DNA of 64,000 nt, taken from positions 19,450 to 83,449 of the IMG/VR virus record IMGVR_UViG_3300009551_000045. One strand, 5' to 3'. The position numbers and the translations under genes were made by a program. Shown here piece after piece: positions 1 through 64,000 of this stretch (its first letter is position 1; the number at the start of each line of letters is the position of its first letter). Source of the DNA: a virus. Lineage: Duplodnaviria; Heunggongvirae; Uroviricota; Caudoviricetes. Below the pieces are notes generated by a model. It ran no database searches, was not told the origin of the DNA, and worked only from the letters and a program-made list of their open reading frames with translations.

Positions 1-820
1 CGCTTGCATATACATTGGCTATCTGTAAATTAGTAGATGCAGTATAAGTGTTGAAGCTTCCTGTTGTAACATATGATCCCGTTAAATTTGATAAAGAACC
101 AGATAATGTATTAATCCTGTTGTCAAAAGAACTTGAATCTATTATATACGAGGATGTAAGCACATAATTGCTTTCAGAAGCAAATATGTTAATTATATTA
201 TTATTTATAGACGATGAAGTTAATAAATAACTAGATGTAAATATATTGAAAGATGAGGTAGAAAGATAGTTGCTTTCAGAAGCATAAACGTTAGATACCT
301 GATTATTAATAGAAGCGTTAAATATATTAAAAGATGAAGTTGTAAGATAGTTACTTTCACTGGAAAATACATTATTGATACTTATATTTAACGAAGATGA
401 GTCATTTAAATAAGAAGATGTAAACGTATTGAAGGATGCAGTAGGTAAGTAATTACTTTCAGAAGAAAATACATTATTGATTTGATTATTAATGGAACTA
501 GTAAATAGATTAAAAGAACTAGTTGATAATAAGGAACCTGTATTTATTAAATCTCCTGAACCAGTTATTGAATTGATTCTAGTATTAAATGAAGCGGAAT
601 CATTTAAATAAGATGAAGTAAATGTGTTGAAGGATGCGGTAGTCGTTAATGATCCAGTATCAATAATACCAGAACTTCCTGTTATTCCTGCAGTGAAATA
701 ATCTTTCATTGCACGATAACTTGTCTGCGTTAAAGATCCTGATACTGGATCTCCTATTAAACCTAAAGATGAATCTAAAATAGATCCTGAGTCTAATTGA
801 TTTATTCTTTTATCTGCCAT
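1..820 (-). CDS. tail-fibre-like protein, N-terminal 273 aa; the gene runs off the window start
   Basis: ATG at 820 on the minus strand with an open frame to position 1. Translation MADKRINQLDSGS... continues with about six tandem ~22-aa units (SSFNIFTSSINNQxxNVFASESNYLxT). Ser/Asn/Thr-rich fibre-like composition. Confidence 0.55.
   Translation of the reverse strand, partial: MADKRINQLDSGSILDSSLGLIGDPVSGSLTQTSYRAMKDYFTAGITGSSGIIDTGSLTTTASFNTFTSSYLNDSASFNTRINSITGSGDLINTGSLLSTSSFNLFTSSINNQINNVFSSESNYLPTASFNTFTSSYLNDSSSLNISINNVFSSESNYLTTSSFNIFNASINNQVSNVYASESNYLSTSSFNIFTSSYLLTSSSINNNIINIFASESNYVLTSSYIIDSSSFDNRINTLSGSLSNLTGSYVTTGSFNTYTASTNLQIANVYAS
100..720. repeat. tandem ~66-bp coding repeats inside the fibre gene
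   Basis: Repeated DNA blocks (e.g. ttgctttcagaagc...aatacattattgat) seen directly; they encode the 22-aa repeat. Confidence 0.6.
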
Positions 821-914
821 TTTATTCTAAGCTATTTTTAATACGATCATCATTATAATTAATAAAATAAAAACTCATCTTGTAGAATTATTATAACCAG
901 ACACGTCCACATTA

Positions 915-1499
915 CTAGGTGCAAGATCCGCCAAAGAAATTCAATCTAAGACCATCTGAATCCACTAAATAATTACCTGAATCGTCTATTAAATCTCCAC
1001 ATGGACTTAATTTTATTTTTTGTATTTTTTTAACAGGAGCATTAACCGGTAAACCTTCTTTAATTTTAAATACCGCTTTTGATAAAAGTTTATTTTGAAT
1101 GGCTTTTGCTCTATTCACACTATCTGGAAGAAGATAACCTTCTACGACCACATTAAAATTCGATCTAACACTTCTGTCTTCTCCTTGAGAATATTCCACT
1201 GTATCGGAAAATGAATCTATAGTTACTCTGAATTTATATCTATCTTTATATCCCCAATATGAATTATTAGCAAAATTGAAGGCTCCTATAACATCATCAC
1301 ATTGTTCAACGCTATTTGTTAATATTGAAGCATTATAAGTTATATTTATATAATCTGGAACTGGAGCTATATGATTTTGCTTAACCGGTATCCTATTCGT
1401 CAATATAGCAAAATTATCATATTGATTTTTTCTAGTATATTGCGTCTGAAAAGATTGATATATGAACTTTATTTCCATCCAATTTATTTCCAAGATCAC
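915..1499 (-). CDS. hypothetical virion-module protein
   Basis: 194-aa ORF co-oriented and tightly packed with structural genes. Confidence 0.4.
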   Translation of the reverse strand: MILEINWMEIKFIYQSFQTQYTRKNQYDNFAILTNRIPVKQNHIAPVPDYINITYNASILTNSVEQCDDVIGAFNFANNSYWGYKDRYKFRVTIDSFSDTVEYSQGEDRSVRSNFNVVVEGYLLPDSVNRAKAIQNKLLSKAVFKIKEGLPVNAPVKKIQKIKLSPCGDLIDDSGNYLVDSDGLRLNFFGGSCT

Positions 1500-1866
1500 T
1501 TCTATTTTGAATTTGATCTCGTTTAAGTAATATCATGGGAAGAAGTACTTTTCCTTCTTTATCTCTCAAAAATCCATTCTTCTGAACTTCATTCCATCTA
1601 TCACCATAAGCAAACTCAACAGGCACACTTATCTGTTGACCATTTTCAATAACAATAGGACAAATAACATTATTTATATAATAAATTATTGCTTCATATA
1701 TATCTATAAGACGAATATTTATCCGTTTTTGGGTATCATCCTTTACCGAAACATCATCTCCTCTATTAGATTCTACATTCGGATTTCCATCTCCCAATAG
1801 ATCATAAGGTTTAATCGTCTCATCTGTAATTTCCGATGGTGTCTTCGGAATTGGTTTAATAGGCAT
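1432..1866 (-). CDS. hypothetical protein
   Basis: 144-aa ORF overlapping its neighbour by 68 nt in another frame; the true start may be internal. Confidence 0.4.
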   Translation of the reverse strand: MPIKPIPKTPSEITDETIKPYDLLGDGNPNVESNRGDDVSVKDDTQKRINIRLIDIYEAIIYYINNVICPIVIENGQQISVPVEFAYGDRWNEVQKNGFLRDKEGKVLLPMILLKRDQIQNRSDLGNKLDGNKVHISIFSDAIY

Positions 1867-2366
1867 TATAATCTATCTTTTGTTATATTTAATTTTGTTG
1901 GTCTTGTATGATGAGTGAACACCGCTATTGACCAGGAAGATCCAAAATTCTTTGTAGCATCACTTAAACTGTATTCTGGATACTTATTACCTAAAATTTG
2001 AGATTCCCCTACTCTATCAACTTCATAATAAATATTCTTCCACATAAGTATATCTCCTGTTTCAGGAACAAGATTAATATCAATTAGATCGTCTCTCAAA
2101 AATCTGAATTCTATTATTTGTCCTCTGTCAGGTCCTGTATCATTATCTGTGGTAGTTTGTTCTTCATCAAACATTAATCCGTTTAAAATAATTCCCGGAT
2201 AATAAAATCTACCTGAATTAGGATCCGTTTCACCATATGCGTTCGTCTTAGTATTAGCCAATGCTATTTTATAGTAAACAATTTCCTCAGAGTCTATCCT
2301 GGAAATCACTTCTCTATTAAGATGCCGAAACATGGATATATCTCTTCCTCCAAAATATAAACTCAT
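1866..2366 (-). CDS. hypothetical protein
   Basis: 166-aa ORF with ATG/stop overlap to its neighbours (operon-like). Confidence 0.45.
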   Translation of the reverse strand: MSLYFGGRDISMFRHLNREVISRIDSEEIVYYKIALANTKTNAYGETDPNSGRFYYPGIILNGLMFDEEQTTTDNDTGPDRGQIIEFRFLRDDLIDINLVPETGDILMWKNIYYEVDRVGESQILGNKYPEYSLSDATKNFGSSWSIAVFTHHTRPTKLNITKDRL

Positions 2367-2740
2367 ATTTTTTCTATTGTTTTGTAATCCGGAGAAATAG
2401 AGGCTACTCCTTTAATTTTTACACTATTATCTTTACTATGAAGTATATCATCTTTTATAGAATCTATTTTTTGTTTTGGATCTGAATTAGTCACAAATTT
2501 TATATCGTATAAATCATAGTTATATTTAGAATTTCTATCACTTAAATTGTCTAACTTTTGTGATTCTATAGATTTTACTATTGTTACACCTTCAATTCCT
2601 CTTATCCTTTCCTCAACTTCATTTTTATTTATCCTCTTATCAGTTTTAACCATCACTTTAATATCATAAGTTTTAAAAGATTTCTTCGCAGAATCTTTCT
2701 TCTTATAAATTGATTCTAATATTTCAACTAATTTTATCAT
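2363..2740 (-). CDS. hypothetical protein
   Basis: 125-aa ORF with 4-nt overlaps to its neighbours. Confidence 0.45.
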   Translation of the reverse strand: MIKLVEILESIYKKKDSAKKSFKTYDIKVMVKTDKRINKNEVEERIRGIEGVTIVKSIESQKLDNLSDRNSKYNYDLYDIKFVTNSDPKQKIDSIKDDILHSKDNSVKIKGVASISPDYKTIEKI

Positions 2741-3903
2741 CCAATATAAATAGGCATTGGAATATTATTTAATGTTTTTCCAATCAATTCTGCCTCAGTG
2801 TTTTTCTTTTGAAGTTGATTCGTTCTTGAAGCTTCTTCTAAATTTGCTCGTAATTGATCTATAAGTTTTTGCATTTCTTCTGTTGCAGCAGCAATTAACG
2901 GAGAACCATTTAAGCTCCATTGATCTTTTAATCCTGGAATTTGATCATTATATTTTTGTCTATTTCTACCTAAAATACATTGTACCAAACATGCTGCATA
3001 TTGAAATATCCATTGCTTAGCTGGATAATTTAAAGTGCTATAGTCTATAGGAGTATATGGTACATTTGAAATATTACTTACAGAACCTGTTGTATTAGAA
3101 TACACCACAGAATTCCTTTCACTCTTCTTAGCATATATAAGCTGAAGATTATGATTAAAAGTAGGAATGGGAAATATTCTAAGTTGATTGTCAACTATAT
3201 TGAATGAAAAAGCAGATTTCCGTATCTGGTCATTAAATTCTATAGCTTGAATAGTAAGAACATCATATTCAATTGGCATTAACATAAAATTGATACCAGG
3301 AGAAAATTGTCCAAATCCAAATGTTTCCATTAAACTTTGTAATCCCGCACCTGTGCCAGCATATGGATCAAAGAAACGTACAATGGCAGGAGGGGCTTCA
3401 AAAAATATACGTTTAACTTCCAAATCCCCCCGAGTTATACCCAAAGAAGATGAGGCCCATCCGTTCAAATCATAAAATTGTTGATTAGCAAAAAGAGGAA
3501 GAGATGCTGTATAATAAGGAGTTGTACCTCCTACTCCGAACTCAGATCCATAAGTATCAGCAATTCTTATTACTGTACCAAGAGAAGGTGTTATAACGGC
3601 ATTATTAAGATTAACATCAGTTGGATTACCCTCCATTGATATATAATTCTCTCTAATCTTATAATCATATAATTCTTTACCATATTCACTAACTGCCTCT
3701 TCAAATGCTTGATAAAAGTTTACATATTGAAGTTCAAGTTGTTCTATAGGATATCCAAGCTTACGAGAGGAATAAATAACAAATTTTGGTCCTTCTGCCT
3801 GGAAGATTGGATCGGAATCATAAAATCCCCATGGAGTATTACCGGAAATAGGTAATACTGGATCAGAATCATTATAAACAGGTATATCTATAGAAGTGGC
3901 CAT
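2737..3903 (-). CDS. hypothetical structural-module protein
   Basis: 388-aa ORF with no recognisable motif. Confidence 0.5.
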   Translation of the reverse strand: MATSIDIPVYNDSDPVLPISGNTPWGFYDSDPIFQAEGPKFVIYSSRKLGYPIEQLELQYVNFYQAFEEAVSEYGKELYDYKIRENYISMEGNPTDVNLNNAVITPSLGTVIRIADTYGSEFGVGGTTPYYTASLPLFANQQFYDLNGWASSSLGITRGDLEVKRIFFEAPPAIVRFFDPYAGTGAGLQSLMETFGFGQFSPGINFMLMPIEYDVLTIQAIEFNDQIRKSAFSFNIVDNQLRIFPIPTFNHNLQLIYAKKSERNSVVYSNTTGSVSNISNVPYTPIDYSTLNYPAKQWIFQYAACLVQCILGRNRQKYNDQIPGLKDQWSLNGSPLIAAATEEMQKLIDQLRANLEEASRTNQLQKKNTEAELIGKTLNNIPMPIYIG

Positions 3904-3956
3904 TATATAGGTTGTTTCCTATATAAATATCAAAAAATCAGTGATATAATATCAAA

Positions 3957-4643
3957 TTAGGAATACTGAGAATAAATATCCAAAATAGGCTCTACAATAG
4001 GATGTCTATGATTCGTTTTAAGCGTTTCTATTGCAAATCCTTTTATAGTATCCAAGTGTTTACAAATGAAATCGAATCCAGAATCTTTTTTATTAGGAAG
4101 ATCTATTTGAGCTGAATCTCCACAAAGAATCATCTTGGATCCAAGACATATCCTTCCTAATAATAATTGCATTTGAGTATGTGTAATATTTTGACTTTCG
4201 TCTGCAATAACACAACAATTAGTGAAATTACGTCCTCTCATGAAAGCCATGGGTAATATCTCTATAAGGCCATCAGAGACCAATTTTTCGATCTTCTGTT
4301 TATCATCGAGTCTATACATATTATCATAAACAGGTGCCGTAAATGGGGCTAATTTTGCGTCTATGGAGCCCGGAAGATATCCAAGTTGTTCACCGGCTGT
4401 AATAGTTGGTCTGGTGATGATAATTTTCTCTACTTCTCTCTTATATAAGAGATCTAATGCTACTTGAGCAGCTAATAAAGACTTACCGGATCCGGCTTGT
4501 CCTTTTAAAACTGTTATCGTATTATTGAGGATAGTTTCTTTTGCTTTTTTCTGTTCTTCGTTGAGAGTTACGTCAAATTTTATAGGGCCTTTTGGTTTTC
4601 TTTTACCTTTGTAGACTTCATCGGAGTGATGATTTGATGTCAT
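3957..4643 (-). CDS. phoH: PhoH-like ATPase
   Basis: Walker A GQAGSGKS; the downstream ITRP..GEQLGYLPG and DESQN-type motifs are typical of the PhoH family. Confidence 0.85.
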   Translation of the reverse strand: MTSNHHSDEVYKGKRKPKGPIKFDVTLNEEQKKAKETILNNTITVLKGQAGSGKSLLAAQVALDLLYKREVEKIIITRPTITAGEQLGYLPGSIDAKLAPFTAPVYDNMYRLDDKQKIEKLVSDGLIEILPMAFMRGRNFTNCCVIADESQNITHTQMQLLLGRICLGSKMILCGDSAQIDLPNKKDSGFDFICKHLDTIKGFAIETLKTNHRHPIVEPILDIYSQYS

Positions 4644-4671
4644 GTAACGTAGTTTGATATAAATATCAATA

Positions 4672-5328
4672 TTATATGTGCCAAATACTAGAAGACCATT
4701 TTTTACGATTTTCTTCCCAAGGTAGCATTTGTAGATTTTCTATTGAAGCTATTTGCTCTTCTGGAATATTCATTTTATATCCATCCTTTATTGATATTTT
4801 ATGATCTACTTGATATGCTCCTGGTACACCAGATTTGCCTCTTTTATTAAAATTTTCAAGAGTTTCTAATGGTTGTTTATATGTAAATCTCCAAACTTTC
4901 AATAAGTATCTTTTAAAATGCTTTAAACTTTCCCAATACTCCTCATAAGACATAAACCCTTCACGAGTAGCAATAGCCTTTAATCTCATCTCCTGAGTTA
5001 GCATATCATTTAATCGTTTTCCATTATCTTTACCTGTACATTTGAGACATGATTTATTTAATCTTATAGATTCGACCATTGTTTTTTTCGAAGTAAAACC
5101 TTGATTTCTATCACACGTAGGACATTTTTTAAAGAATTTTTTATCATAAGTTCTTTTTGTTATTTTAGATTTTTTTCCTTTCAATTCATTTGAATATCTT
5201 TTACCGAGACATTTAAAACAATAAGAATGTCCCTTCTTTTTAAGATTATATTTAGCAGTATCATAGGACCTTTTGGTAGCATATGATTTAGGAGAACCAC
5301 ATCCTGTACAGTTAATAATATATTCCAT
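4672..5328 (-). CDS. HNH endonuclease with N-terminal Cys4 zinc ribbons
   Basis: CTGCG..CFKC..CPTCD..CLKC cysteine pairs; C-terminal QVDHKISIKDGYKMNIPEEQIASIENLQMLPWEENRKK resembles an HNH core (H..N..N). Confidence 0.6.
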   Translation of the reverse strand: MEYIINCTGCGSPKSYATKRSYDTAKYNLKKKGHSYCFKCLGKRYSNELKGKKSKITKRTYDKKFFKKCPTCDRNQGFTSKKTMVESIRLNKSCLKCTGKDNGKRLNDMLTQEMRLKAIATREGFMSYEEYWESLKHFKRYLLKVWRFTYKQPLETLENFNKRGKSGVPGAYQVDHKISIKDGYKMNIPEEQIASIENLQMLPWEENRKKWSSSIWHI

Positions 5329-5378
5329 ATAAATAAATATGGAAAACCATCTAAAGGATTAATGACAATAAAAGAAAT

Positions 5379-5406
5379 AAAAAAAGCCCTCGATTTCTCG
5401 AAGGCT
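5379..5406 (-). terminator. intrinsic terminator after the capsid gene
   Basis: Minus-strand RNA forms gccuucgag/ucgagggc (8-bp stem with one G-U pair) followed by UUUUUUU. Confidence 0.5.
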
Positions 5407-5426
5407 TTAATTTATTGATAATCAAC

Positions 5427-7055
5427 TTATATGAAGTTTGTATCGGCAATATATAATTTTCCATAAAATTCTGGACGGACAATCTTCTTCGCATAACGAG
5501 TCATCAATCCCTTTGAGGGGGTGTACGTGACAGGATCATACACCAGAGGAGTCATGATCAGCGGTATATACGGAGCATATACGGCACCAGTTTCAAGGAA
5601 CTGAGATCCGCGATAACCGATAAGAACACAGTTCTCGGTCATATAAGGATTCTTGAACACTTTCCAACGGCTACTAAGCATACCAGCTTTCTGAACACCC
5701 ATAGCATATTGGAACTTATCACCATTCGTATCAGCAGCATATCCAGGAATAGATTCAAGGACAGTGGAGATAGTCGGAGACAATACCATGAAGTTTGCAC
5801 CTCCACGAAGAGTTTTTTGGTGGATTTTATTAGAAATCTTTTGAACCTTAGTACCAAAAGTTTGGAACCAAGCACCTTGGCTAGTGTATGTAATGCTATC
5901 TGATTGGAATCCGGATAGATCAGCTTTTACAACCTGACCAGGTTTAGCAGACCAATAATCTACTGTAGTAGCATTCTCGATCAACATATCCAATACTTCC
6001 AGGTCAATTTCCATGGAAATATATTCACTCATAATAGAGGTAATTTCAGCCTCAGCATCAAGAGATTGGTATGCATTCAAGTCCTGGCTGAATTCAGGAG
6101 TCCATTTAGCTTTCAATTTACGAGTCTTCGCAGTGATCGTTTCAGAACGAAGATTGATATTGATTTCAGGGATAGCTGCAGAACCAGTCAAAGGACGAAT
6201 CGTAGTATCTTCAAAATCTCCACGAGTATTATCTGTAGGCTGTTTAGCATAAAACAGAGAAGCAGATTGGTTAGTAGCAGAAGCACCACTTACATAGAAA
6301 GTTAACGTATCAGATGAACTAGCATATGTAGTAAATTCAGGAAGCAAATTAGCTTCGCTAATTCCAGAACTAGTAACACTAAATGCACGTACACCATTTA
6401 TATCAAACTGAGGCAACAGTATAGAAGCATTTGACAAATTGTATTTAAAAATTTGACCAGCTAACACAGAAGCACTATAGTTAGAATTAAAGTTAACATC
6501 TGAAAATACTACTGCAGATCCTGATAAAAGATTAACAGAAGATGTGTACTCGTTAACGGAATAACCGAAACGACCAACTCCATAAAGACCGCCAGCGGCA
6601 TCTACATTCTTCAAGTTAGTAACACCATACATTTGATCTCCAATGTTGAAACGAGGAGCACCAAAAGGTTGGTTAGTACCGTACAAGAATTCCAAGAAGA
6701 ATACCAGACCGGAAGGCAAGTTCATAGGTTGAACTGATACAAACTCTTTAGAAGAGATATCAGCGAACACTTTACGAACAAGAGGAAGAGCTACGCCTGC
6801 CCATTGTTCACCTTGACCAGCTGCAAAAGATGCACCTGTACCGGTTTGAGAAGCTTCGGCTACAAGTTGTCTAGCCTGATGTTCCAGGATAAGAGCCATA
6901 CGCTCTTTACCGTACTTAATGGAAGTGATATCTTCACCTTCAAGAAGACCAGTCTTCTCCCATTTTTTAACGTATTTTTGCAATTTTTTGCTCTCGTTGT
7001 GGTAAGGCTTCATTTTACTTTCCACTAAGAGATCATTTAAATTAAATTCACCCAT
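5427..7055 (-). CDS. major capsid protein, T4 gp23-like
   Basis: 542 aa. N-terminal propeptide ends LVAE67/A68, like the gp23 E65/A66 cleavage site. Mature region contains AAGQ...VSVQPM, resembling gp23 AAGQ...CGVQPM. It lies directly after the scaffold and protease genes. Confidence 0.9.
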   Translation of the reverse strand: MGEFNLNDLLVESKMKPYHNESKKLQKYVKKWEKTGLLEGEDITSIKYGKERMALILEHQARQLVAEASQTGTGASFAAGQGEQWAGVALPLVRKVFADISSKEFVSVQPMNLPSGLVFFLEFLYGTNQPFGAPRFNIGDQMYGVTNLKNVDAAGGLYGVGRFGYSVNEYTSSVNLLSGSAVVFSDVNFNSNYSASVLAGQIFKYNLSNASILLPQFDINGVRAFSVTSSGISEANLLPEFTTYASSSDTLTFYVSGASATNQSASLFYAKQPTDNTRGDFEDTTIRPLTGSAAIPEININLRSETITAKTRKLKAKWTPEFSQDLNAYQSLDAEAEITSIMSEYISMEIDLEVLDMLIENATTVDYWSAKPGQVVKADLSGFQSDSITYTSQGAWFQTFGTKVQKISNKIHQKTLRGGANFMVLSPTISTVLESIPGYAADTNGDKFQYAMGVQKAGMLSSRWKVFKNPYMTENCVLIGYRGSQFLETGAVYAPYIPLIMTPLVYDPVTYTPSKGLMTRYAKKIVRPEFYGKLYIADTNFI

Positions 7056-7081
7056 TTTTTTATTCTTTAATAATTTTTTAA

Positions 7082-8149
7082 TTAAAAACGTTTACCAAAA
7101 GCTAGTTCCTGGAATCTTTTATACATTGCATTATCTTCATCTGAAGATTTCTTAGCTGTGGAATTACCTGCAGCTTTAGATGCAAAAGACTCATTTATAG
7201 CCTTCTTATTGTTGTTTGTTTTGTTTTTAGATTTCAATGCACCTGCTACTGTTTCATAAACAAGTTTAGTTTGTTTAACATCGGTACATTTATCAATTTG
7301 CTTTAAGATATTAGCTTTATCTGTTCTAGAGAGACTTTCATTCTCCTTAACAATTCTATTGAAATAAAGAAGCTTAGAATTTGCAAGATTGATATCTTTC
7401 ATCATTGTTCTCATTTCATGAAGTTCAGACTTAACTTTATCAAGTTCAGATTTTTCTTCTTTCTTTTCGTCCAATGGTTTAGTACCTTTCTTTTTGTCTT
7501 TCAATTCGGAAGCGTAAGCTTCGTCAACTTCAGATTTTTCTTCTTCGGAAGAATCACCACCTTCTAGTTCTTTAAGAAGAGCTTCAACGTCAAATTCTTC
7601 ATCAACGTCAAATTCTTTTTCATCTTCACCTTCTTCGGATTTCTTTTCTTCAGAAGGAGCTTTCTTACCTTCGAATTTTTCTTTCAGTCTAAGATATTCT
7701 GCTTTTTCATCTAGATCTTCTTTACCATCTTCGTCATCTTCATCAGACTCTTCTTCTGATTTCTTTTCATCCATAGGCTTATCTTTTTCACCATCTTTTA
7801 GCTCGGAAGCGTAAGCTTCGTCAACTTCAGATTTTTCTTCTTCGCTACTACCTTCCTCAGATTCCAATTCTTTAAGAAGTTCTTCCAGGTTGATACTGTC
7901 TTCATCCATTTCTTCTGATTTTTTTTCTTCTGATGATACTGGTTTTTCTTCTTTCTTTTCATCGATATCTTCATCAGAATCATCCTCGTCGTATTCTTCG
8001 TCAAGATTTTCCTGTAATTTCTTATCGATCATAGAATTCAATTTAGGAGCAAAATGCTCTTCTAAAGTTTGTTTGGCTAATTGAAGTGCGGTCTTTTTAA
8101 CGGCATTTGCGTCAGCAAGTGCTTGTTCAAAAATAGTTTTCTTACTCAT
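7082..8149 (-). CDS. prohead scaffold protein (gp22-like), highly acidic
   Basis: 355 aa, E/D/K/S-rich with predicted coiled coil and an internal duplication (SEEEKSEVDEAYASELKD twice). It sits between the protease and the MCP as in T4. Confidence 0.6.
   Translation of the reverse strand: MSKKTIFEQALADANAVKKTALQLAKQTLEEHFAPKLNSMIDKKLQENLDEEYDEDDSDEDIDEKKEEKPVSSEEKKSEEMDEDSINLEELLKELESEEGSSEEEKSEVDEAYASELKDGEKDKPMDEKKSEEESDEDDEDGKEDLDEKAEYLRLKEKFEGKKAPSEEKKSEEGEDEKEFDVDEEFDVEALLKELEGGDSSEEEKSEVDEAYASELKDKKKGTKPLDEKKEEKSELDKVKSELHEMRTMMKDINLANSKLLYFNRIVKENESLSRTDKANILKQIDKCTDVKQTKLVYETVAGALKSKNKTNNNKKAINESFASKAAGNSTAKKSSDEDNAMYKRFQELAFGKRF
7508..7844. repeat. perfect 40-bp direct repeat inside the scaffold gene (7508-7547 and 7805-7844)
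   Basis: ggaagcgtaagcttcgtcaacttcagatttttcttcttcg occurs twice, 297 bp apart (99 codons). Confidence 0.8.
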
Positions 8150-8308
8150 TTTTTTCCTTAGTATTTAACTTGGGATATGTATATCTATTGGGAGATATAA
8201 GATAAATATAATTTATAGCGGAGATGCTTTATAGGTAGGAAAGCATATTAATTGCTATTAATAAATATGGGAGAAGAATGGCAAAAATAAAAATTTATAA
8301 AAATATTT

Positions 8309-8953
8309 TTATACAACTTTAATTTTGCAAGAACATACCCCTAAATTCATACAAAGTATATCAGTTAATACTTCGTCAACTTTATTAGTTGTTTTTACTA
8401 TTTCCTTTGATTCGTGTATCTTTTCTTTATTCGTTTGAAAGAACGCTCCATGCGTAGATGGGTTAGTAACGGCGTCCCAGCACAGTAGACTGTAGTCATC
8501 ATCAACCTCTACGGTTCCTTCATCTAATTCCGTAACACTTCCTATTCCTCTAGAACTTATGCCTACAGAAAATCCTTTCTTTAGACATTCCTGTAGTATC
8601 TTTCCAGAAGGTGTATCTAATACTTCGACTAATCCCCAAATTTCATCACCTTCCCACCAAATTTCATTGATATGAAGGCATGTATTTTTGAATTCAACTA
8701 CCATTTTATCACTATGATCAAGCTCACCATAAGCACGTTTCTCTGCAATAGGTCCTTCTACATAAGCAGAAATCTCTCTTTCTAGAATAGGTCTGCGATA
8801 TATCCTGGTATTCTCATTCTTAGCATCAGCGCGTTGTAAAATAGTAGGAAAAACCATTCTACCTTCCTTCTGAGATATCGATTCATTGATAGCACGAGGA
8901 CTTAATTTTATAGGTATTGGATCGGATACGATTACAGATTTCTGCTTAGTCAT
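8309..8953 (-). CDS. prohead core protease (T4 gp21 / peptidase U9-like)
   Basis: 214 aa, similar in size to gp21 (212 aa). Conserved AYGELDHSD (His) and GISSRGIGS (Ser) motifs. Positioned between the portal and scaffold genes. Confidence 0.75.
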   Translation of the reverse strand: MTKQKSVIVSDPIPIKLSPRAINESISQKEGRMVFPTILQRADAKNENTRIYRRPILEREISAYVEGPIAEKRAYGELDHSDKMVVEFKNTCLHINEIWWEGDEIWGLVEVLDTPSGKILQECLKKGFSVGISSRGIGSVTELDEGTVEVDDDYSLLCWDAVTNPSTHGAFFQTNKEKIHESKEIVKTTNKVDEVLTDILCMNLGVCSCKIKVV

Positions 8954-9707
8954 CTTTCTTAGCGTTTATTTTCTTTGCATAATGTAATGCTGCATCGAAA
9001 ACATCTTTTTCTTTGTTTATATTGGCTGCGTATGCAAGCATACCAGTCACTTTCGAATGATCTTTTATCTTCCTGGCAAGAGCTTTATAAAGATCCTCTC
9101 CGGAACTATACTTCGATTTGATAGTTTCTTCTGGTTTAAGACCAAGAAGTTTATGAAGCTTTCCTTCTACTGGATGAACTTTAGATACTGTCTTCTTAGA
9201 TTCTTCTAAAGGATATTTTCTAAGATATTCATCTGCTATTTTGTTAGATTCTTTTAATAATTTTATGAATTTCTCTAACTTCTCATCTGCTTTTTTATTA
9301 TCCGTTTGAGTAAAATTAATCTTTAATAAACCTTCATCTATATCATTTAATTTTAAATATCTTAAATCTTCTTTACCTTTTTTAAAAGATTCAGTTATAA
9401 AATTTCCCTTCTCATTGTTTTCTTTTTCGTCTTTTAAATTTTCAATATGTCTCTTTAACATATCAACTAATATTAAACGAGCTGAATCAAAAGAATCAAC
9501 CACTTCAGAAATATCTTTTTTATTATCAGCATCGAAAAATGAATCTAAATCGTTAATTAATAATGTTTTTGTCAATTCAAAAATTTCTTCAAATTTTCTT
9601 TGATCTTTCTCATTAGATAATTTTGGAAGTTTTTGTGCAGCCAATATTAATTCATCAAACTGTTTTTTAAATAATTGTAAATCATCAAACTCATTTTCTC
9701 GTATCAT
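8946..9707 (-). CDS. hypothetical head-module protein
   Basis: 253-aa K/E/D-rich ORF that overlaps the protease start. Confidence 0.45.
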   Translation of the reverse strand: MIRENEFDDLQLFKKQFDELILAAQKLPKLSNEKDQRKFEEIFELTKTLLINDLDSFFDADNKKDISEVVDSFDSARLILVDMLKRHIENLKDEKENNEKGNFITESFKKGKEDLRYLKLNDIDEGLLKINFTQTDNKKADEKLEKFIKLLKESNKIADEYLRKYPLEESKKTVSKVHPVEGKLHKLLGLKPEETIKSKYSSGEDLYKALARKIKDHSKVTGMLAYAANINKEKDVFDAALHYAKKINAKKDD

Positions 9708-11901
9708 TTATATAACTTTTACAGAGTTCAATAATTTTATTTAAATCCCCTATAGTTTTTTTAACTAATGGACTACTATTTTCTTTTATTTTTAAAGGTT
9801 TATATAAATTTTCTTTCAATTTCACATCCTGGTAATCAGCTTTCTCAGGAGCAGTATTTCCTTCGTATTCTTCACCTAAATGATCTTCTCTTTCTTTATA
9901 TCTTTTAATAAGATCATTAAATAATGGATGATCTTTTAACTTTTCTTCTCCACCTTTGGATTTAAAATCCTTATATGATAATCCACTAATAGCTTTATTA
10001 ATTAAATCGGCTTGTATTTTTTTATCAGACGTTTCTTTAGCCTTATCTAAATACATTCTAATTTTAGCAAATGAAGTTAATGAACGATCACCGGATTCTT
10101 GCTCCTTTACTTTCTTCATTCCAGAAGCAAAATCTTTCACTGCAGTCTTAGCATCCTTACCGGCACTATGACTTGCTTTAAAATCTTTCTCATAATGTTT
10201 AAAGATCTTCTCAGCGGCTTTCTCATCTGTTTTTAAAGCTGTCTGCAAGATTGATACCACTGATTTCTTCCAGGTATCAAAATCACCTACAGTAACTCGT
10301 TCGTTAGTAGGTTTTGCTTCCTTATCAATAAATACTATTTTACCATTGGTATCAATACCAAACAATTCTGGTCTTTTTGTAACGGCATTTTCTATATCCT
10401 TTTTTACAAATCCTTTTATAAGATTAGAATCATCTGGATCTTTTATAGCTGAAGAAGACCAAGTTTTAATACTTCCACCCAGTTTTTCTTCAACTTTGTC
10501 TTCAAGATCAGTAAGCTCTTCTGCACTCATTTTATTTAGAGGTTCAGCAAATATTTCTTTTGCTTTTTTAATAGCTTCCTTATTAGATTTATCTATTTGG
10601 TATAGTTTACCAATTCCACCGATAGTTGATAAAGTTAGAAGACCTCCAGTAACCCAACTTTTCCAACCTTCATCTAATTTTGCAGATTCGTTAGTACTAA
10701 ATGCATCTTTTTCAGGTTTTACTGAAAGATCCTTATGTCCAGATAAATAAGCTTGAACTTTTGTAAAAAGTTCTTTAGATCTTGATCTATCTTGTCCACC
10801 TGGATCATGCTTAATAATATCTAAAGCATATTTACATTTTTCTATTGCTTTATTTTTATCCCCATCAACTTGATTTAAAATTTTATCAGCGGTTTTTTTA
10901 ATCTCATCAAACGATAAAATTTCTTCTTTCAATTTACCAGATTCAGAAAGTATCTGACGCAGTTCCTTACGGATCTGTTCCTTCAGCTTCATCACCTTAA
11001 CACCCTTTGGTTTACCGTTGGCGCGTTCTTTATTACTAGATGTAACATTGGATTTATCTTTACCTTTGTTTACATTCTTCATTTGACCAACTTTATCTTT
11101 CAATTCAATGCTATTCTTAATGTTCTTAGCTGCTGGAATATTCTCGTCTTTCTTAGGAGCTTTCTTACCTTTGGTATCTCCTGGTTTCTTGCTGAATAAT
11201 TCAGTATAGTAAATAGGATTCTTTGAAACATTACGAAGAGCTATTTCTTTTGCCTTCTCGATATTCTGATCTTTTTGAAGAGCAGGAGATTTTTCATATT
11301 CATACTTCCAACCTTTTCTGAATTCATAAGGATTTACCTGATCAATAGTTAATTCACCTTTTTTAGGTTTCTTTGCCTCATTAATAGATCCTTTCTTTGC
11401 CTTCGCTTTTCTAATAACTTCATCTCTCCAAGCTCTTACTTTATCGATGTCTACTGGATCTTCAATTTCCCAACGTTCTGCCCAATCTTTATGCGTAAGG
11501 ATAGCATTCATAGCTGCTCCTGGTAAATCAAATCCAAGATCATCATTATCGGCAAGAATTTTTCTTATATCAGGATTACCGAATTTTTCGTCTAATTCTT
11601 CATAAAACTCATCATCTTGATAATCTTCTTCCAACTCCTCACCAAACTCAGGAGATTGAGGCATTGCTTCTCCTTTTTCATCTTCATAACTGGCAACATC
11701 TTTCTCTTGAAGAACCATGTCTTCATTGGTAACTTGTTCGCTAATGCAGCATTTTTGTTTTAAGATGAGAATTACATCATTAAGTGAATTAACAGGAGAA
11801 ACAAATTCTTTTAAAAGGGGATCTAATCTTACTTGACGTAAGAAAGCATCTCCGGATATTTGTTTTTTGCAATATTGATTATATATTTCTTGAATTCTCA
11901 T
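9691..11901 (-). CDS. large Lys/Glu-rich protein, possibly an internal head or ejection protein
   Basis: 736 aa with charged low-complexity stretches, located inside the head module. Confidence 0.45.
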   Translation of the reverse strand: MRIQEIYNQYCKKQISGDAFLRQVRLDPLLKEFVSPVNSLNDVILILKQKCCISEQVTNEDMVLQEKDVASYEDEKGEAMPQSPEFGEELEEDYQDDEFYEELDEKFGNPDIRKILADNDDLGFDLPGAAMNAILTHKDWAERWEIEDPVDIDKVRAWRDEVIRKAKAKKGSINEAKKPKKGELTIDQVNPYEFRKGWKYEYEKSPALQKDQNIEKAKEIALRNVSKNPIYYTELFSKKPGDTKGKKAPKKDENIPAAKNIKNSIELKDKVGQMKNVNKGKDKSNVTSSNKERANGKPKGVKVMKLKEQIRKELRQILSESGKLKEEILSFDEIKKTADKILNQVDGDKNKAIEKCKYALDIIKHDPGGQDRSRSKELFTKVQAYLSGHKDLSVKPEKDAFSTNESAKLDEGWKSWVTGGLLTLSTIGGIGKLYQIDKSNKEAIKKAKEIFAEPLNKMSAEELTDLEDKVEEKLGGSIKTWSSSAIKDPDDSNLIKGFVKKDIENAVTKRPELFGIDTNGKIVFIDKEAKPTNERVTVGDFDTWKKSVVSILQTALKTDEKAAEKIFKHYEKDFKASHSAGKDAKTAVKDFASGMKKVKEQESGDRSLTSFAKIRMYLDKAKETSDKKIQADLINKAISGLSYKDFKSKGGEEKLKDHPLFNDLIKRYKEREDHLGEEYEGNTAPEKADYQDVKLKENLYKPLKIKENSSPLVKKTIGDLNKIIELCKSYINDTRK

Positions 11902-12016
11902 TTTAAAATATTTTTATCTTCCTTGACCTTTGTAAGGTTTATTGGATTCATGTTTGTTAAAAGATTTTTTAGCTTTTCCTTTTTTCTTCTTGTTTATTGA
12001 AATTTTTTGCATTATA

Positions 12017-12688
12017 TTAAATTTTTAAATGCCATCTAAAAATATATCCTTGTCTAGTTTGAGTTTTTTTATTACATACATATTGAATTCTTTCACTAGA
12101 ACTATTTATTGATTCTCCCGCTTCTTTTGCAGAAGAAAAAGTTTTAATTATATTACCAACATCATCCAATAAATCTACTTTTCTAGATCTTGGAGCTAAT
12201 TCTCCGGTTTTATTTAAAAATGGTTTATATATTTTATTTCTTTCGGACAAATAAGGTCTTTTTACTCCTTTATTGAGATCTTTGGTAGAAATTTTAATTT
12301 TTTCTATAGTTTCTTTTGTGTGCTTCTTTCCTTTTAATGCTTTCGATATCTTATTCTTAACATTAAGATCTTTAGCTATAGATAACGTTGGGTCTTTGAT
12401 TAGGTTTAAACCATATTCTTTGTTATCATAAAAATAAGTTCCAAATAATTTTATATAAAAGGCTTCCCATGTTCTCAATTCTTTATCACTTATATCATTT
12501 GGAAAAGAGATGGTTATTTTTTGAAAATTATCAAATCCATATTTTTCAGTATGCCTAAAAAATAATTTTTGTCCTTTATGTCTTCTTTTAAGATAATAAG
12601 AATATCTATTCTTTGAATGGAAAGTGCTTCCTACATATCCTCCAATATTATCAGATAATAATAAATTATATAAATATACTTCAGCCAA
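12017..12688 (-). CDS. GIY-YIG homing endonuclease (Seg-like)
   Basis: N-terminal VYLYNLL..GGYVGST...R..H motif set and K-rich NUMOD-like C-terminal repeats (KISKALKGKKHTKETIEKIK). It is inserted between head genes. Confidence 0.75.
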   Translation of the reverse strand: MAEVYLYNLLLSDNIGGYVGSTFHSKNRYSYYLKRRHKGQKLFFRHTEKYGFDNFQKITISFPNDISDKELRTWEAFYIKLFGTYFYDNKEYGLNLIKDPTLSIAKDLNVKNKISKALKGKKHTKETIEKIKISTKDLNKGVKRPYLSERNKIYKPFLNKTGELAPRSRKVDLLDDVGNIIKTFSSAKEAGESINSSSERIQYVCNKKTQTRQGYIFRWHLKI

Positions 12689-12695
12689 TTAATTT

Positions 12696-13265
12696 TTATT
12701 TTTTATATTTTGTTAAATTATTTAAATCATCATCTTTCATATCAGTGCTTACTCCATATATATTCCTAGTAAACATCCACATTGCATGTAAATGAATATC
12801 TAATTTGTGATACTTAGAAGATATAGTTCTTCCTAAATTCTTTAAATCATTCTCCCCATTATCATACATGTCTTCAGCAATATTCTCACAATTATCATAT
12901 ATATCAGTTACTTTATTTTGAAGTTTCTCAATTGTATCAGATATTTTATCAAGTTTATCTTCTCCTCCTTGTTCCAATAAATCTCCTAAAGAAAATCCCT
13001 GTACTATATTAAATAAACGTTCTGCCTGTGATTGATAATTAGAAAAATCTTTATCATATTGTTCAAGTAAAGATTTAGCTTTGTCCGGGGTATAAGAAAC
13101 ATCCTCCTTTATCTTCTTTCTATTAATTTTCTTTCTATCAAAAGTTTTTGGAGTAGCATATTGTTCTCCTTGTCCAGGTGAAAATGAAGCCCCTGTTCCT
13201 GTAGCAGATTCTTCATCTATAGATTTAAGTATCTCAGATAATGATATATTATTTTTCTTGGACAT
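12696..13265 (-). CDS. prohead-core-like protein sharing the capsid-protein N-terminal motif
   Basis: 189 aa. SIDEE/SATGTGASFSPGQGEQYATP closely matches the MCP segment LVAE/ASQTGTGASFAAGQGEQWAG. Confidence 0.5.
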   Translation of the reverse strand: MSKKNNISLSEILKSIDEESATGTGASFSPGQGEQYATPKTFDRKKINRKKIKEDVSYTPDKAKSLLEQYDKDFSNYQSQAERLFNIVQGFSLGDLLEQGGEDKLDKISDTIEKLQNKVTDIYDNCENIAEDMYDNGENDLKNLGRTISSKYHKLDIHLHAMWMFTRNIYGVSTDMKDDDLNNLTKYKK

Positions 13266-14100
13266 TTATTTCATCAATTAATTGATAATAATTAAATAGA
13301 TTTATAATATGTTCTTCCGTTACTACCTTACTTGTTGGAATTTCAGAGACAATCTCAGCTACCTGCTTAATTTTAATTTGACGAACAGGATCTTTAATAC
13401 CTTCACATAAAGTCAATAGAGACGATTTAACCTGGGAAAATTCCTGATTGATATAATCTCTCAATTTATTAGTTGTAGTGATATTATTGATATATTCCCT
13501 CAATAAAGCCTTTTGTTTAGAACTTAAAGAAGTTTCATACTTCTCATTGAACCGTTCTATCAATTTTTGATAAATCAGGTGTCTGGTGCCTCTATCTACT
13601 TTATTCAACTCTTCAATAATAACATCCTTAGATTCTGAATTATTACCAGTTATATGTTCAAAAAGAGTGTATTTAAAATCTGATATTGATTTAGGATTTA
13701 TGATATCTTTAGAATTATCGGATTCAAAGAGAAGATATGCAGAAGCATAAAGTTTGTAATTATCTATTTTTGCCTTAAAAAAATTATCTATATCATAGTT
13801 ATCTTTTATTTCAGATACTAATTTATATTTTTCTGTTTTTAATTTGGATTGATTTAACTTTCTCTGAGATTCTAACACACTATTGATAAGTATATTGGCT
13901 TTTATTTCACTTAAACCTCTTGTATTACTAAGAGTTTTATAAATTTTATATTCCTTGGCCAATTCAGTATTATTGAAATTCTTTTTAATGATATCCAATG
14001 CTTTAGAATTTTTATTTTCAAGCGTGTCTGCCGTAACTTGTCTTACGAGAAGCTCGAATATTATTCCTGTATTTTTTAACTTTGAGTGCTTTAATTTCAT
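13249..14100 (-). CDS. hypothetical head-module protein
   Basis: 283-aa ORF between the portal and the core-like protein. Confidence 0.45.
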   Translation of the reverse strand: MKLKHSKLKNTGIIFELLVRQVTADTLENKNSKALDIIKKNFNNTELAKEYKIYKTLSNTRGLSEIKANILINSVLESQRKLNQSKLKTEKYKLVSEIKDNYDIDNFFKAKIDNYKLYASAYLLFESDNSKDIINPKSISDFKYTLFEHITGNNSESKDVIIEELNKVDRGTRHLIYQKLIERFNEKYETSLSSKQKALLREYINNITTTNKLRDYINQEFSQVKSSLLTLCEGIKDPVRQIKIKQVAEIVSEIPTSKVVTEEHIINLFNYYQLIDEINVQEK

Positions 14101-14132
14101 CGAAAAAGTTATTTCTTTATATAAATATCGAA

Positions 14133-15983
14133 TTAGGATATATCCTTTATAGTAGATTCTGATAGAACGCCTTCGTAATCATCCTCTTCTTTTTTATTAT
14201 AATCTTCGAACAATACCACTTTCCTGGCTCCTCTTAAACGAGTAAGTTTTTTTCCTTCAAGTTTAAATGGTCCATTACCCGATTGTTGTTGAGTGGGTTT
14301 TCCGGGATGATATGGTTCTAATGCATCTTTCTTTCCAAGTGGATCTCTCCCATGAGGACTATCATCTGTTCCAATAGTAGAAGCTTTTTCTTTAGGTCTA
14401 CCTGGTTTATCTTCATCATAACCATCTGGTACTTCTCCTTTTGTATAACTTGGTCCATATAGAGCTGCAATATCATGAGGTGTGCCATAGGATTCTCCTG
14501 TAACAACAGGATCATTACCTTCCGTAGCAATTTGTTCATATCTGAATGCTCTTTTTTGATCCTCTACAAGAAGCTCTCTTTCTGTAAGTATTTGATCTTC
14601 GGACATTCCAAATATATTTGACATGATCCAATCTGTAGAAAGAACCCTTCCTTCCATGGCTTGTCTTGCCAAATCTATTTGCTCTTTCAAAAGAGCGATC
14701 TTCTCCTGTTTGTATATAATAGATGGAATGGTAAGAGAAAGCTCGAAATTATCCATATCCGCTTCTTCGAAGCCTTGAGTATATAAATGGATAAGTGCTA
14801 TCTTACGAAGCTCACTAAGAACAATATCTTGAATAGTCTCTATAGTTCTGCTAAAATTTATACCAATACCAGCTAAAGTTGATTTACCATTTATATCTTG
14901 AGTATAATTAAGACGATCCTTTGGCACTTTAAGAGCTGCTAACATTTTATCTCTCATATAAGCAACGTCATCCATACCGCTATACTGAAGTCCAGGAGCG
15001 GTATCTATTTTAGTACTGACATCATTACCTCTTACTGGTATGAAATAATCTTCAATCATGTTTTGAACATTGAATTTTAGATTATAATCACCGGTATTTT
15101 CATCAACATAAGGAGTTCTACGCATCGATTGAATAACCTTCTGCATAGCATTATCTACTTCATTTGGAGGAATATTACCTACATTTACATAAAATATGCG
15201 TTTATCTGATGATCTTGTAATACGATGAAGAAGAACTGCATCTTCTAAAAGAACCATTTGCTTGAATAGCTTCCTTGCAGGTTCCAGGTAGCTTCGTCCA
15301 TAAGGAAGCATATTAGGATCAGATAATAACCTGAAGTGAGCTACTTCATAGTTCTCATACTTCTCTTTATCATACATTCCAGCATTACCACCTGCCAAGG
15401 CTACAGGATCAACTCTAAAACACACATAAGCGGGATTACCTGGATCCTTACCTTCTTCTCTGATGATATCATATACAGAAAAAGGATTTACATTATAAAC
15501 ACCGAATTTCTCCGCGATCTGTAGCTTAAGATAAAAATCCCCGTATTTACACAGAGATCTTATCCACATAGGAAGATTAAATTTTATATTTAAAACGTCA
15601 TAGAAAAGATTATAAAGAATTGCCTGGATATTTTCATTGGAGCTCTTAATAGAAAGCATTTCTCCTGTTTCACTCTTACCAGTAGCATCTCCGGATATAA
15701 TATCCAAACAAGCGGCAACGATTGGATCGGTATCCATCGCTTCATAATCAGAATAGAGTTGTAAACGAAGCGTTTGATAGTTGAGAGTAGGATTGTATTG
15801 CATCCTAGCACCTGCTTTGTGCAAACGAGTAAATCTATCGATTAGTGAATTACTTTGTACTAAACCGAAAGATTGTATCTTGTCTATATCTATTACATGT
15901 AGATTTTTCCCACCTACATTTCGTATAATTATATCGGTGCTGAAGAGGCGTTTTAACCGAGGAAAAAGTGAACGGTCAGGCAT
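14133..15983 (-). CDS. portal protein (T4 gp20-like)
   Basis: 616 aa. LLEDAVLLHRITRSSDKRIFYVNVGNIP...MIEDYFIPVRG...TAPG...AYMRDKMLAALKVP matches the gp20 block [28 protein letters not shown]...TEDYWL...TLPG...ALYMALRVP. Confidence 0.9.
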   Translation of the reverse strand: MPDRSLFPRLKRLFSTDIIIRNVGGKNLHVIDIDKIQSFGLVQSNSLIDRFTRLHKAGARMQYNPTLNYQTLRLQLYSDYEAMDTDPIVAACLDIISGDATGKSETGEMLSIKSSNENIQAILYNLFYDVLNIKFNLPMWIRSLCKYGDFYLKLQIAEKFGVYNVNPFSVYDIIREEGKDPGNPAYVCFRVDPVALAGGNAGMYDKEKYENYEVAHFRLLSDPNMLPYGRSYLEPARKLFKQMVLLEDAVLLHRITRSSDKRIFYVNVGNIPPNEVDNAMQKVIQSMRRTPYVDENTGDYNLKFNVQNMIEDYFIPVRGNDVSTKIDTAPGLQYSGMDDVAYMRDKMLAALKVPKDRLNYTQDINGKSTLAGIGINFSRTIETIQDIVLSELRKIALIHLYTQGFEEADMDNFELSLTIPSIIYKQEKIALLKEQIDLARQAMEGRVLSTDWIMSNIFGMSEDQILTERELLVEDQKRAFRYEQIATEGNDPVVTGESYGTPHDIAALYGPSYTKGEVPDGYDEDKPGRPKEKASTIGTDDSPHGRDPLGKKDALEPYHPGKPTQQQSGNGPFKLEGKKLTRLRGARKVVLFEDYNKKEEDDYEGVLSESTIKDIS

Positions 15984-16133
15984 TAATTAATAATTTTATT
16001 TTTCCAAATAAATCCCATTGTCTGTTTTTTCTCTTCTCTACAACATGATCTAATGTGACCAATGTTGTAACCAAGTTCTCTATTGCCATGTATTATATAT
16101 CTTTATACGTATATAAATATTTAAAAACCAATG

Positions 16134-17831
16134 TCAAATCAACCAGGAACAATCTTCTTCTCGATTTCCTACCTTAAATTTGAAAGGATCGACTTTTGGT
16201 TTGATAATTCGGGGTTGTGGATCATCGGTAGGTCTTTTGTATTCATTGCCTATTATAGTGCTAGGTTGTATCGTATTATTCATTGATCCTCTTCTCATTA
16301 CGATATTATCTAGCATTGCAGCTGTGGCCTTTTTCCCTTCCATACTGAATCGGATAGCCGTATCACGTAAGAATCCAAAAATACCTTTGATTACAGTTAA
16401 ATCGTCATTGGATCCTTTCTGAGCCTTGGCTTTACCATTCGGGAACCAAATAAAAGTTCTCCATTCGTTTATAGATCTTTCAGAATGAACTATCAACACT
16501 TTCTTTTCAACCATTTGTATAAATGAATTGATAACTAATGGTCTGAATTTAACATTGGTAGAGAAGCCTGGAACCATTTTGGAGGTATCATTATCATAAT
16601 TACGTTGTAAATAAGTTTCAGCGTCCATTACCATACCTTCTTTTGGAGAATAATATAAATTGAGATATTTAGCTGAAACTGCATCTTTTACAACTGCCCA
16701 TCCAATACTTTCGCGTTCGATAACAACGAGTCCTTCGTTGTATTCATATCCTAATTGAAGAATAATACTGGGGAAATCATCAGTATCGGGTTGTCCTTTA
16801 TATTCAGCTACCTGTTCACAAGAGTGTATATCATATACATCTATAGTAGAGTAATCAGTTCCATCTCCTCTAGCAACGTCACATATTAAAGCATAACTTC
16901 TTCCAGGTTCTGGATACTTAAATATCCATATATTTGAGAGAGGTCCTCTCATTTCTATTGGAGGGCGTTTATGAGTTTTGTCATACCATTCAATCACCTC
17001 TGGTGAAATAACTGTGTCACCAGATGCTGCAAAATTACAATCACACTCCTGTCTTGCAAGACGTTCTCCTAATTCATCTGTCTGATGATCTCTCCAACGC
17101 TGGTCTCTCTTTGGATGAACTGTCCATGGTAATTCTACAGGAACGAACATTTTCTTTCTCTCATATTCATCTCGAGGTGTTTTTTCTCTAGCTTCTGTAT
17201 GTTTTTTATAAAACCAACCTCCAACACCATTAGGTGTAGAAAGTATAACAGCCATACCATCTGTGGTATCCAATGTAGATTGAGCACCACCCCATAATTC
17301 TTCAGCATTATCAATATAAGCAGCTTCATCTAAAAATAATATATGGGCAGTAAAACCGCGGGCAGATTTTGAATCACCGGATGCAGCTTGTATTGAAGAA
17401 CCGTTCTCCAATACTAAATACAATTCATTATTTTTAGTGTAAGGGAATTTACGTTTTAACCATGAAGGTAATTCATCATAAGCAAATTGAACTTTATCTA
17501 ATATAATCTTAGCCTTTTCTTGAGTAGGAGCAAGACACATTATTTTCTTATCTCTGTGGAATAATATATACCACAGAGCATATGCAGCACACACCGTTGT
17601 TATTCCAATCTGACGGGATTTAAGAATAGATATTCTTTTATATTTGTCAGTCTTGAATAGATTAACTAATTTGGTCTGGAAATCGAATGTTGAAAAAAGC
17701 ATTCTGCCTTCTTCAGCCTGAATATAAACATATTTGTTTATAAAATAAACAGGATCAGTTTCACATCTTGTATATTCAAGAGCTATAAGTTCTTTGGTAC
17801 CCAGTTGAGATATATCTTTCATAGCTGGCAT
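16134..17831 (-). CDS. terminase large subunit (gp17-like)
   Basis: Walker A ILKSRQIGITT, Walker B ILFLDEAAY, and a C-terminal nuclease-like acidic region. Confidence 0.9.
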   Translation of the reverse strand: MPAMKDISQLGTKELIALEYTRCETDPVYFINKYVYIQAEEGRMLFSTFDFQTKLVNLFKTDKYKRISILKSRQIGITTVCAAYALWYILFHRDKKIMCLAPTQEKAKIILDKVQFAYDELPSWLKRKFPYTKNNELYLVLENGSSIQAASGDSKSARGFTAHILFLDEAAYIDNAEELWGGAQSTLDTTDGMAVILSTPNGVGGWFYKKHTEAREKTPRDEYERKKMFVPVELPWTVHPKRDQRWRDHQTDELGERLARQECDCNFAASGDTVISPEVIEWYDKTHKRPPIEMRGPLSNIWIFKYPEPGRSYALICDVARGDGTDYSTIDVYDIHSCEQVAEYKGQPDTDDFPSIILQLGYEYNEGLVVIERESIGWAVVKDAVSAKYLNLYYSPKEGMVMDAETYLQRNYDNDTSKMVPGFSTNVKFRPLVINSFIQMVEKKVLIVHSERSINEWRTFIWFPNGKAKAQKGSNDDLTVIKGIFGFLRDTAIRFSMEGKKATAAMLDNIVMRRGSMNNTIQPSTIIGNEYKRPTDDPQPRIIKPKVDPFKFKVGNREEDCSWLI

Positions 17832-18259
17832 TATTTAATAATCAATTTTACTATTAGACCTACAGCAATTAAAATTGCTCCATTTCGTTCCCATCTCATG
17901 GTCTTTGCCTGGGATTTATATTCGTTGGATACCGTTTGCTGTAAAGAAGATTTATCATTCAATCCATTTATGATTTGAGATTGAAGTGATAGCTTCTCAT
18001 CAAGAATATTAATTTTTATACTATCTAAATCTATCTGCTTTTTCTGTAGGGCTATAGTACTAATATTGATACTATCCTGTTGTTTCAAATACTTCAAAAA
18101 TTCCAAATCCTTTGCTATACGCATAGCTTTTGAAGATGGAATAGTAACCGGTTTATCAATAGTCTGTGAAATACTTCTGAAGTTCATCAGAAGAATAAGT
18201 ATTAAGAATAGAATCACTTTTTTTTGCAGATTTCTGTATATCTTGAAGTCTAGTTTCAT
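17831..18259 (-). CDS. membrane-anchored coiled-coil protein (candidate small terminase or spanin-like)
   Basis: 142 aa with an N-terminal hydrophobic segment followed by predicted coiled coil. Confidence 0.35.
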   Translation of the reverse strand: MKLDFKIYRNLQKKVILFLILILLMNFRSISQTIDKPVTIPSSKAMRIAKDLEFLKYLKQQDSINISTIALQKKQIDLDSIKINILDEKLSLQSQIINGLNDKSSLQQTVSNEYKSQAKTMRWERNGAILIAVGLIVKLIIK

Positions 18260-18515
18260 TATAACGGATTTTAGTCTTGACTGTATCTATGGCTCTATTA
18301 GTACTATCTAATTTTGGATTAAGACCTATAATTTTCTTTTTCAGACTATCTACTCGAACTTGTAATATTTGTATTTGTTTTACGTTATCAGTAATTGTAG
18401 AACTATCTTGCTTTCTTGAATATAGGATATAAGCTACTAGACCTATAATAATAAATAGTGATATATTCTGACCATTGGAGAAAACTCCTTTTAGCCAGGT
18501 GAGGAAGATTTTCAT
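18156..18515 (-). CDS. membrane-anchored coiled-coil protein
   Basis: 119 aa with an N-terminal TM helix then coiled coil; overlaps the upstream ORF by about 100 nt in another frame. Confidence 0.4.
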   Translation of the reverse strand: MKIFLTWLKGVFSNGQNISLFIIIGLVAYILYSRKQDSSTITDNVKQIQILQVRVDSLKKKIIGLNPKLDSTNRAIDTVKTKIRYNETRLQDIQKSAKKSDSILNTYSSDELQKYFTDY

Positions 18516-18519
18516 AACA

Positions 18520-18963
18520 TTATTTTTTGTTCTTTTGCTTATCTTCCCAATCGCGAAAATTAAGGTTTCCTGAAAGATAGGCTTCCGCTTCTAATTTTCT
18601 TAGATGCTTGTTATTTTGGGTATAATTAGGATCCTTTAGATCATCTACATTAGATTCCTGCATATCACCACGAAGATTTTGACTATGATGCACTAATTCG
18701 TGAGCATATGATCTTAAAATATCTTTAGGATGACGACCTTCGGTAATAAGAGTAATTGATTTATTAGTAGGTTCATATCAGGCTGTCTTTCCAAATACAT
18801 CATTAACAAAAGACTTGTCTTTCAATAATATCACTTTTGGGGCCAGTCTTACTTTTAAACCATTATTTTCCATATACTCTGTAATGGATATAAGCCATGG
18901 AACTAAATCATTATCCTTCTTCGTCTTCTCCATTATCTTCGTCGTTTGTTTCTGGTTCTTCAT
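18520..18963 (-). pseudogene. HExxH-motif protein interrupted by one in-frame TGA (pseudogene, sequencing error or stop-codon readthrough)
   Basis: The 61-aa ORF 18781..18963 ends at TGA 18778..18780. The same frame then stays open for 85 more codons (YEPTNKSITLITEGRHPKDILRSYAHELVHHSQNL...KQKNKK) to TAA at 18520..18522. Confidence 0.45.
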
Positions 18964-19426
18964 CAGGAAGTTCCTGGTCTGTTGAATTATCCGTCTGATT
19001 GTTGGTAGATCCTATTGGCTTTTCACTCAAAGCTTTTCCTATGTAATCTAATGCCTGTAGATATTCAGAACGGTTTCCAAGATTATATTTCTTTCCCATT
19101 ATCTGGCATTGAAAGAAATCTCTCGCTTTGTATTCCTTACTATTTTGAAGTTCTCTCGGTGTAGGATCATATTTCAAATTCATTTTAGACCCATTCTTAA
19201 ATGTAATCTGAAATGTAGTAGGTTTGAATACTATTACTTCTATATCGGATATAAGCTTTTCCAGATCATCCTCTCGGCTATATTCATCCTGAGCTTTAGC
19301 TGTCAAAAGATCTTGGAGAACCAATTTAAGTACCTTAAAACGATTTAATGCATCGCTAACATTAGACGATGCATCATATTCTTCTTTCAATATATCTTTT
19401 AGTATTCCTAATAATTTTATAGCCAT
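18911..19426 (-). CDS. hypothetical protein with an acidic C-terminal tail
   Basis: 171 aa, ending ...DEEPETNDEDNGEDEEG. Confidence 0.45.
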   Translation of the reverse strand: MAIKLLGILKDILKEEYDASSNVSDALNRFKVLKLVLQDLLTAKAQDEYSREDDLEKLISDIEVIVFKPTTFQITFKNGSKMNLKYDPTPRELQNSKEYKARDFFQCQIMGKKYNLGNRSEYLQALDYIGKALSEKPIGSTNNQTDNSTDQELPDEEPETNDEDNGEDEEG

Positions 19427-19821
19427 ATATGAAGAACCCCCAATATTATTAAATTAACTGATTGATATAATTTTGCGTTATATTGAAACAAGAAATTATA
19501 AACTTTGTCTACGATGCTCTTTGGATCTTTACTGACAAAAAATGAATCTCTTTGTTGAAAGAGATTATATGAAATATCAAATGATATCTTTCTTAGTAAG
19601 AAAGAGCAACCAATTAAAAATAGATTCCATGACATTAACCATGAACCAATTCCGGTTAGAATTATATAAACCAATCCCCACCATCCATGTTTTATACTAC
19701 CCGATGTATGATTAGCCAAATCTTTCTTTTCCATATTAGAGTTTATCCTGGCTGTCACAATATTGTATACAACCAGGATAACCTCAATAATATAGATCAT
19801 ATAATGATTCATTGTTACCAA
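19417..19821 (-). CDS. small multi-pass membrane protein (WWGL motif)
   Basis: 134 aa with 3-4 hydrophobic helices and the motif WWGLVYIILTGIG. Confidence 0.45.
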   Translation of the reverse strand: MVTMNHYMIYIIEVILVVYNIVTARINSNMEKKDLANHTSGSIKHGWWGLVYIILTGIGSWLMSWNLFLIGCSFLLRKISFDISYNLFQQRDSFFVSKDPKSIVDKVYNFLFQYNAKLYQSVNLIILGVLHIWL

Positions 19822-20087
19822 CCTATATAATTACCTCTAGCGGCAGCTTCTACAGATGTATTCTCTCGTACCATTAGAGATCTTCCAAAAATTGCAATTC
19901 CTAATGATGCTAGTGTCACAAACGCTGATATAATTTTGTATTTATCGACATCTCTTTTTTGACCCACTTTAAATACAATGGCCCATAATATGCTAAGTAT
20001 TATCAATGTAATACCTAATCCCCACCAAAATTGTGATGTAGAGGTTACATAATGAAATGCTTGAGAAAACGAAATATTCTTGTCCAT
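19815..20087 (-). CDS. small two-TM membrane protein (WWGL motif), paralog of the preceding gene
   Basis: 90 aa with the motif WWGLGITLIILSILW and a second TM helix. Confidence 0.45.
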   Translation of the reverse strand: MDKNISFSQAFHYVTSTSQFWWGLGITLIILSILWAIVFKVGQKRDVDKYKIISAFVTLASLGIAIFGRSLMVRENTSVEAAARGNYIGW

Positions 20088-20116
20088 AATAATGATTTTT
20101 GTATATATAAATATGG

Positions 20117-21106
20117 TTATTTTATCCTTAGAATTGATTTTAACTTGGATACAAAGCCATTTGTAGCTTTTTTAAGTTGTTGTGAATCAATATTATTACC
20201 TTTTTCTATCTTGAAGTTTGGATTCTTTAATATATCATTGTAATAAGTACCAAGACGTTTCATCACTTTCTTACGATTTTTATCATTCAAATCTTCGATA
20301 AATTCCTTTGCTTTTGGATTAGAAAGAAGACCTCTTTTGAATTCGTCAAAAGTATCTGGAATATCTTTTTCTTTTTCAATATATTTGATTACATCTGGCA
20401 TAAAATATTCAAAAAAGTGAGCGTTAACTTCTAATGGGTTATTTATATATCCTGAATAACCATGTTTTTGTCGTTGTTTTTGATATGATTTATCTATATC
20501 ATTTGGATCCGTCTTTATTTTATCGAAATCCAATAAATGTATTAATTCGTGATATAAATCCTTTTCATCAAATGAAACTTGTAATTTTGGATCTTTTTTT
20601 ATCCTAGCTCCATATACATCTATAGAAGGCATTCCGCCTTTAACAGCCGGTTTAAATTGAGCTTTTGTACTACCTTTATCAGTTGGCAATATATTCACTG
20701 TAAAATCACCAAAATTTAATTCGATATAACTTAAATTACCTATACCTTTTACTTTTATTTGTTTATTATCAGATGAATATTTTTCTATTAAAGATTTTAT
20801 TTGTTGTATATAAGTCTTGGCCTTTTCACTTTTATTTGCGTCAGTAGATAAAGAAGCTTCATTTATATTACTAATAGGTGTCCACCAGTCACTACAATAT
20901 TCATCTGGTGATACAGGTATTTGATCTGTCTGAGCCCATTTATAAAAATATTTATTCTCACAGGCAGCTTCATCATTATCCCAATATTTGCAATTGGCGC
21001 AACAAGCTCCGCCTTTTGGAACTTTTATAGCAGCTTTATGATCTGAAGGAAGAGAATAATCTTCTCCACCATATTGTTCTGACAATAGATCGATTAGTTT
21101 TATCAT
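20117..21106 (-). CDS. putative zinc metallopeptidase (HExxH) with an N-terminal Cys cluster
   Basis: LYHELIHLLD motif; N-terminal CCANCKYW..C cluster. Confidence 0.45.
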   Translation of the reverse strand: MIKLIDLLSEQYGGEDYSLPSDHKAAIKVPKGGACCANCKYWDNDEAACENKYFYKWAQTDQIPVSPDEYCSDWWTPISNINEASLSTDANKSEKAKTYIQQIKSLIEKYSSDNKQIKVKGIGNLSYIELNFGDFTVNILPTDKGSTKAQFKPAVKGGMPSIDVYGARIKKDPKLQVSFDEKDLYHELIHLLDFDKIKTDPNDIDKSYQKQRQKHGYSGYINNPLEVNAHFFEYFMPDVIKYIEKEKDIPDTFDEFKRGLLSNPKAKEFIEDLNDKNRKKVMKRLGTYYNDILKNPNFKIEKGNNIDSQQLKKATNGFVSKLKSILRIK

Positions 21107-21729
21107 TTGGCTTGATTTGAAATAGTAGATCCGATCATAGTTGCACTTAATAATATTTCTTTTATTTCAGTCTCCGATAATGCTTTCTTTTTCTTGATAT
21201 AATGAACTATAAGAACTCCCATAAATTTATCGTCTATGGTCTTTAAAGCTGCACAATAAGAGCTTTTGGCATCTGTGTCTCTGCTAAATCCTCGTATATC
21301 AAAATCATCTACGGTAGCTTTCTTAATGTCCTGGTAATATGTAATGCTATTTTCGGATAGATAATTAAAGAATTTACCAAAAATACTTACAGGAATATTT
21401 TGATACTTTTCTCTGACTGATGGTATACCAGTCATAGTTTTTTCATAAAAAACTGAGAACTTTAATACTGATCTTCCAGATGGATAAAAGTTTCCTCCAT
21501 TATGAAATTGTAAAAGATAAACTCTATCAGCTTGATATTCTTTTAATATTTCATCAAGCTTGTGTTCTACTAAAATATTATTCTTGACACATTCAGCTAC
21601 AGGGTCTTGTTGTTTCTTATATAATTTAATTCTTCTTATTTTAAGATAATGACCGATAAGAAGCGTCACCCCCGATCCGATTCCAGGGCCTAAATAAGTC
21701 AACATTTGTTCTACGGTAAAGTGTATCAT
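21103..21729 (-). CDS. hypothetical protein
   Basis: 208-aa ORF. Confidence 0.45.
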   Translation of the reverse strand: MIHFTVEQMLTYLGPGIGSGVTLLIGHYLKIRRIKLYKKQQDPVAECVKNNILVEHKLDEILKEYQADRVYLLQFHNGGNFYPSGRSVLKFSVFYEKTMTGIPSVREKYQNIPVSIFGKFFNYLSENSITYYQDIKKATVDDFDIRGFSRDTDAKSSYCAALKTIDDKFMGVLIVHYIKKKKALSETEIKEILLSATMIGSTISNQAK

Positions 21730-21902
21730 TATTTTCGTTTTGCTTTGTTACGAATCATACCATAAAAAAATTCCTTTCCTTTCTCTTTTCCATATTGTTG
21801 AATCATTTTTTGTAATGCGGGTTTAAGTTTCTTCGCTACTTTCTCTTCTTTGGAAGATAAAGGAGAATCAATTTCATTGTAAATTTTTACTAGAGATATC
21901 AT
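21729..21902 (-). CDS. unlisted small basic protein (57 aa)
   Basis: Hand-translated MISLVKIYNEIDSPLSSKEEKVAKKLKPALQKMIQQYGKEKGKEFFYGMIRNKAKRK fills a 145-bp gap; its stop overlaps the next gene's ATG. Confidence 0.25.
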   Translation of the reverse strand: MISLVKIYNEIDSPLSSKEEKVAKKLKPALQKMIQQYGKEKGKEFFYGMIRNKAKRK

Positions 21903-22479
21903 TATTTATATTGTTTTCAAACTCATTTAGTTCTTCAATCCATTTCTTACCGATCTCTTTTCGACTAATTCCGCCGACCATTTCCTGCTTATCACCTTGT
22001 TCTGTATATACATCATCAGTGGAAATTATAAAATCCTGGACAAAATCTTTAGCATCTTTTATAAAACCAACCATATTATCCTGTACAATTTTATTCGCAT
22101 ATTCCTTATATGTACCATTAACGCGCATTAATGTTTCCATTGATATCACACATCCAAAACACATAGAATGTAAAGAATAATATTTCTTATCATAAATATG
22201 TTTCATCGGTTTTCCACAATTAGGACACATAATAGGCATCACTAGAGATTTCCTAACACTATCAATTTTACTATAACTTTGTTTGATACCATCTTTAATT
22301 ATCCATTGCTTTTCATCTTCCTCCCAGATATCTCCTTCCTTATGAAATGTTTGATTTTTTTTATATCCTATCTGTGTGACCGTATTATCATTATGTTTTT
22401 TTCTAACAATATTTCTAATTCTATTTACATCTTTTTCCTTAAATTCTTTTTTAAGTAAAGATTCGTCTTTTTCTCCCAT
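21874..22479 (-). CDS. zinc-ribbon protein
   Basis: CPNCGKPMKH...CFGC four-Cys motif. Confidence 0.45.
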   Translation of the reverse strand: MGEKDESLLKKEFKEKDVNRIRNIVRKKHNDNTVTQIGYKKNQTFHKEGDIWEEDEKQWIIKDGIKQSYSKIDSVRKSLVMPIMCPNCGKPMKHIYDKKYYSLHSMCFGCVISMETLMRVNGTYKEYANKIVQDNMVGFIKDAKDFVQDFIISTDDVYTEQGDKQEMVGGISRKEIGKKWIEELNEFENNINNDISSKNLQ

Positions 22480-22481
22480 AA

Positions 22482-23564
22482 CTATTTTTTATCGTTTAAT
22501 TTAGCTTCCTGCCAACGTACTTTATTATATGTTTTTTCATCTATAGGTACACCTATTTTTGTCAATTTAGATTGAGCTTCTAAATAATCCGCAGATCTTT
22601 TTATAATTGATATAGCCTCTCTTTGATACCCTTCATGAGTTCTGGATATCACATAAACTGGTATTTTATCATATCCGAGATATGCTGCTGCTATTGATCT
22701 ATGTCTTCCTTCCTGTGATTGCATATCCGCATTCGAAATAGGAGTATCAAGTTTTTTACCCGATTCTATCGCTTTTAATAATCGCTTTACATCCTCTATA
22801 TCAACACTTTCGTATTCTTTTTCGACAGTAGTATCATGTACATCTGAGGCACATAGTTGCATATAATCTTCCGGACTTATCCATTGAAGAGCTATCGATT
22901 GATCTTTAAAAAAGAAAAAATATGCTGGATTATCAATCATTGCATCATAATTAGGCATACCAGTTGTAGCAATATTGAATATTTCATCAGCACAATCAAT
23001 GTTCTCAGTAATAATCTTTTTCCAAAATTGCTTTGAAGTAATTTGCTCGGAGATCTCCGTATGAACAATATTCCAACAATCTTCTTTAAATTCAGGAGAT
23101 AGCTTTTCTGGAATATATTTCATAAATTCCTTCTTATCACCAGTTTCAATTGCCTGGCGCATTTTATTAGAAGTTTTTTGAAAATTAGAAGGAACCAATT
23201 CTATTTCCAAATTGTGGAAATTAGTAAAAGCTTCATTAAATTCAGAGGATCGAGCCGTCTTTTCATCTAGAGCAATGTAAGCCATTAAATTAGGATCCTT
23301 TTTAAATCTATTTTTTATATCTTCAAAAGGATTCTCAAATTGGGACTTTTGAATGGTAATCTCCATCATAGGGTGAGCTGATCCAAATGCTCTCAAAAGA
23401 TCTACGCATTGGTCTTGATCTAAATAAGTGTATTTTATATTAGGGATGATGACATATACAGTTCCTATGTTCTCCCTAGTAGATAGAACTACTGCTGTAT
23501 TGAAATGGAATACGTTAGGAGGTAGATTAAATATCGGATAAAAACAAGGGAATTTTTGATGCAT
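22482..23564 (-). CDS. ParB-like nuclease domain protein
   Basis: QEGRHRSIAAAYLGYDKIPVYV resembles the ParB N-terminal / sulfiredoxin-fold motif (GxHR). Confidence 0.5.
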   Translation of the reverse strand: MHQKFPCFYPIFNLPPNVFHFNTAVVLSTRENIGTVYVIIPNIKYTYLDQDQCVDLLRAFGSAHPMMEITIQKSQFENPFEDIKNRFKKDPNLMAYIALDEKTARSSEFNEAFTNFHNLEIELVPSNFQKTSNKMRQAIETGDKKEFMKYIPEKLSPEFKEDCWNIVHTEISEQITSKQFWKKIITENIDCADEIFNIATTGMPNYDAMIDNPAYFFFFKDQSIALQWISPEDYMQLCASDVHDTTVEKEYESVDIEDVKRLLKAIESGKKLDTPISNADMQSQEGRHRSIAAAYLGYDKIPVYVISRTHEGYQREAISIIKRSADYLEAQSKLTKIGVPIDEKTYNKVRWQEAKLNDKK

Positions 23565-23630
23565 TAAAATAAAAAGACTTTAGCTATAAATAAATATTAG
23601 CTAAAGTCTACACAATCAGTAAATAAAACC

Positions 23631-24173
23631 CTAGTTTTTAAAAAGAGTCTGTTTATATGAAGAAGTTGAGGTTTTTATCGGTGGAAAAAGCTTTTTTGTT
23701 TCGCCGGTTTCTTCGTCCGTTATGATCAAACCTTTGTCTCCAATGGTTTTTAAAAATTTCTCTCGCTCTTTCTTTTTAGTGTCTAATTCCTTGGACTGTT
23801 TTTCTAAATCTTCCCATTCGGGATCTCCACATGCTGTAAAATCGTATTTAGTGCCTGTTTCAGCCAATTCTAGCTTGGTTCCATATTTGGTGAGACAACT
23901 CTTACCATCTTCGGAATTACGCTTTATTTCGTCCCTTACAAGGTCTACGAACTTATACTCACCATTAAGATCAGATTTACCTTTAACTACAGAACTAATT
24001 TGATCCAAATATTTGAGAAATTCCACTACAGCAATAGCAGAAGTTCTTCCTTCCAATACATCGTTATATATTCTTTCGCCTACCTGCTCGGCTCCGTCCT
24101 CTGATACTTGGATACTTCCGTCAAATCCAGTATTTTCTAATTTGATTACAAAATTGTTTTTTGTTCTACTCAT
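23631..24173 (-). CDS. hypothetical protein
   Basis: 180-aa ORF. Confidence 0.45.
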   Translation of the reverse strand: MSRTKNNFVIKLENTGFDGSIQVSEDGAEQVGERIYNDVLEGRTSAIAVVEFLKYLDQISSVVKGKSDLNGEYKFVDLVRDEIKRNSEDGKSCLTKYGTKLELAETGTKYDFTACGDPEWEDLEKQSKELDTKKKEREKFLKTIGDKGLIITDEETGETKKLFPPIKTSTSSYKQTLFKN

Positions 24174-25107
24174 AGAGTGAAAATTTTAATTTTTTAGTAA
24201 ATAGGGAATCTAATGTCAATACTTTTGCCTGTTGAATAAATCTTGTGAAAGATTCAAACCCCATATTGCTTGGATCTTTAGCATCCAATTCGACTAAATA
24301 TACCGTCTTTCCATTGGATAAAAGCATTTCTGCATGTTGTAAAGCCTCTTTCATACCATCTTTATCCAGGACAATATATATTTTTTCTACACCGGGGCCA
24401 AGTAATTTGGATAAAAGAGCCTGAGTAATACCTTTTTCAAGAAGAGGAATAACATTCCGAAGAATAGCTGCAGCATCAAAAAATCCTTCACATAGGATTA
24501 TAGGAGCATTCCAGTTGATATATAATTCAAAAGGAATAATATCACCTCGTTTTGAGGGTGGATATATATATCGCTGTTCTTCGTCTTCAATGATAGCTCG
24601 AGCAGCAAAGTAATTGAGGAAGCCATCAGAATCAAACGATGGAAATATTATGCGATGTGCATATTTACCTGATTCACAATATCCTAATTGATATTTAAGA
24701 ATCAATTCATCCGTGAATCCACGTTTCCTAAGATATGATAACGCTTGACGACCTACAAAATCTGATTTCTTTAATCCTGTAAACGTTTTAAATTCATCGG
24801 GAAGTGAGATAATTTCATCTGTCTGATAAATATGTTCACCTTTGATCGTAATTATTTTATTAAGACGGTGGTAATATTTAGAATCTATTTTAGCCTTTCG
24901 AAATAAAGACTTTATGGAAAGACCACCTTGAAGACACACCCAACATTTCCATGGGTTATGACCATGCTCATCTGTATCGATTTGAACTTCCAGTCGTTTA
25001 CGGACAGAAGTACATCCTGGTATTGGACATTTAAATCGATAATTACCATGAGATTTTGCTTCTGATTCTCCCAGGGCAGATTCTAAAAGAGTAAGTAAGT
25101 CTTCCAT
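24166..25107 (-). CDS. DNA primase (DnaG / T4 gp61-like)
   Basis: N-terminal zinc ribbon CPIPGC...CWVC; Toprim-like LCEGFFDAAAI and LDKDGMKEA (E...DxD). Confidence 0.6.
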   Translation of the reverse strand: MEDLLTLLESALGESEAKSHGNYRFKCPIPGCTSVRKRLEVQIDTDEHGHNPWKCWVCLQGGLSIKSLFRKAKIDSKYYHRLNKIITIKGEHIYQTDEIISLPDEFKTFTGLKKSDFVGRQALSYLRKRGFTDELILKYQLGYCESGKYAHRIIFPSFDSDGFLNYFAARAIIEDEEQRYIYPPSKRGDIIPFELYINWNAPIILCEGFFDAAAILRNVIPLLEKGITQALLSKLLGPGVEKIYIVLDKDGMKEALQHAEMLLSNGKTVYLVELDAKDPSNMGFESFTRFIQQAKVLTLDSLFTKKLKFSLYE

Positions 25108-25136
25108 AAAGGAAGTACAAAGATATGAACAATATC

Positions 25137-25496
25137 TTAGATTACCAAATTTGAACGATAAATTTTTACAATATTATAATCTCCAACTCTTTCTACAACA
25201 TTTCCACCAGATTTTATCCAGAACTGTAAAACATTATCTTTACACTGAAGACTCAACGCCTGGATACAAGGTAATTTTTTAAAGAGGAAGTGAATGGAGG
25301 CTTTACCATGACCTTTGCCTGGATACAAAGATATAAACCCACCAGAAAGAAAAATTACATGATCTGAGATCCTACCTACACCAAATTTTACGATTTCCAG
25401 ATTTTCGAGATAAATTCTATTTTCGCCGGTTTTATTGAGACAGCCGGTTGAGTTAAGCTTAAAGCAATCAGTTTGCAAGAGTATTGAATTTGACAA
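25137..25496 (-). CDS. hypothetical protein (weak GNAT-like motif)
   Basis: 119 aa; LYPGKGHGKAS loosely resembles GNAT motif A. Confidence 0.3.
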   Translation of the reverse strand: MSNSILLQTDCFKLNSTGCLNKTGENRIYLENLEIVKFGVGRISDHVIFLSGGFISLYPGKGHGKASIHFLFKKLPCIQALSLQCKDNVLQFWIKSGGNVVERVGDYNIVKIYRSNLVI

Positions 25497-25531
25497 AACT
25501 AAACTAAGATAGAACTATGATATAACCAAAT

Positions 25532-25972
25532 TTATTTGGCAGCCTTTTTAAAAAATTTACCCAAAAGCTGTTTATTGTAGCAAATATCTGATTCTAAACA
25601 TCCATGCAGTATTTGGTGACGAAGCTCCTGATACGTGAGGGTTGTCTTATCGTAACAAATATAGAGTATTGTTCGACGAAAACATTGCAATCCATAAGTT
25701 TCAATATCTAATTTTAATTCTTCTTCAGATCCCCAATAATCCTTCCAATCAGATTCTTTTTTTATTTTCTTCTTCTTAGACATTCTCTTATCAGGAAGTG
25801 CAGCTAAAGCTTTTTTGCCTAATTTTATATTCCTTTCAGAATAAAGATTCTTTTTTCCTATGTAAAATTTATCATTGCGAATATCCCATATTTTATAAAT
25901 AATGCCGTAAGCATTTTCAGGTAGTTGGGAAATATCAATGATCGCTTCACCTTTATAAAACCAATTTATCAT
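25532..25972 (-). CDS. GIY-YIG-type (homing) endonuclease-like protein
   Basis: YGIIYKIWDIRNDKFYIGKK...R..H resembles a GIY-YIG core. Confidence 0.5.
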   Translation of the reverse strand: MINWFYKGEAIIDISQLPENAYGIIYKIWDIRNDKFYIGKKNLYSERNIKLGKKALAALPDKRMSKKKKIKKESDWKDYWGSEEELKLDIETYGLQCFRRTILYICYDKTTLTYQELRHQILHGCLESDICYNKQLLGKFFKKAAK

Positions 25973-26277
25973 AAATCAAATCTTATTAAATATGAGGTAT
26001 CAGTATCTTGTGATACTGGAATAGGTTGAGCAAATTTGGCAACAGCTACCAGATCATTACTATCATTATACAGTCCAACTGTAGTGACATAAGGATGAAA
26101 ATCGGATCCTGTAACAAAAGATTTTACATTCTCCTGGCTTCCAGATATACGGAGAGTGGGGTTATAAGACATATTAAATTCATAGTCCTTAACCGTACAT
26201 TTTATCATTTTCTCATATATGATATGCTCATTGAGAAAAAAAATATTAAATGATCCTGTACCTGCAAAACTGCTCAT
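25969..26277 (-). CDS. small protein carrying the fibre C-terminal module
   Basis: The 102-aa protein ends YVTTVGLYNDSNDLVAVAKFAQPIPVS, matching the C-terminus of 30234..31262. Confidence 0.45.
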   Translation of the reverse strand: MSSFAGTGSFNIFFLNEHIIYEKMIKCTVKDYEFNMSYNPTLRISGSQENVKSFVTGSDFHPYVTTVGLYNDSNDLVAVAKFAQPIPVSQDTDTSYLIRFDL

Positions 26278-26280
26278 ATC

Positions 26281-27240
26281 TTATATAAATATAGATTTAA
26301 CTTCATTAAGCATTTTATCAATATCCGGGGGTTGTTTTTTAAGACAAGAATTCTTTCCCGTTTCTATTACCAAATCAAAATACTTTGAAGAACAAAATTG
26401 TTTATCATACGGATTATGATCAATATAAGGTAATTCTATCCTATGATCATTTTTTATGAATAATTTTCCTTTATGTTCTTCAACAGCGCCTGCATTATGA
26501 TATATTGGGTTTTTATTCCATTTTGGCCTTGTATCTGTAGCCATAGAAAAGGATAAATCAGAAACTATATTAGTCGGAAAACCATAATACCAAGCACTCC
26601 ATAATAAAGCCCACATATCCGAAGTCCATTTCTGGATATCTGAATCTATCGAAGATAGATATTCATAGAGCTTTTCCGATTTATATTGAACTCTTTTCCA
26701 AAATGAAGAAAATACATTTTTCATTATATATTGAGCTCCTCCAGCGGTATAATCTCTATTCAAAATATCACAAACTCTCAAATTCATTATTTTACACATT
26801 TGTTGCAATATATTATCTGATTTACTATCAATATAATTAGAATCGATATAACTTTTGGTATCACTTAGATACCATATTTCATCTTTTAATAATTTCTCAA
26901 AATTTAGTTTTCTAGTGAAAACTATGTCACAGTCATGATAAAAAATAGGATGTAATTGCAACCATGGGAATCTTTCCCAATGTTTATAAAGAATATGAGG
27001 TCTTATAGACGGAGGGTATTTTTTGTAATCTCTAGTATCTTCATAAAAATAAAACCCAACCTCTTTATATTTCTCTATTAATTTAAACCACCATTCGCCA
27101 ATATGTTTATTAATACCAATCACAATTTGTATATCACGAGCTGGTACAGACATATTGATGAAATTATCAAGCATAACTTCAACTTGCCAGGCAAAATAAA
27201 GTTCATCTGGAGAAGCTGATATGTATTTTATCTCTCTCAT
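26281..27240 (-). CDS. hypothetical protein
   Basis: 319 aa, W/Y-rich. Confidence 0.45.
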   Translation of the reverse strand: MREIKYISASPDELYFAWQVEVMLDNFINMSVPARDIQIVIGINKHIGEWWFKLIEKYKEVGFYFYEDTRDYKKYPPSIRPHILYKHWERFPWLQLHPIFYHDCDIVFTRKLNFEKLLKDEIWYLSDTKSYIDSNYIDSKSDNILQQMCKIMNLRVCDILNRDYTAGGAQYIMKNVFSSFWKRVQYKSEKLYEYLSSIDSDIQKWTSDMWALLWSAWYYGFPTNIVSDLSFSMATDTRPKWNKNPIYHNAGAVEEHKGKLFIKNDHRIELPYIDHNPYDKQFCSSKYFDLVIETGKNSCLKKQPPDIDKMLNEVKSIFI

Positions 27241-27683
27241 TATTTAACAGAAATTGAGGCTGTATTCGTACAAGTATTAATAACTGTACTTCCACTTAAA
27301 TATTGAATATTAATAGTATAACTACCAGAAGACAGTCCTATAGAACCAGAAAAATATGTCGGAGTAATATTTGGTAAAGAAAAAGAAGAACTTCCTATTG
27401 ATATACTTTGAGATATAGCTACCACATTAATTTTTGATACAGATGGATTGTTAACAACAGAATCAAATAATGAAAATTCAAACCCTAAACTTCCGGTATA
27501 TCCAGTAAATACAGGAATTGGACATGCTAAACTATTAGAGATAGGGCATGTAACAAAATCTGTATATGGCGGAATATAATCTGGATTTAATGGATCATTT
27601 GGTTCTGTATTTCCCGTAGGAACAAATGTTACAGAATTTACTTGTTTTAAAGTTAATACTATCTTCTTACCTGTATTAGACAT
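27240..27683 (-). CDS. hypothetical fibre-associated protein
   Basis: 147 aa, Ser/Thr/Gly-rich, adjacent to the fibre gene. Confidence 0.4.
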   Translation of the reverse strand: MSNTGKKIVLTLKQVNSVTFVPTGNTEPNDPLNPDYIPPYTDFVTCPISNSLACPIPVFTGYTGSLGFEFSLFDSVVNNPSVSKINVVAISQSISIGSSSFSLPNITPTYFSGSIGLSSGSYTINIQYLSGSTVINTCTNTASISVK

Positions 27684-27684
27684 T

Positions 27685-30219
27685 TTATCTACTATATTTA
27701 GAAATTAGACCATCCGTATTCCAGTTACCTCCGTCCCATCTCAATAAACCTGGTGTACATCCAAATAATATATTAGTTCCACCCTGTCTCACTAAGGTTC
27801 TAAATGCTTGATCCGTATAAATATTATCAATTTTCAATAAATCTCTATCTATATGATAAGTTCTTTGAATTCTAGTAGAATCTGAAATACTATTAATTAA
27901 TACACCGGATAGAAATAAATCTCCTACAATAGGATCTTGAATCATTGAAAACGAAGAATATAATTTATCCTGCATATTGCTAGTTTTTATAATAGATAAT
28001 ACATTTCTGGTGTTAGAATCTATTATAATTGTATTTGAAGCTCCTACGTCATGTAAATAAAATTTATTTTTTTGCTCGTCAAAAAAAGTAGATCTAAAAT
28101 AACCTGCATTGAAAATACCCGAGAAACTTGAAATGTTGATAATACCGTTAAGAACAGATAAATTAGAATTATATCTAGCTATATTTGGAGATCCAAATGC
28201 TTCATTTATTGTTACCCATATTTCATTACCAATAGCATTAAAATTAGACGCAACACCAATAAATGATGAACCACTAGGTATAGATGATATTGGAATAGTA
28301 CTCATTAAACTAAGATCGCTTCTTCTAAAAATACTTATAGCTGAGGTTGGAGTATCATATGTAATTATACTTGAACTTACAATATTAAGCGAAATTCTAT
28401 TAAATGAACCATTAGTTCCATACGGCGCTGTTGAAATAATATTAGTAGATAGATCTAAAGATTTCAATCCATTTGTATTTTTACCAACAGCATAAATTCT
28501 ATTATATTGTACATCTGATATTGCATTATATATATCATCAGTCAATCCTGGAATATGATTTAAATCGGAATAACCAGATATAGTATTAGGATCAAACCAA
28601 TAAAAATTTCCATTTACATCATCAGCATCTGCGGCATAATATTTTCCTGATGAACTATCATACGCTACAATAAGAGGAGAAGACATACTTATATATTGAT
28701 TCTGTAACGTAAATACTGAATCTTGTTCACAGGTTGAAGTGTCTTCTACCCAAATATAAGTTGGAGCTGCTGTAGTGGTAGTAGTCGTTGTGGTTGTTGT
28801 AGTAGTGGTAGTAGTCGTTGTGGTTGTCGTTGTGGTTGTTGGATCGGCATTTACAACAGCGGTTATCTTTGCTTTATTACTTATTAATACAGATCCACTT
28901 CCATAAACTTCACTAATTGTATAATAAGTATAATAATATCCAGGAGAATCCGCAAATACGGAAATTGTTCCATCACCATTATATGAAAATTTATCCGAGT
29001 CTCCATCAAATATTTGAACCGATGATGTATCCAAATATCCGGTCCTTGAATAATCGTTTCTAGTTATATTAATTATTTTTGGATTATCGCCAAAATAAAA
29101 TGTTCCAAGATCATTGTTAGCTATAGGAGTTAATGGAAACATATCTTGATAATCCTGATTAGTTATAACACACACTCCATAATCATAAAATATATTACCT
29201 ACAAATTCTACAGAAGCAGTATAAGTATAATTATAAGTTGTAGATATTTCATATTCATATGATGAAGTTGATGACAATACATATGATAAACTTCCGCTTA
29301 CATTTGATTCAGCAGTTGGGAATCCTTGAATAAAAATAGGAGTATTTCCGTAAAAATTATTTATTTCACTTCCGGTGATTATTTTATGTATTGATACATA
29401 GTTGAATAAAAACTCAGAATTGGAACTAGAAACATGTCCACTAGACGTTATAAAAAAAGATCCAAAACTTTGACTGTAATCATTAGTAGAAATTCCAGAA
29501 AATGCTATAGATTGTATAGCGTCATGTCTTTGATAATTTATATCAAAATAAGAATCAGCACCTGTATTTAATAAATTATATTTGAAATTGTCACTTAATA
29601 TTATATCCTTAATATCAATCCTATTTATAACACCCGACTTAGAGAATCCTGGGACATTTACTCCAAACGGAATATTAGGATCACCTGTTTGTCTTATACT
29701 AACAGTTAAATCAGCCGTTCTACTACCAGTATAATAATTGAAAAGATTACCGTTTCCATCATCTTTAATATAATAATAAGAAGATGATAATATAAATTGT
29801 CCAGGATTTATTCTTGATCCATATATGTTTTTGGATATAGATAATACTCTTATACCATCTCCGGATTCGGTTGGAAATGACGCTGTAAAATAATTATTTT
29901 CTGTGCATTTATAATAATACTGAGATGTTTGATTATGATGTAGAGATCCTGTATAAAATTCAGGAATAATACCAGAAATACTTTCAGTATAAGATTGATA
30001 AAAAAGCTGATTTATAGATTCATATATTAGCCTTTCATATTGACCTTCTGTAATAGGATCATTGTCTAAATCAAAACTACTAGTTAATTTAGTTCCTTTA
30101 TATATAGATATTCCGCTACCAGTATCTATATAATCATTATATAAGAAATTCCATTGTTTATTTGCAACATATGGAACTAATATAACATCAGAAGCATCTA
30201 ATCTTTTAAAACCAGACAT
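27685..30219 (-). CDS. tail fibre / receptor-binding protein with a poly-Thr linker
   Basis: 844 aa, S/T/N/Y-rich, with 23 consecutive Thr separating N- and C-terminal parts. Confidence 0.55.
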   Translation of the reverse strand: MSGFKRLDASDVILVPYVANKQWNFLYNDYIDTGSGISIYKGTKLTSSFDLDNDPITEGQYERLIYESINQLFYQSYTESISGIIPEFYTGSLHHNQTSQYYYKCTENNYFTASFPTESGDGIRVLSISKNIYGSRINPGQFILSSSYYYIKDDGNGNLFNYYTGSRTADLTVSIRQTGDPNIPFGVNVPGFSKSGVINRIDIKDIILSDNFKYNLLNTGADSYFDINYQRHDAIQSIAFSGISTNDYSQSFGSFFITSSGHVSSSNSEFLFNYVSIHKIITGSEINNFYGNTPIFIQGFPTAESNVSGSLSYVLSSTSSYEYEISTTYNYTYTASVEFVGNIFYDYGVCVITNQDYQDMFPLTPIANNDLGTFYFGDNPKIINITRNDYSRTGYLDTSSVQIFDGDSDKFSYNGDGTISVFADSPGYYYTYYTISEVYGSGSVLISNKAKITAVVNADPTTTTTTTTTTTTTTTTTTTTTTTAAPTYIWVEDTSTCEQDSVFTLQNQYISMSSPLIVAYDSSSGKYYAADADDVNGNFYWFDPNTISGYSDLNHIPGLTDDIYNAISDVQYNRIYAVGKNTNGLKSLDLSTNIISTAPYGTNGSFNRISLNIVSSSIITYDTPTSAISIFRRSDLSLMSTIPISSIPSGSSFIGVASNFNAIGNEIWVTINEAFGSPNIARYNSNLSVLNGIINISSFSGIFNAGYFRSTFFDEQKNKFYLHDVGASNTIIIDSNTRNVLSIIKTSNMQDKLYSSFSMIQDPIVGDLFLSGVLINSISDSTRIQRTYHIDRDLLKIDNIYTDQAFRTLVRQGGTNILFGCTPGLLRWDGGNWNTDGLISKYSR
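28766..28834. repeat. ACC/ACT-codon repeat encoding poly-Thr; internal near-duplicate ~26-mers
   Basis: gtagtggtagtagtcgttgtggttgt occurs twice, at 28771-28797 and 28801-28827. Confidence 0.7.
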
Positions 30220-30233
30220 TGCAATTTTTATAA

Positions 30234-31262
30234 TTAAAAAGACAATCTTACTCTAAGAAATAACCCTTTTACAAAGCTTTTAGGTAAAGGTTTACTTAAT
30301 TTAGCAACTGCCAATAATTCATTATTATTATTATATAATCCTACTGTGGTAGGATACGTTTGTGGATTATTAACTAATGTATCAAAAATAATATTCCCAT
30401 TATTATCTATTATTGAAGGATTTGTTGTATAATTATAATCACCGGGTTTAACATATGTAAAGAAATATGTAGAAGAAATAGTTTCTGTACTTTGTAAACC
30501 AAAAGAAGACCCATTAACAATAGCTTTAAATAATGTTGAATTATTTGTATTATAATTATTTGTATAAGAAGTGCTAGTAGTTTGATCTATGGTTAAATCT
30601 ATTCCACCTTGATTATACGGTAATGATAAAGCTCTTGCATTCAATAATAAAATAGAAATGTTTGGAAAAAATAATCCATAACTACCACTCACAGTCTGAA
30701 TATCTGATCCATTGTAAGATATTCCATTCGATCCGCTCACTATATTATATACTTCGTTGGATCCTATAAAATTAGTATCGGTAGATTCATTACTGTTATC
30801 GGTAAGTTGAATTATATTACCAGCATTATTTAAAGTCAAATTCAATGTACCTGGTTTTAATCCTTCTTTGTATCTTGATCGTTCTATACTTATAGCAAAA
30901 AAATCTCCTATTGGAAAATTGGAATTACCAAAAGTAAAAGATGAATTTTCGTCACCATAAATTAAATTTCTATATTGACCATAAATAGCTCTCGTCGGAG
31001 TTAATCCGGGAATAAGATTATTAAATGGTGCTGATCCTGATCCTGAAATATTTGCATATGCTATAGCAAATTGTATTTCCGATCCACTGGCGTAAGTGGG
31101 ACTTTGATATACATTTAAAAACGACAGTCCAGAATGTCCTTGTTCTTGAACAGAAGATGTATAAAAATTGCTAATAGAATTCATATTACCACTCCAAAGA
31201 GGTGCAACTACTTCTTCTGAATCTATTACAATATCCGACGGATTATAAAGAGTAAAGCTCAT
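30234..31262 (-). CDS. fibre/baseplate-associated protein with a conserved C-terminal module
   Basis: 342 aa; its C-terminus TTVGLYNNNNELLAVAKLSKPLPKS is shared with 25969..26277. Confidence 0.5.
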   Translation of the reverse strand: MSFTLYNPSDIVIDSEEVVAPLWSGNMNSISNFYTSSVQEQGHSGLSFLNVYQSPTYASGSEIQFAIAYANISGSGSAPFNNLIPGLTPTRAIYGQYRNLIYGDENSSFTFGNSNFPIGDFFAISIERSRYKEGLKPGTLNLTLNNAGNIIQLTDNSNESTDTNFIGSNEVYNIVSGSNGISYNGSDIQTVSGSYGLFFPNISILLLNARALSLPYNQGGIDLTIDQTTSTSYTNNYNTNNSTLFKAIVNGSSFGLQSTETISSTYFFTYVKPGDYNYTTNPSIIDNNGNIIFDTLVNNPQTYPTTVGLYNNNNELLAVAKLSKPLPKSFVKGLFLRVRLSF

Positions 31263-31265
31263 TTA

Positions 31266-31925
31266 TTATTGATTTTTAGTAATTGTTAATGGTATTGTAA
31301 TACTAGCTCCAGAATCTCTTCCCTGAACGATTATTGTTGTATTAATAGAAGATCTTGTAGTACCAAAAAGTGTATTTATAGTTGTACCAATCAATGTAAA
31401 TGATGTACCAATCTGAGAAATAGAAAGATTAGTACCAGAAGTAGAAGAATTATTATTAACAGATAAACCGGTGGTATCAATACCAGTAGCACTAAAAGTT
31501 GACAATAATCTATTATCATTCACGGTAATAACATAACCAGTAGGCTCAAAAGTGCTTACAGCTCCTAGATAGTTTAACGTTTGAGGAGTGATATTTATTG
31601 AAGCTCCTTGTTTCAGTGTAATTGCACTATATCCTATGTTTATAACAGGTAGTTTGGAAGTGCCTCTCTGAAGTGTAACAAGCTTATATTTCATGATCTG
31701 CGTCTCGTCTGGGATAGCTTCCAAAATTGGCATATTTTCTATAGCCTCACCATAGAATGCTGAACCGGATGGATGATTTGGATTATACATGGTATAATCC
31801 ACTTCGTCATCGCTAAGACTAAAACTCGTTATCTGAAAAGATCCATCTTGACGCGATAATAGTTCTCTGCCTTTTTTAGTTAGAATAGCATCAATTATTA
31901 TATTTCCATTATCAATGTAGCCCAT
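31266..31925 (-). CDS. hypothetical structural protein
   Basis: 219 aa, Thr/Ser-rich. Confidence 0.45.
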   Translation of the reverse strand: MGYIDNGNIIIDAILTKKGRELLSRQDGSFQITSFSLSDDEVDYTMYNPNHPSGSAFYGEAIENMPILEAIPDETQIMKYKLVTLQRGTSKLPVINIGYSAITLKQGASINITPQTLNYLGAVSTFEPTGYVITVNDNRLLSTFSATGIDTTGLSVNNNSSTSGTNLSISQIGTSFTLIGTTINTLFGTTRSSINTTIIVQGRDSGASITIPLTITKNQ

Positions 31926-31997
31926 ATAAGTTTAATTTGCAATTAGTTATAGATTTATAGATAGAAGTAATAATTACATTACACATATAAATATCAA

Positions 31998-34900
31998 TCA
32001 ATTAGTATTTAGAGACGATATATCAGGTCCAATTTGAGTTATAATATTAGCTAAATTAGACTTAACACCTAAATCAATATCAAAAGGTATTAATGTGGCT
32101 TGAGATACATTACCAATATTTTTAGAAAAATTTAATATAACAGATGTTTCATCTGGCAGTCTTCGGAATATAACAAAATTAGCTGAAATTCCACCGACGT
32201 TTACTACAGGCTTATCTAGCACCAATTGAAGATCTCTTGATACAGATCCATCACTTCCGGTAATAGGAATAATTATATCATTTACTCTATAATAAATAGC
32301 ATCGTTTGTATAGAATGAACTTAATCTTACTATATCACCTTCCTCAAATATAAATGGATAATCTATAGGGGAATACAGCAATGATGTTGACGAAGAGATA
32401 GCCGCCTGATCAAATATTATTTTACCATATAAAAGAGAAGCTGAATCTGTAAATTTAATAATATTGTTATCACTTCCGGTTATTGAAAATAATGAATTAT
32501 CGGTGTAATATCCATCCGAAGTAACAACTGTCGTCTGATTTATTGTATCTGTTATAGTCATTGTACCAGCATGTAAATTCGAATATTTAGGATCACTAAA
32601 TCTATTTTCAAATGATATCTTACAATATCCTACATTATCATCTGGTAAAAAATCTCTTAGCCGTATTATATAAAAATTTGGTCTGAAATAATCATTTGCA
32701 TTAAGAGCTACACTCGAGCTAATTTCGCATAAACATTTTATTGGAAAATCTGTATTACCTCCTTTCCAAGTATCAAAATCAAGAAAAATACAACTATTGT
32801 CATTATTCCATCCATACTGTGTATTTGGAACGACAGAAGCTTCAACGTGAGTAAATTTACTATTGTCTAAATATTGCCAATTACCCTCAGCATTTGATCC
32901 GGTATTTCTTTCAATAACAGATATCAATTTAAGAATTGTTCCGCCACTACCATTTGTTTCGTCTATACTAATATTTATAGGTATTTTTACATTAACATTA
33001 TATATAGATGTTCTTGGTACTTTATAGGCATAACTTCCATCACTTAATTTTACAAACTGACTGAAATTATCATTACTTGAGACTTGATCCGATAAATTGT
33101 AATAAACATTATTGATAGGATATACAAATTGATTAATATCCGTTAATATAGGAGATGTGAATGGCAAACTTGGAAAATGAAGTATATCTCCTGAACCACT
33201 ATAAAATGTCACGGATCCTATTTCACGCAGTCCAGGAGCATCGGCATAAGACCATGATGAAAATGGAAATATATGTTGTAAAGCGTATGTTCCTTGATCT
33301 AAGGTTTGATTTCCATAAATCAATGAATAAACTCCTTCAGATGTATCATCATCGAGATTTTTTTTTGAAGAAGGACTTAGATCATTTCTTTTGGTATTAT
33401 ATTTCCAAATATTTGTTTGAGTTGCTGTTAAAGAAATACTGGCAGTAGAAATTATTGAAGTCAAATATCTAAAGTGTAACTGTTCTGCAGTCTCTCTATA
33501 AACTATTGGCCAATAACTAAATCCTCCTTCAAAAATATTTTTATTACCATCAAGTGTTGTTTGATTGCTTGGATGTAATAAATCTGATAATGAGACAATA
33601 ACAGGAGTTCCAGATTTAAACATATTTTGAACTTCAAAAATGTTATAATTATGTCTAGATAACTCAGTTAAAGATCCACTTTCGTTTATTAAATATTTCA
33701 ATATAACAGAGGTCTTATCATAGAAATTTATACTAGATGAGGGTACACTTTTTATCCATGCAAATTTTTTAGGATTCAAATCAGCGGCAGCTGTTTTTCC
33801 GTATGATCTATCTCCATTCCAAATCAATATAGACCCAGAATAAGATTGACTTGTATAAAAATTTAATGTTTTACTTACACTCTTAGAACCTAAATATCTT
33901 GGAATAATGTGTCTTTGATACGTATAATAATAATCTTGAAGTTGAACAGGTATCAATAATTTACCATTTTGATCTACTTTCTTAATAAAAGATGAAGTTA
34001 TATTTTGACTTACATTATTTTCAAATACATCAAAAACACTTCCTTTAAATAAACCTTTATTACCTTCATTATATATATAGGGATTATAATTACTTTCTTC
34101 AAATAATTCATCTATATTTATTTTGGATCCAGATAGTTCTCCATTAAAAAAATCCCTACCATCTTCATATTTACTTTCATATACACTATTTCCTATCGTT
34201 TTTACATAACCTATAGATGCAGAATAATTATGTATATCTATTACCTCTGGAGGTATTCTTTTAACTTTGCTTCTTTCTAATATGGTTGGTCTGATAGATA
34301 TTCCTGACTGTAAATCTGAACGTACCGCAATAAAATCACCTATCATTTTGAAAAGAGCATTATCAAAGAATTTAATCAATCTTATATAATCTGTTAGACC
34401 ATATCTCTCGAAATATTTTTGATAATAAAATTTCCTAAATTCTGACAAATCTGAATAACTATCAGAAGATTCTTCATTCGGATTACCTATATAATTATCG
34501 ATATTAAAAGTTGAACCTATGCTATTTATAATATCCCTATCTATTTCGTTTATTGGAGAAAAAGAAGAGTTTATAATATGAATATCCTTAGTTAAGTAAT
34601 TATTATTTATATCATTTCTGACATAAGGAGAAAGAATTAAATTGGTAGAAGAAGTATTTTCTATTCTTATTTTATCGGTAATTGGGCTCAAATATCCAGC
34701 TACTGGAACATCTGCATAATATGTTTCTATACCTGGTCTGTAATTATTGTAATCACTAAATCCTATAAATGATGCTGATGGGAATGATGCATTCTGATTA
34801 GGATGTACAGATATAACTGATGATGTATCATTATGATTATATGTCAATAAATCATTACCTAAAGGAAACCAGCCAGCAAGATTATTATAAGACGATCCTG

Positions 34901-37385
34901 AATTTATTCCTTCTATAGAAGATGGATTTAGAACATGATAATTAAATCTATATTGGGTTAAAGGATAATTCCAAAATCTTAATTCCTGAAGATTACCATT
35001 AAATTTATTACCAGAGTAACCTCCCAAATAAACATTTGCTGAGGTATCCCACGAAGTATTAAATGAAGAACTTACCGATTCAGAAACATATATACTGGAC
35101 GATCCCTGATGTCCTATTTTACCATTTATACAATTTTTTACGAAAATATCATAATACTGATCACTGCTTCCTGATGAATCGAACTCACCCACATTTATCA
35201 AACTCAAATCATTATCTATCACGAATTGTATATCGTAATCTATAAGATCATTTTCTAATGAAAAAGATAAATTTCTTCTTCTTATCATTACATTCCACCA
35301 TGAAGTATTTTGTATTGAACCTGTATAAAATATTGGAAGAGAAATATTACTAGAAGCGGAATAACTAGAACTTCCATTCAAATACATTTTGATATTACCA
35401 TATGGAATATTATTGGAAGAACTATATTCAAGTGTTACTTTAAGATTTGGATTATTTATTCCATCTCCTATTTCAAGAAGAGATTGAGTTGTAAATGAAG
35501 CTGATGGTTTAAATCTAAATTCTATCGTATTAGCAAAAGAAGAAGGTTGACCTGTGTAATCATTAATTGATAATTGATCCCATGGAATAATTACACTTCC
35601 AGAACCTTCGGTTAAAAGTGAATAACTAAAACGATCATATGAATACTGAGCGGTATTATTATTTTTATCCATTCCACCATATTCATTAAATCTAAAAATG
35701 GTAGAAGGTATACCAAATATAGATGCTAAAGATTTTATACTATTATCAGTGCCTTTAGTCTTTACGAGATAAGGTACATTATGATATATTCTCTTAAATA
35801 ATTCTTCAATATAATCTTTACCAGATGTGGTATATTGAGAAGAAGTTATTAAAGTTTCATAACTACTTGTTGGATACACATAACTGCCACTATTTGTAAA
35901 TCCAGATAAATATTGAAAAAGATCTTGTTTATCAGAATTGTTATACAATTTTATACCAAAATTTTTTAGCATATAGAACACTAAATCTTTTGATATACCA
36001 TGATCTGGAGAATTATTTGCTTTATATATATCACCAATAGCTTTTATATAAGTCCATATATAATCAAAATGTTGACCAATCATTTCAACAAATAATTCAT
36101 ATGATTTATTCATTGGATCTATCCTGATATATTCAGGTATAGAGTATAATAAATTATTTGGATTATCAGAATCATAGAAACTTGCTGTTGATAGTTGACC
36201 TCCAAAATTAGAATCAAAAGTATCATCGCTACCCAACCATTGACCAACGATAGATGAAGTAGACGGAAATAAATTATATGGAGGAACTGAATTTATTTTT
36301 GGCCAGGAATTTGATTCAGATATAAAATATAAATAATGATCATATCCGTCAAAATTAGAAATAATATTCGATATATTATTATTCAGTATAGAAATACTAG
36401 AACTTACAGATGGACTTATAAATGATGAACTTAAAGCATTTATTTGAGTATTGAAATTTTCAATCTGTTGAACCTTATATACAAAATTTAATAATCGTTG
36501 CTTTGCAGAGGAGAAATGAATAAAATTAGAATAATCGGAATAGTCAATATTTAACGTTACATTATTCTGATTTAACTTATTTAAAATTAAATGATATACA
36601 TTAGAATCAGTATTTGATAATAATTCTTTATAATTTATATAATCGGAAGATCTTATTGATTTATTATCTATTTTAATATTGAAATTGGGAGGTCCTATAA
36701 AAATACTACTTCCTGTAATAGGATCTGGTACAATTTGTACAGAGTAAGAATAAGAGTTTGATAATTCTTCAACAAACCAAAAGGAATCATTAACATTTAC
36801 AGAAGATGGTAATGGTTGATATAATTTTACTAACAATGAATAAGGAGAAGTATTTTTATCCAAAGCTATATTAACAGCGGTGAATAAAGTATTACTACCA
36901 AAATTTAATAAGAAATCCTTATAATAGCTAGAAGATTGAATTTCTGATATAAATTGAATTGAATTATTTTCAACATCTACATCTGAAAGAATATTTGAAA
37001 TAACTCTTATTTCAGTTCTATTGGAAGATATCTCCGATATAAAAAATGTAGGTATTGCAGATGGTTGTATCTTGTTTTTAAATATATTGTATTGAACATT
37101 AAATGATCCTACATTATATCCAAGGTTTATTATATCTTGTTCCGGAGAAAAAGAAAGTAAACTTGATTTTGAGGTTCCTTGTATTGTACTTGGTACAGAA
37201 TATCCTTTAAAATAATAATCAGAATGTAGTAAAGAATTATCAGGGGAATAGACATGTAGTTCGACATAATCTTCTGAACTTCCGAATGATCTTCCAAAGC
37301 TCTTAGATACCATTAAAGAAGAATCTGAAGATAGATAACTATCTATTTTACTGATATTTTCTATTTGACTAATTATAAAACTCAT
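31998..37385 (-). CDS. giant structural protein (1795 aa) with a LamG / concanavalin-like lectin domain
   Basis: An uninterrupted 5.4-kb ORF. YLGGYSGNKFNGNLQELRFW is typical of laminin-G / pentraxin-like domains. Confidence 0.6.
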   Translation of the reverse strand: MSFIISQIENISKIDSYLSSDSSLMVSKSFGRSFGSSEDYVELHVYSPDNSLLHSDYYFKGYSVPSTIQGTSKSSLLSFSPEQDIINLGYNVGSFNVQYNIFKNKIQPSAIPTFFISEISSNRTEIRVISNILSDVDVENNSIQFISEIQSSSYYKDFLLNFGSNTLFTAVNIALDKNTSPYSLLVKLYQPLPSSVNVNDSFWFVEELSNSYSYSVQIVPDPITGSSIFIGPPNFNIKIDNKSIRSSDYINYKELLSNTDSNVYHLILNKLNQNNVTLNIDYSDYSNFIHFSSAKQRLLNFVYKVQQIENFNTQINALSSSFISPSVSSSISILNNNISNIISNFDGYDHYLYFISESNSWPKINSVPPYNLFPSTSSIVGQWLGSDDTFDSNFGGQLSTASFYDSDNPNNLLYSIPEYIRIDPMNKSYELFVEMIGQHFDYIWTYIKAIGDIYKANNSPDHGISKDLVFYMLKNFGIKLYNNSDKQDLFQYLSGFTNSGSYVYPTSSYETLITSSQYTTSGKDYIEELFKRIYHNVPYLVKTKGTDNSIKSLASIFGIPSTIFRFNEYGGMDKNNNTAQYSYDRFSYSLLTEGSGSVIIPWDQLSINDYTGQPSSFANTIEFRFKPSASFTTQSLLEIGDGINNPNLKVTLEYSSSNNIPYGNIKMYLNGSSSYSASSNISLPIFYTGSIQNTSWWNVMIRRRNLSFSLENDLIDYDIQFVIDNDLSLINVGEFDSSGSSDQYYDIFVKNCINGKIGHQGSSSIYVSESVSSSFNTSWDTSANVYLGGYSGNKFNGNLQELRFWNYPLTQYRFNYHVLNPSSIEGINSGSSYNNLAGWFPLGNDLLTYNHNDTSSVISVHPNQNASFPSASFIGFSDYNNYRPGIETYYADVPVAGYLSPITDKIRIENTSSTNLILSPYVRNDINNNYLTKDIHIINSSFSPINEIDRDIINSIGSTFNIDNYIGNPNEESSDSYSDLSEFRKFYYQKYFERYGLTDYIRLIKFFDNALFKMIGDFIAVRSDLQSGISIRPTILERSKVKRIPPEVIDIHNYSASIGYVKTIGNSVYESKYEDGRDFFNGELSGSKINIDELFEESNYNPYIYNEGNKGLFKGSVFDVFENNVSQNITSSFIKKVDQNGKLLIPVQLQDYYYTYQRHIIPRYLGSKSVSKTLNFYTSQSYSGSILIWNGDRSYGKTAAADLNPKKFAWIKSVPSSSINFYDKTSVILKYLINESGSLTELSRHNYNIFEVQNMFKSGTPVIVSLSDLLHPSNQTTLDGNKNIFEGGFSYWPIVYRETAEQLHFRYLTSIISTASISLTATQTNIWKYNTKRNDLSPSSKKNLDDDTSEGVYSLIYGNQTLDQGTYALQHIFPFSSWSYADAPGLREIGSVTFYSGSGDILHFPSLPFTSPILTDINQFVYPINNVYYNLSDQVSSNDNFSQFVKLSDGSYAYKVPRTSIYNVNVKIPINISIDETNGSGGTILKLISVIERNTGSNAEGNWQYLDNSKFTHVEASVVPNTQYGWNNDNSCIFLDFDTWKGGNTDFPIKCLCEISSSVALNANDYFRPNFYIIRLRDFLPDDNVGYCKISFENRFSDPKYSNLHAGTMTITDTINQTTVVTSDGYYTDNSLFSITGSDNNIIKFTDSASLLYGKIIFDQAAISSSTSLLYSPIDYPFIFEEGDIVRLSSFYTNDAIYYRVNDIIIPITGSDGSVSRDLQLVLDKPVVNVGGISANFVIFRRLPDETSVILNFSKNIGNVSQATLIPFDIDLGVKSNLANIITQIGPDISSLNTN

Positions 37386-37738
37386 TATATACTTCCTGAA
37401 GATTGTGTTATTGTGAATATTTGTCTTTGAAGAGCTACATTTTCACTCCTCAAATTTATTATCTCTTGTTCCAGATCCTGAATACTAATACCTATATATT
37501 CCGAACTTCTATTTATAATATCAAGATGTGACAATCCTAATGAACCAGAATAAGATCCTGACGATGGTATATCATAAAATAATTGATCATAATATTGAAA
37601 AAATTCCTTTACATCTATAATGGGAGTTTCACTAATAGAAGAAGGAGTTGGAACTAATTGCTGGAAATCGGTTTCAATAACATTGGAATAACTATTTTTC
37701 CCATAAACGATTCTTTCTATTTTTACTTGTTCTCCCAT
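37385..37738 (-). CDS. hypothetical protein
   Basis: 117 aa; ATG/stop overlap with its neighbour. Confidence 0.4.
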   Translation of the reverse strand: MGEQVKIERIVYGKNSYSNVIETDFQQLVPTPSSISETPIIDVKEFFQYYDQLFYDIPSSGSYSGSLGLSHLDIINRSSEYIGISIQDLEQEIINLRSENVALQRQIFTITQSSGSI

Positions 37739-37932
37739 TATTTCAACACTTTGAAATAAAAATTATCATTATACACATTCTTTATTCCATTGGATACAAT
37801 TTTTATATCTATGGAATAATATCTTTCAGGTTCTAATCCATTCATATATAAATTAAAAAAACTTCCATCACTATCTGTACTTATCTTTGTGAATTGATCG
37901 TCGTAATCTACCACTATATTATCTGTATCCAA
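37738..37932 (-). CDS. hypothetical small protein
   Basis: 64 aa. Confidence 0.35.
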   Translation of the reverse strand: MDTDNIVVDYDDQFTKISTDSDGSFFNLYMNGLEPERYYSIDIKIVSNGIKNVYNDNFYFKVLK

Positions 37933-37973
37933 ATCTCTTATACTATAGTAAGAACTAGTAGGTAGGTATTTAT

Positions 37974-38825
37974 TTAGTGTATATAATGATGATGTGACAA
38001 ATGTCCTTTGAGGATATTGATCCCTGGCATTATATTAAATCTTACAATTTCATTTTTATTGTATTTACCTTTATTATTACCTATAGTAAATACGCTATTT
38101 TTACCTATCATTGACATGCTTCCAGTATCTGGAGTATAAATAGAATCATTCCATTTCAATTCCAAACATGGAGGATAAATAGTATTTGTATCTACAGAAA
38201 AATAAGTTAATTTATACGATTGAGAATTAAATTCTACCGATGAATCATTCTTTATAATAAATCCGTCATTTACAATAGATTTAGATACGTAAGAATTAAC
38301 TATCGATGATACATCAAAATTTATATTGAGATCATCTCTTTCATGGAAAGATTGAGTAGCTATAAAAGATGTATACCAGGTTCCTCCACCCATGGAACTT
38401 GTTATAAAGGATCCAGTACTACCTGCACTATAGGATGAAGTAAGCCATAATAAATCTGTAGTTCTATTCAACCAAGAGACACCATCCGTTATAATTGGGG
38501 TGTCATCTATTCTTCCTGTTCCCATATCCCAAGCTCCACTTACAGCAAATAGATTTAAAGAAAATTTAGCTGGAATTGTAGATGCATCCGATAAATACAT
38601 TTTTAAACTTGCCGAAAAAGGAATATTTCCTATATAATTAGATACAACTTCATTTATATCATCATCTGAAAATTTTATTACAATCCTATTAGCAGCTGGA
38701 GTATCAATATAAAAATCGGATATACCGTTTGATAAATCCAATATTTCAGAAATACCAGAATTTTTATAAGGATTATCTGAAAATATCGTAGCATCTTTCT
38801 CAGGAAATATTTTATATATGGCCAT
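37974..38825 (-). CDS. hypothetical structural protein
   Basis: 283 aa. Confidence 0.45.
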   Translation of the reverse strand: MAIYKIFPEKDATIFSDNPYKNSGISEILDLSNGISDFYIDTPAANRIVIKFSDDDINEVVSNYIGNIPFSASLKMYLSDASTIPAKFSLNLFAVSGAWDMGTGRIDDTPIITDGVSWLNRTTDLLWLTSSYSAGSTGSFITSSMGGGTWYTSFIATQSFHERDDLNINFDVSSIVNSYVSKSIVNDGFIIKNDSSVEFNSQSYKLTYFSVDTNTIYPPCLELKWNDSIYTPDTGSMSMIGKNSVFTIGNNKGKYNKNEIVRFNIMPGINILKGHLSHHHYIH

Positions 38826-39463
38826 TATTCTTGAAATTTAAATGAATCTGCTCTTTCTAACCATGTATCTAAAAATTGTTTTAAAATAGGTTTGGATTCT
38901 GCTAATGATATATAAAAATTTATTCTATCTGTTTTTAAAGATGTAAATAGACTTAATTGGTCGCTTCCATTGATAGCAGCTAATGTTGCTGGTCCTACTT
39001 TACCATCAGGATTTAATTTTAATATCTTTTGAACATGTTTTGCTGGAACTGAAAGTCCTGCATTTATTCCCCAATCGGCAAGATATTCTGCGATTGTTTG
39101 ATTTTTAATATAATCACACTTTAAAGGATCCCATTGAGAAGATTTATAAAAATTAAATACTTTAGTCTCTAATTCAGGAATAGAACGAAGATGTGTATTC
39201 ATGAATTTACATAAGTATAAATAAAATTTATTCCTACCATCTTTATCGTCTGAATAATCTTCTTTTTTGGGACATTCAGGTAATGCTTTTATTTGATCAA
39301 TGAAATACCATCCAGACCAATTAGGATAATTATTTCTAGATATACCTTTCCAAGTTTCACCACCAGAATCTCCTTCCTTATCTGCATATCCCCCTTCGTT
39401 TTGTTCGAGAATAGGGTAGAATAATTCAAATTTTGCCATAAATAATTTTTTATAAAGTAACAA
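38825..39463 (-). CDS. endolysin: GH108-type lysozyme with a C-terminal PG_binding_3-like domain
   Basis: ILEQNEGGYADKEGDSGGETWKGIS matches the GH108 signature EGGYvnDp.D.GG.T..GI. C-terminal LNPDGKVGPATLAAI matches the peptidoglycan-binding motif. Confidence 0.75.
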   Translation of the reverse strand: MLLYKKLFMAKFELFYPILEQNEGGYADKEGDSGGETWKGISRNNYPNWSGWYFIDQIKALPECPKKEDYSDDKDGRNKFYLYLCKFMNTHLRSIPELETKVFNFYKSSQWDPLKCDYIKNQTIAEYLADWGINAGLSVPAKHVQKILKLNPDGKVGPATLAAINGSDQLSLFTSLKTDRINFYISLAESKPILKQFLDTWLERADSFKFQE

Positions 39464-41342
39464 CTCTTCCGTATATATCCTTATCAGGATATCTAATTTC
39501 GAATATCATAGGATCTCTGGATGGATATATAACACCATTTTTTGTAGCTCCTGTAATATCGTATGAGTAAGGAGAATAATTTATTCCGGTATCATCAACA
39601 ATATTCTGAAATGATATATTTTTTACCGTTTCAACACCTTTAACTTGAGATAATAATACATATAGATCAGATATTATAATGGGTTGATTTATTTGCCACG
39701 ATTTTATATTAAAATAATCTTCTACAGAACCAACCGCAAGTGTTAATACTTCTTTTGGATTAAATCCTGGTAATATTACTATATCAAACAGAAGTTTCAA
39801 ATTTATATAAAATGCATTTTTTATAGTAATAGCATCTGTTTTCATTCTGAATGGAGTGATATATCTTTTTAAATTCTCTTTCAAAGCCATATTAGTCTGT
39901 ACTATCTTACCATTATTATCATATCCAAGAACATACATACTTAATGCTAGAGGATTATTGTTAATAAAATCACTTGTATTAACTTGACTATTTAATATTT
40001 GATCTTGAACTACATACACTTTCGCTAATGTTCCAAATTGAGGAGAAAGGCTTAAAGCTCGAACAACATAATCTTCTGCAGTGACGCATCTCAATTGTGT
40101 TGCGAACGCTGCTTGAGAGTTATTTCTTAAATCTTGTACTGAATCACCATCTCCACCTCCTTGTGATCCTGATGGATTATTAAAAGCTACTGATTGCTTT
40201 ATTACATCAAGTAAATTTTGATTCAATATGGTTGTATCAAAAGTTGCTGGATTTACATTTATACTAGTTATACTAGTAATATCATTTGCTGGAACATTTG
40301 ATACGACTCCACCACCCACCATATAATTAAATGTTAGAGTAGTATTTGCAGGAGCAAGTCCATAATCTTTGGTATAAAGAAAATTACTTGGATCAAAAGC
40401 TAAATTCATTTTAGATAATCCATTAATAATACCCATACCAACATTATCAGGATTTGGAATTATTTCTTCATCTGGTATCGATAATGTACCAGGTCCAAAT
40501 TCTATTTCCAGAGTACTATCTTCTCTAAATCTAGTAACGAATCTTCTTGGAACTTTTTTAAGATCCAACATGAAAGGAACCGTATCACTAAATTGTGAAA
40601 AGTTAGGATCATTTAATTGTGTGTTTGGAACAGCATTAAATATAGTAGCTTGAGCTAAATAAGGAACTTCATACCACGTATTACCATCACTATCAGTTAC
40701 ATTTAAAATTTGTATAATATTATTGTCATTTATTTTTACTATAGAGTATTTAATAGGAGATCCAAAATCGAATGAAATGTTTTTCAATGTTCCAGCTATA
40801 GCATTTACTGTTTTCTTCATTATATAATACTCAGGTAGATTTGTGTTTGGATCTATCTGATACACATTAATAGTAGTAGGATCATAAGATGAAGAAAAAG
40901 AAAAATTGACAATTGAATCTGTCACAAAACTTATAGATGGATTAGAAACAGACTGTATAGTAGCACCTTTGTCTATTATTAATGCATAATTAAAATCAGG
41001 CTCCGCTAATCCAGTTAATGCAGGTATGATTTGATATACGTCCAATTTTACAGTTGATGTGGCTGTTACTTTAGGAGTATAACCAAATTGATATGCCAAT
41101 GCAAGAAGATTCTCCTTTTGTTGAGCATATTGGATAAATCCTTCTTGGAAATTATTATCTTGGTAAAAAGATAAAATATCACCAACAAAAGCAGCCATTT
41201 CCATAAACATAGTAGCTGGATCATTATCCGTAAAATCATTAAATGTATTTGGAAAATATGTCCTGGCATAATCTTGAAGAGCTTGTTTAAAGTCATCAAA
41301 ATTTCTATTCAAATATTTTATATCTCTCTGCTGATTAGCCAT
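39450..41342 (-). CDS. baseplate wedge protein (Baseplate_J / gp6-like)
   Basis: 630 aa; N-terminal DPATMFMEMAAFVGDILSFYQD...LLALAYQFGY fits the Baseplate_J pattern. It lies next to a gp25-like gene. Confidence 0.55.
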   Translation of the reverse strand: MANQQRDIKYLNRNFDDFKQALQDYARTYFPNTFNDFTDNDPATMFMEMAAFVGDILSFYQDNNFQEGFIQYAQQKENLLALAYQFGYTPKVTATSTVKLDVYQIIPALTGLAEPDFNYALIIDKGATIQSVSNPSISFVTDSIVNFSFSSSYDPTTINVYQIDPNTNLPEYYIMKKTVNAIAGTLKNISFDFGSPIKYSIVKINDNNIIQILNVTDSDGNTWYEVPYLAQATIFNAVPNTQLNDPNFSQFSDTVPFMLDLKKVPRRFVTRFREDSTLEIEFGPGTLSIPDEEIIPNPDNVGMGIINGLSKMNLAFDPSNFLYTKDYGLAPANTTLTFNYMVGGGVVSNVPANDITSITSINVNPATFDTTILNQNLLDVIKQSVAFNNPSGSQGGGDGDSVQDLRNNSQAAFATQLRCVTAEDYVVRALSLSPQFGTLAKVYVVQDQILNSQVNTSDFINNNPLALSMYVLGYDNNGKIVQTNMALKENLKRYITPFRMKTDAITIKNAFYINLKLLFDIVILPGFNPKEVLTLAVGSVEDYFNIKSWQINQPIIISDLYVLLSQVKGVETVKNISFQNIVDDTGINYSPYSYDITGATKNGVIYPSRDPMIFEIRYPDKDIYGRVVTL

Positions 41343-41746
41343 TATGGTGCAAATTGTATGTGAACATCATCTTGTTCGTTGTTTATACTATAACTTAATT
41401 CTATATCAATAATTTGATTATCCGGTTCAACATTAACTTCCAAATCTATAATTGTTATTTGTGGAAAATATACATTTAACTGTTCAGTTATGTATATGTT
41501 AAGTTGATCGAATTCTGGAACCTGTTCGAATAAAAATGAACGTAAATCACCACCGAAATTCGGATTCATTATTCGTTCACCTTTATTAGTGAGAAACCAA
41601 TTTATAAGATTGCTTTTAATTTGATCCTTTGTAGTATAAGTAGAACGGAAAACAGGTGTTCCGTTAAATGGAATAGCTATACCTACAGCAACATTTGGCT
41701 TGGTATCTATAGGGTTTATTCGTATCTGTTCTCTTAATCTTCTCAT
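41342..41746 (-). CDS. baseplate wedge protein gp25 / gpW-like
   Basis: 134 aa; GERIMNPNFGGDLRSFLFEQ matches the gpW/gp25 G.R...P.FG..L motif. Confidence 0.65.
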   Translation of the reverse strand: MRRLREQIRINPIDTKPNVAVGIAIPFNGTPVFRSTYTTKDQIKSNLINWFLTNKGERIMNPNFGGDLRSFLFEQVPEFDQLNIYITEQLNVYFPQITIIDLEVNVEPDNQIIDIELSYSINNEQDDVHIQFAP

Positions 41747-42243
41747 TTACGTGTCATAGTCATAGGAAAATCTGGCATATTTGGTGGAGTATAATCATCT
41801 TCTGCTTCTATATACGAATTGTCTTCCGATTCACTCCATTCCGGATCTTCTTCGCCAATGCCAAGATCTTGCATATCATTTACATTCATTTGATTGGCCG
41901 TTTCAACCAATATATCTTTAACAACTGATGGAGCGCCTGCTGGAATTGTATTCGCAACATGAGCTGCTAATGCTGTCCTTGGAGGTATTTTATTAGATCT
42001 ACTAAATACTTCTCCCAGACGTGACTTGGTTGTTTCTGTCAAAGGTTCTTTCTCTGCAGAAGAACTTTTAGACTTTTTAATCTGATGAGCTATAAGAAGT
42101 TTTACTTCTTTCAGATCTTTAGAAGAACTTTTTTTCATTGATTCCAACTCCTCTTTTATAAGTTTTGGAAGTTCTTCCTTCAAAACATTACGAAATGTTT
42201 CTTTAATCATTTCTTTAAATAAGACTAATTCATTATTATTCAT
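41743..42243 (-). CDS. hypothetical baseplate-module protein
   Basis: 166 aa. Confidence 0.4.
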   Translation of the reverse strand: MNNNELVLFKEMIKETFRNVLKEELPKLIKEELESMKKSSSKDLKEVKLLIAHQIKKSKSSSAEKEPLTETTKSRLGEVFSRSNKIPPRTALAAHVANTIPAGAPSVVKDILVETANQMNVNDMQDLGIGEEDPEWSESEDNSYIEAEDDYTPPNMPDFPMTMTRK

Positions 42244-42274
42244 AGTATATATAAATATTGTAAATAAAAAATTG

Positions 42275-43222
42275 TTAACTATTAAGAATAGATTTTAATT
42301 CATCCATTAATTGATCAGGAGTTTTAATATAACTTGGAGCTGTTTGTACAGCTAATATGCCAGATATCTTATCTATTGCCTTACCTATCAATTGTTTAGA
42401 TCCATATTGATCTACAATTAGAATATAAACCTTACCATTGCTCCCTGTATATATATTAGATTGATTATCAACATTTGTATCGCTATTTTGATTTAATAAA
42501 TTTTGAGATATATTCGACAATGCCTGATCAGAAGTTATATTATTTCCTCGAAAAGCATTATCATGGATATTGATAGATACTTGTAAATTCATAAATCTAG
42601 ATAACATTTGGTTGAATTGCGTTTCGCTTTGAGATAATTGATTAAAAATTATTTTTGAATAAGTATTCAACATATCTCTCATAAAAATTATCTTAACCCC
42701 TTTTTTTAGAACGCTATATGTAGCCTTCGTAATTGGATTAATTGTGAGTATTGCTTCCTGGGCAGTTAACAATCCTTGTAAAATATTAACCGTATTTGTT
42801 ATAGCTTGAAGAGTACCTATCGTAGATTGAAGTATATTTAAAGTATTTTTAATAGAAGAAATCTGCCCTTCTATCTTTGCTTTTTTTACTTCTGCTTTCT
42901 TCCCATCAGCTTCATTAACAGTGATAACTATATTGTTATTTACTATTTGAACCGTAGTTGTATTGTCCGAAGAAGATTCTATTTGATTTACTAAATCATT
43001 TATCTTCTTTTCAGTAAGTACGGTTGTATTGGATATTTTAGCTAATGTTTTATTTAAAACGGATGCTATTGGATCTCCAACAGCAGACGAAACAGTACTT
43101 GATAAGTTATTAGAGAATGACACCGGTTCAGATAAAGAAGATATACTATTTTTATTTGCATTTATAGTATTGCTAATACTCTGAACATTTTGTATTGATA
43201 TGGAAGCTTTCTCTAAAGACAT
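42275..43222 (-). CDS. hypothetical baseplate/tail protein (Ser/Asn/Thr-rich, predicted coiled coil)
   Basis: 315 aa. Confidence 0.45.
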   Translation of the reverse strand: MSLEKASISIQNVQSISNTINANKNSISSLSEPVSFSNNLSSTVSSAVGDPIASVLNKTLAKISNTTVLTEKKINDLVNQIESSSDNTTTVQIVNNNIVITVNEADGKKAEVKKAKIEGQISSIKNTLNILQSTIGTLQAITNTVNILQGLLTAQEAILTINPITKATYSVLKKGVKIIFMRDMLNTYSKIIFNQLSQSETQFNQMLSRFMNLQVSINIHDNAFRGNNITSDQALSNISQNLLNQNSDTNVDNQSNIYTGSNGKVYILIVDQYGSKQLIGKAIDKISGILAVQTAPSYIKTPDQLMDELKSILNS

Positions 43223-43644
43223 TATGAAGTAAAAGTTATTTTTGAATTTATTTTATCTAATAAAGATCTAATATTGGATATTTCACCCAGAAGTTTCGTT
43301 CCTGCTGCATTTATACTTGGTTGACTAACCGTCCCGACACCTACTCCTATAGCGGAGGACAGATCTGTAGCTAAATTTTGCAAAGCATTTAACAATTGTT
43401 CTTGCATATTTTTTAATTCATTTCCTTTTGGAACCGGTTGAAGATTCTTTATCCCTAACTGTATTATAGGAGAATTTAGTAAAAAAGAAGAATCAGTGTT
43501 AATATGAACTTCTCCTTTTACGGATATTGCCAAATCTTTTTTTGCAGTTATAAATACATTATCTTCCTTGGCATTAAAGATTAACCGATCCGAAGTAACT
43601 ATAACTTGATTTTTATTATATGATCTAATCGGTATAAAGCTCAT
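43222..43644 (-). CDS. hypothetical baseplate-module protein
   Basis: 140 aa; ATG/stop overlap. Confidence 0.45.
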   Translation of the reverse strand: MSFIPIRSYNKNQVIVTSDRLIFNAKEDNVFITAKKDLAISVKGEVHINTDSSFLLNSPIIQLGIKNLQPVPKGNELKNMQEQLLNALQNLATDLSSAIGVGVGTVSQPSINAAGTKLLGEISNIRSLLDKINSKITFTS

Positions 43645-45389
43645 TGATATTTGGATAAAATCTGTTTATAATAGGTATACAATGTTTCGAACGTAAACCT
43701 TCCAGATTGGCCATAAAGACCTTTTGGATCATTTAATATTGGAAGAGAAGCCCATTGGGAAGCCATCATATTTATCACCTGTTTAAATGAATTAAAATCG
43801 GTATCGATTTTTGTAATTAAAACTGATGGAACATTAGCACTATTTAATATATTCTTCCATCCTGCATAATCTTGATTAAATTTATTCATAGTAGCTCCAT
43901 TTCCCATAATAAGATTCCATGTATTTATAATAAATTGATACCTTCCAGCAGCTGATGAAAAAACTTTATATTCAGGGATATATATTTTTATATTTGGATG
44001 TGGTGGATTTGCTATAGCACTATCATAACCCGGAATTAAATTACCACCGACGATAAGATCATAACCATTGAATTTTCCTTGACCTATAGTACCTTCCGTT
44101 AAAGCCAAAAGATCCAATAACGCTTTACCATTTTTTGATATTGTTGGAACATTTGAAACCTGTCCAGCAAAAGAATTTATAGCATTTACAAAACTTGTTT
44201 TTACCACCGGAGCTTTTGCAATAACGTTTGTGTTTGAGCTATTATTAACAGATGTAATGAATACGTATTTGGTATTGAATTTATTTAAAATAACTCCCTG
44301 TGTCAAAGGAATAGGAATATCTTCTCCTATTTGTACAAAATTTAAATCGTCTTCATTATCAGGTATAGATCCTAGATCATTAGATGTCGTAATAGAAGAA
44401 CCTTGAAGGCTACTTTGAGAAACAGGTAATATTAGCGATTCAGAAGGAATTATATTATCTGCATGTAACGCTGATTGAGTTACAGACTGTGAAGTTTTTT
44501 TCTGTTGAACAATTTGCTGTTTAACGGAAGAATTATCATTATTTTGATGATATGAATCAAAATTATTTGATGCTAATTCTAATGTAATAGTTTGGTCACT
44601 TAATATATAAAATGAAGAACCATCTTTATTTATGTCTTCAAAAATAGAATCAGCTTTTATGTTATTATTAGGATTATTTCTAACAATAATAGAAGGTGAA
44701 CCGACAGATGATCCCTTCCATGATAAATTTTTAGAAATATCATTTGATGGAGTTCCACCTAAACGAATAGAATTACCAAATCTACCTTCTATCTTATGAT
44801 CTCCTTCCAGAGGTAAAAGAGACTTTATTCCTTTCTCTGTAAAATAATGTCCTAATTTTATAGTATCATTTGATGATATAGTATTTGATATCGGTAATAT
44901 ACCATTTGAAGAATTTTGATAAGATGATAACTTATTTTGAGAACTGTTTGGATTATTTAAATTATTAATCGTATTCTCATCCGGGGCCGCATTATGCTCT
45001 ATGGCAGCATATAAACTAATTGGATCAAAATAATAAAATGTTTCAGAATATTGAGAACTCAATTGCTGAACAGAATATTTAGGAGCTACTATCAACGGAA
45101 CAATCTCGTTAATTAACGGTGTCCTTACAGAAGGACTTGATTTATATGCTATCAAATAAGTTTTTTGAATATCTCCACTTTTATCAACATTACTTCTATC
45201 CTGTACAGGTTCAAATTCAATTAGTTCCAGAGCCTTATATTTGACATATAGAGGATGATCGACAGACAACGATATATTAACTACTCTTCCATAAATAAAC
45301 GAATTATTAGCCTTAAAATCACTTGTGGAGTGTTTTACAGGATTAAGAAGTGCTTTAGACCCATCTGCAATATAAGTTTCCCTGGGCAT
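43641..45389 (-). CDS. tail/baseplate spike protein with a C-terminal lambda-R-like lytic transglycosylase (GH104) domain
   Basis: LLDLLALTEGT...GYDLIVGGNLIPGYD...PHP...AAGRYQFI...QWASLP...GLYGQ aligns motif-for-motif with lambda R (FLDMLAWSEGT...GYDVIVGG...DHP...GAGRYQLL...IWASLPGAGYGQ). Confidence 0.7.
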   Translation of the reverse strand: MPRETYIADGSKALLNPVKHSTSDFKANNSFIYGRVVNISLSVDHPLYVKYKALELIEFEPVQDRSNVDKSGDIQKTYLIAYKSSPSVRTPLINEIVPLIVAPKYSVQQLSSQYSETFYYFDPISLYAAIEHNAAPDENTINNLNNPNSSQNKLSSYQNSSNGILPISNTISSNDTIKLGHYFTEKGIKSLLPLEGDHKIEGRFGNSIRLGGTPSNDISKNLSWKGSSVGSPSIIVRNNPNNNIKADSIFEDINKDGSSFYILSDQTITLELASNNFDSYHQNNDNSSVKQQIVQQKKTSQSVTQSALHADNIIPSESLILPVSQSSLQGSSITTSNDLGSIPDNEDDLNFVQIGEDIPIPLTQGVILNKFNTKYVFITSVNNSSNTNVIAKAPVVKTSFVNAINSFAGQVSNVPTISKNGKALLDLLALTEGTIGQGKFNGYDLIVGGNLIPGYDSAIANPPHPNIKIYIPEYKVFSSAAGRYQFIINTWNLIMGNGATMNKFNQDYAGWKNILNSANVPSVLITKIDTDFNSFKQVINMMASQWASLPILNDPKGLYGQSGRFTFETLYTYYKQILSKYQ

Positions 45390-45754
45390 TATGCTTTAGC
45401 AGTTGGATTTTTTACTTCTTTATAAAATTCATTTAAACTAGCTACCATTGCATCACGTTCCTCTTTTGTCATTTCCTTATCATCACCTTCAGCAGCAGCT
45501 GATCTCTGTGCAGCTTTTTGTACAATTTGAAGCATCTTAATGATATGCTCATTGTTTTTGACGCTGATATCCAGATAGGAAGAAATAAGTGGCACAAGTT
45601 GCAAGGCATCACCTATATTTTTGATAAGTTCCTTAAGTTGATCGATTAAGGAAGTAATATCTTTATCTTTCTTCTTAGTTGTATCATATACCTCCTTAAA
45701 TAGGGAAGACATCGTTTTTTTATCAAAAACAACAATTTGATCGAATTCTGCCAT
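45389..45754 (-). CDS. hypothetical protein
   Basis: 121 aa; TATAAATA box about 10 nt upstream on the minus strand. Confidence 0.45.
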   Translation of the reverse strand: MAEFDQIVVFDKKTMSSLFKEVYDTTKKKDKDITSLIDQLKELIKNIGDALQLVPLISSYLDISVKNNEHIIKMLQIVQKAAQRSAAAEGDDKEMTKEERDAMVASLNEFYKEVKNPTAKA

Positions 45755-45765
45755 AAGACATTTAT

Positions 45766-46527
45766 TTATATATAAATATCTCCTGTCAAATAATATTCGT
45801 TCATTAATTTTCTACGGAGCTCTTTTAATTCCTTGATAACCTTAGTAATTTGCGGAGCAGTAGCACCAGACATCTCTTTGAGATAAAGATAAGAAGCCTG
45901 TTTATTGATAGTTTTCAGATGTTCTCTTCTTTTAAATAGTACAAGTACTGAATTACAAATTTTTCTATCAATTTCTTTTTCAAACAGTTTAGATACATTT
46001 TTTTCTATGTAAAGAATGTATTTATCTAAAAATTCCATTTTTTCTTCCTCAGCTCCTTCGTTCACTATATTAGTGAACACAGTTTTATCTTCATCAACTT
46101 CAGATAGATCGGTATGTAATTTTTGTCGTTGATAATTCTGTTCGTTATAAGTTATAAGCCATCTTTTGGCAATAGTCCCAAAATAAGAATAAGCTCTACC
46201 TTTAATACTGTCATAAAGATGAAGCTTCTGTAATAAAAATGATGTTACTTCTGTAATTAACTGATTGACATTATCTACTTCTGTATAGTAGAATTTAAAG
46301 GTGTGAATTATATTCTCAACAAGCTTATAAAAGCTGAAATTTATACTTTCATTGTATATTTCATTACGTCTTCTCTGATCAGTTTCTTTCAAAAATGCTA
46401 CGATAGCATCTTCTGTATCCTGGGTAAAATAATTTCTAGATTGTTTTCTTTTTCTCTTACGTAGTTTTCCAGACTTCGTATAAATGTTTAAATCTAATGC
46501 AGGTTTTTCCTTCTTTGGCCTTGGCAT
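45766..46527 (-). CDS. possible late-transcription sigma-like factor
   Basis: AYSYFGTIAKRWLITYNE resembles sigma region 2.2 / T4 gp55; basic N-terminus. Confidence 0.3.
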   Translation of the reverse strand: MPRPKKEKPALDLNIYTKSGKLRKRKRKQSRNYFTQDTEDAIVAFLKETDQRRRNEIYNESINFSFYKLVENIIHTFKFYYTEVDNVNQLITEVTSFLLQKLHLYDSIKGRAYSYFGTIAKRWLITYNEQNYQRQKLHTDLSEVDEDKTVFTNIVNEGAEEEKMEFLDKYILYIEKNVSKLFEKEIDRKICNSVLVLFKRREHLKTINKQASYLYLKEMSGATAPQITKVIKELKELRRKLMNEYYLTGDIYI

Positions 46528-46587
46528 AAATCATCGGGAATTGGATTAAATTAAATCTTGTGGAACATAACCTTTATTTTATAATTT

Positions 46588-47064
46588 TTATTTTGTATTT
46601 AAAAGCTCTTGAACTTTTTCGTAAGGAATATAATTCTCCTTTGGAATAGGCTTGCCATCTGGTCCTATTATAGTATCCTTATTAGCAGCTTGTGATTTTA
46701 TGATAGATGCAGTGAAATCAAATTCATTTAACGTATTTTGAATCTCTTGTAGATTTTTAAAGAAGAATCCTACTTCATCATCAGATTTGAAAGATCCTTT
46801 AGAATCTATCTGTTTTAATCGAATATCTGAAATATGAATAATTTCATTTAATTGGATGAAATACTTTTGATAAGCTTCGATATAAGATTCATATTCTTTA
46901 ACGATATTCTGAGCATTCGAAATTTGATTATTGAATAATACTTCCAGTTCTTTTAACTGGAATTCATGTTTGACTTCAATAACAGAATTTTTATGATAAA
47001 ATAATCCTGCCACAATAAAAGCTAAAACCGTTGCTATCGAAAGAATAATTTCTATAGTTGTCAT
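46588..47064 (-). CDS. membrane-anchored coiled-coil protein
   Basis: 158 aa with an N-terminal TM helix. Confidence 0.4.
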   Translation of the reverse strand: MTTIEIILSIATVLAFIVAGLFYHKNSVIEVKHEFQLKELEVLFNNQISNAQNIVKEYESYIEAYQKYFIQLNEIIHISDIRLKQIDSKGSFKSDDEVGFFFKNLQEIQNTLNEFDFTASIIKSQAANKDTIIGPDGKPIPKENYIPYEKVQELLNTK

Positions 47065-47849
47065 ATGGAACTTAGTAGTGATGAATATTTTTTATTAGAA
47101 GATTTTACCGGATTAGGTGAAGGAGGAGGCAATGTATTTTCTATTTTCGTAGAAGGTTTACCCATCATTTTTTCTCTACTGGATACCGTATTTTTTCCTG
47201 AAATGACTTTTGCTGCAGGTTTTGCAATTGTATCATGTTCAATCCTGGTAGCCAATAAATCAGCTTGGTGAATGATATAAGGAAGATTACTGCGAAGTCT
47301 ATATTCTTCACTATAAGCTATATAATAGCCTTTATTTCCTTCTTCGTAAAGACCATCATGAAGTTTTATACCTAAATATTCATTTTGAGTAAGAGATATA
47401 CCTAATTGCTGCAATAGAAATAGAGATCTTTCAGAAGTCTTCATGAAATCTATATCAGGATTATGCTTATAAACTTGACCTTTTTTTATCCAATAATCTT
47501 CATTCTCTTGAAGATATTCTTCATGTTCAAGAGTACCAAATTTACCAAGATCATGATTTAACGCGACGAAAATAAGTTCTTCATCGGTAAAGTCTTGAAT
47601 AGCTCCAGATTCTTTCCATAACTTAGAAATTTTCATAGAAAGGAGAATTACACGAAGAACATGATCTACATAACCACCTGCAAATGCATTATGATATGAT
47701 GTCTTTCCAGATGCAGGCATCAGTGCAATACGATCAGCATATTGATCATAAAATGATAGAAGTTTTTCTCCTCTTTCACCAGATATACCTGTTTTTATAA
47801 GTTCTAAAAATTTTTCCCAATTATGAGTAATTTGTTCGGCTGATAACAT
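47061..47849 (-). CDS. HD-domain phosphohydrolase
   Basis: H...HD motif (VDHVLRV...ALNHDLGK). Confidence 0.6.
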   Translation of the reverse strand: MLSAEQITHNWEKFLELIKTGISGERGEKLLSFYDQYADRIALMPASGKTSYHNAFAGGYVDHVLRVILLSMKISKLWKESGAIQDFTDEELIFVALNHDLGKFGTLEHEEYLQENEDYWIKKGQVYKHNPDIDFMKTSERSLFLLQQLGISLTQNEYLGIKLHDGLYEEGNKGYYIAYSEEYRLRSNLPYIIHQADLLATRIEHDTIAKPAAKVISGKNTVSSREKMMGKPSTKIENTLPPPSPNPVKSSNKKYSSLLSSI

Positions 47850-47852
47850 GAA

Positions 47853-48050
47853 TTAAATGATTTGATCGTTTTTGAAAGATTCCGGTTCCAGATCGACAAG
47901 ATCCTGGGCTTTCTCCAGGATCTCATAACATTTTGAGAAAGAGGAAAGAATGTCATCGAAGGAACCTCCAGACGTTACGTGATACTTTGTATTAGTAATA
48001 CTAGCTCTAAGATTATCTAATAGATAACTTACATTTTTCTTGTATTTCAT
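47853..48050 (-). CDS. hypothetical small protein
   Basis: 65 aa. Confidence 0.35.
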   Translation of the reverse strand: MKYKKNVSYLLDNLRASITNTKYHVTSGGSFDDILSSFSKCYEILEKAQDLVDLEPESFKNDQII

Positions 48051-48183
48051 AGAGTATTAAATTTATTTAAATATTATTAATAAAATATATTACTTTATAG
48101 TTATTATAACATAATCTATTTAGTATTAATATATTATAAGTATATATAAGTAATGTACTTTATTAGTTAGGTCCAGTGGCTAT

Positions 48184-48205
48184 GACCGGTCCCCGGTCCT
48201 TTTTG
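48184..48205 (+). terminator. hairpin plus T-run in the strand-switch region
   Basis: gaccgg-tcc-ccggtc followed by cttttt. Confidence 0.3.
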
Positions 48206-48217
48206 CCCCGTGAGACT

Positions 48218-48240
48218 CTGCAAAGATACGGAAAATATAT
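48218..48240. promoter_or_regulatory. repeated GCAAAGATACG(G)AAA(A)TATAT element, copy 1
   Basis: The complement reads cgTAtcTTTGc, fitting the Bacteroidetes -7 consensus TAnnTTTG. Confidence 0.35.
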
Positions 48241-48259
48241 ATACAAACCAAATTTATTT

Positions 48260-48730
48260 TCATAAATTTTCAAATTTATATTTTGAACCTATAGTTTCTA
48301 TTATATCTATCGCAGTATCAATGTCTAATTTAAATCCCTCTCGAGCCTCATTTATTCTTGATCCGATACCTTCCAGGTATCTATGGATCTCTTGTTCTAA
48401 CATATATCCATTGCAGCATTTGTATCCAAATACAGGAAACCAAGGCGTTATCACACCTGTAGCAGCATTGATCTCAGTAACTCTTTGATGAATAGAAGTA
48501 GTAGTGAATCCTATCTTCAATATACCAGGAATATGTTTATTAGTAAGAACATAAATCCATTCAGGTCTTTTATTAGATCCTACAATATCTCGGAGAGATT
48601 CACCATAATATTCGACGGTATCAAATCCGTCATCTCCAGGTGTGAGTGTAAAAGCAATAGCTCTTTTAGTATCCCATAAATCAAGTTTATGATACTTTGC
48701 AGCCTCTTCCAGGCTTAGTCTTTTAAGCAT
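48260..48730 (-). CDS. T5orf172 / GIY-YIG-superfamily nuclease-domain protein
   Basis: WIYVLTNKHIPGILKIGFTTTSIHQRVTEIN...YMLEQEIHRYLE pattern. Confidence 0.55.
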   Translation of the reverse strand: MLKRLSLEEAAKYHKLDLWDTKRAIAFTLTPGDDGFDTVEYYGESLRDIVGSNKRPEWIYVLTNKHIPGILKIGFTTTSIHQRVTEINAATGVITPWFPVFGYKCCNGYMLEQEIHRYLEGIGSRINEAREGFKLDIDTAIDIIETIGSKYKFENL

Positions 48731-48747
48731 AGGTACTGAATTTATCT

Positions 48748-48768
48748 TAGCAAAGATACGAAATATAT
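48748..48768. promoter_or_regulatory. repeat element copy 2; likely -7 promoter box for the minus-strand gene starting at 48730
   Basis: tagcaaagatacgaaatatat; its complement contains TAtcTTTG, 20 nt upstream of the ATG. Confidence 0.4.
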
Positions 48769-48788
48769 TTGGTAATTTAAGATAAAGT

Positions 48789-48802
48789 ATATATCTTTGC
48801 AG
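48789..48802 (+). promoter_or_regulatory. inverted copy 3; -7-like box for the plus-strand gene at 48813
   Basis: tatatctttgcag, with TAtcTTTG about 12 nt before the ATG. Confidence 0.4.
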
Positions 48803-48812
48803 TAATTATTTT

Positions 48813-49346
48813 ATGTTAAACCTAAAAGATCTCGCAGGCAAGGTTGAAGCAAATGACATCCAGCAATCTCTAAATAAGAGATTTCCAGATCACAAATATG
48901 TGATATATAATTCATATATATTTGATTGGGAAAGTGATTATTTGTCAGTAAATGAATCTGATTACGTATATGAAGTGGAGATCAAAGTATCGCTCGATGA
49001 CTTCAAAAAAGACTCTCACAAAAAAGAAAAGCATGTACTACTGGAAAATAAATCCTATCCTGAAAAAATGCCTAATAAATTCTTTTATGCCTGTCCCCGT
49101 GGTATTATTCCAACCATCTTCGTACCGGAATATGCGGGTCTCATAGAAGTGGATAGTACGAAAGAAGGGATGGTAGCTGAGGTTACGAAGAATGCTCCGT
49201 TCCTTCATCGAGGAAACATCCTGGAATCAATTAAACCTCTTTTATTGGATAAATTCTATCACAAGTACAAAAGAACGGAATTTGAGAATTATCAGCTACA
49301 AAAGACTGTAATGATGTTACAAGAGCAAATAAAACAAATATCATAA
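48813..49346 (+). CDS. hypothetical early protein
   Basis: 177 aa; first gene of the plus-strand block. Confidence 0.45.
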   Translation: MLNLKDLAGKVEANDIQQSLNKRFPDHKYVIYNSYIFDWESDYLSVNESDYVYEVEIKVSLDDFKKDSHKKEKHVLLENKSYPEKMPNKFFYACPRGIIPTIFVPEYAGLIEVDSTKEGMVAEVTKNAPFLHRGNILESIKPLLLDKFYHKYKRTEFENYQLQKTVMMLQEQIKQIS

Positions 49347-49347
49347 T

Positions 49348-49653
49348 ATGGATTCCTTATTGAAAGAAATTACTCTCAAAAAAGTTGTTGCATATAAAGC
49401 ATATTCATCCGATGGATATGTTCACACGATAATGGGTTATTATCGTAGTTCTGCTTCTGCCGAAATAGAAGGGAAGAAACATCAGGGAGGATTTGAACGT
49501 GAAGAACTTTTTACAGATGGTTCTAAATTGTACGAAATTAAATGTGTTGCAAATTATTTTGCCGATGATATAGAAGGAGTGATACGAGAACAAATAGAAT
49601 CAATCAAAAGAAAACTTACTCCATCAGAACTTGAATTACTTGGAATAAAATAA
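49348..49653 (+). CDS. hypothetical protein
   Basis: 101 aa. Confidence 0.45.
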   Translation: MDSLLKEITLKKVVAYKAYSSDGYVHTIMGYYRSSASAEIEGKKHQGGFEREELFTDGSKLYEIKCVANYFADDIEGVIREQIESIKRKLTPSELELLGIK

Positions 49654-49659
49654 AAATAC

Positions 49660-49854
49660 ATGAAAACAATTCAGAAAGGAACAATAGTCAAGAGAACCGA
49701 CAACGAAACAGCCGATCATTTAGTTAAAAATGGCGGATATCAATTTGTACCGAAGAGTACCTGGAAAGTAATTCGTGATGCCGAAAAAGAAGTAGTGAAG
49801 AAAGACATCGTAAAAACTACTCCGCTTCGAATAAAGAAAAATAATAAGAAATGA
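49660..49854 (+). CDS. hypothetical small basic protein
   Basis: 64 aa. Confidence 0.4.
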   Translation: MKTIQKGTIVKRTDNETADHLVKNGGYQFVPKSTWKVIRDAEKEVVKKDIVKTTPLRIKKNNKK

Positions 49855-50357
49855 ACTTTAGTATTCATTTAATAGAATTTGATTATAGTTGGGATGTATT
49901 GAGCAAAATTACAAAATGGGACGAAGATACATTTGTTTTTGAAAGGCTTCATCCAAAAGAATTACGATGGACTAAAAAAGATAGAAATATCTTCTTTAAT
50001 AAAGAAAAAGGCAGAGCCGTTTGGATGATAATTAATGATGAACCAATTGCAGAAATATTATGGAATATTGCTCCAGTTGATCCACTGGATGAAATAGAAG
50101 AAAAAGATTGGCCATTGGCTCCCTATATATGGAGTACATCAGTAAAGAAGAAATATCAAGGTAAGGGATATGGAACTCTATTAAAACAAATGTTGTATAA
50201 TCATCTCAGAAATTTAGGTCATAAAGAGGTATACGGACATGCCAGGCAAGGATCCAGTTGGAATATAACAGAAAAATTAGGTGCAGAATATTTGTATGCA
50301 ATAGACAATTACGAAGGCACCGGTGAAATGTACTATTATTACAAACAAAAATTATAA
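49851..50357 (+). CDS. GNAT-family N-acetyltransferase
   Basis: KKYQGKGYGTLLKQML resembles the acetyl-CoA-binding motif A (Q/RxxGxG/A). Confidence 0.55.
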   Translation: MNFSIHLIEFDYSWDVLSKITKWDEDTFVFERLHPKELRWTKKDRNIFFNKEKGRAVWMIINDEPIAEILWNIAPVDPLDEIEEKDWPLAPYIWSTSVKKKYQGKGYGTLLKQMLYNHLRNLGHKEVYGHARQGSSWNITEKLGAEYLYAIDNYEGTGEMYYYYKQKL

Positions 50358-50359
50358 CA

Positions 50360-50551
50360 ATGCCTAAGTCAAAGAAATTAAGACCGTCTTCTACAGCTGG
50401 AAGAACCAAGGGTAGCAACTGTCAAAGATCTCAAGGAAAGAACTTATATTGTAAAGATACAATACTATACAGGAAGAATCCCGATTTGTATGCAAAATGT
50501 TGTATAGAAATAGATAATCAGAAGGGAAATCGTCAATCTACATCAAATTAA
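50360..50551 (+). CDS. small basic Cys-containing protein
   Basis: 63 aa. Confidence 0.3.
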   Translation: MPKSKKLRPSSTAGRTKGSNCQRSQGKNLYCKDTILYRKNPDLYAKCCIEIDNQKGNRQSTSN

Positions 50552-50636
50552 TAACTTATATGTCGTATTATGTTTGTGATGTTGAGGGCGACGGGCCATG
50601 TATGGATAGTATTCACTTCAGAATTACATCGATAAA

Positions 50637-50870
50637 ATGAAAAAGAGTAAATACTGTTTTCATATAGGAAGAGTAGTTCCCTTTCAATGGTATCCTACAA
50701 TTGATTTCAGATTTCAGCGATCATTCTATGATTCTAAAGGAGGTATAATGTTTTTTTGGTTGAATTTCTACATAAAGTTAAGAAGACCGGAAGATGATAG
50801 AATAATACCTACCATAGATGGAAAACCATGTTATAAACCAACATTACTAAGTAATATTTTTGGAACATGA
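50637..50870 (+). CDS. hypothetical small protein
   Basis: 77 aa. Confidence 0.3.
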   Translation: MKKSKYCFHIGRVVPFQWYPTIDFRFQRSFYDSKGGIMFFWLNFYIKLRRPEDDRIIPTIDGKPCYKPTLLSNIFGT

Positions 50871-51235
50871 CACTGGAACAAATTAAACTCATAACTGATA
50901 AAATAAAATGTCAGTTGCTTTCTACTACATTCCGGATAAGAGTGGAGCGTGACAATAAAGATCTGGGGAATGGAAGAATATTCATTCAGATGAGTTATGA
51001 TGGGTTCTGTTCTAGAACAGGAGTATTCCAGTATAACTGGCATGGTCGTAAATACTATCTTTCGGATTACATGACAGAAGATGAGATAGTAAAGACATGC
51101 TTCGCGGCTTTTAAAGCAGCGGTTGAACATGAGGTGATGGAGGGTTTTAAAATAAACGATATAACAGTTTTTAATCCACATATTGATCATAAAGAACTTT
51201 TAAAAATATCTCATATAGAGGTAAAAAGAAATTAA
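50867..51235 (+). CDS. hypothetical protein
   Basis: 122 aa. Confidence 0.45.
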   Translation: MTLEQIKLITDKIKCQLLSTTFRIRVERDNKDLGNGRIFIQMSYDGFCSRTGVFQYNWHGRKYYLSDYMTEDEIVKTCFAAFKAAVEHEVMEGFKINDITVFNPHIDHKELLKISHIEVKRN

Positions 51236-51249
51236 GTAATTTAATCCAA

Positions 51250-51987
51250 ATGAACGTTTTTTATCATAATGGTTTGTGTGGTGATATTATATATTCCTTG
51301 CCAACCGTGAAAGCTTTCGGCGGAGGTGTGTTCGTCTCGGGTCTAAAAATGAATTTATACCACGCTATGAAGCCTCTCCTATTAAAACAATCATACATTG
51401 AAAATGTATTACATATTTCTGAAACAGAATTACCTGTTGGCTTCGTAGATCTGAATATATTCAGAATGCATCCGGAAGTAGACAAAATACATTTAGTAGA
51501 TGCACATTTGGAATCATTTCGATTACCAAGATACGATTGGAGCCAGGGAGGATGGTTGGAAATACCATGCAATGATGCTGATTGGGGATTCGCTGTCATA
51601 AGTAAAACTCCTAGATATTTGGATAAAAGTTTTAATTGGAAAAAAGAAGTAAATTATCTTAGGAAATATTTTGGTGAGTATGTATACTTTATGGGTTTAC
51701 AAAATGAATATGTTGATTTTATAAAAAAATATGGACATGTACATTTGCGCAAATCTACAGATTTTTTGGAAGCGGCTCAGATTATATATAAAGCAGATAC
51801 ATTTACAGGAAATCAATCTGTAATGATGGCTATACGTCAGGGATTAGGATTACCATATCGGCTTCATCGATCACCATATATGGCAAATTGTAATCAGTGG
51901 TCGAAAAATGAAACGATTATAAATCCAGTTAGTAGGAAGATACATATACTAGGTGCAGCCGTAAAGAAAGTGATGAATAATGCGTAG
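51250..51987 (+). CDS. possible glycosyltransferase-like protein
   Basis: NGLCGDIIYSLPTVKAFGGG N-terminal pattern resembles GT9-type transferases; weak. Confidence 0.3.
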   Translation: MNVFYHNGLCGDIIYSLPTVKAFGGGVFVSGLKMNLYHAMKPLLLKQSYIENVLHISETELPVGFVDLNIFRMHPEVDKIHLVDAHLESFRLPRYDWSQGGWLEIPCNDADWGFAVISKTPRYLDKSFNWKKEVNYLRKYFGEYVYFMGLQNEYVDFIKKYGHVHLRKSTDFLEAAQIIYKADTFTGNQSVMMAIRQGLGLPYRLHRSPYMANCNQWSKNETIINPVSRKIHILGAAVKKVMNNA

Positions 51988-52834
51988 AAGAATATTCGTA
52001 TTCGGATCCAATACGGAAGGTAGACATGGTAAAGGAGCGGCTCTAGAAGCCAGGAATAAATACGGAGCGATATATGGACAGGCTAGAGGATTACAGGGAG
52101 ATTCATATGCAATAGTCACAAAAGATCTGAGTAAGGGTTTGAGAAGTATACTTCTACTGGATATAGCAAAAGAAGTTCTTGAATTTATTGAGTTCGCAAA
52201 ATTTCATCCGAATTGGGATTTTATTTTATCTCCAATAGGATGTGGAAACGCTGGATATAAACCAAGAGAAATAGCTCCACTATTTAAATACGCTCCAAGC
52301 AATGTATGGCTTCCAGATGTGTTTAAAGAGGAACTAGAAGGTGGTATTATTATGGCAGCCACCGGTCATAGGCCGGATAAGTTAGGAAAAGAGTATGATT
52401 ATGAAGGTCCATATTCAAATTATATTCTTGATAGATTCAGTGGTATATTAACAGAATATAAACCGAAGTATATCATAACCGGAATGGCAATCGGAGTAGA
52501 TACGTTGTGGGTATTATCTGCTATTATGAATAACATTCCATTCATCGCAGCTATTCCTTTCAAAGGTCAAGAACATAAATGGAAAGATCATCAGAAAGAG
52601 TTATATAAAAATATATTAGATCATCCATTGTGTATAGAAAAACAGTATATTTGTGATCCAGGATATGCTCCATGGAAGATGCAAAAAAGAAATGAATGGA
52701 TGGTAGATAGATGTGAAATATTGGTACAAGTGTGGGATGGTACAGATGGAGGGACTGCTAACTGTGTCAGATATGCAACGAAAGTTCAACGAAAAAGAAT
52801 AAATGTAGATTTAACTAAAATTCAAATATTATGA
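51980..52834 (+). CDS. two-domain Rossmann-like protein: N-terminal GSNxxGxHGxGAA domain plus C-terminal SLOG/DprA-like domain
   Basis: IFVFGSNTEGRHGKGAALEARNKYGA... in the N-terminal half; YIITGMAIGVDTLWVLSAI...IPF in the C-terminal half resembles the DprA/Smf/YpsA signature (G.A.GID..A). Confidence 0.45.
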   Translation: MRRRIFVFGSNTEGRHGKGAALEARNKYGAIYGQARGLQGDSYAIVTKDLSKGLRSILLLDIAKEVLEFIEFAKFHPNWDFILSPIGCGNAGYKPREIAPLFKYAPSNVWLPDVFKEELEGGIIMAATGHRPDKLGKEYDYEGPYSNYILDRFSGILTEYKPKYIITGMAIGVDTLWVLSAIMNNIPFIAAIPFKGQEHKWKDHQKELYKNILDHPLCIEKQYICDPGYAPWKMQKRNEWMVDRCEILVQVWDGTDGGTANCVRYATKVQRKRINVDLTKIQIL

Positions 52835-53121
52835 AAACAAAAAACAAGGTAATTTTAATCGGAGCGGTTGCACTAGGCTCTATCGGATTTTTCTCTTATA
52901 AAGCATTATCGAATAAAAATGAAGATTCAAAAATAGTAGTCATTAAAATGACAGTAGATCAGGCACAATATGTTTTAAATGCTCTTGCAGATAAACCTTA
53001 CAAAGAAGCAGCTGATCTAATCGAAAGTATAAGTTATCAAGCTAAAAGTCAATTAAATCCTCTTAAAGTAGATTCGTCTAATATAAAGAAAGATTCTACA
53101 CATAATCAAAAGAAAAAGTAA
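52831..53121 (+). CDS. small membrane-anchored protein
   Basis: 96 aa with an N-terminal TM helix. Confidence 0.4.
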   Translation: MKTKNKVILIGAVALGSIGFFSYKALSNKNEDSKIVVIKMTVDQAQYVLNALADKPYKEAADLIESISYQAKSQLNPLKVDSSNIKKDSTHNQKKK

Positions 53122-53123
53122 GC

Positions 53124-53360
53124 ATGAAACCGATAGAGTTTAAAGGATTCAATAAAATATTAGCTAAAGATCAACCACAATATCAACCTCTTCCCGTTTT
53201 ATGGGAGGCGGATGGTAGAGTAACATCTTGTTGGAAACTTTCTTTGAAGGAAAGACTTAAGGTTTTGTTCGGAGGAAAATTGTGGCTATCTCAATTGACC
53301 TTCAATCAGAAATTACAACCACAACTACCTTTGGTAGATGATCCAATTATTATAAATTAA
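53124..53360 (+). CDS. hypothetical protein
   Basis: 78 aa. Confidence 0.4.
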   Translation: MKPIEFKGFNKILAKDQPQYQPLPVLWEADGRVTSCWKLSLKERLKVLFGGKLWLSQLTFNQKLQPQLPLVDDPIIIN

Positions 53361-53373
53361 AAACAAAAATAAA

Positions 53374-53745
53374 ATGTCAGACAACATCACAAAAGCGAGG
53401 GACTTCCTCAAATCGTATTTAGAAAGAAACAACACACATCTCGGAGAACATTCTGCGGTATTAGCTTTAGCGGAATATGGAGATCAATTTGGAATAGATG
53501 ATACAGAGACGCGTAAATTAAATGATAAGATACGTGATTTGGAAGATCAAGCAACTGGTGATCTTGAAAAAATTGCAGAACTTGAAAAGAAAGTAGCAGA
53601 TCTCACTGTAGAACGTAGTGAACTTACAAAAAGATTAGTTACAGAAGGTACATCTAAACCAACAACGATTCCTACTGTTACCACGCTAGATGCGACAGCT
53701 TCGAAGGTAGAAGAACCTAAACAACCTGTATCAGGATCAAAATAA
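53374..53745 (+). CDS. hypothetical protein (predicted coiled coil)
   Basis: 123 aa. Confidence 0.45.
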   Translation: MSDNITKARDFLKSYLERNNTHLGEHSAVLALAEYGDQFGIDDTETRKLNDKIRDLEDQATGDLEKIAELEKKVADLTVERSELTKRLVTEGTSKPTTIPTVTTLDATASKVEEPKQPVSGSK

Positions 53746-53752
53746 TTAATAT

Positions 53753-53977
53753 ATGAAATTGATAGTAACAGTTCTATTTGTATTTTGTGTTATATTACTA
53801 TTATTTGGTGGTATATGTCTAGGATTTATTGGTCTTAGTCAACCGTCTATACTAGATAATATAGGTGGATTGGGAGTAATAGTAGCAATTGGGCTATTTT
53901 GTTTCATAGGTCTTAAATATTTTTTTATCACAAAAAGCAAAAACAATGACACAAACAACATCGACAGCGACAATTAG
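53753..53977 (+). CDS. small two-TM membrane protein
   Basis: 74 aa. Confidence 0.4.
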   Translation: MKLIVTVLFVFCVILLLFGGICLGFIGLSQPSILDNIGGLGVIVAIGLFCFIGLKYFFITKSKNNDTNNIDSDN

Positions 53978-54842
53978 AAATTGGGTTATAGCAGGTGTAG
54001 TAACACTAACTATGACCATTCTCCTGGCAAAAGGATGTAACAGAATCAATCCTACAGAAGTAGGATTCAAGATTAGTAACTCTGGAGATTATCGTGGAAT
54101 AGATAGCCTTCCTCTGGTTACAGGATGGCAATTTACGATGCCAGGCTTTACCTACATCGTAACGATACCAACTACTCAACAACATGTTGTATGGACAGCT
54201 TCAACTGAAGAAGGTTCTCCTTCGAACCAGGAGATTACTGTATCCTGCCAAGGCGGAGCCGGATTCAAGATGGATGTAGGATTCAACTATCGAGTTAATC
54301 CAAACAAAGCTTCGAAGATCTATTTGAAGTACCGTACAAGTGATTTAAGCTCTATTACGAGCACTTATCTTAGAAATGTGGTAAGAGGTACTATGCAGGA
54401 TCTTTCTGGCACCATGACGGTAGATAGTATCTTAAATAACCTTCCATACTATGAACACACTGTAGCAGATATGCTTACGGAACGTCTTGCGAAAGAAGGA
54501 TTCCTCGTGGATAACTTCAATATTACTAAGCAGCCTATTCCAACTGATAAGAATCTTGCTGATGCCATCAATGCCAAGATAAAGGCTAAACAAGATGCTG
54601 AAACCAGCAAAATGCAACTGCAACAATCTATTGCAGAAGCCAATAAACTTGTAGCAGTAGCTCGAGGAGATAGTGCCTCTAAGGTGATCAATGCTCTGGC
54701 AGACGCTGAAGTAATTAAGGTAAAGACACAGAGTCTGACGGCTTCGCCTCAATATATCGAGCTTGTAAAAGCAGAGAAATGGGACGGTAAGCTTCCACAG
54801 GTACAAGGTACAAGTACACCATTTATTAACTTTAAAAATTAA
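53946..54842 (+). CDS. SPFH / band-7 (prohibitin/HflKC-like) domain protein
   Basis: N-terminal TM helix, then NPTEVGFKISNSG... and a C-terminal coiled-coil region (AKIKAKQDAETSKMQLQQSIAEANKLVAVARGDSA) typical of SPFH proteins. Confidence 0.6.
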   Translation: MTQTTSTATIRNWVIAGVVTLTMTILLAKGCNRINPTEVGFKISNSGDYRGIDSLPLVTGWQFTMPGFTYIVTIPTTQQHVVWTASTEEGSPSNQEITVSCQGGAGFKMDVGFNYRVNPNKASKIYLKYRTSDLSSITSTYLRNVVRGTMQDLSGTMTVDSILNNLPYYEHTVADMLTERLAKEGFLVDNFNITKQPIPTDKNLADAINAKIKAKQDAETSKMQLQQSIAEANKLVAVARGDSASKVINALADAEVIKVKTQSLTASPQYIELVKAEKWDGKLPQVQGTSTPFINFKN

Positions 54843-54847
54843 ATATA

Positions 54848-55189
54848 ATGGTAACAACAGCAGGTCCAATTTATGAAAAAGCTAACCGTTCAAGAGTCAT
54901 AGATTCCTTCGTTGATGTAAAATCTTCATCTACAGAATATTCATTGAATAACATATCCGATAAAATCGAAGATAAAAATATCAAATTTGCAGCAATTTTG
55001 GATGAATTGGAGACACTTATTTTAAAAATGTCTACAGATAATTATCTGAATGATAAATATGATAATGGTGAAGAGAGAGAATTACGACCGGGAGGAATTC
55101 TTCATATGATTGAAGGTAGAATAGATACCTATTCACTGTTAACAGAGAGATTTTATAAGGCTAAAGAAATTTTAAAAACGCTCATCTAA
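54848..55189 (+). CDS. hypothetical protein
   Basis: 113 aa. Confidence 0.45.
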   Translation: MVTTAGPIYEKANRSRVIDSFVDVKSSSTEYSLNNISDKIEDKNIKFAAILDELETLILKMSTDNYLNDKYDNGEERELRPGGILHMIEGRIDTYSLLTERFYKAKEILKTLI

Positions 55190-55210
55190 TTACTATGCGT
55201 CTTGCTTTTT

Positions 55211-55240
55211 GCCAGGCGTGTCTACACCAGGGATTTATTT
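55211..55240 (+). terminator. GTGTCTAC-motif element plus T-rich tract (terminator-like)
   Basis: gccaggcgtgtctacaccagggatttattt shares its core with the terminators at 58468 and 61061; the stem is weaker here. Confidence 0.3.
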
Positions 55241-55254
55241 AAAAAATCATTTGT

Positions 55255-55716
55255 ATGACAGATAAAAAAGAATTTACCATGAAAAATGGGCTTATTTTGA
55301 TAGGTACTATGTTGTTTTTAACAACAGTATTTGTCATAGTCCTAAATCATTTATCGCATATTAGTAAAGAGAATTCTATACCAATAGACGATAGTATTCA
55401 GAAAGTACTGAATGATACTTTACAGATAAATGCCGGAGAGATTGGTAAGCATAAAGATACACTGTACTTTGATTCATTCACTTGTATAAATAACTACTGC
55501 AAACTATACAAAGGTAATAAAGTGGTACGAGAAATGCCCGGTGGAATATCTCCAGGGCCAAATGAAGTATTCATCTTCAAGCAGGTGACAATAGGATGGA
55601 CATGGATGCATGTGATCAATTATCCTTCTAAAGAAACAAACTTCCAGGCTACTGGATATCAAAAAGATCCAAGGAATTTAAAAGGTGGAGATACTATTAT
55701 GATAACTAATAAATAG
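55255..55716 (+). CDS. secreted or membrane-anchored protein
   Basis: 153 aa with an N-terminal TM helix or signal peptide. Confidence 0.45.
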   Translation: MTDKKEFTMKNGLILIGTMLFLTTVFVIVLNHLSHISKENSIPIDDSIQKVLNDTLQINAGEIGKHKDTLYFDSFTCINNYCKLYKGNKVVREMPGGISPGPNEVFIFKQVTIGWTWMHVINYPSKETNFQATGYQKDPRNLKGGDTIMITNK

Positions 55717-55723
55717 AATATTT

Positions 55724-56008
55724 ATGTTAAAATTTATAGCTATAATAACAGGCGTTTTTATTGTTGGAGCATTGATATTCATAACTTATAGCGTTACAAA
55801 AGATGTAAAACCACGATTAAAGACAATGTATGTCGAACAGATAGGACGTTTGGCCCAACAATTTAGATACGAACAAGATGCTGTATTTCTTTCTCAGATT
55901 ACAGATAAACAAATGCAATCAGCTATAGAAATGTACAAAAATCTTAGCGAAGCCCGTTCTAAAAGAAGCTATGCTGAAATGAAAGCAGTACTTGATAAAT
56001 ATAAATAA
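55724..56008 (+). CDS. small membrane-anchored protein
   Basis: 94 aa. Confidence 0.45.
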   Translation: MLKFIAIITGVFIVGALIFITYSVTKDVKPRLKTMYVEQIGRLAQQFRYEQDAVFLSQITDKQMQSAIEMYKNLSEARSKRSYAEMKAVLDKYK

Positions 56009-56014
56009 CAAACA

Positions 56015-56665
56015 ATGAGTGTATATAAAAGAAGTGTGCATACAGATGCATTAGCGACGTTAGGAACGCTTATCGATGATAAACCAGGGAGAGATGCCAT
56101 TCACCTGGCAGTAGAGCCTGTAATAGCCGGAGAAAGGCTTTTTCCAGGACAAGACATAGGTCTTGGAGAAGATGGCAAGGCATATGCTCATTCAGGTGTA
56201 AAGAAAGTAGGGATCGTGGATCCCTTTCTGAAAGAACCTATTTGGGAAGATAAGAGATTCTGGCTTATTGTATATCCAAGGACTATTACTAGCCTTCGAC
56301 ATGTATGGGAGCATCCTGATTTCGATAAAGAAAACGAAGATAGAGCATATGCAGAACCTCAAATAAAAAAGCCTTCTAAGAAGAAATTAAAGAATGAAGA
56401 TTTAATGGAAGAAGTCACACAGGATTCTATAGAATGGATAAAAACATTTGCCGGTAAAATAAGACAGGACTATGATGATCTTATGACTGCAGCAAACAAG
56501 TGGATAAATACAGATGATGGTAGATGGGGAGGCGAATATACCTATGATAACTCTGAAAGTTATAAAGATCATTATATTGAATTTGAAGAATTCTGGAAGC
56601 ATTATGAGATAGTCACTGGAAAGAAACCATCTGATCCAAGATGCTTTTTTACCTGTGGATGCTAA
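56015..56665 (+). CDS. hypothetical protein
   Basis: 216 aa; C-terminal CFFTCGC. Confidence 0.45.
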   Translation: MSVYKRSVHTDALATLGTLIDDKPGRDAIHLAVEPVIAGERLFPGQDIGLGEDGKAYAHSGVKKVGIVDPFLKEPIWEDKRFWLIVYPRTITSLRHVWEHPDFDKENEDRAYAEPQIKKPSKKKLKNEDLMEEVTQDSIEWIKTFAGKIRQDYDDLMTAANKWINTDDGRWGGEYTYDNSESYKDHYIEFEEFWKHYEIVTGKKPSDPRCFFTCGC

Positions 56666-56676
56666 AATATAAATAA

Positions 56677-56886
56677 ATGAAATCGATATTTTTATCAATG
56701 GCTGTAATATTTTTCGTGTGTGGTGGAATAGCTTTAGAAAATCTAGCCTTGACAAGGGATGGAGTTGTGATCCCACACTACAGACAAACAGGATGGGGAA
56801 CTTTAATATTCTGTTATATCGTAGGACTAGCATTAATTCTATACGTTTGTAAACCAATTTTAAAAGACGATGAAAAAAAGTATTAG
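56677..56886 (+). CDS. small membrane protein
   Basis: 69 aa, two TM helices. Confidence 0.4.
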   Translation: MKSIFLSMAVIFFVCGGIALENLALTRDGVVIPHYRQTGWGTLIFCYIVGLALILYVCKPILKDDEKKY

Positions 56887-57130
56887 AATATTGGTATCTC
56901 CAATCGTATTTGTGTTCGGAAGTATAATTGGAATGTTCATATTTGGATTAGGAGGGTTCATGGGTCCCTTTATTGCATTAGGATGTTGGTTAAGACCTAT
57001 ATCCGAAGATTATACCGTATTCGATAAAAGAAATGATATTAAAGATAGTCTGTGGATATTTATTTGTTGCTTTCTTATGCCGTTCTATTCGGTATATGAA
57101 TGGATAAGAGAAGGAACATTTTTAAAATAA
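56870..57130 (+). CDS. small membrane protein
   Basis: 86 aa, 2-3 TM helices. Confidence 0.4.
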   Translation: MKKSIRILVSPIVFVFGSIIGMFIFGLGGFMGPFIALGCWLRPISEDYTVFDKRNDIKDSLWIFICCFLMPFYSVYEWIREGTFLK

Positions 57131-57236
57131 AAAAGATGGAACAGAAAGAAATAATTGAAGGTAACGAAATTATAGATGCGTTCATGGGCGGATATAAGAG
57201 GGATATGGAGATTTAATATGGGATCATGCACATTAC

Positions 57237-57611
57237 ATGTCTCCGCTAGTTTGTAAATACCCTTCTGAACTTGAATACGACAAAAATTGGTCGTGGATTA
57301 TGCCAGTCCTCGAAAGAATCAATAATCTCAGAATATGGCGACAAGATAGAAAGGAGCTTTTGATGTTTTCAAAAATAGATGTAAACATAGGATTGGATGC
57401 ATATTATAGAAGAACCAGAGTGAGTATTCTTGGGAGTATCACATATTGTCAGAATGATTCCATTCCATATTCTTACAAAACAATTGAGGTTCCTCACATG
57501 GTAAAACACGGAGAATCTCCTATTGAGACTATCTGGCTGGCCGTCGTAGACTTCATCCGCTGGTACAATCAATCAACACATGAATTGGATCTTCCTGGAT
57601 ATAAGAAGTAA
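57237..57611 (+). CDS. hypothetical protein
   Basis: 124 aa. Confidence 0.4.
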   Translation: MSPLVCKYPSELEYDKNWSWIMPVLERINNLRIWRQDRKELLMFSKIDVNIGLDAYYRRTRVSILGSITYCQNDSIPYSYKTIEVPHMVKHGESPIETIWLAVVDFIRWYNQSTHELDLPGYKK

Positions 57612-57837
57612 GCAAGATACTCGCAATGTAGTATTAGCCTCTGCGACATTATACAATCGCATAAAGGAGCTTCTTACTCCAGAAGATAATATATCCTGTC
57701 CTGAACATGTCCTAGATATATATAAAAGTACCCTACTGCCTGTAACAAATAAAGATGGAGATGAGATTCATGCCGTGATTATGGACAAAGATCCCTTCAA
57801 AAATATAAATACAACTATCGATTATGATAGAAAATGA
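57580..57837 (+). CDS. hypothetical protein
   Basis: 85 aa; overlaps the upstream ORF by 32 nt, so the start is uncertain. Confidence 0.35.
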   Translation: MNWIFLDIRSKQDTRNVVLASATLYNRIKELLTPEDNISCPEHVLDIYKSTLLPVTNKDGDEIHAVIMDKDPFKNINTTIDYDRK

Positions 57838-58060
57838 TCATCAGTTAACTCGATCTGACATGATAGATATTCTTATCGATGTCTTGTATACAAAATATGT
57901 TATTTATTGTAATGATTGTGGTAAAGTGAAAACTTCCGGTATGGAAAATAAGGTACAATTCGCTATAAAATTGTATGAAGAAGGTTGGAGAGGTTATAAT
58001 TCATCTAAACATTATTGTCCTACATGTATAAAAATAAACAAAAATGACATTCAAATTTAA
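57824..58060 (+). CDS. zinc-ribbon small protein
   Basis: CNDCGK...CPTC. Confidence 0.4.
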   Translation: MIENDHQLTRSDMIDILIDVLYTKYVIYCNDCGKVKTSGMENKVQFAIKLYEEGWRGYNSSKHYCPTCIKINKNDIQI

Positions 58061-58250
58061 AGAAAATGCCAAAGACTTCTGTCAAACAGGTACTGAAGAC
58101 TTCTGGTATGCACTATTCGATGGTGGATATGTGGAAGTAGAAGGGATCCTGGCAGATGAAACACAGCTAAATGAAGTGATTAAAGCTGTACAATTACTTG
58201 AACAATTCAAAAATCAACTGGAAAATGCCGGGATATATGAGCCCTGTTAA
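58044..58250 (+). CDS. hypothetical small protein
   Basis: 68 aa. Confidence 0.4.
   Translation: MTFKFKENAKDFCQTGTEDFWYALFDGGYVEVEGILADETQLNEVIKAVQLLEQFKNQLENAGIYEPC

Positions 58251-64000: not shown

Follow-up and report, generated by a model that had tools for sequence, protein, structure and literature searches.

An in-frame TGA in a zincin-like gene of a T4-like phage is a private change from an ancestral TGG codon and not programmed recoding

Does a single TGA inside an otherwise open phage gene mark a site of recoding, or a gene that has only just been broken? This question is raised by a locus on the minus strand of a 64,000-nucleotide stretch of a Caudoviricetes genome (IMG/VR record IMGVR_UViG_3300009551_000045; hereafter the window), for which an earlier note proposed programmed readthrough, selenocysteine, a very recent nonsense mutation or a sequencing error. 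The reading frame runs from ATG 18933 to a TAA at 18522-18520 and comprises 137 codons (18520..18933, minus strand), and its sole interruption in the sequence of the window is a TGA at codon 52 (18778..18780). The residues before the stop are ...VNDVFGKTA, after the TGA at 18780-18778 the same frame continues as YEPTNKSITLITEGRHPKDILRSYAHELVHH..., and the post-TGA translation YEPTNKSITLITEGRHPKDILRSYAHELVHHSQNLRGD... stays open to the terminal TAA. The HExxH motif that the earlier note recognised is indeed encoded 3' of the TGA, as AHELVHH at 18702-18685, and its HELVHH core (18685..18702; H78 E79 x x H82 H83) is predicted to belong to a metal-binding, catalytic helix. With standard decoding, the sole product expected is a 51-aa N-terminal fragment (18781..18933) comprising helix 1, strand 1 and a loop, which lacks both the motif and the whole catalytic helix. 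The frame had been proposed to start at ATG 18963 and to encode a single protein of about 146 aa. The single protein stands, but its length is 137 aa, as both the homologue alignment and the gene call of the nearest relative begin at ATG 18933 (MEKTKK..., 137 codons), whereas a frame opening at ATG 18963 would share 53 nt with the upstream gene.

The open run of 85 codons past the stop was also taken to be unlikely by chance, and arithmetic from the nucleotide frequencies does give it a probability of about 1e-3. Alone, the run is nonetheless weak evidence, because the genome is tightly packed and the next gene may share the frame of the one before it; in the same window, open runs of 103 and 218 codons follow the stops at 26281 and 56008, respectively. 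What distinguishes the TGA case is that homology extends across the stop and that inspection of the frame shows no in-frame start after it before GTG 18693, which lies within the HExxH motif itself.

The homology can be traced in a large protein collection, where 272 homologues were found at E <= 0.01, nearly all of them single chains of 120-150 aa. Single-chain homologues span both halves of the split gene over about 130 aa, and the best of them, P0001, shows 98% identity across all 137 residues, the window gene differing from it at three codons. From an alignment of 83 sequences with P0001 at its head, AlphaFold2 produced a confident single-domain model (pLDDT 91.1, pTM 0.86) with a helix at 11-23, strands at 33-37, 51-54 and 59-63, a helix at 69-88 that carries the HExxH motif, and C-terminal helices up to residue 134. 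Codon 52 falls inside the second strand of the modelled sheet, so that the stop cuts through one fold. It is all but excluded, then, that the locus holds two genuine and separate small genes: the upstream ORF does possess a start and a stop of its own, but all 272 homologues form one chain across both halves, the stop would divide a beta-sheet of a single-domain fold, and the downstream half has no in-frame start until the middle of the HExxH motif. On the basis of the homologues and the single-domain model, the two ORF halves form one gene, and the orthologues give no sign of the two independent genes that would have spoken against this.

The product of the intact gene is probably a metalloprotease. 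Every one of the 83 aligned homologues keeps H78, E79, H82 and E115, and the arrangement of an invariant HExxH on helix 69-88 with a glutamate downstream (E115, codon 18589..18591, minus strand) suggests a gluzincin-type metal site in which, by analogy with the zincin fold, E115 may serve as the third ligand. Structural similarity to solved zincins is also present, Foldseek returning weak matches to selecase and IrrE, while a profile search of PDB sequences gave no meaningful match. At the level of families, no Pfam entry reached its gathering score (Peptidase_M91 came nearest, with 19 bits where 25 are required). Sub-threshold Pfam matches nevertheless recur among the members, with DUF6782 in 31 of 83 and Peptidase_M91 and DUF6647 in 15 of 83 each, all three being putative HExxH metallopeptidases, and PHROGs offered only faint matches to families of unknown function. 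Compared with the minimal zincins, namely the ArdC C-terminal domain, Wss1/WLM, SprT/Spartan and the minigluzincins selecase and projannalysin, identity is only 12-15%, and unlike them the proteins carry a signature of their own (GRHPKD-LRS-AHE-HH-QN...E-EAY--GN--FRDWED). They constitute a widespread and unannotated family of about 130 aa, found in T4-like phages whose hosts are soil and aquatic Bacteroidota and cyanobacteria.

Larger proteins can also harbour the domain. In Flavobacterium phage vB_FspM_immuto_2-6A (NC_055915.1, L028 785-3508), it occupies approximately residues 572-694 of the 907-aa YP_010114595.1, which is annotated as a NadR-type nicotinamide mononucleotide adenylyltransferase; as this protein has no Pfam match at E <= 0.001, its annotation seems to lack support. 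Among metagenomic homologues, several are fusions of 200-240 aa without a Pfam match, and Pfam scans of the multidomain homologues yielded no functional clue.

The genome that carries the gene belongs to a T4-like phage that probably infects Bacteroidota. Its virion genes are T4-like, as judged by the Pfam families on record for sister proteins of identical sequence (Gp23, Portal_T4, gp13, gp25 and Peptidase_S77), and among cultured phages the Flavobacterium "immuto" myoviruses stand closest to it, sharing 41.7% identity in TerL and 42.5% in the zincin-like domain. The Pfam families of identical sister proteins also point to two likely mobile endonuclease genes, at 25532-25972 and 48260-48730, of the SegE-type GIY-YIG (PF19835) and T5orf172 (PF10544) families. 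The end of the window (57838-64000) holds few long ORFs, no Rfam families and no tRNAs, and includes a rise in GC to 0.42-0.48 at 59000-60000 against 0.32 genome-wide.

Exact look-ups of neighbouring proteins recovered sister assemblies of the same phage, all at least 99.5% identical to the window. They come from ENA (ERZ27252098, with a 69,493-bp contig, ERZ27252311, ERZ27252312 and ERZ27252106), JGI (3300025924, 3300009093, 3300005577 and 3300005563) and Logan (SRR6056499, SRR33761163 and SRR5508059), and their sources, to judge from JGI project identifiers, are presumably soil or rhizosphere metagenomes. The contig that encodes P0001 (IMGVR_UViG_3300045391_002220, or L004, 8,070 bp) aligns without gaps to window 13838-21907 at 99.94% identity, with five mismatches, three of which fall in the zincin-like gene within 68 bp.

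The three in-gene changes are the stop itself and two missense changes. At base 18778, G on the coding strand has become A, converting TGG into TGA (W52*), while G is present in all five independent samples that cover the base. The other two, 46 and 67 bp upstream of the TGA change, are private to the window: S37L (18824, TCG>TTG, with C in four samples) lies at a column that is variable in the family, and P30L (18845, CCG>CTG, with C in six samples) replaces a residue for which 54 of 83 homologues have Pro and none has Leu. At sites 18845, 18824 and 18778 the sisters (six, four and five samples, respectively) thus read C, C and G on the coding strand, that is Pro, Ser and Trp, without exception. 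The orthologue comparison that the earlier note had proposed therefore returned a sense codon, TGG, in all sister assemblies covering the site and also in the distant orthologue P0005 (on L001, 69% identical), and since sisters and P0005 agree, the window alleles are derived and private. Across the 83 aligned homologues, the column for codon 52 contains Y 43 times, W 17, H 14 and F 9, and never Cys. No second copy of the window haplotype or of the TGA allele is on record in exact look-ups of two proteins specific to the window, a 90-aa variant (S54) and the truncated 51-aa product, and a megablast of the 10 kb around the TGA site against 50,697 phage records gave no match. Scanning JGI metagenome contigs for a pattern that admits either TGA or TGG was likewise empty, but this has no bearing on the allele, since JGI contigs with the site do exist (L010).

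Short sister contigs (L006-L010, L012-L015) repeatedly end inside the gene, between window positions 18546 and 18902, at 18902, 18834 (twice), 18814, 18690 (twice), 18616/18615 and 18546. These ends may result from k-mers that the conserved core has in common with co-occurring related phages, or from low coverage. The clustered variation and the contig breaks raised the possibility of a DGR-type variable region, which looks unlikely, as the sister assemblies are invariant within the gene.

That the relatives have TGG at the site already bears on every form of recoding. The broadest form, in which TGA is a sense codon for the phage or its host (code 4 or 25), whether globally or only late in infection, would suit the low GC content of the window (31.8%), and TGA-to-Trp is a reassignment known from recoded phages (bioRxiv 10.1101/2021.08.26.457843). 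In such phages, 26-71% of genes contain in-frame stops, and a suppressor tRNA is detected in 35-40% of the phages (bioRxiv 10.1101/2021.08.26.457843). The window resembles the TGA-to-Trp, code 4 phages in being a low-GC phage with a TGA at a Trp position, but differs from them in having an in-frame TGA in only one of about 70 genes, which is not the coding-density pattern of a code 4/25 phage. It also uses TGA as a true stop: the 69 main-strand genes end in TAA 47 times, in TGA 15 times and in TAG seven times, with 0-18 further open codons past the stop in the TGA-ending genes. No tRNA gene, and hence no suppressor with a UCA anticodon, was detected by ARAGORN in the window and in sister loci that span about 61 of the 69.5 kb of the genome, and the sister genomes do not have the TGA. 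An altered code can accordingly be given almost no weight, and the earlier note was right to consider global reassignment unlikely.

The reading of the TGA as selenocysteine is the least credible of all, as nothing beyond the in-frame TGA speaks for it. In the 78 nt downstream of the TGA, folding of 18790-18700 (91 nt) shows no SECIS-like or readthrough-stimulating hairpin (MFE -7.5 kcal/mol, z +0.41), since 128 of 200 shuffled sequences fold at least as well, and Rfam finds no RNA family in the window. Furthermore, the homologous column is aromatic and never Cys, which rules out a selenocysteine/cysteine family, and the AlphaFold2 model places the residue in a structural beta-strand outside the active site.

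Natural suppression of UGA offers a subtler possibility. Near-cognate tRNA-Trp misreads UGA as Trp, and Trp is the commonest residue inserted at UGA by natural suppression in bacteria, so that a functional leaky stop might restore the ancestral residue and supply a low, tuned amount of full-length protein, whether tolerated or selected. The wholly intact frame downstream agrees with this idea, as does the ancestral Trp. However, the stop is conserved in no sister or orthologue (five samples and the L001 orthologue have TGG, and the 272 called homologues have a sense codon there), no stimulatory structure follows it, the next base is U and UGA-U is not known as a leaky context in E. coli, and the two additional missense changes suggest decay of the gene rather than tuning. 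We consider such a leaky stop improbable. Taken together, the sister codons, the usage of TGA, the tRNA search, the fold and the homologue column show that the TGA is not programmed recoding, so that the readthrough and selenocysteine options fall away and the evidence favours the two others that the earlier note had listed, a recent nonsense mutation or a sequencing error.

To decide between these two, the TGA has to be seen against the other private differences of the window, of which there are about 26 relative to the sisters over 61,986 covered bases. Five are synonymous substitutions (3019, 3268, 6927, 32019 and 52753), which give the window the look of a distinct natural lineage. Another five are indels, each a length change in a short A or T run, and by two of these a gene is broken. 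In the first such gene, which covers window 915-1866 on the minus strand and lies two genes downstream of that for a gp13-like neck protein, 2 bp are deleted near 1461 (sister CATTTATATC, window CATATATC), so that the 317-aa reading frame seen intact in L016 and L017 is divided between ORFs 1432-1866 and 915-1499. A 1-bp deletion near 38029 (sister ATATAAATGCC, window ATATAATGCC; window 37738-38825, minus strand) frameshifts a 362-aa gene, intact in L020, L021 and L022, leaving ORF 37974-38825, which stops at 283 aa; its neighbours are a GH108 lysozyme-like gene and a 117-aa gene followed by a giant gene of 1,795 aa. At least three lesions private to the window thus break genes, the in-frame TGA among them, and the earlier statement that no other gene shows the pattern is correct for in-frame stops but does not extend to frameshifts, which break the genes near 1461 and 38029.

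The three changes in the zincin-like gene stand out from this background. When the 18 private events supported by at least two samples were placed at random over 59,031 bp, three events fell within 68 bp in 0.3% of placements (P about 0.003), and the cluster is therefore not explained by the background rate. Elsewhere, seven differences from L016, the only comparator there, fall within 55 bp at 12712-12766, in the 3' end of gene 12696-13265, a patch that looks like a small divergent or recombinant stretch. Over window 41249-61986 there are 106 mismatches to L024 (the 69-kb ENA contig) and five to L025, which indicates that one sister lineage has a markedly more divergent segment in the early-gene region.

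A sequencing or assembly artefact, with a true genome that reads TGG, is the one competitor to be taken seriously, although we hold it to be the less probable reading. The neighbouring changes and the frameshifts could then be errors too, introduced by low coverage, by damaged reads or by a long-read assembly that was not fully polished. Such an origin agrees with the TGG of all sister assemblies, with the failure to find the window haplotype in any public assembly, and with the kind of changes observed: each of the three changes in the gene is a C>T or G>A transition, as expected of cytosine deamination, and five private indels lie in A or T runs. Two of the indels, moreover, disrupt large genes (of 317 aa and 362 aa) among those for the virion, which is hard to square with a viable phage and fits an error-prone assembly. 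On the other side, the remaining private substitutions, including the five synonymous ones, look like natural divergence, and it would be unusual for three errors to gather in 68 bp when the 8 kb around them is otherwise clean. A miscall linked to methylation motifs was considered because the changes lie in CCGG, TCGA and CCTGG, and was rejected as a systematic cause, as these motifs keep 79, 128 and 99 other intact copies, respectively.

On balance, we lean modestly towards a biological change rather than a consensus error, because the divergence elsewhere looks natural and three clustered transitions are unlike scattered errors. The explanation that we prefer, by a modest margin, is a very recent, private loss-of-function allele, TGG>TGA, carried by a variant lineage of this T4-like soil phage, in which the gene would be a fresh pseudogene. 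A G>A change at 18778 would have turned the Trp codon into TGA in this copy of the phage genome only, the zincin-like HExxH protein would end after 51 residues and its catalytic helix would never be made, except for a trace of full-length protein that might arise, as at any nonsense codon, by misreading of UGA by near-cognate tRNA-Trp. P30L and S37L in the same 68 bp and the two frameshifted genes elsewhere would then be further fresh lesions. In agreement with a recent lesion, the ancestral sense codon is one mutation away and is kept in the 99.94%-identical sister, and the truncated product is without essential parts of the fold, the stop lying in strand 2 and the HExxH motif downstream of it. 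The case is like ordinary nonsense pseudogenisation in its single G>A change, in the sense codon kept by relatives, in the extra missense changes and in the lack of recoding machinery, and is unlike it in that the private cluster is denser than neutral decay predicts. This density could indicate that P30L, S37L and W52* are a selected knockout, for example an escape from a host defence that senses the protein or its activity, or the outcome of local hypermutation; we regard either as unlikely. If loss were selected, residual misreading of UGA as Trp would still leave a trace of the protein.

Collectively, an ancestral TGG, an allele confined to the window, a protein of one domain and the lack of any hallmark of recoding describe a nonsense lesion of an ordinary kind. 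As a single derived change of this sort, the TGA has no importance as a recoding candidate, and annotation should treat the two ORFs as a single gene that has been disrupted. With at least three genes broken relative to the sisters, the quality of the sequence or the viability of the phage should be questioned before the window is over-interpreted. The zincin-like family itself might deserve its own study and, if the allele is real, this natural knockout suggests that the zincin-like gene is dispensable.
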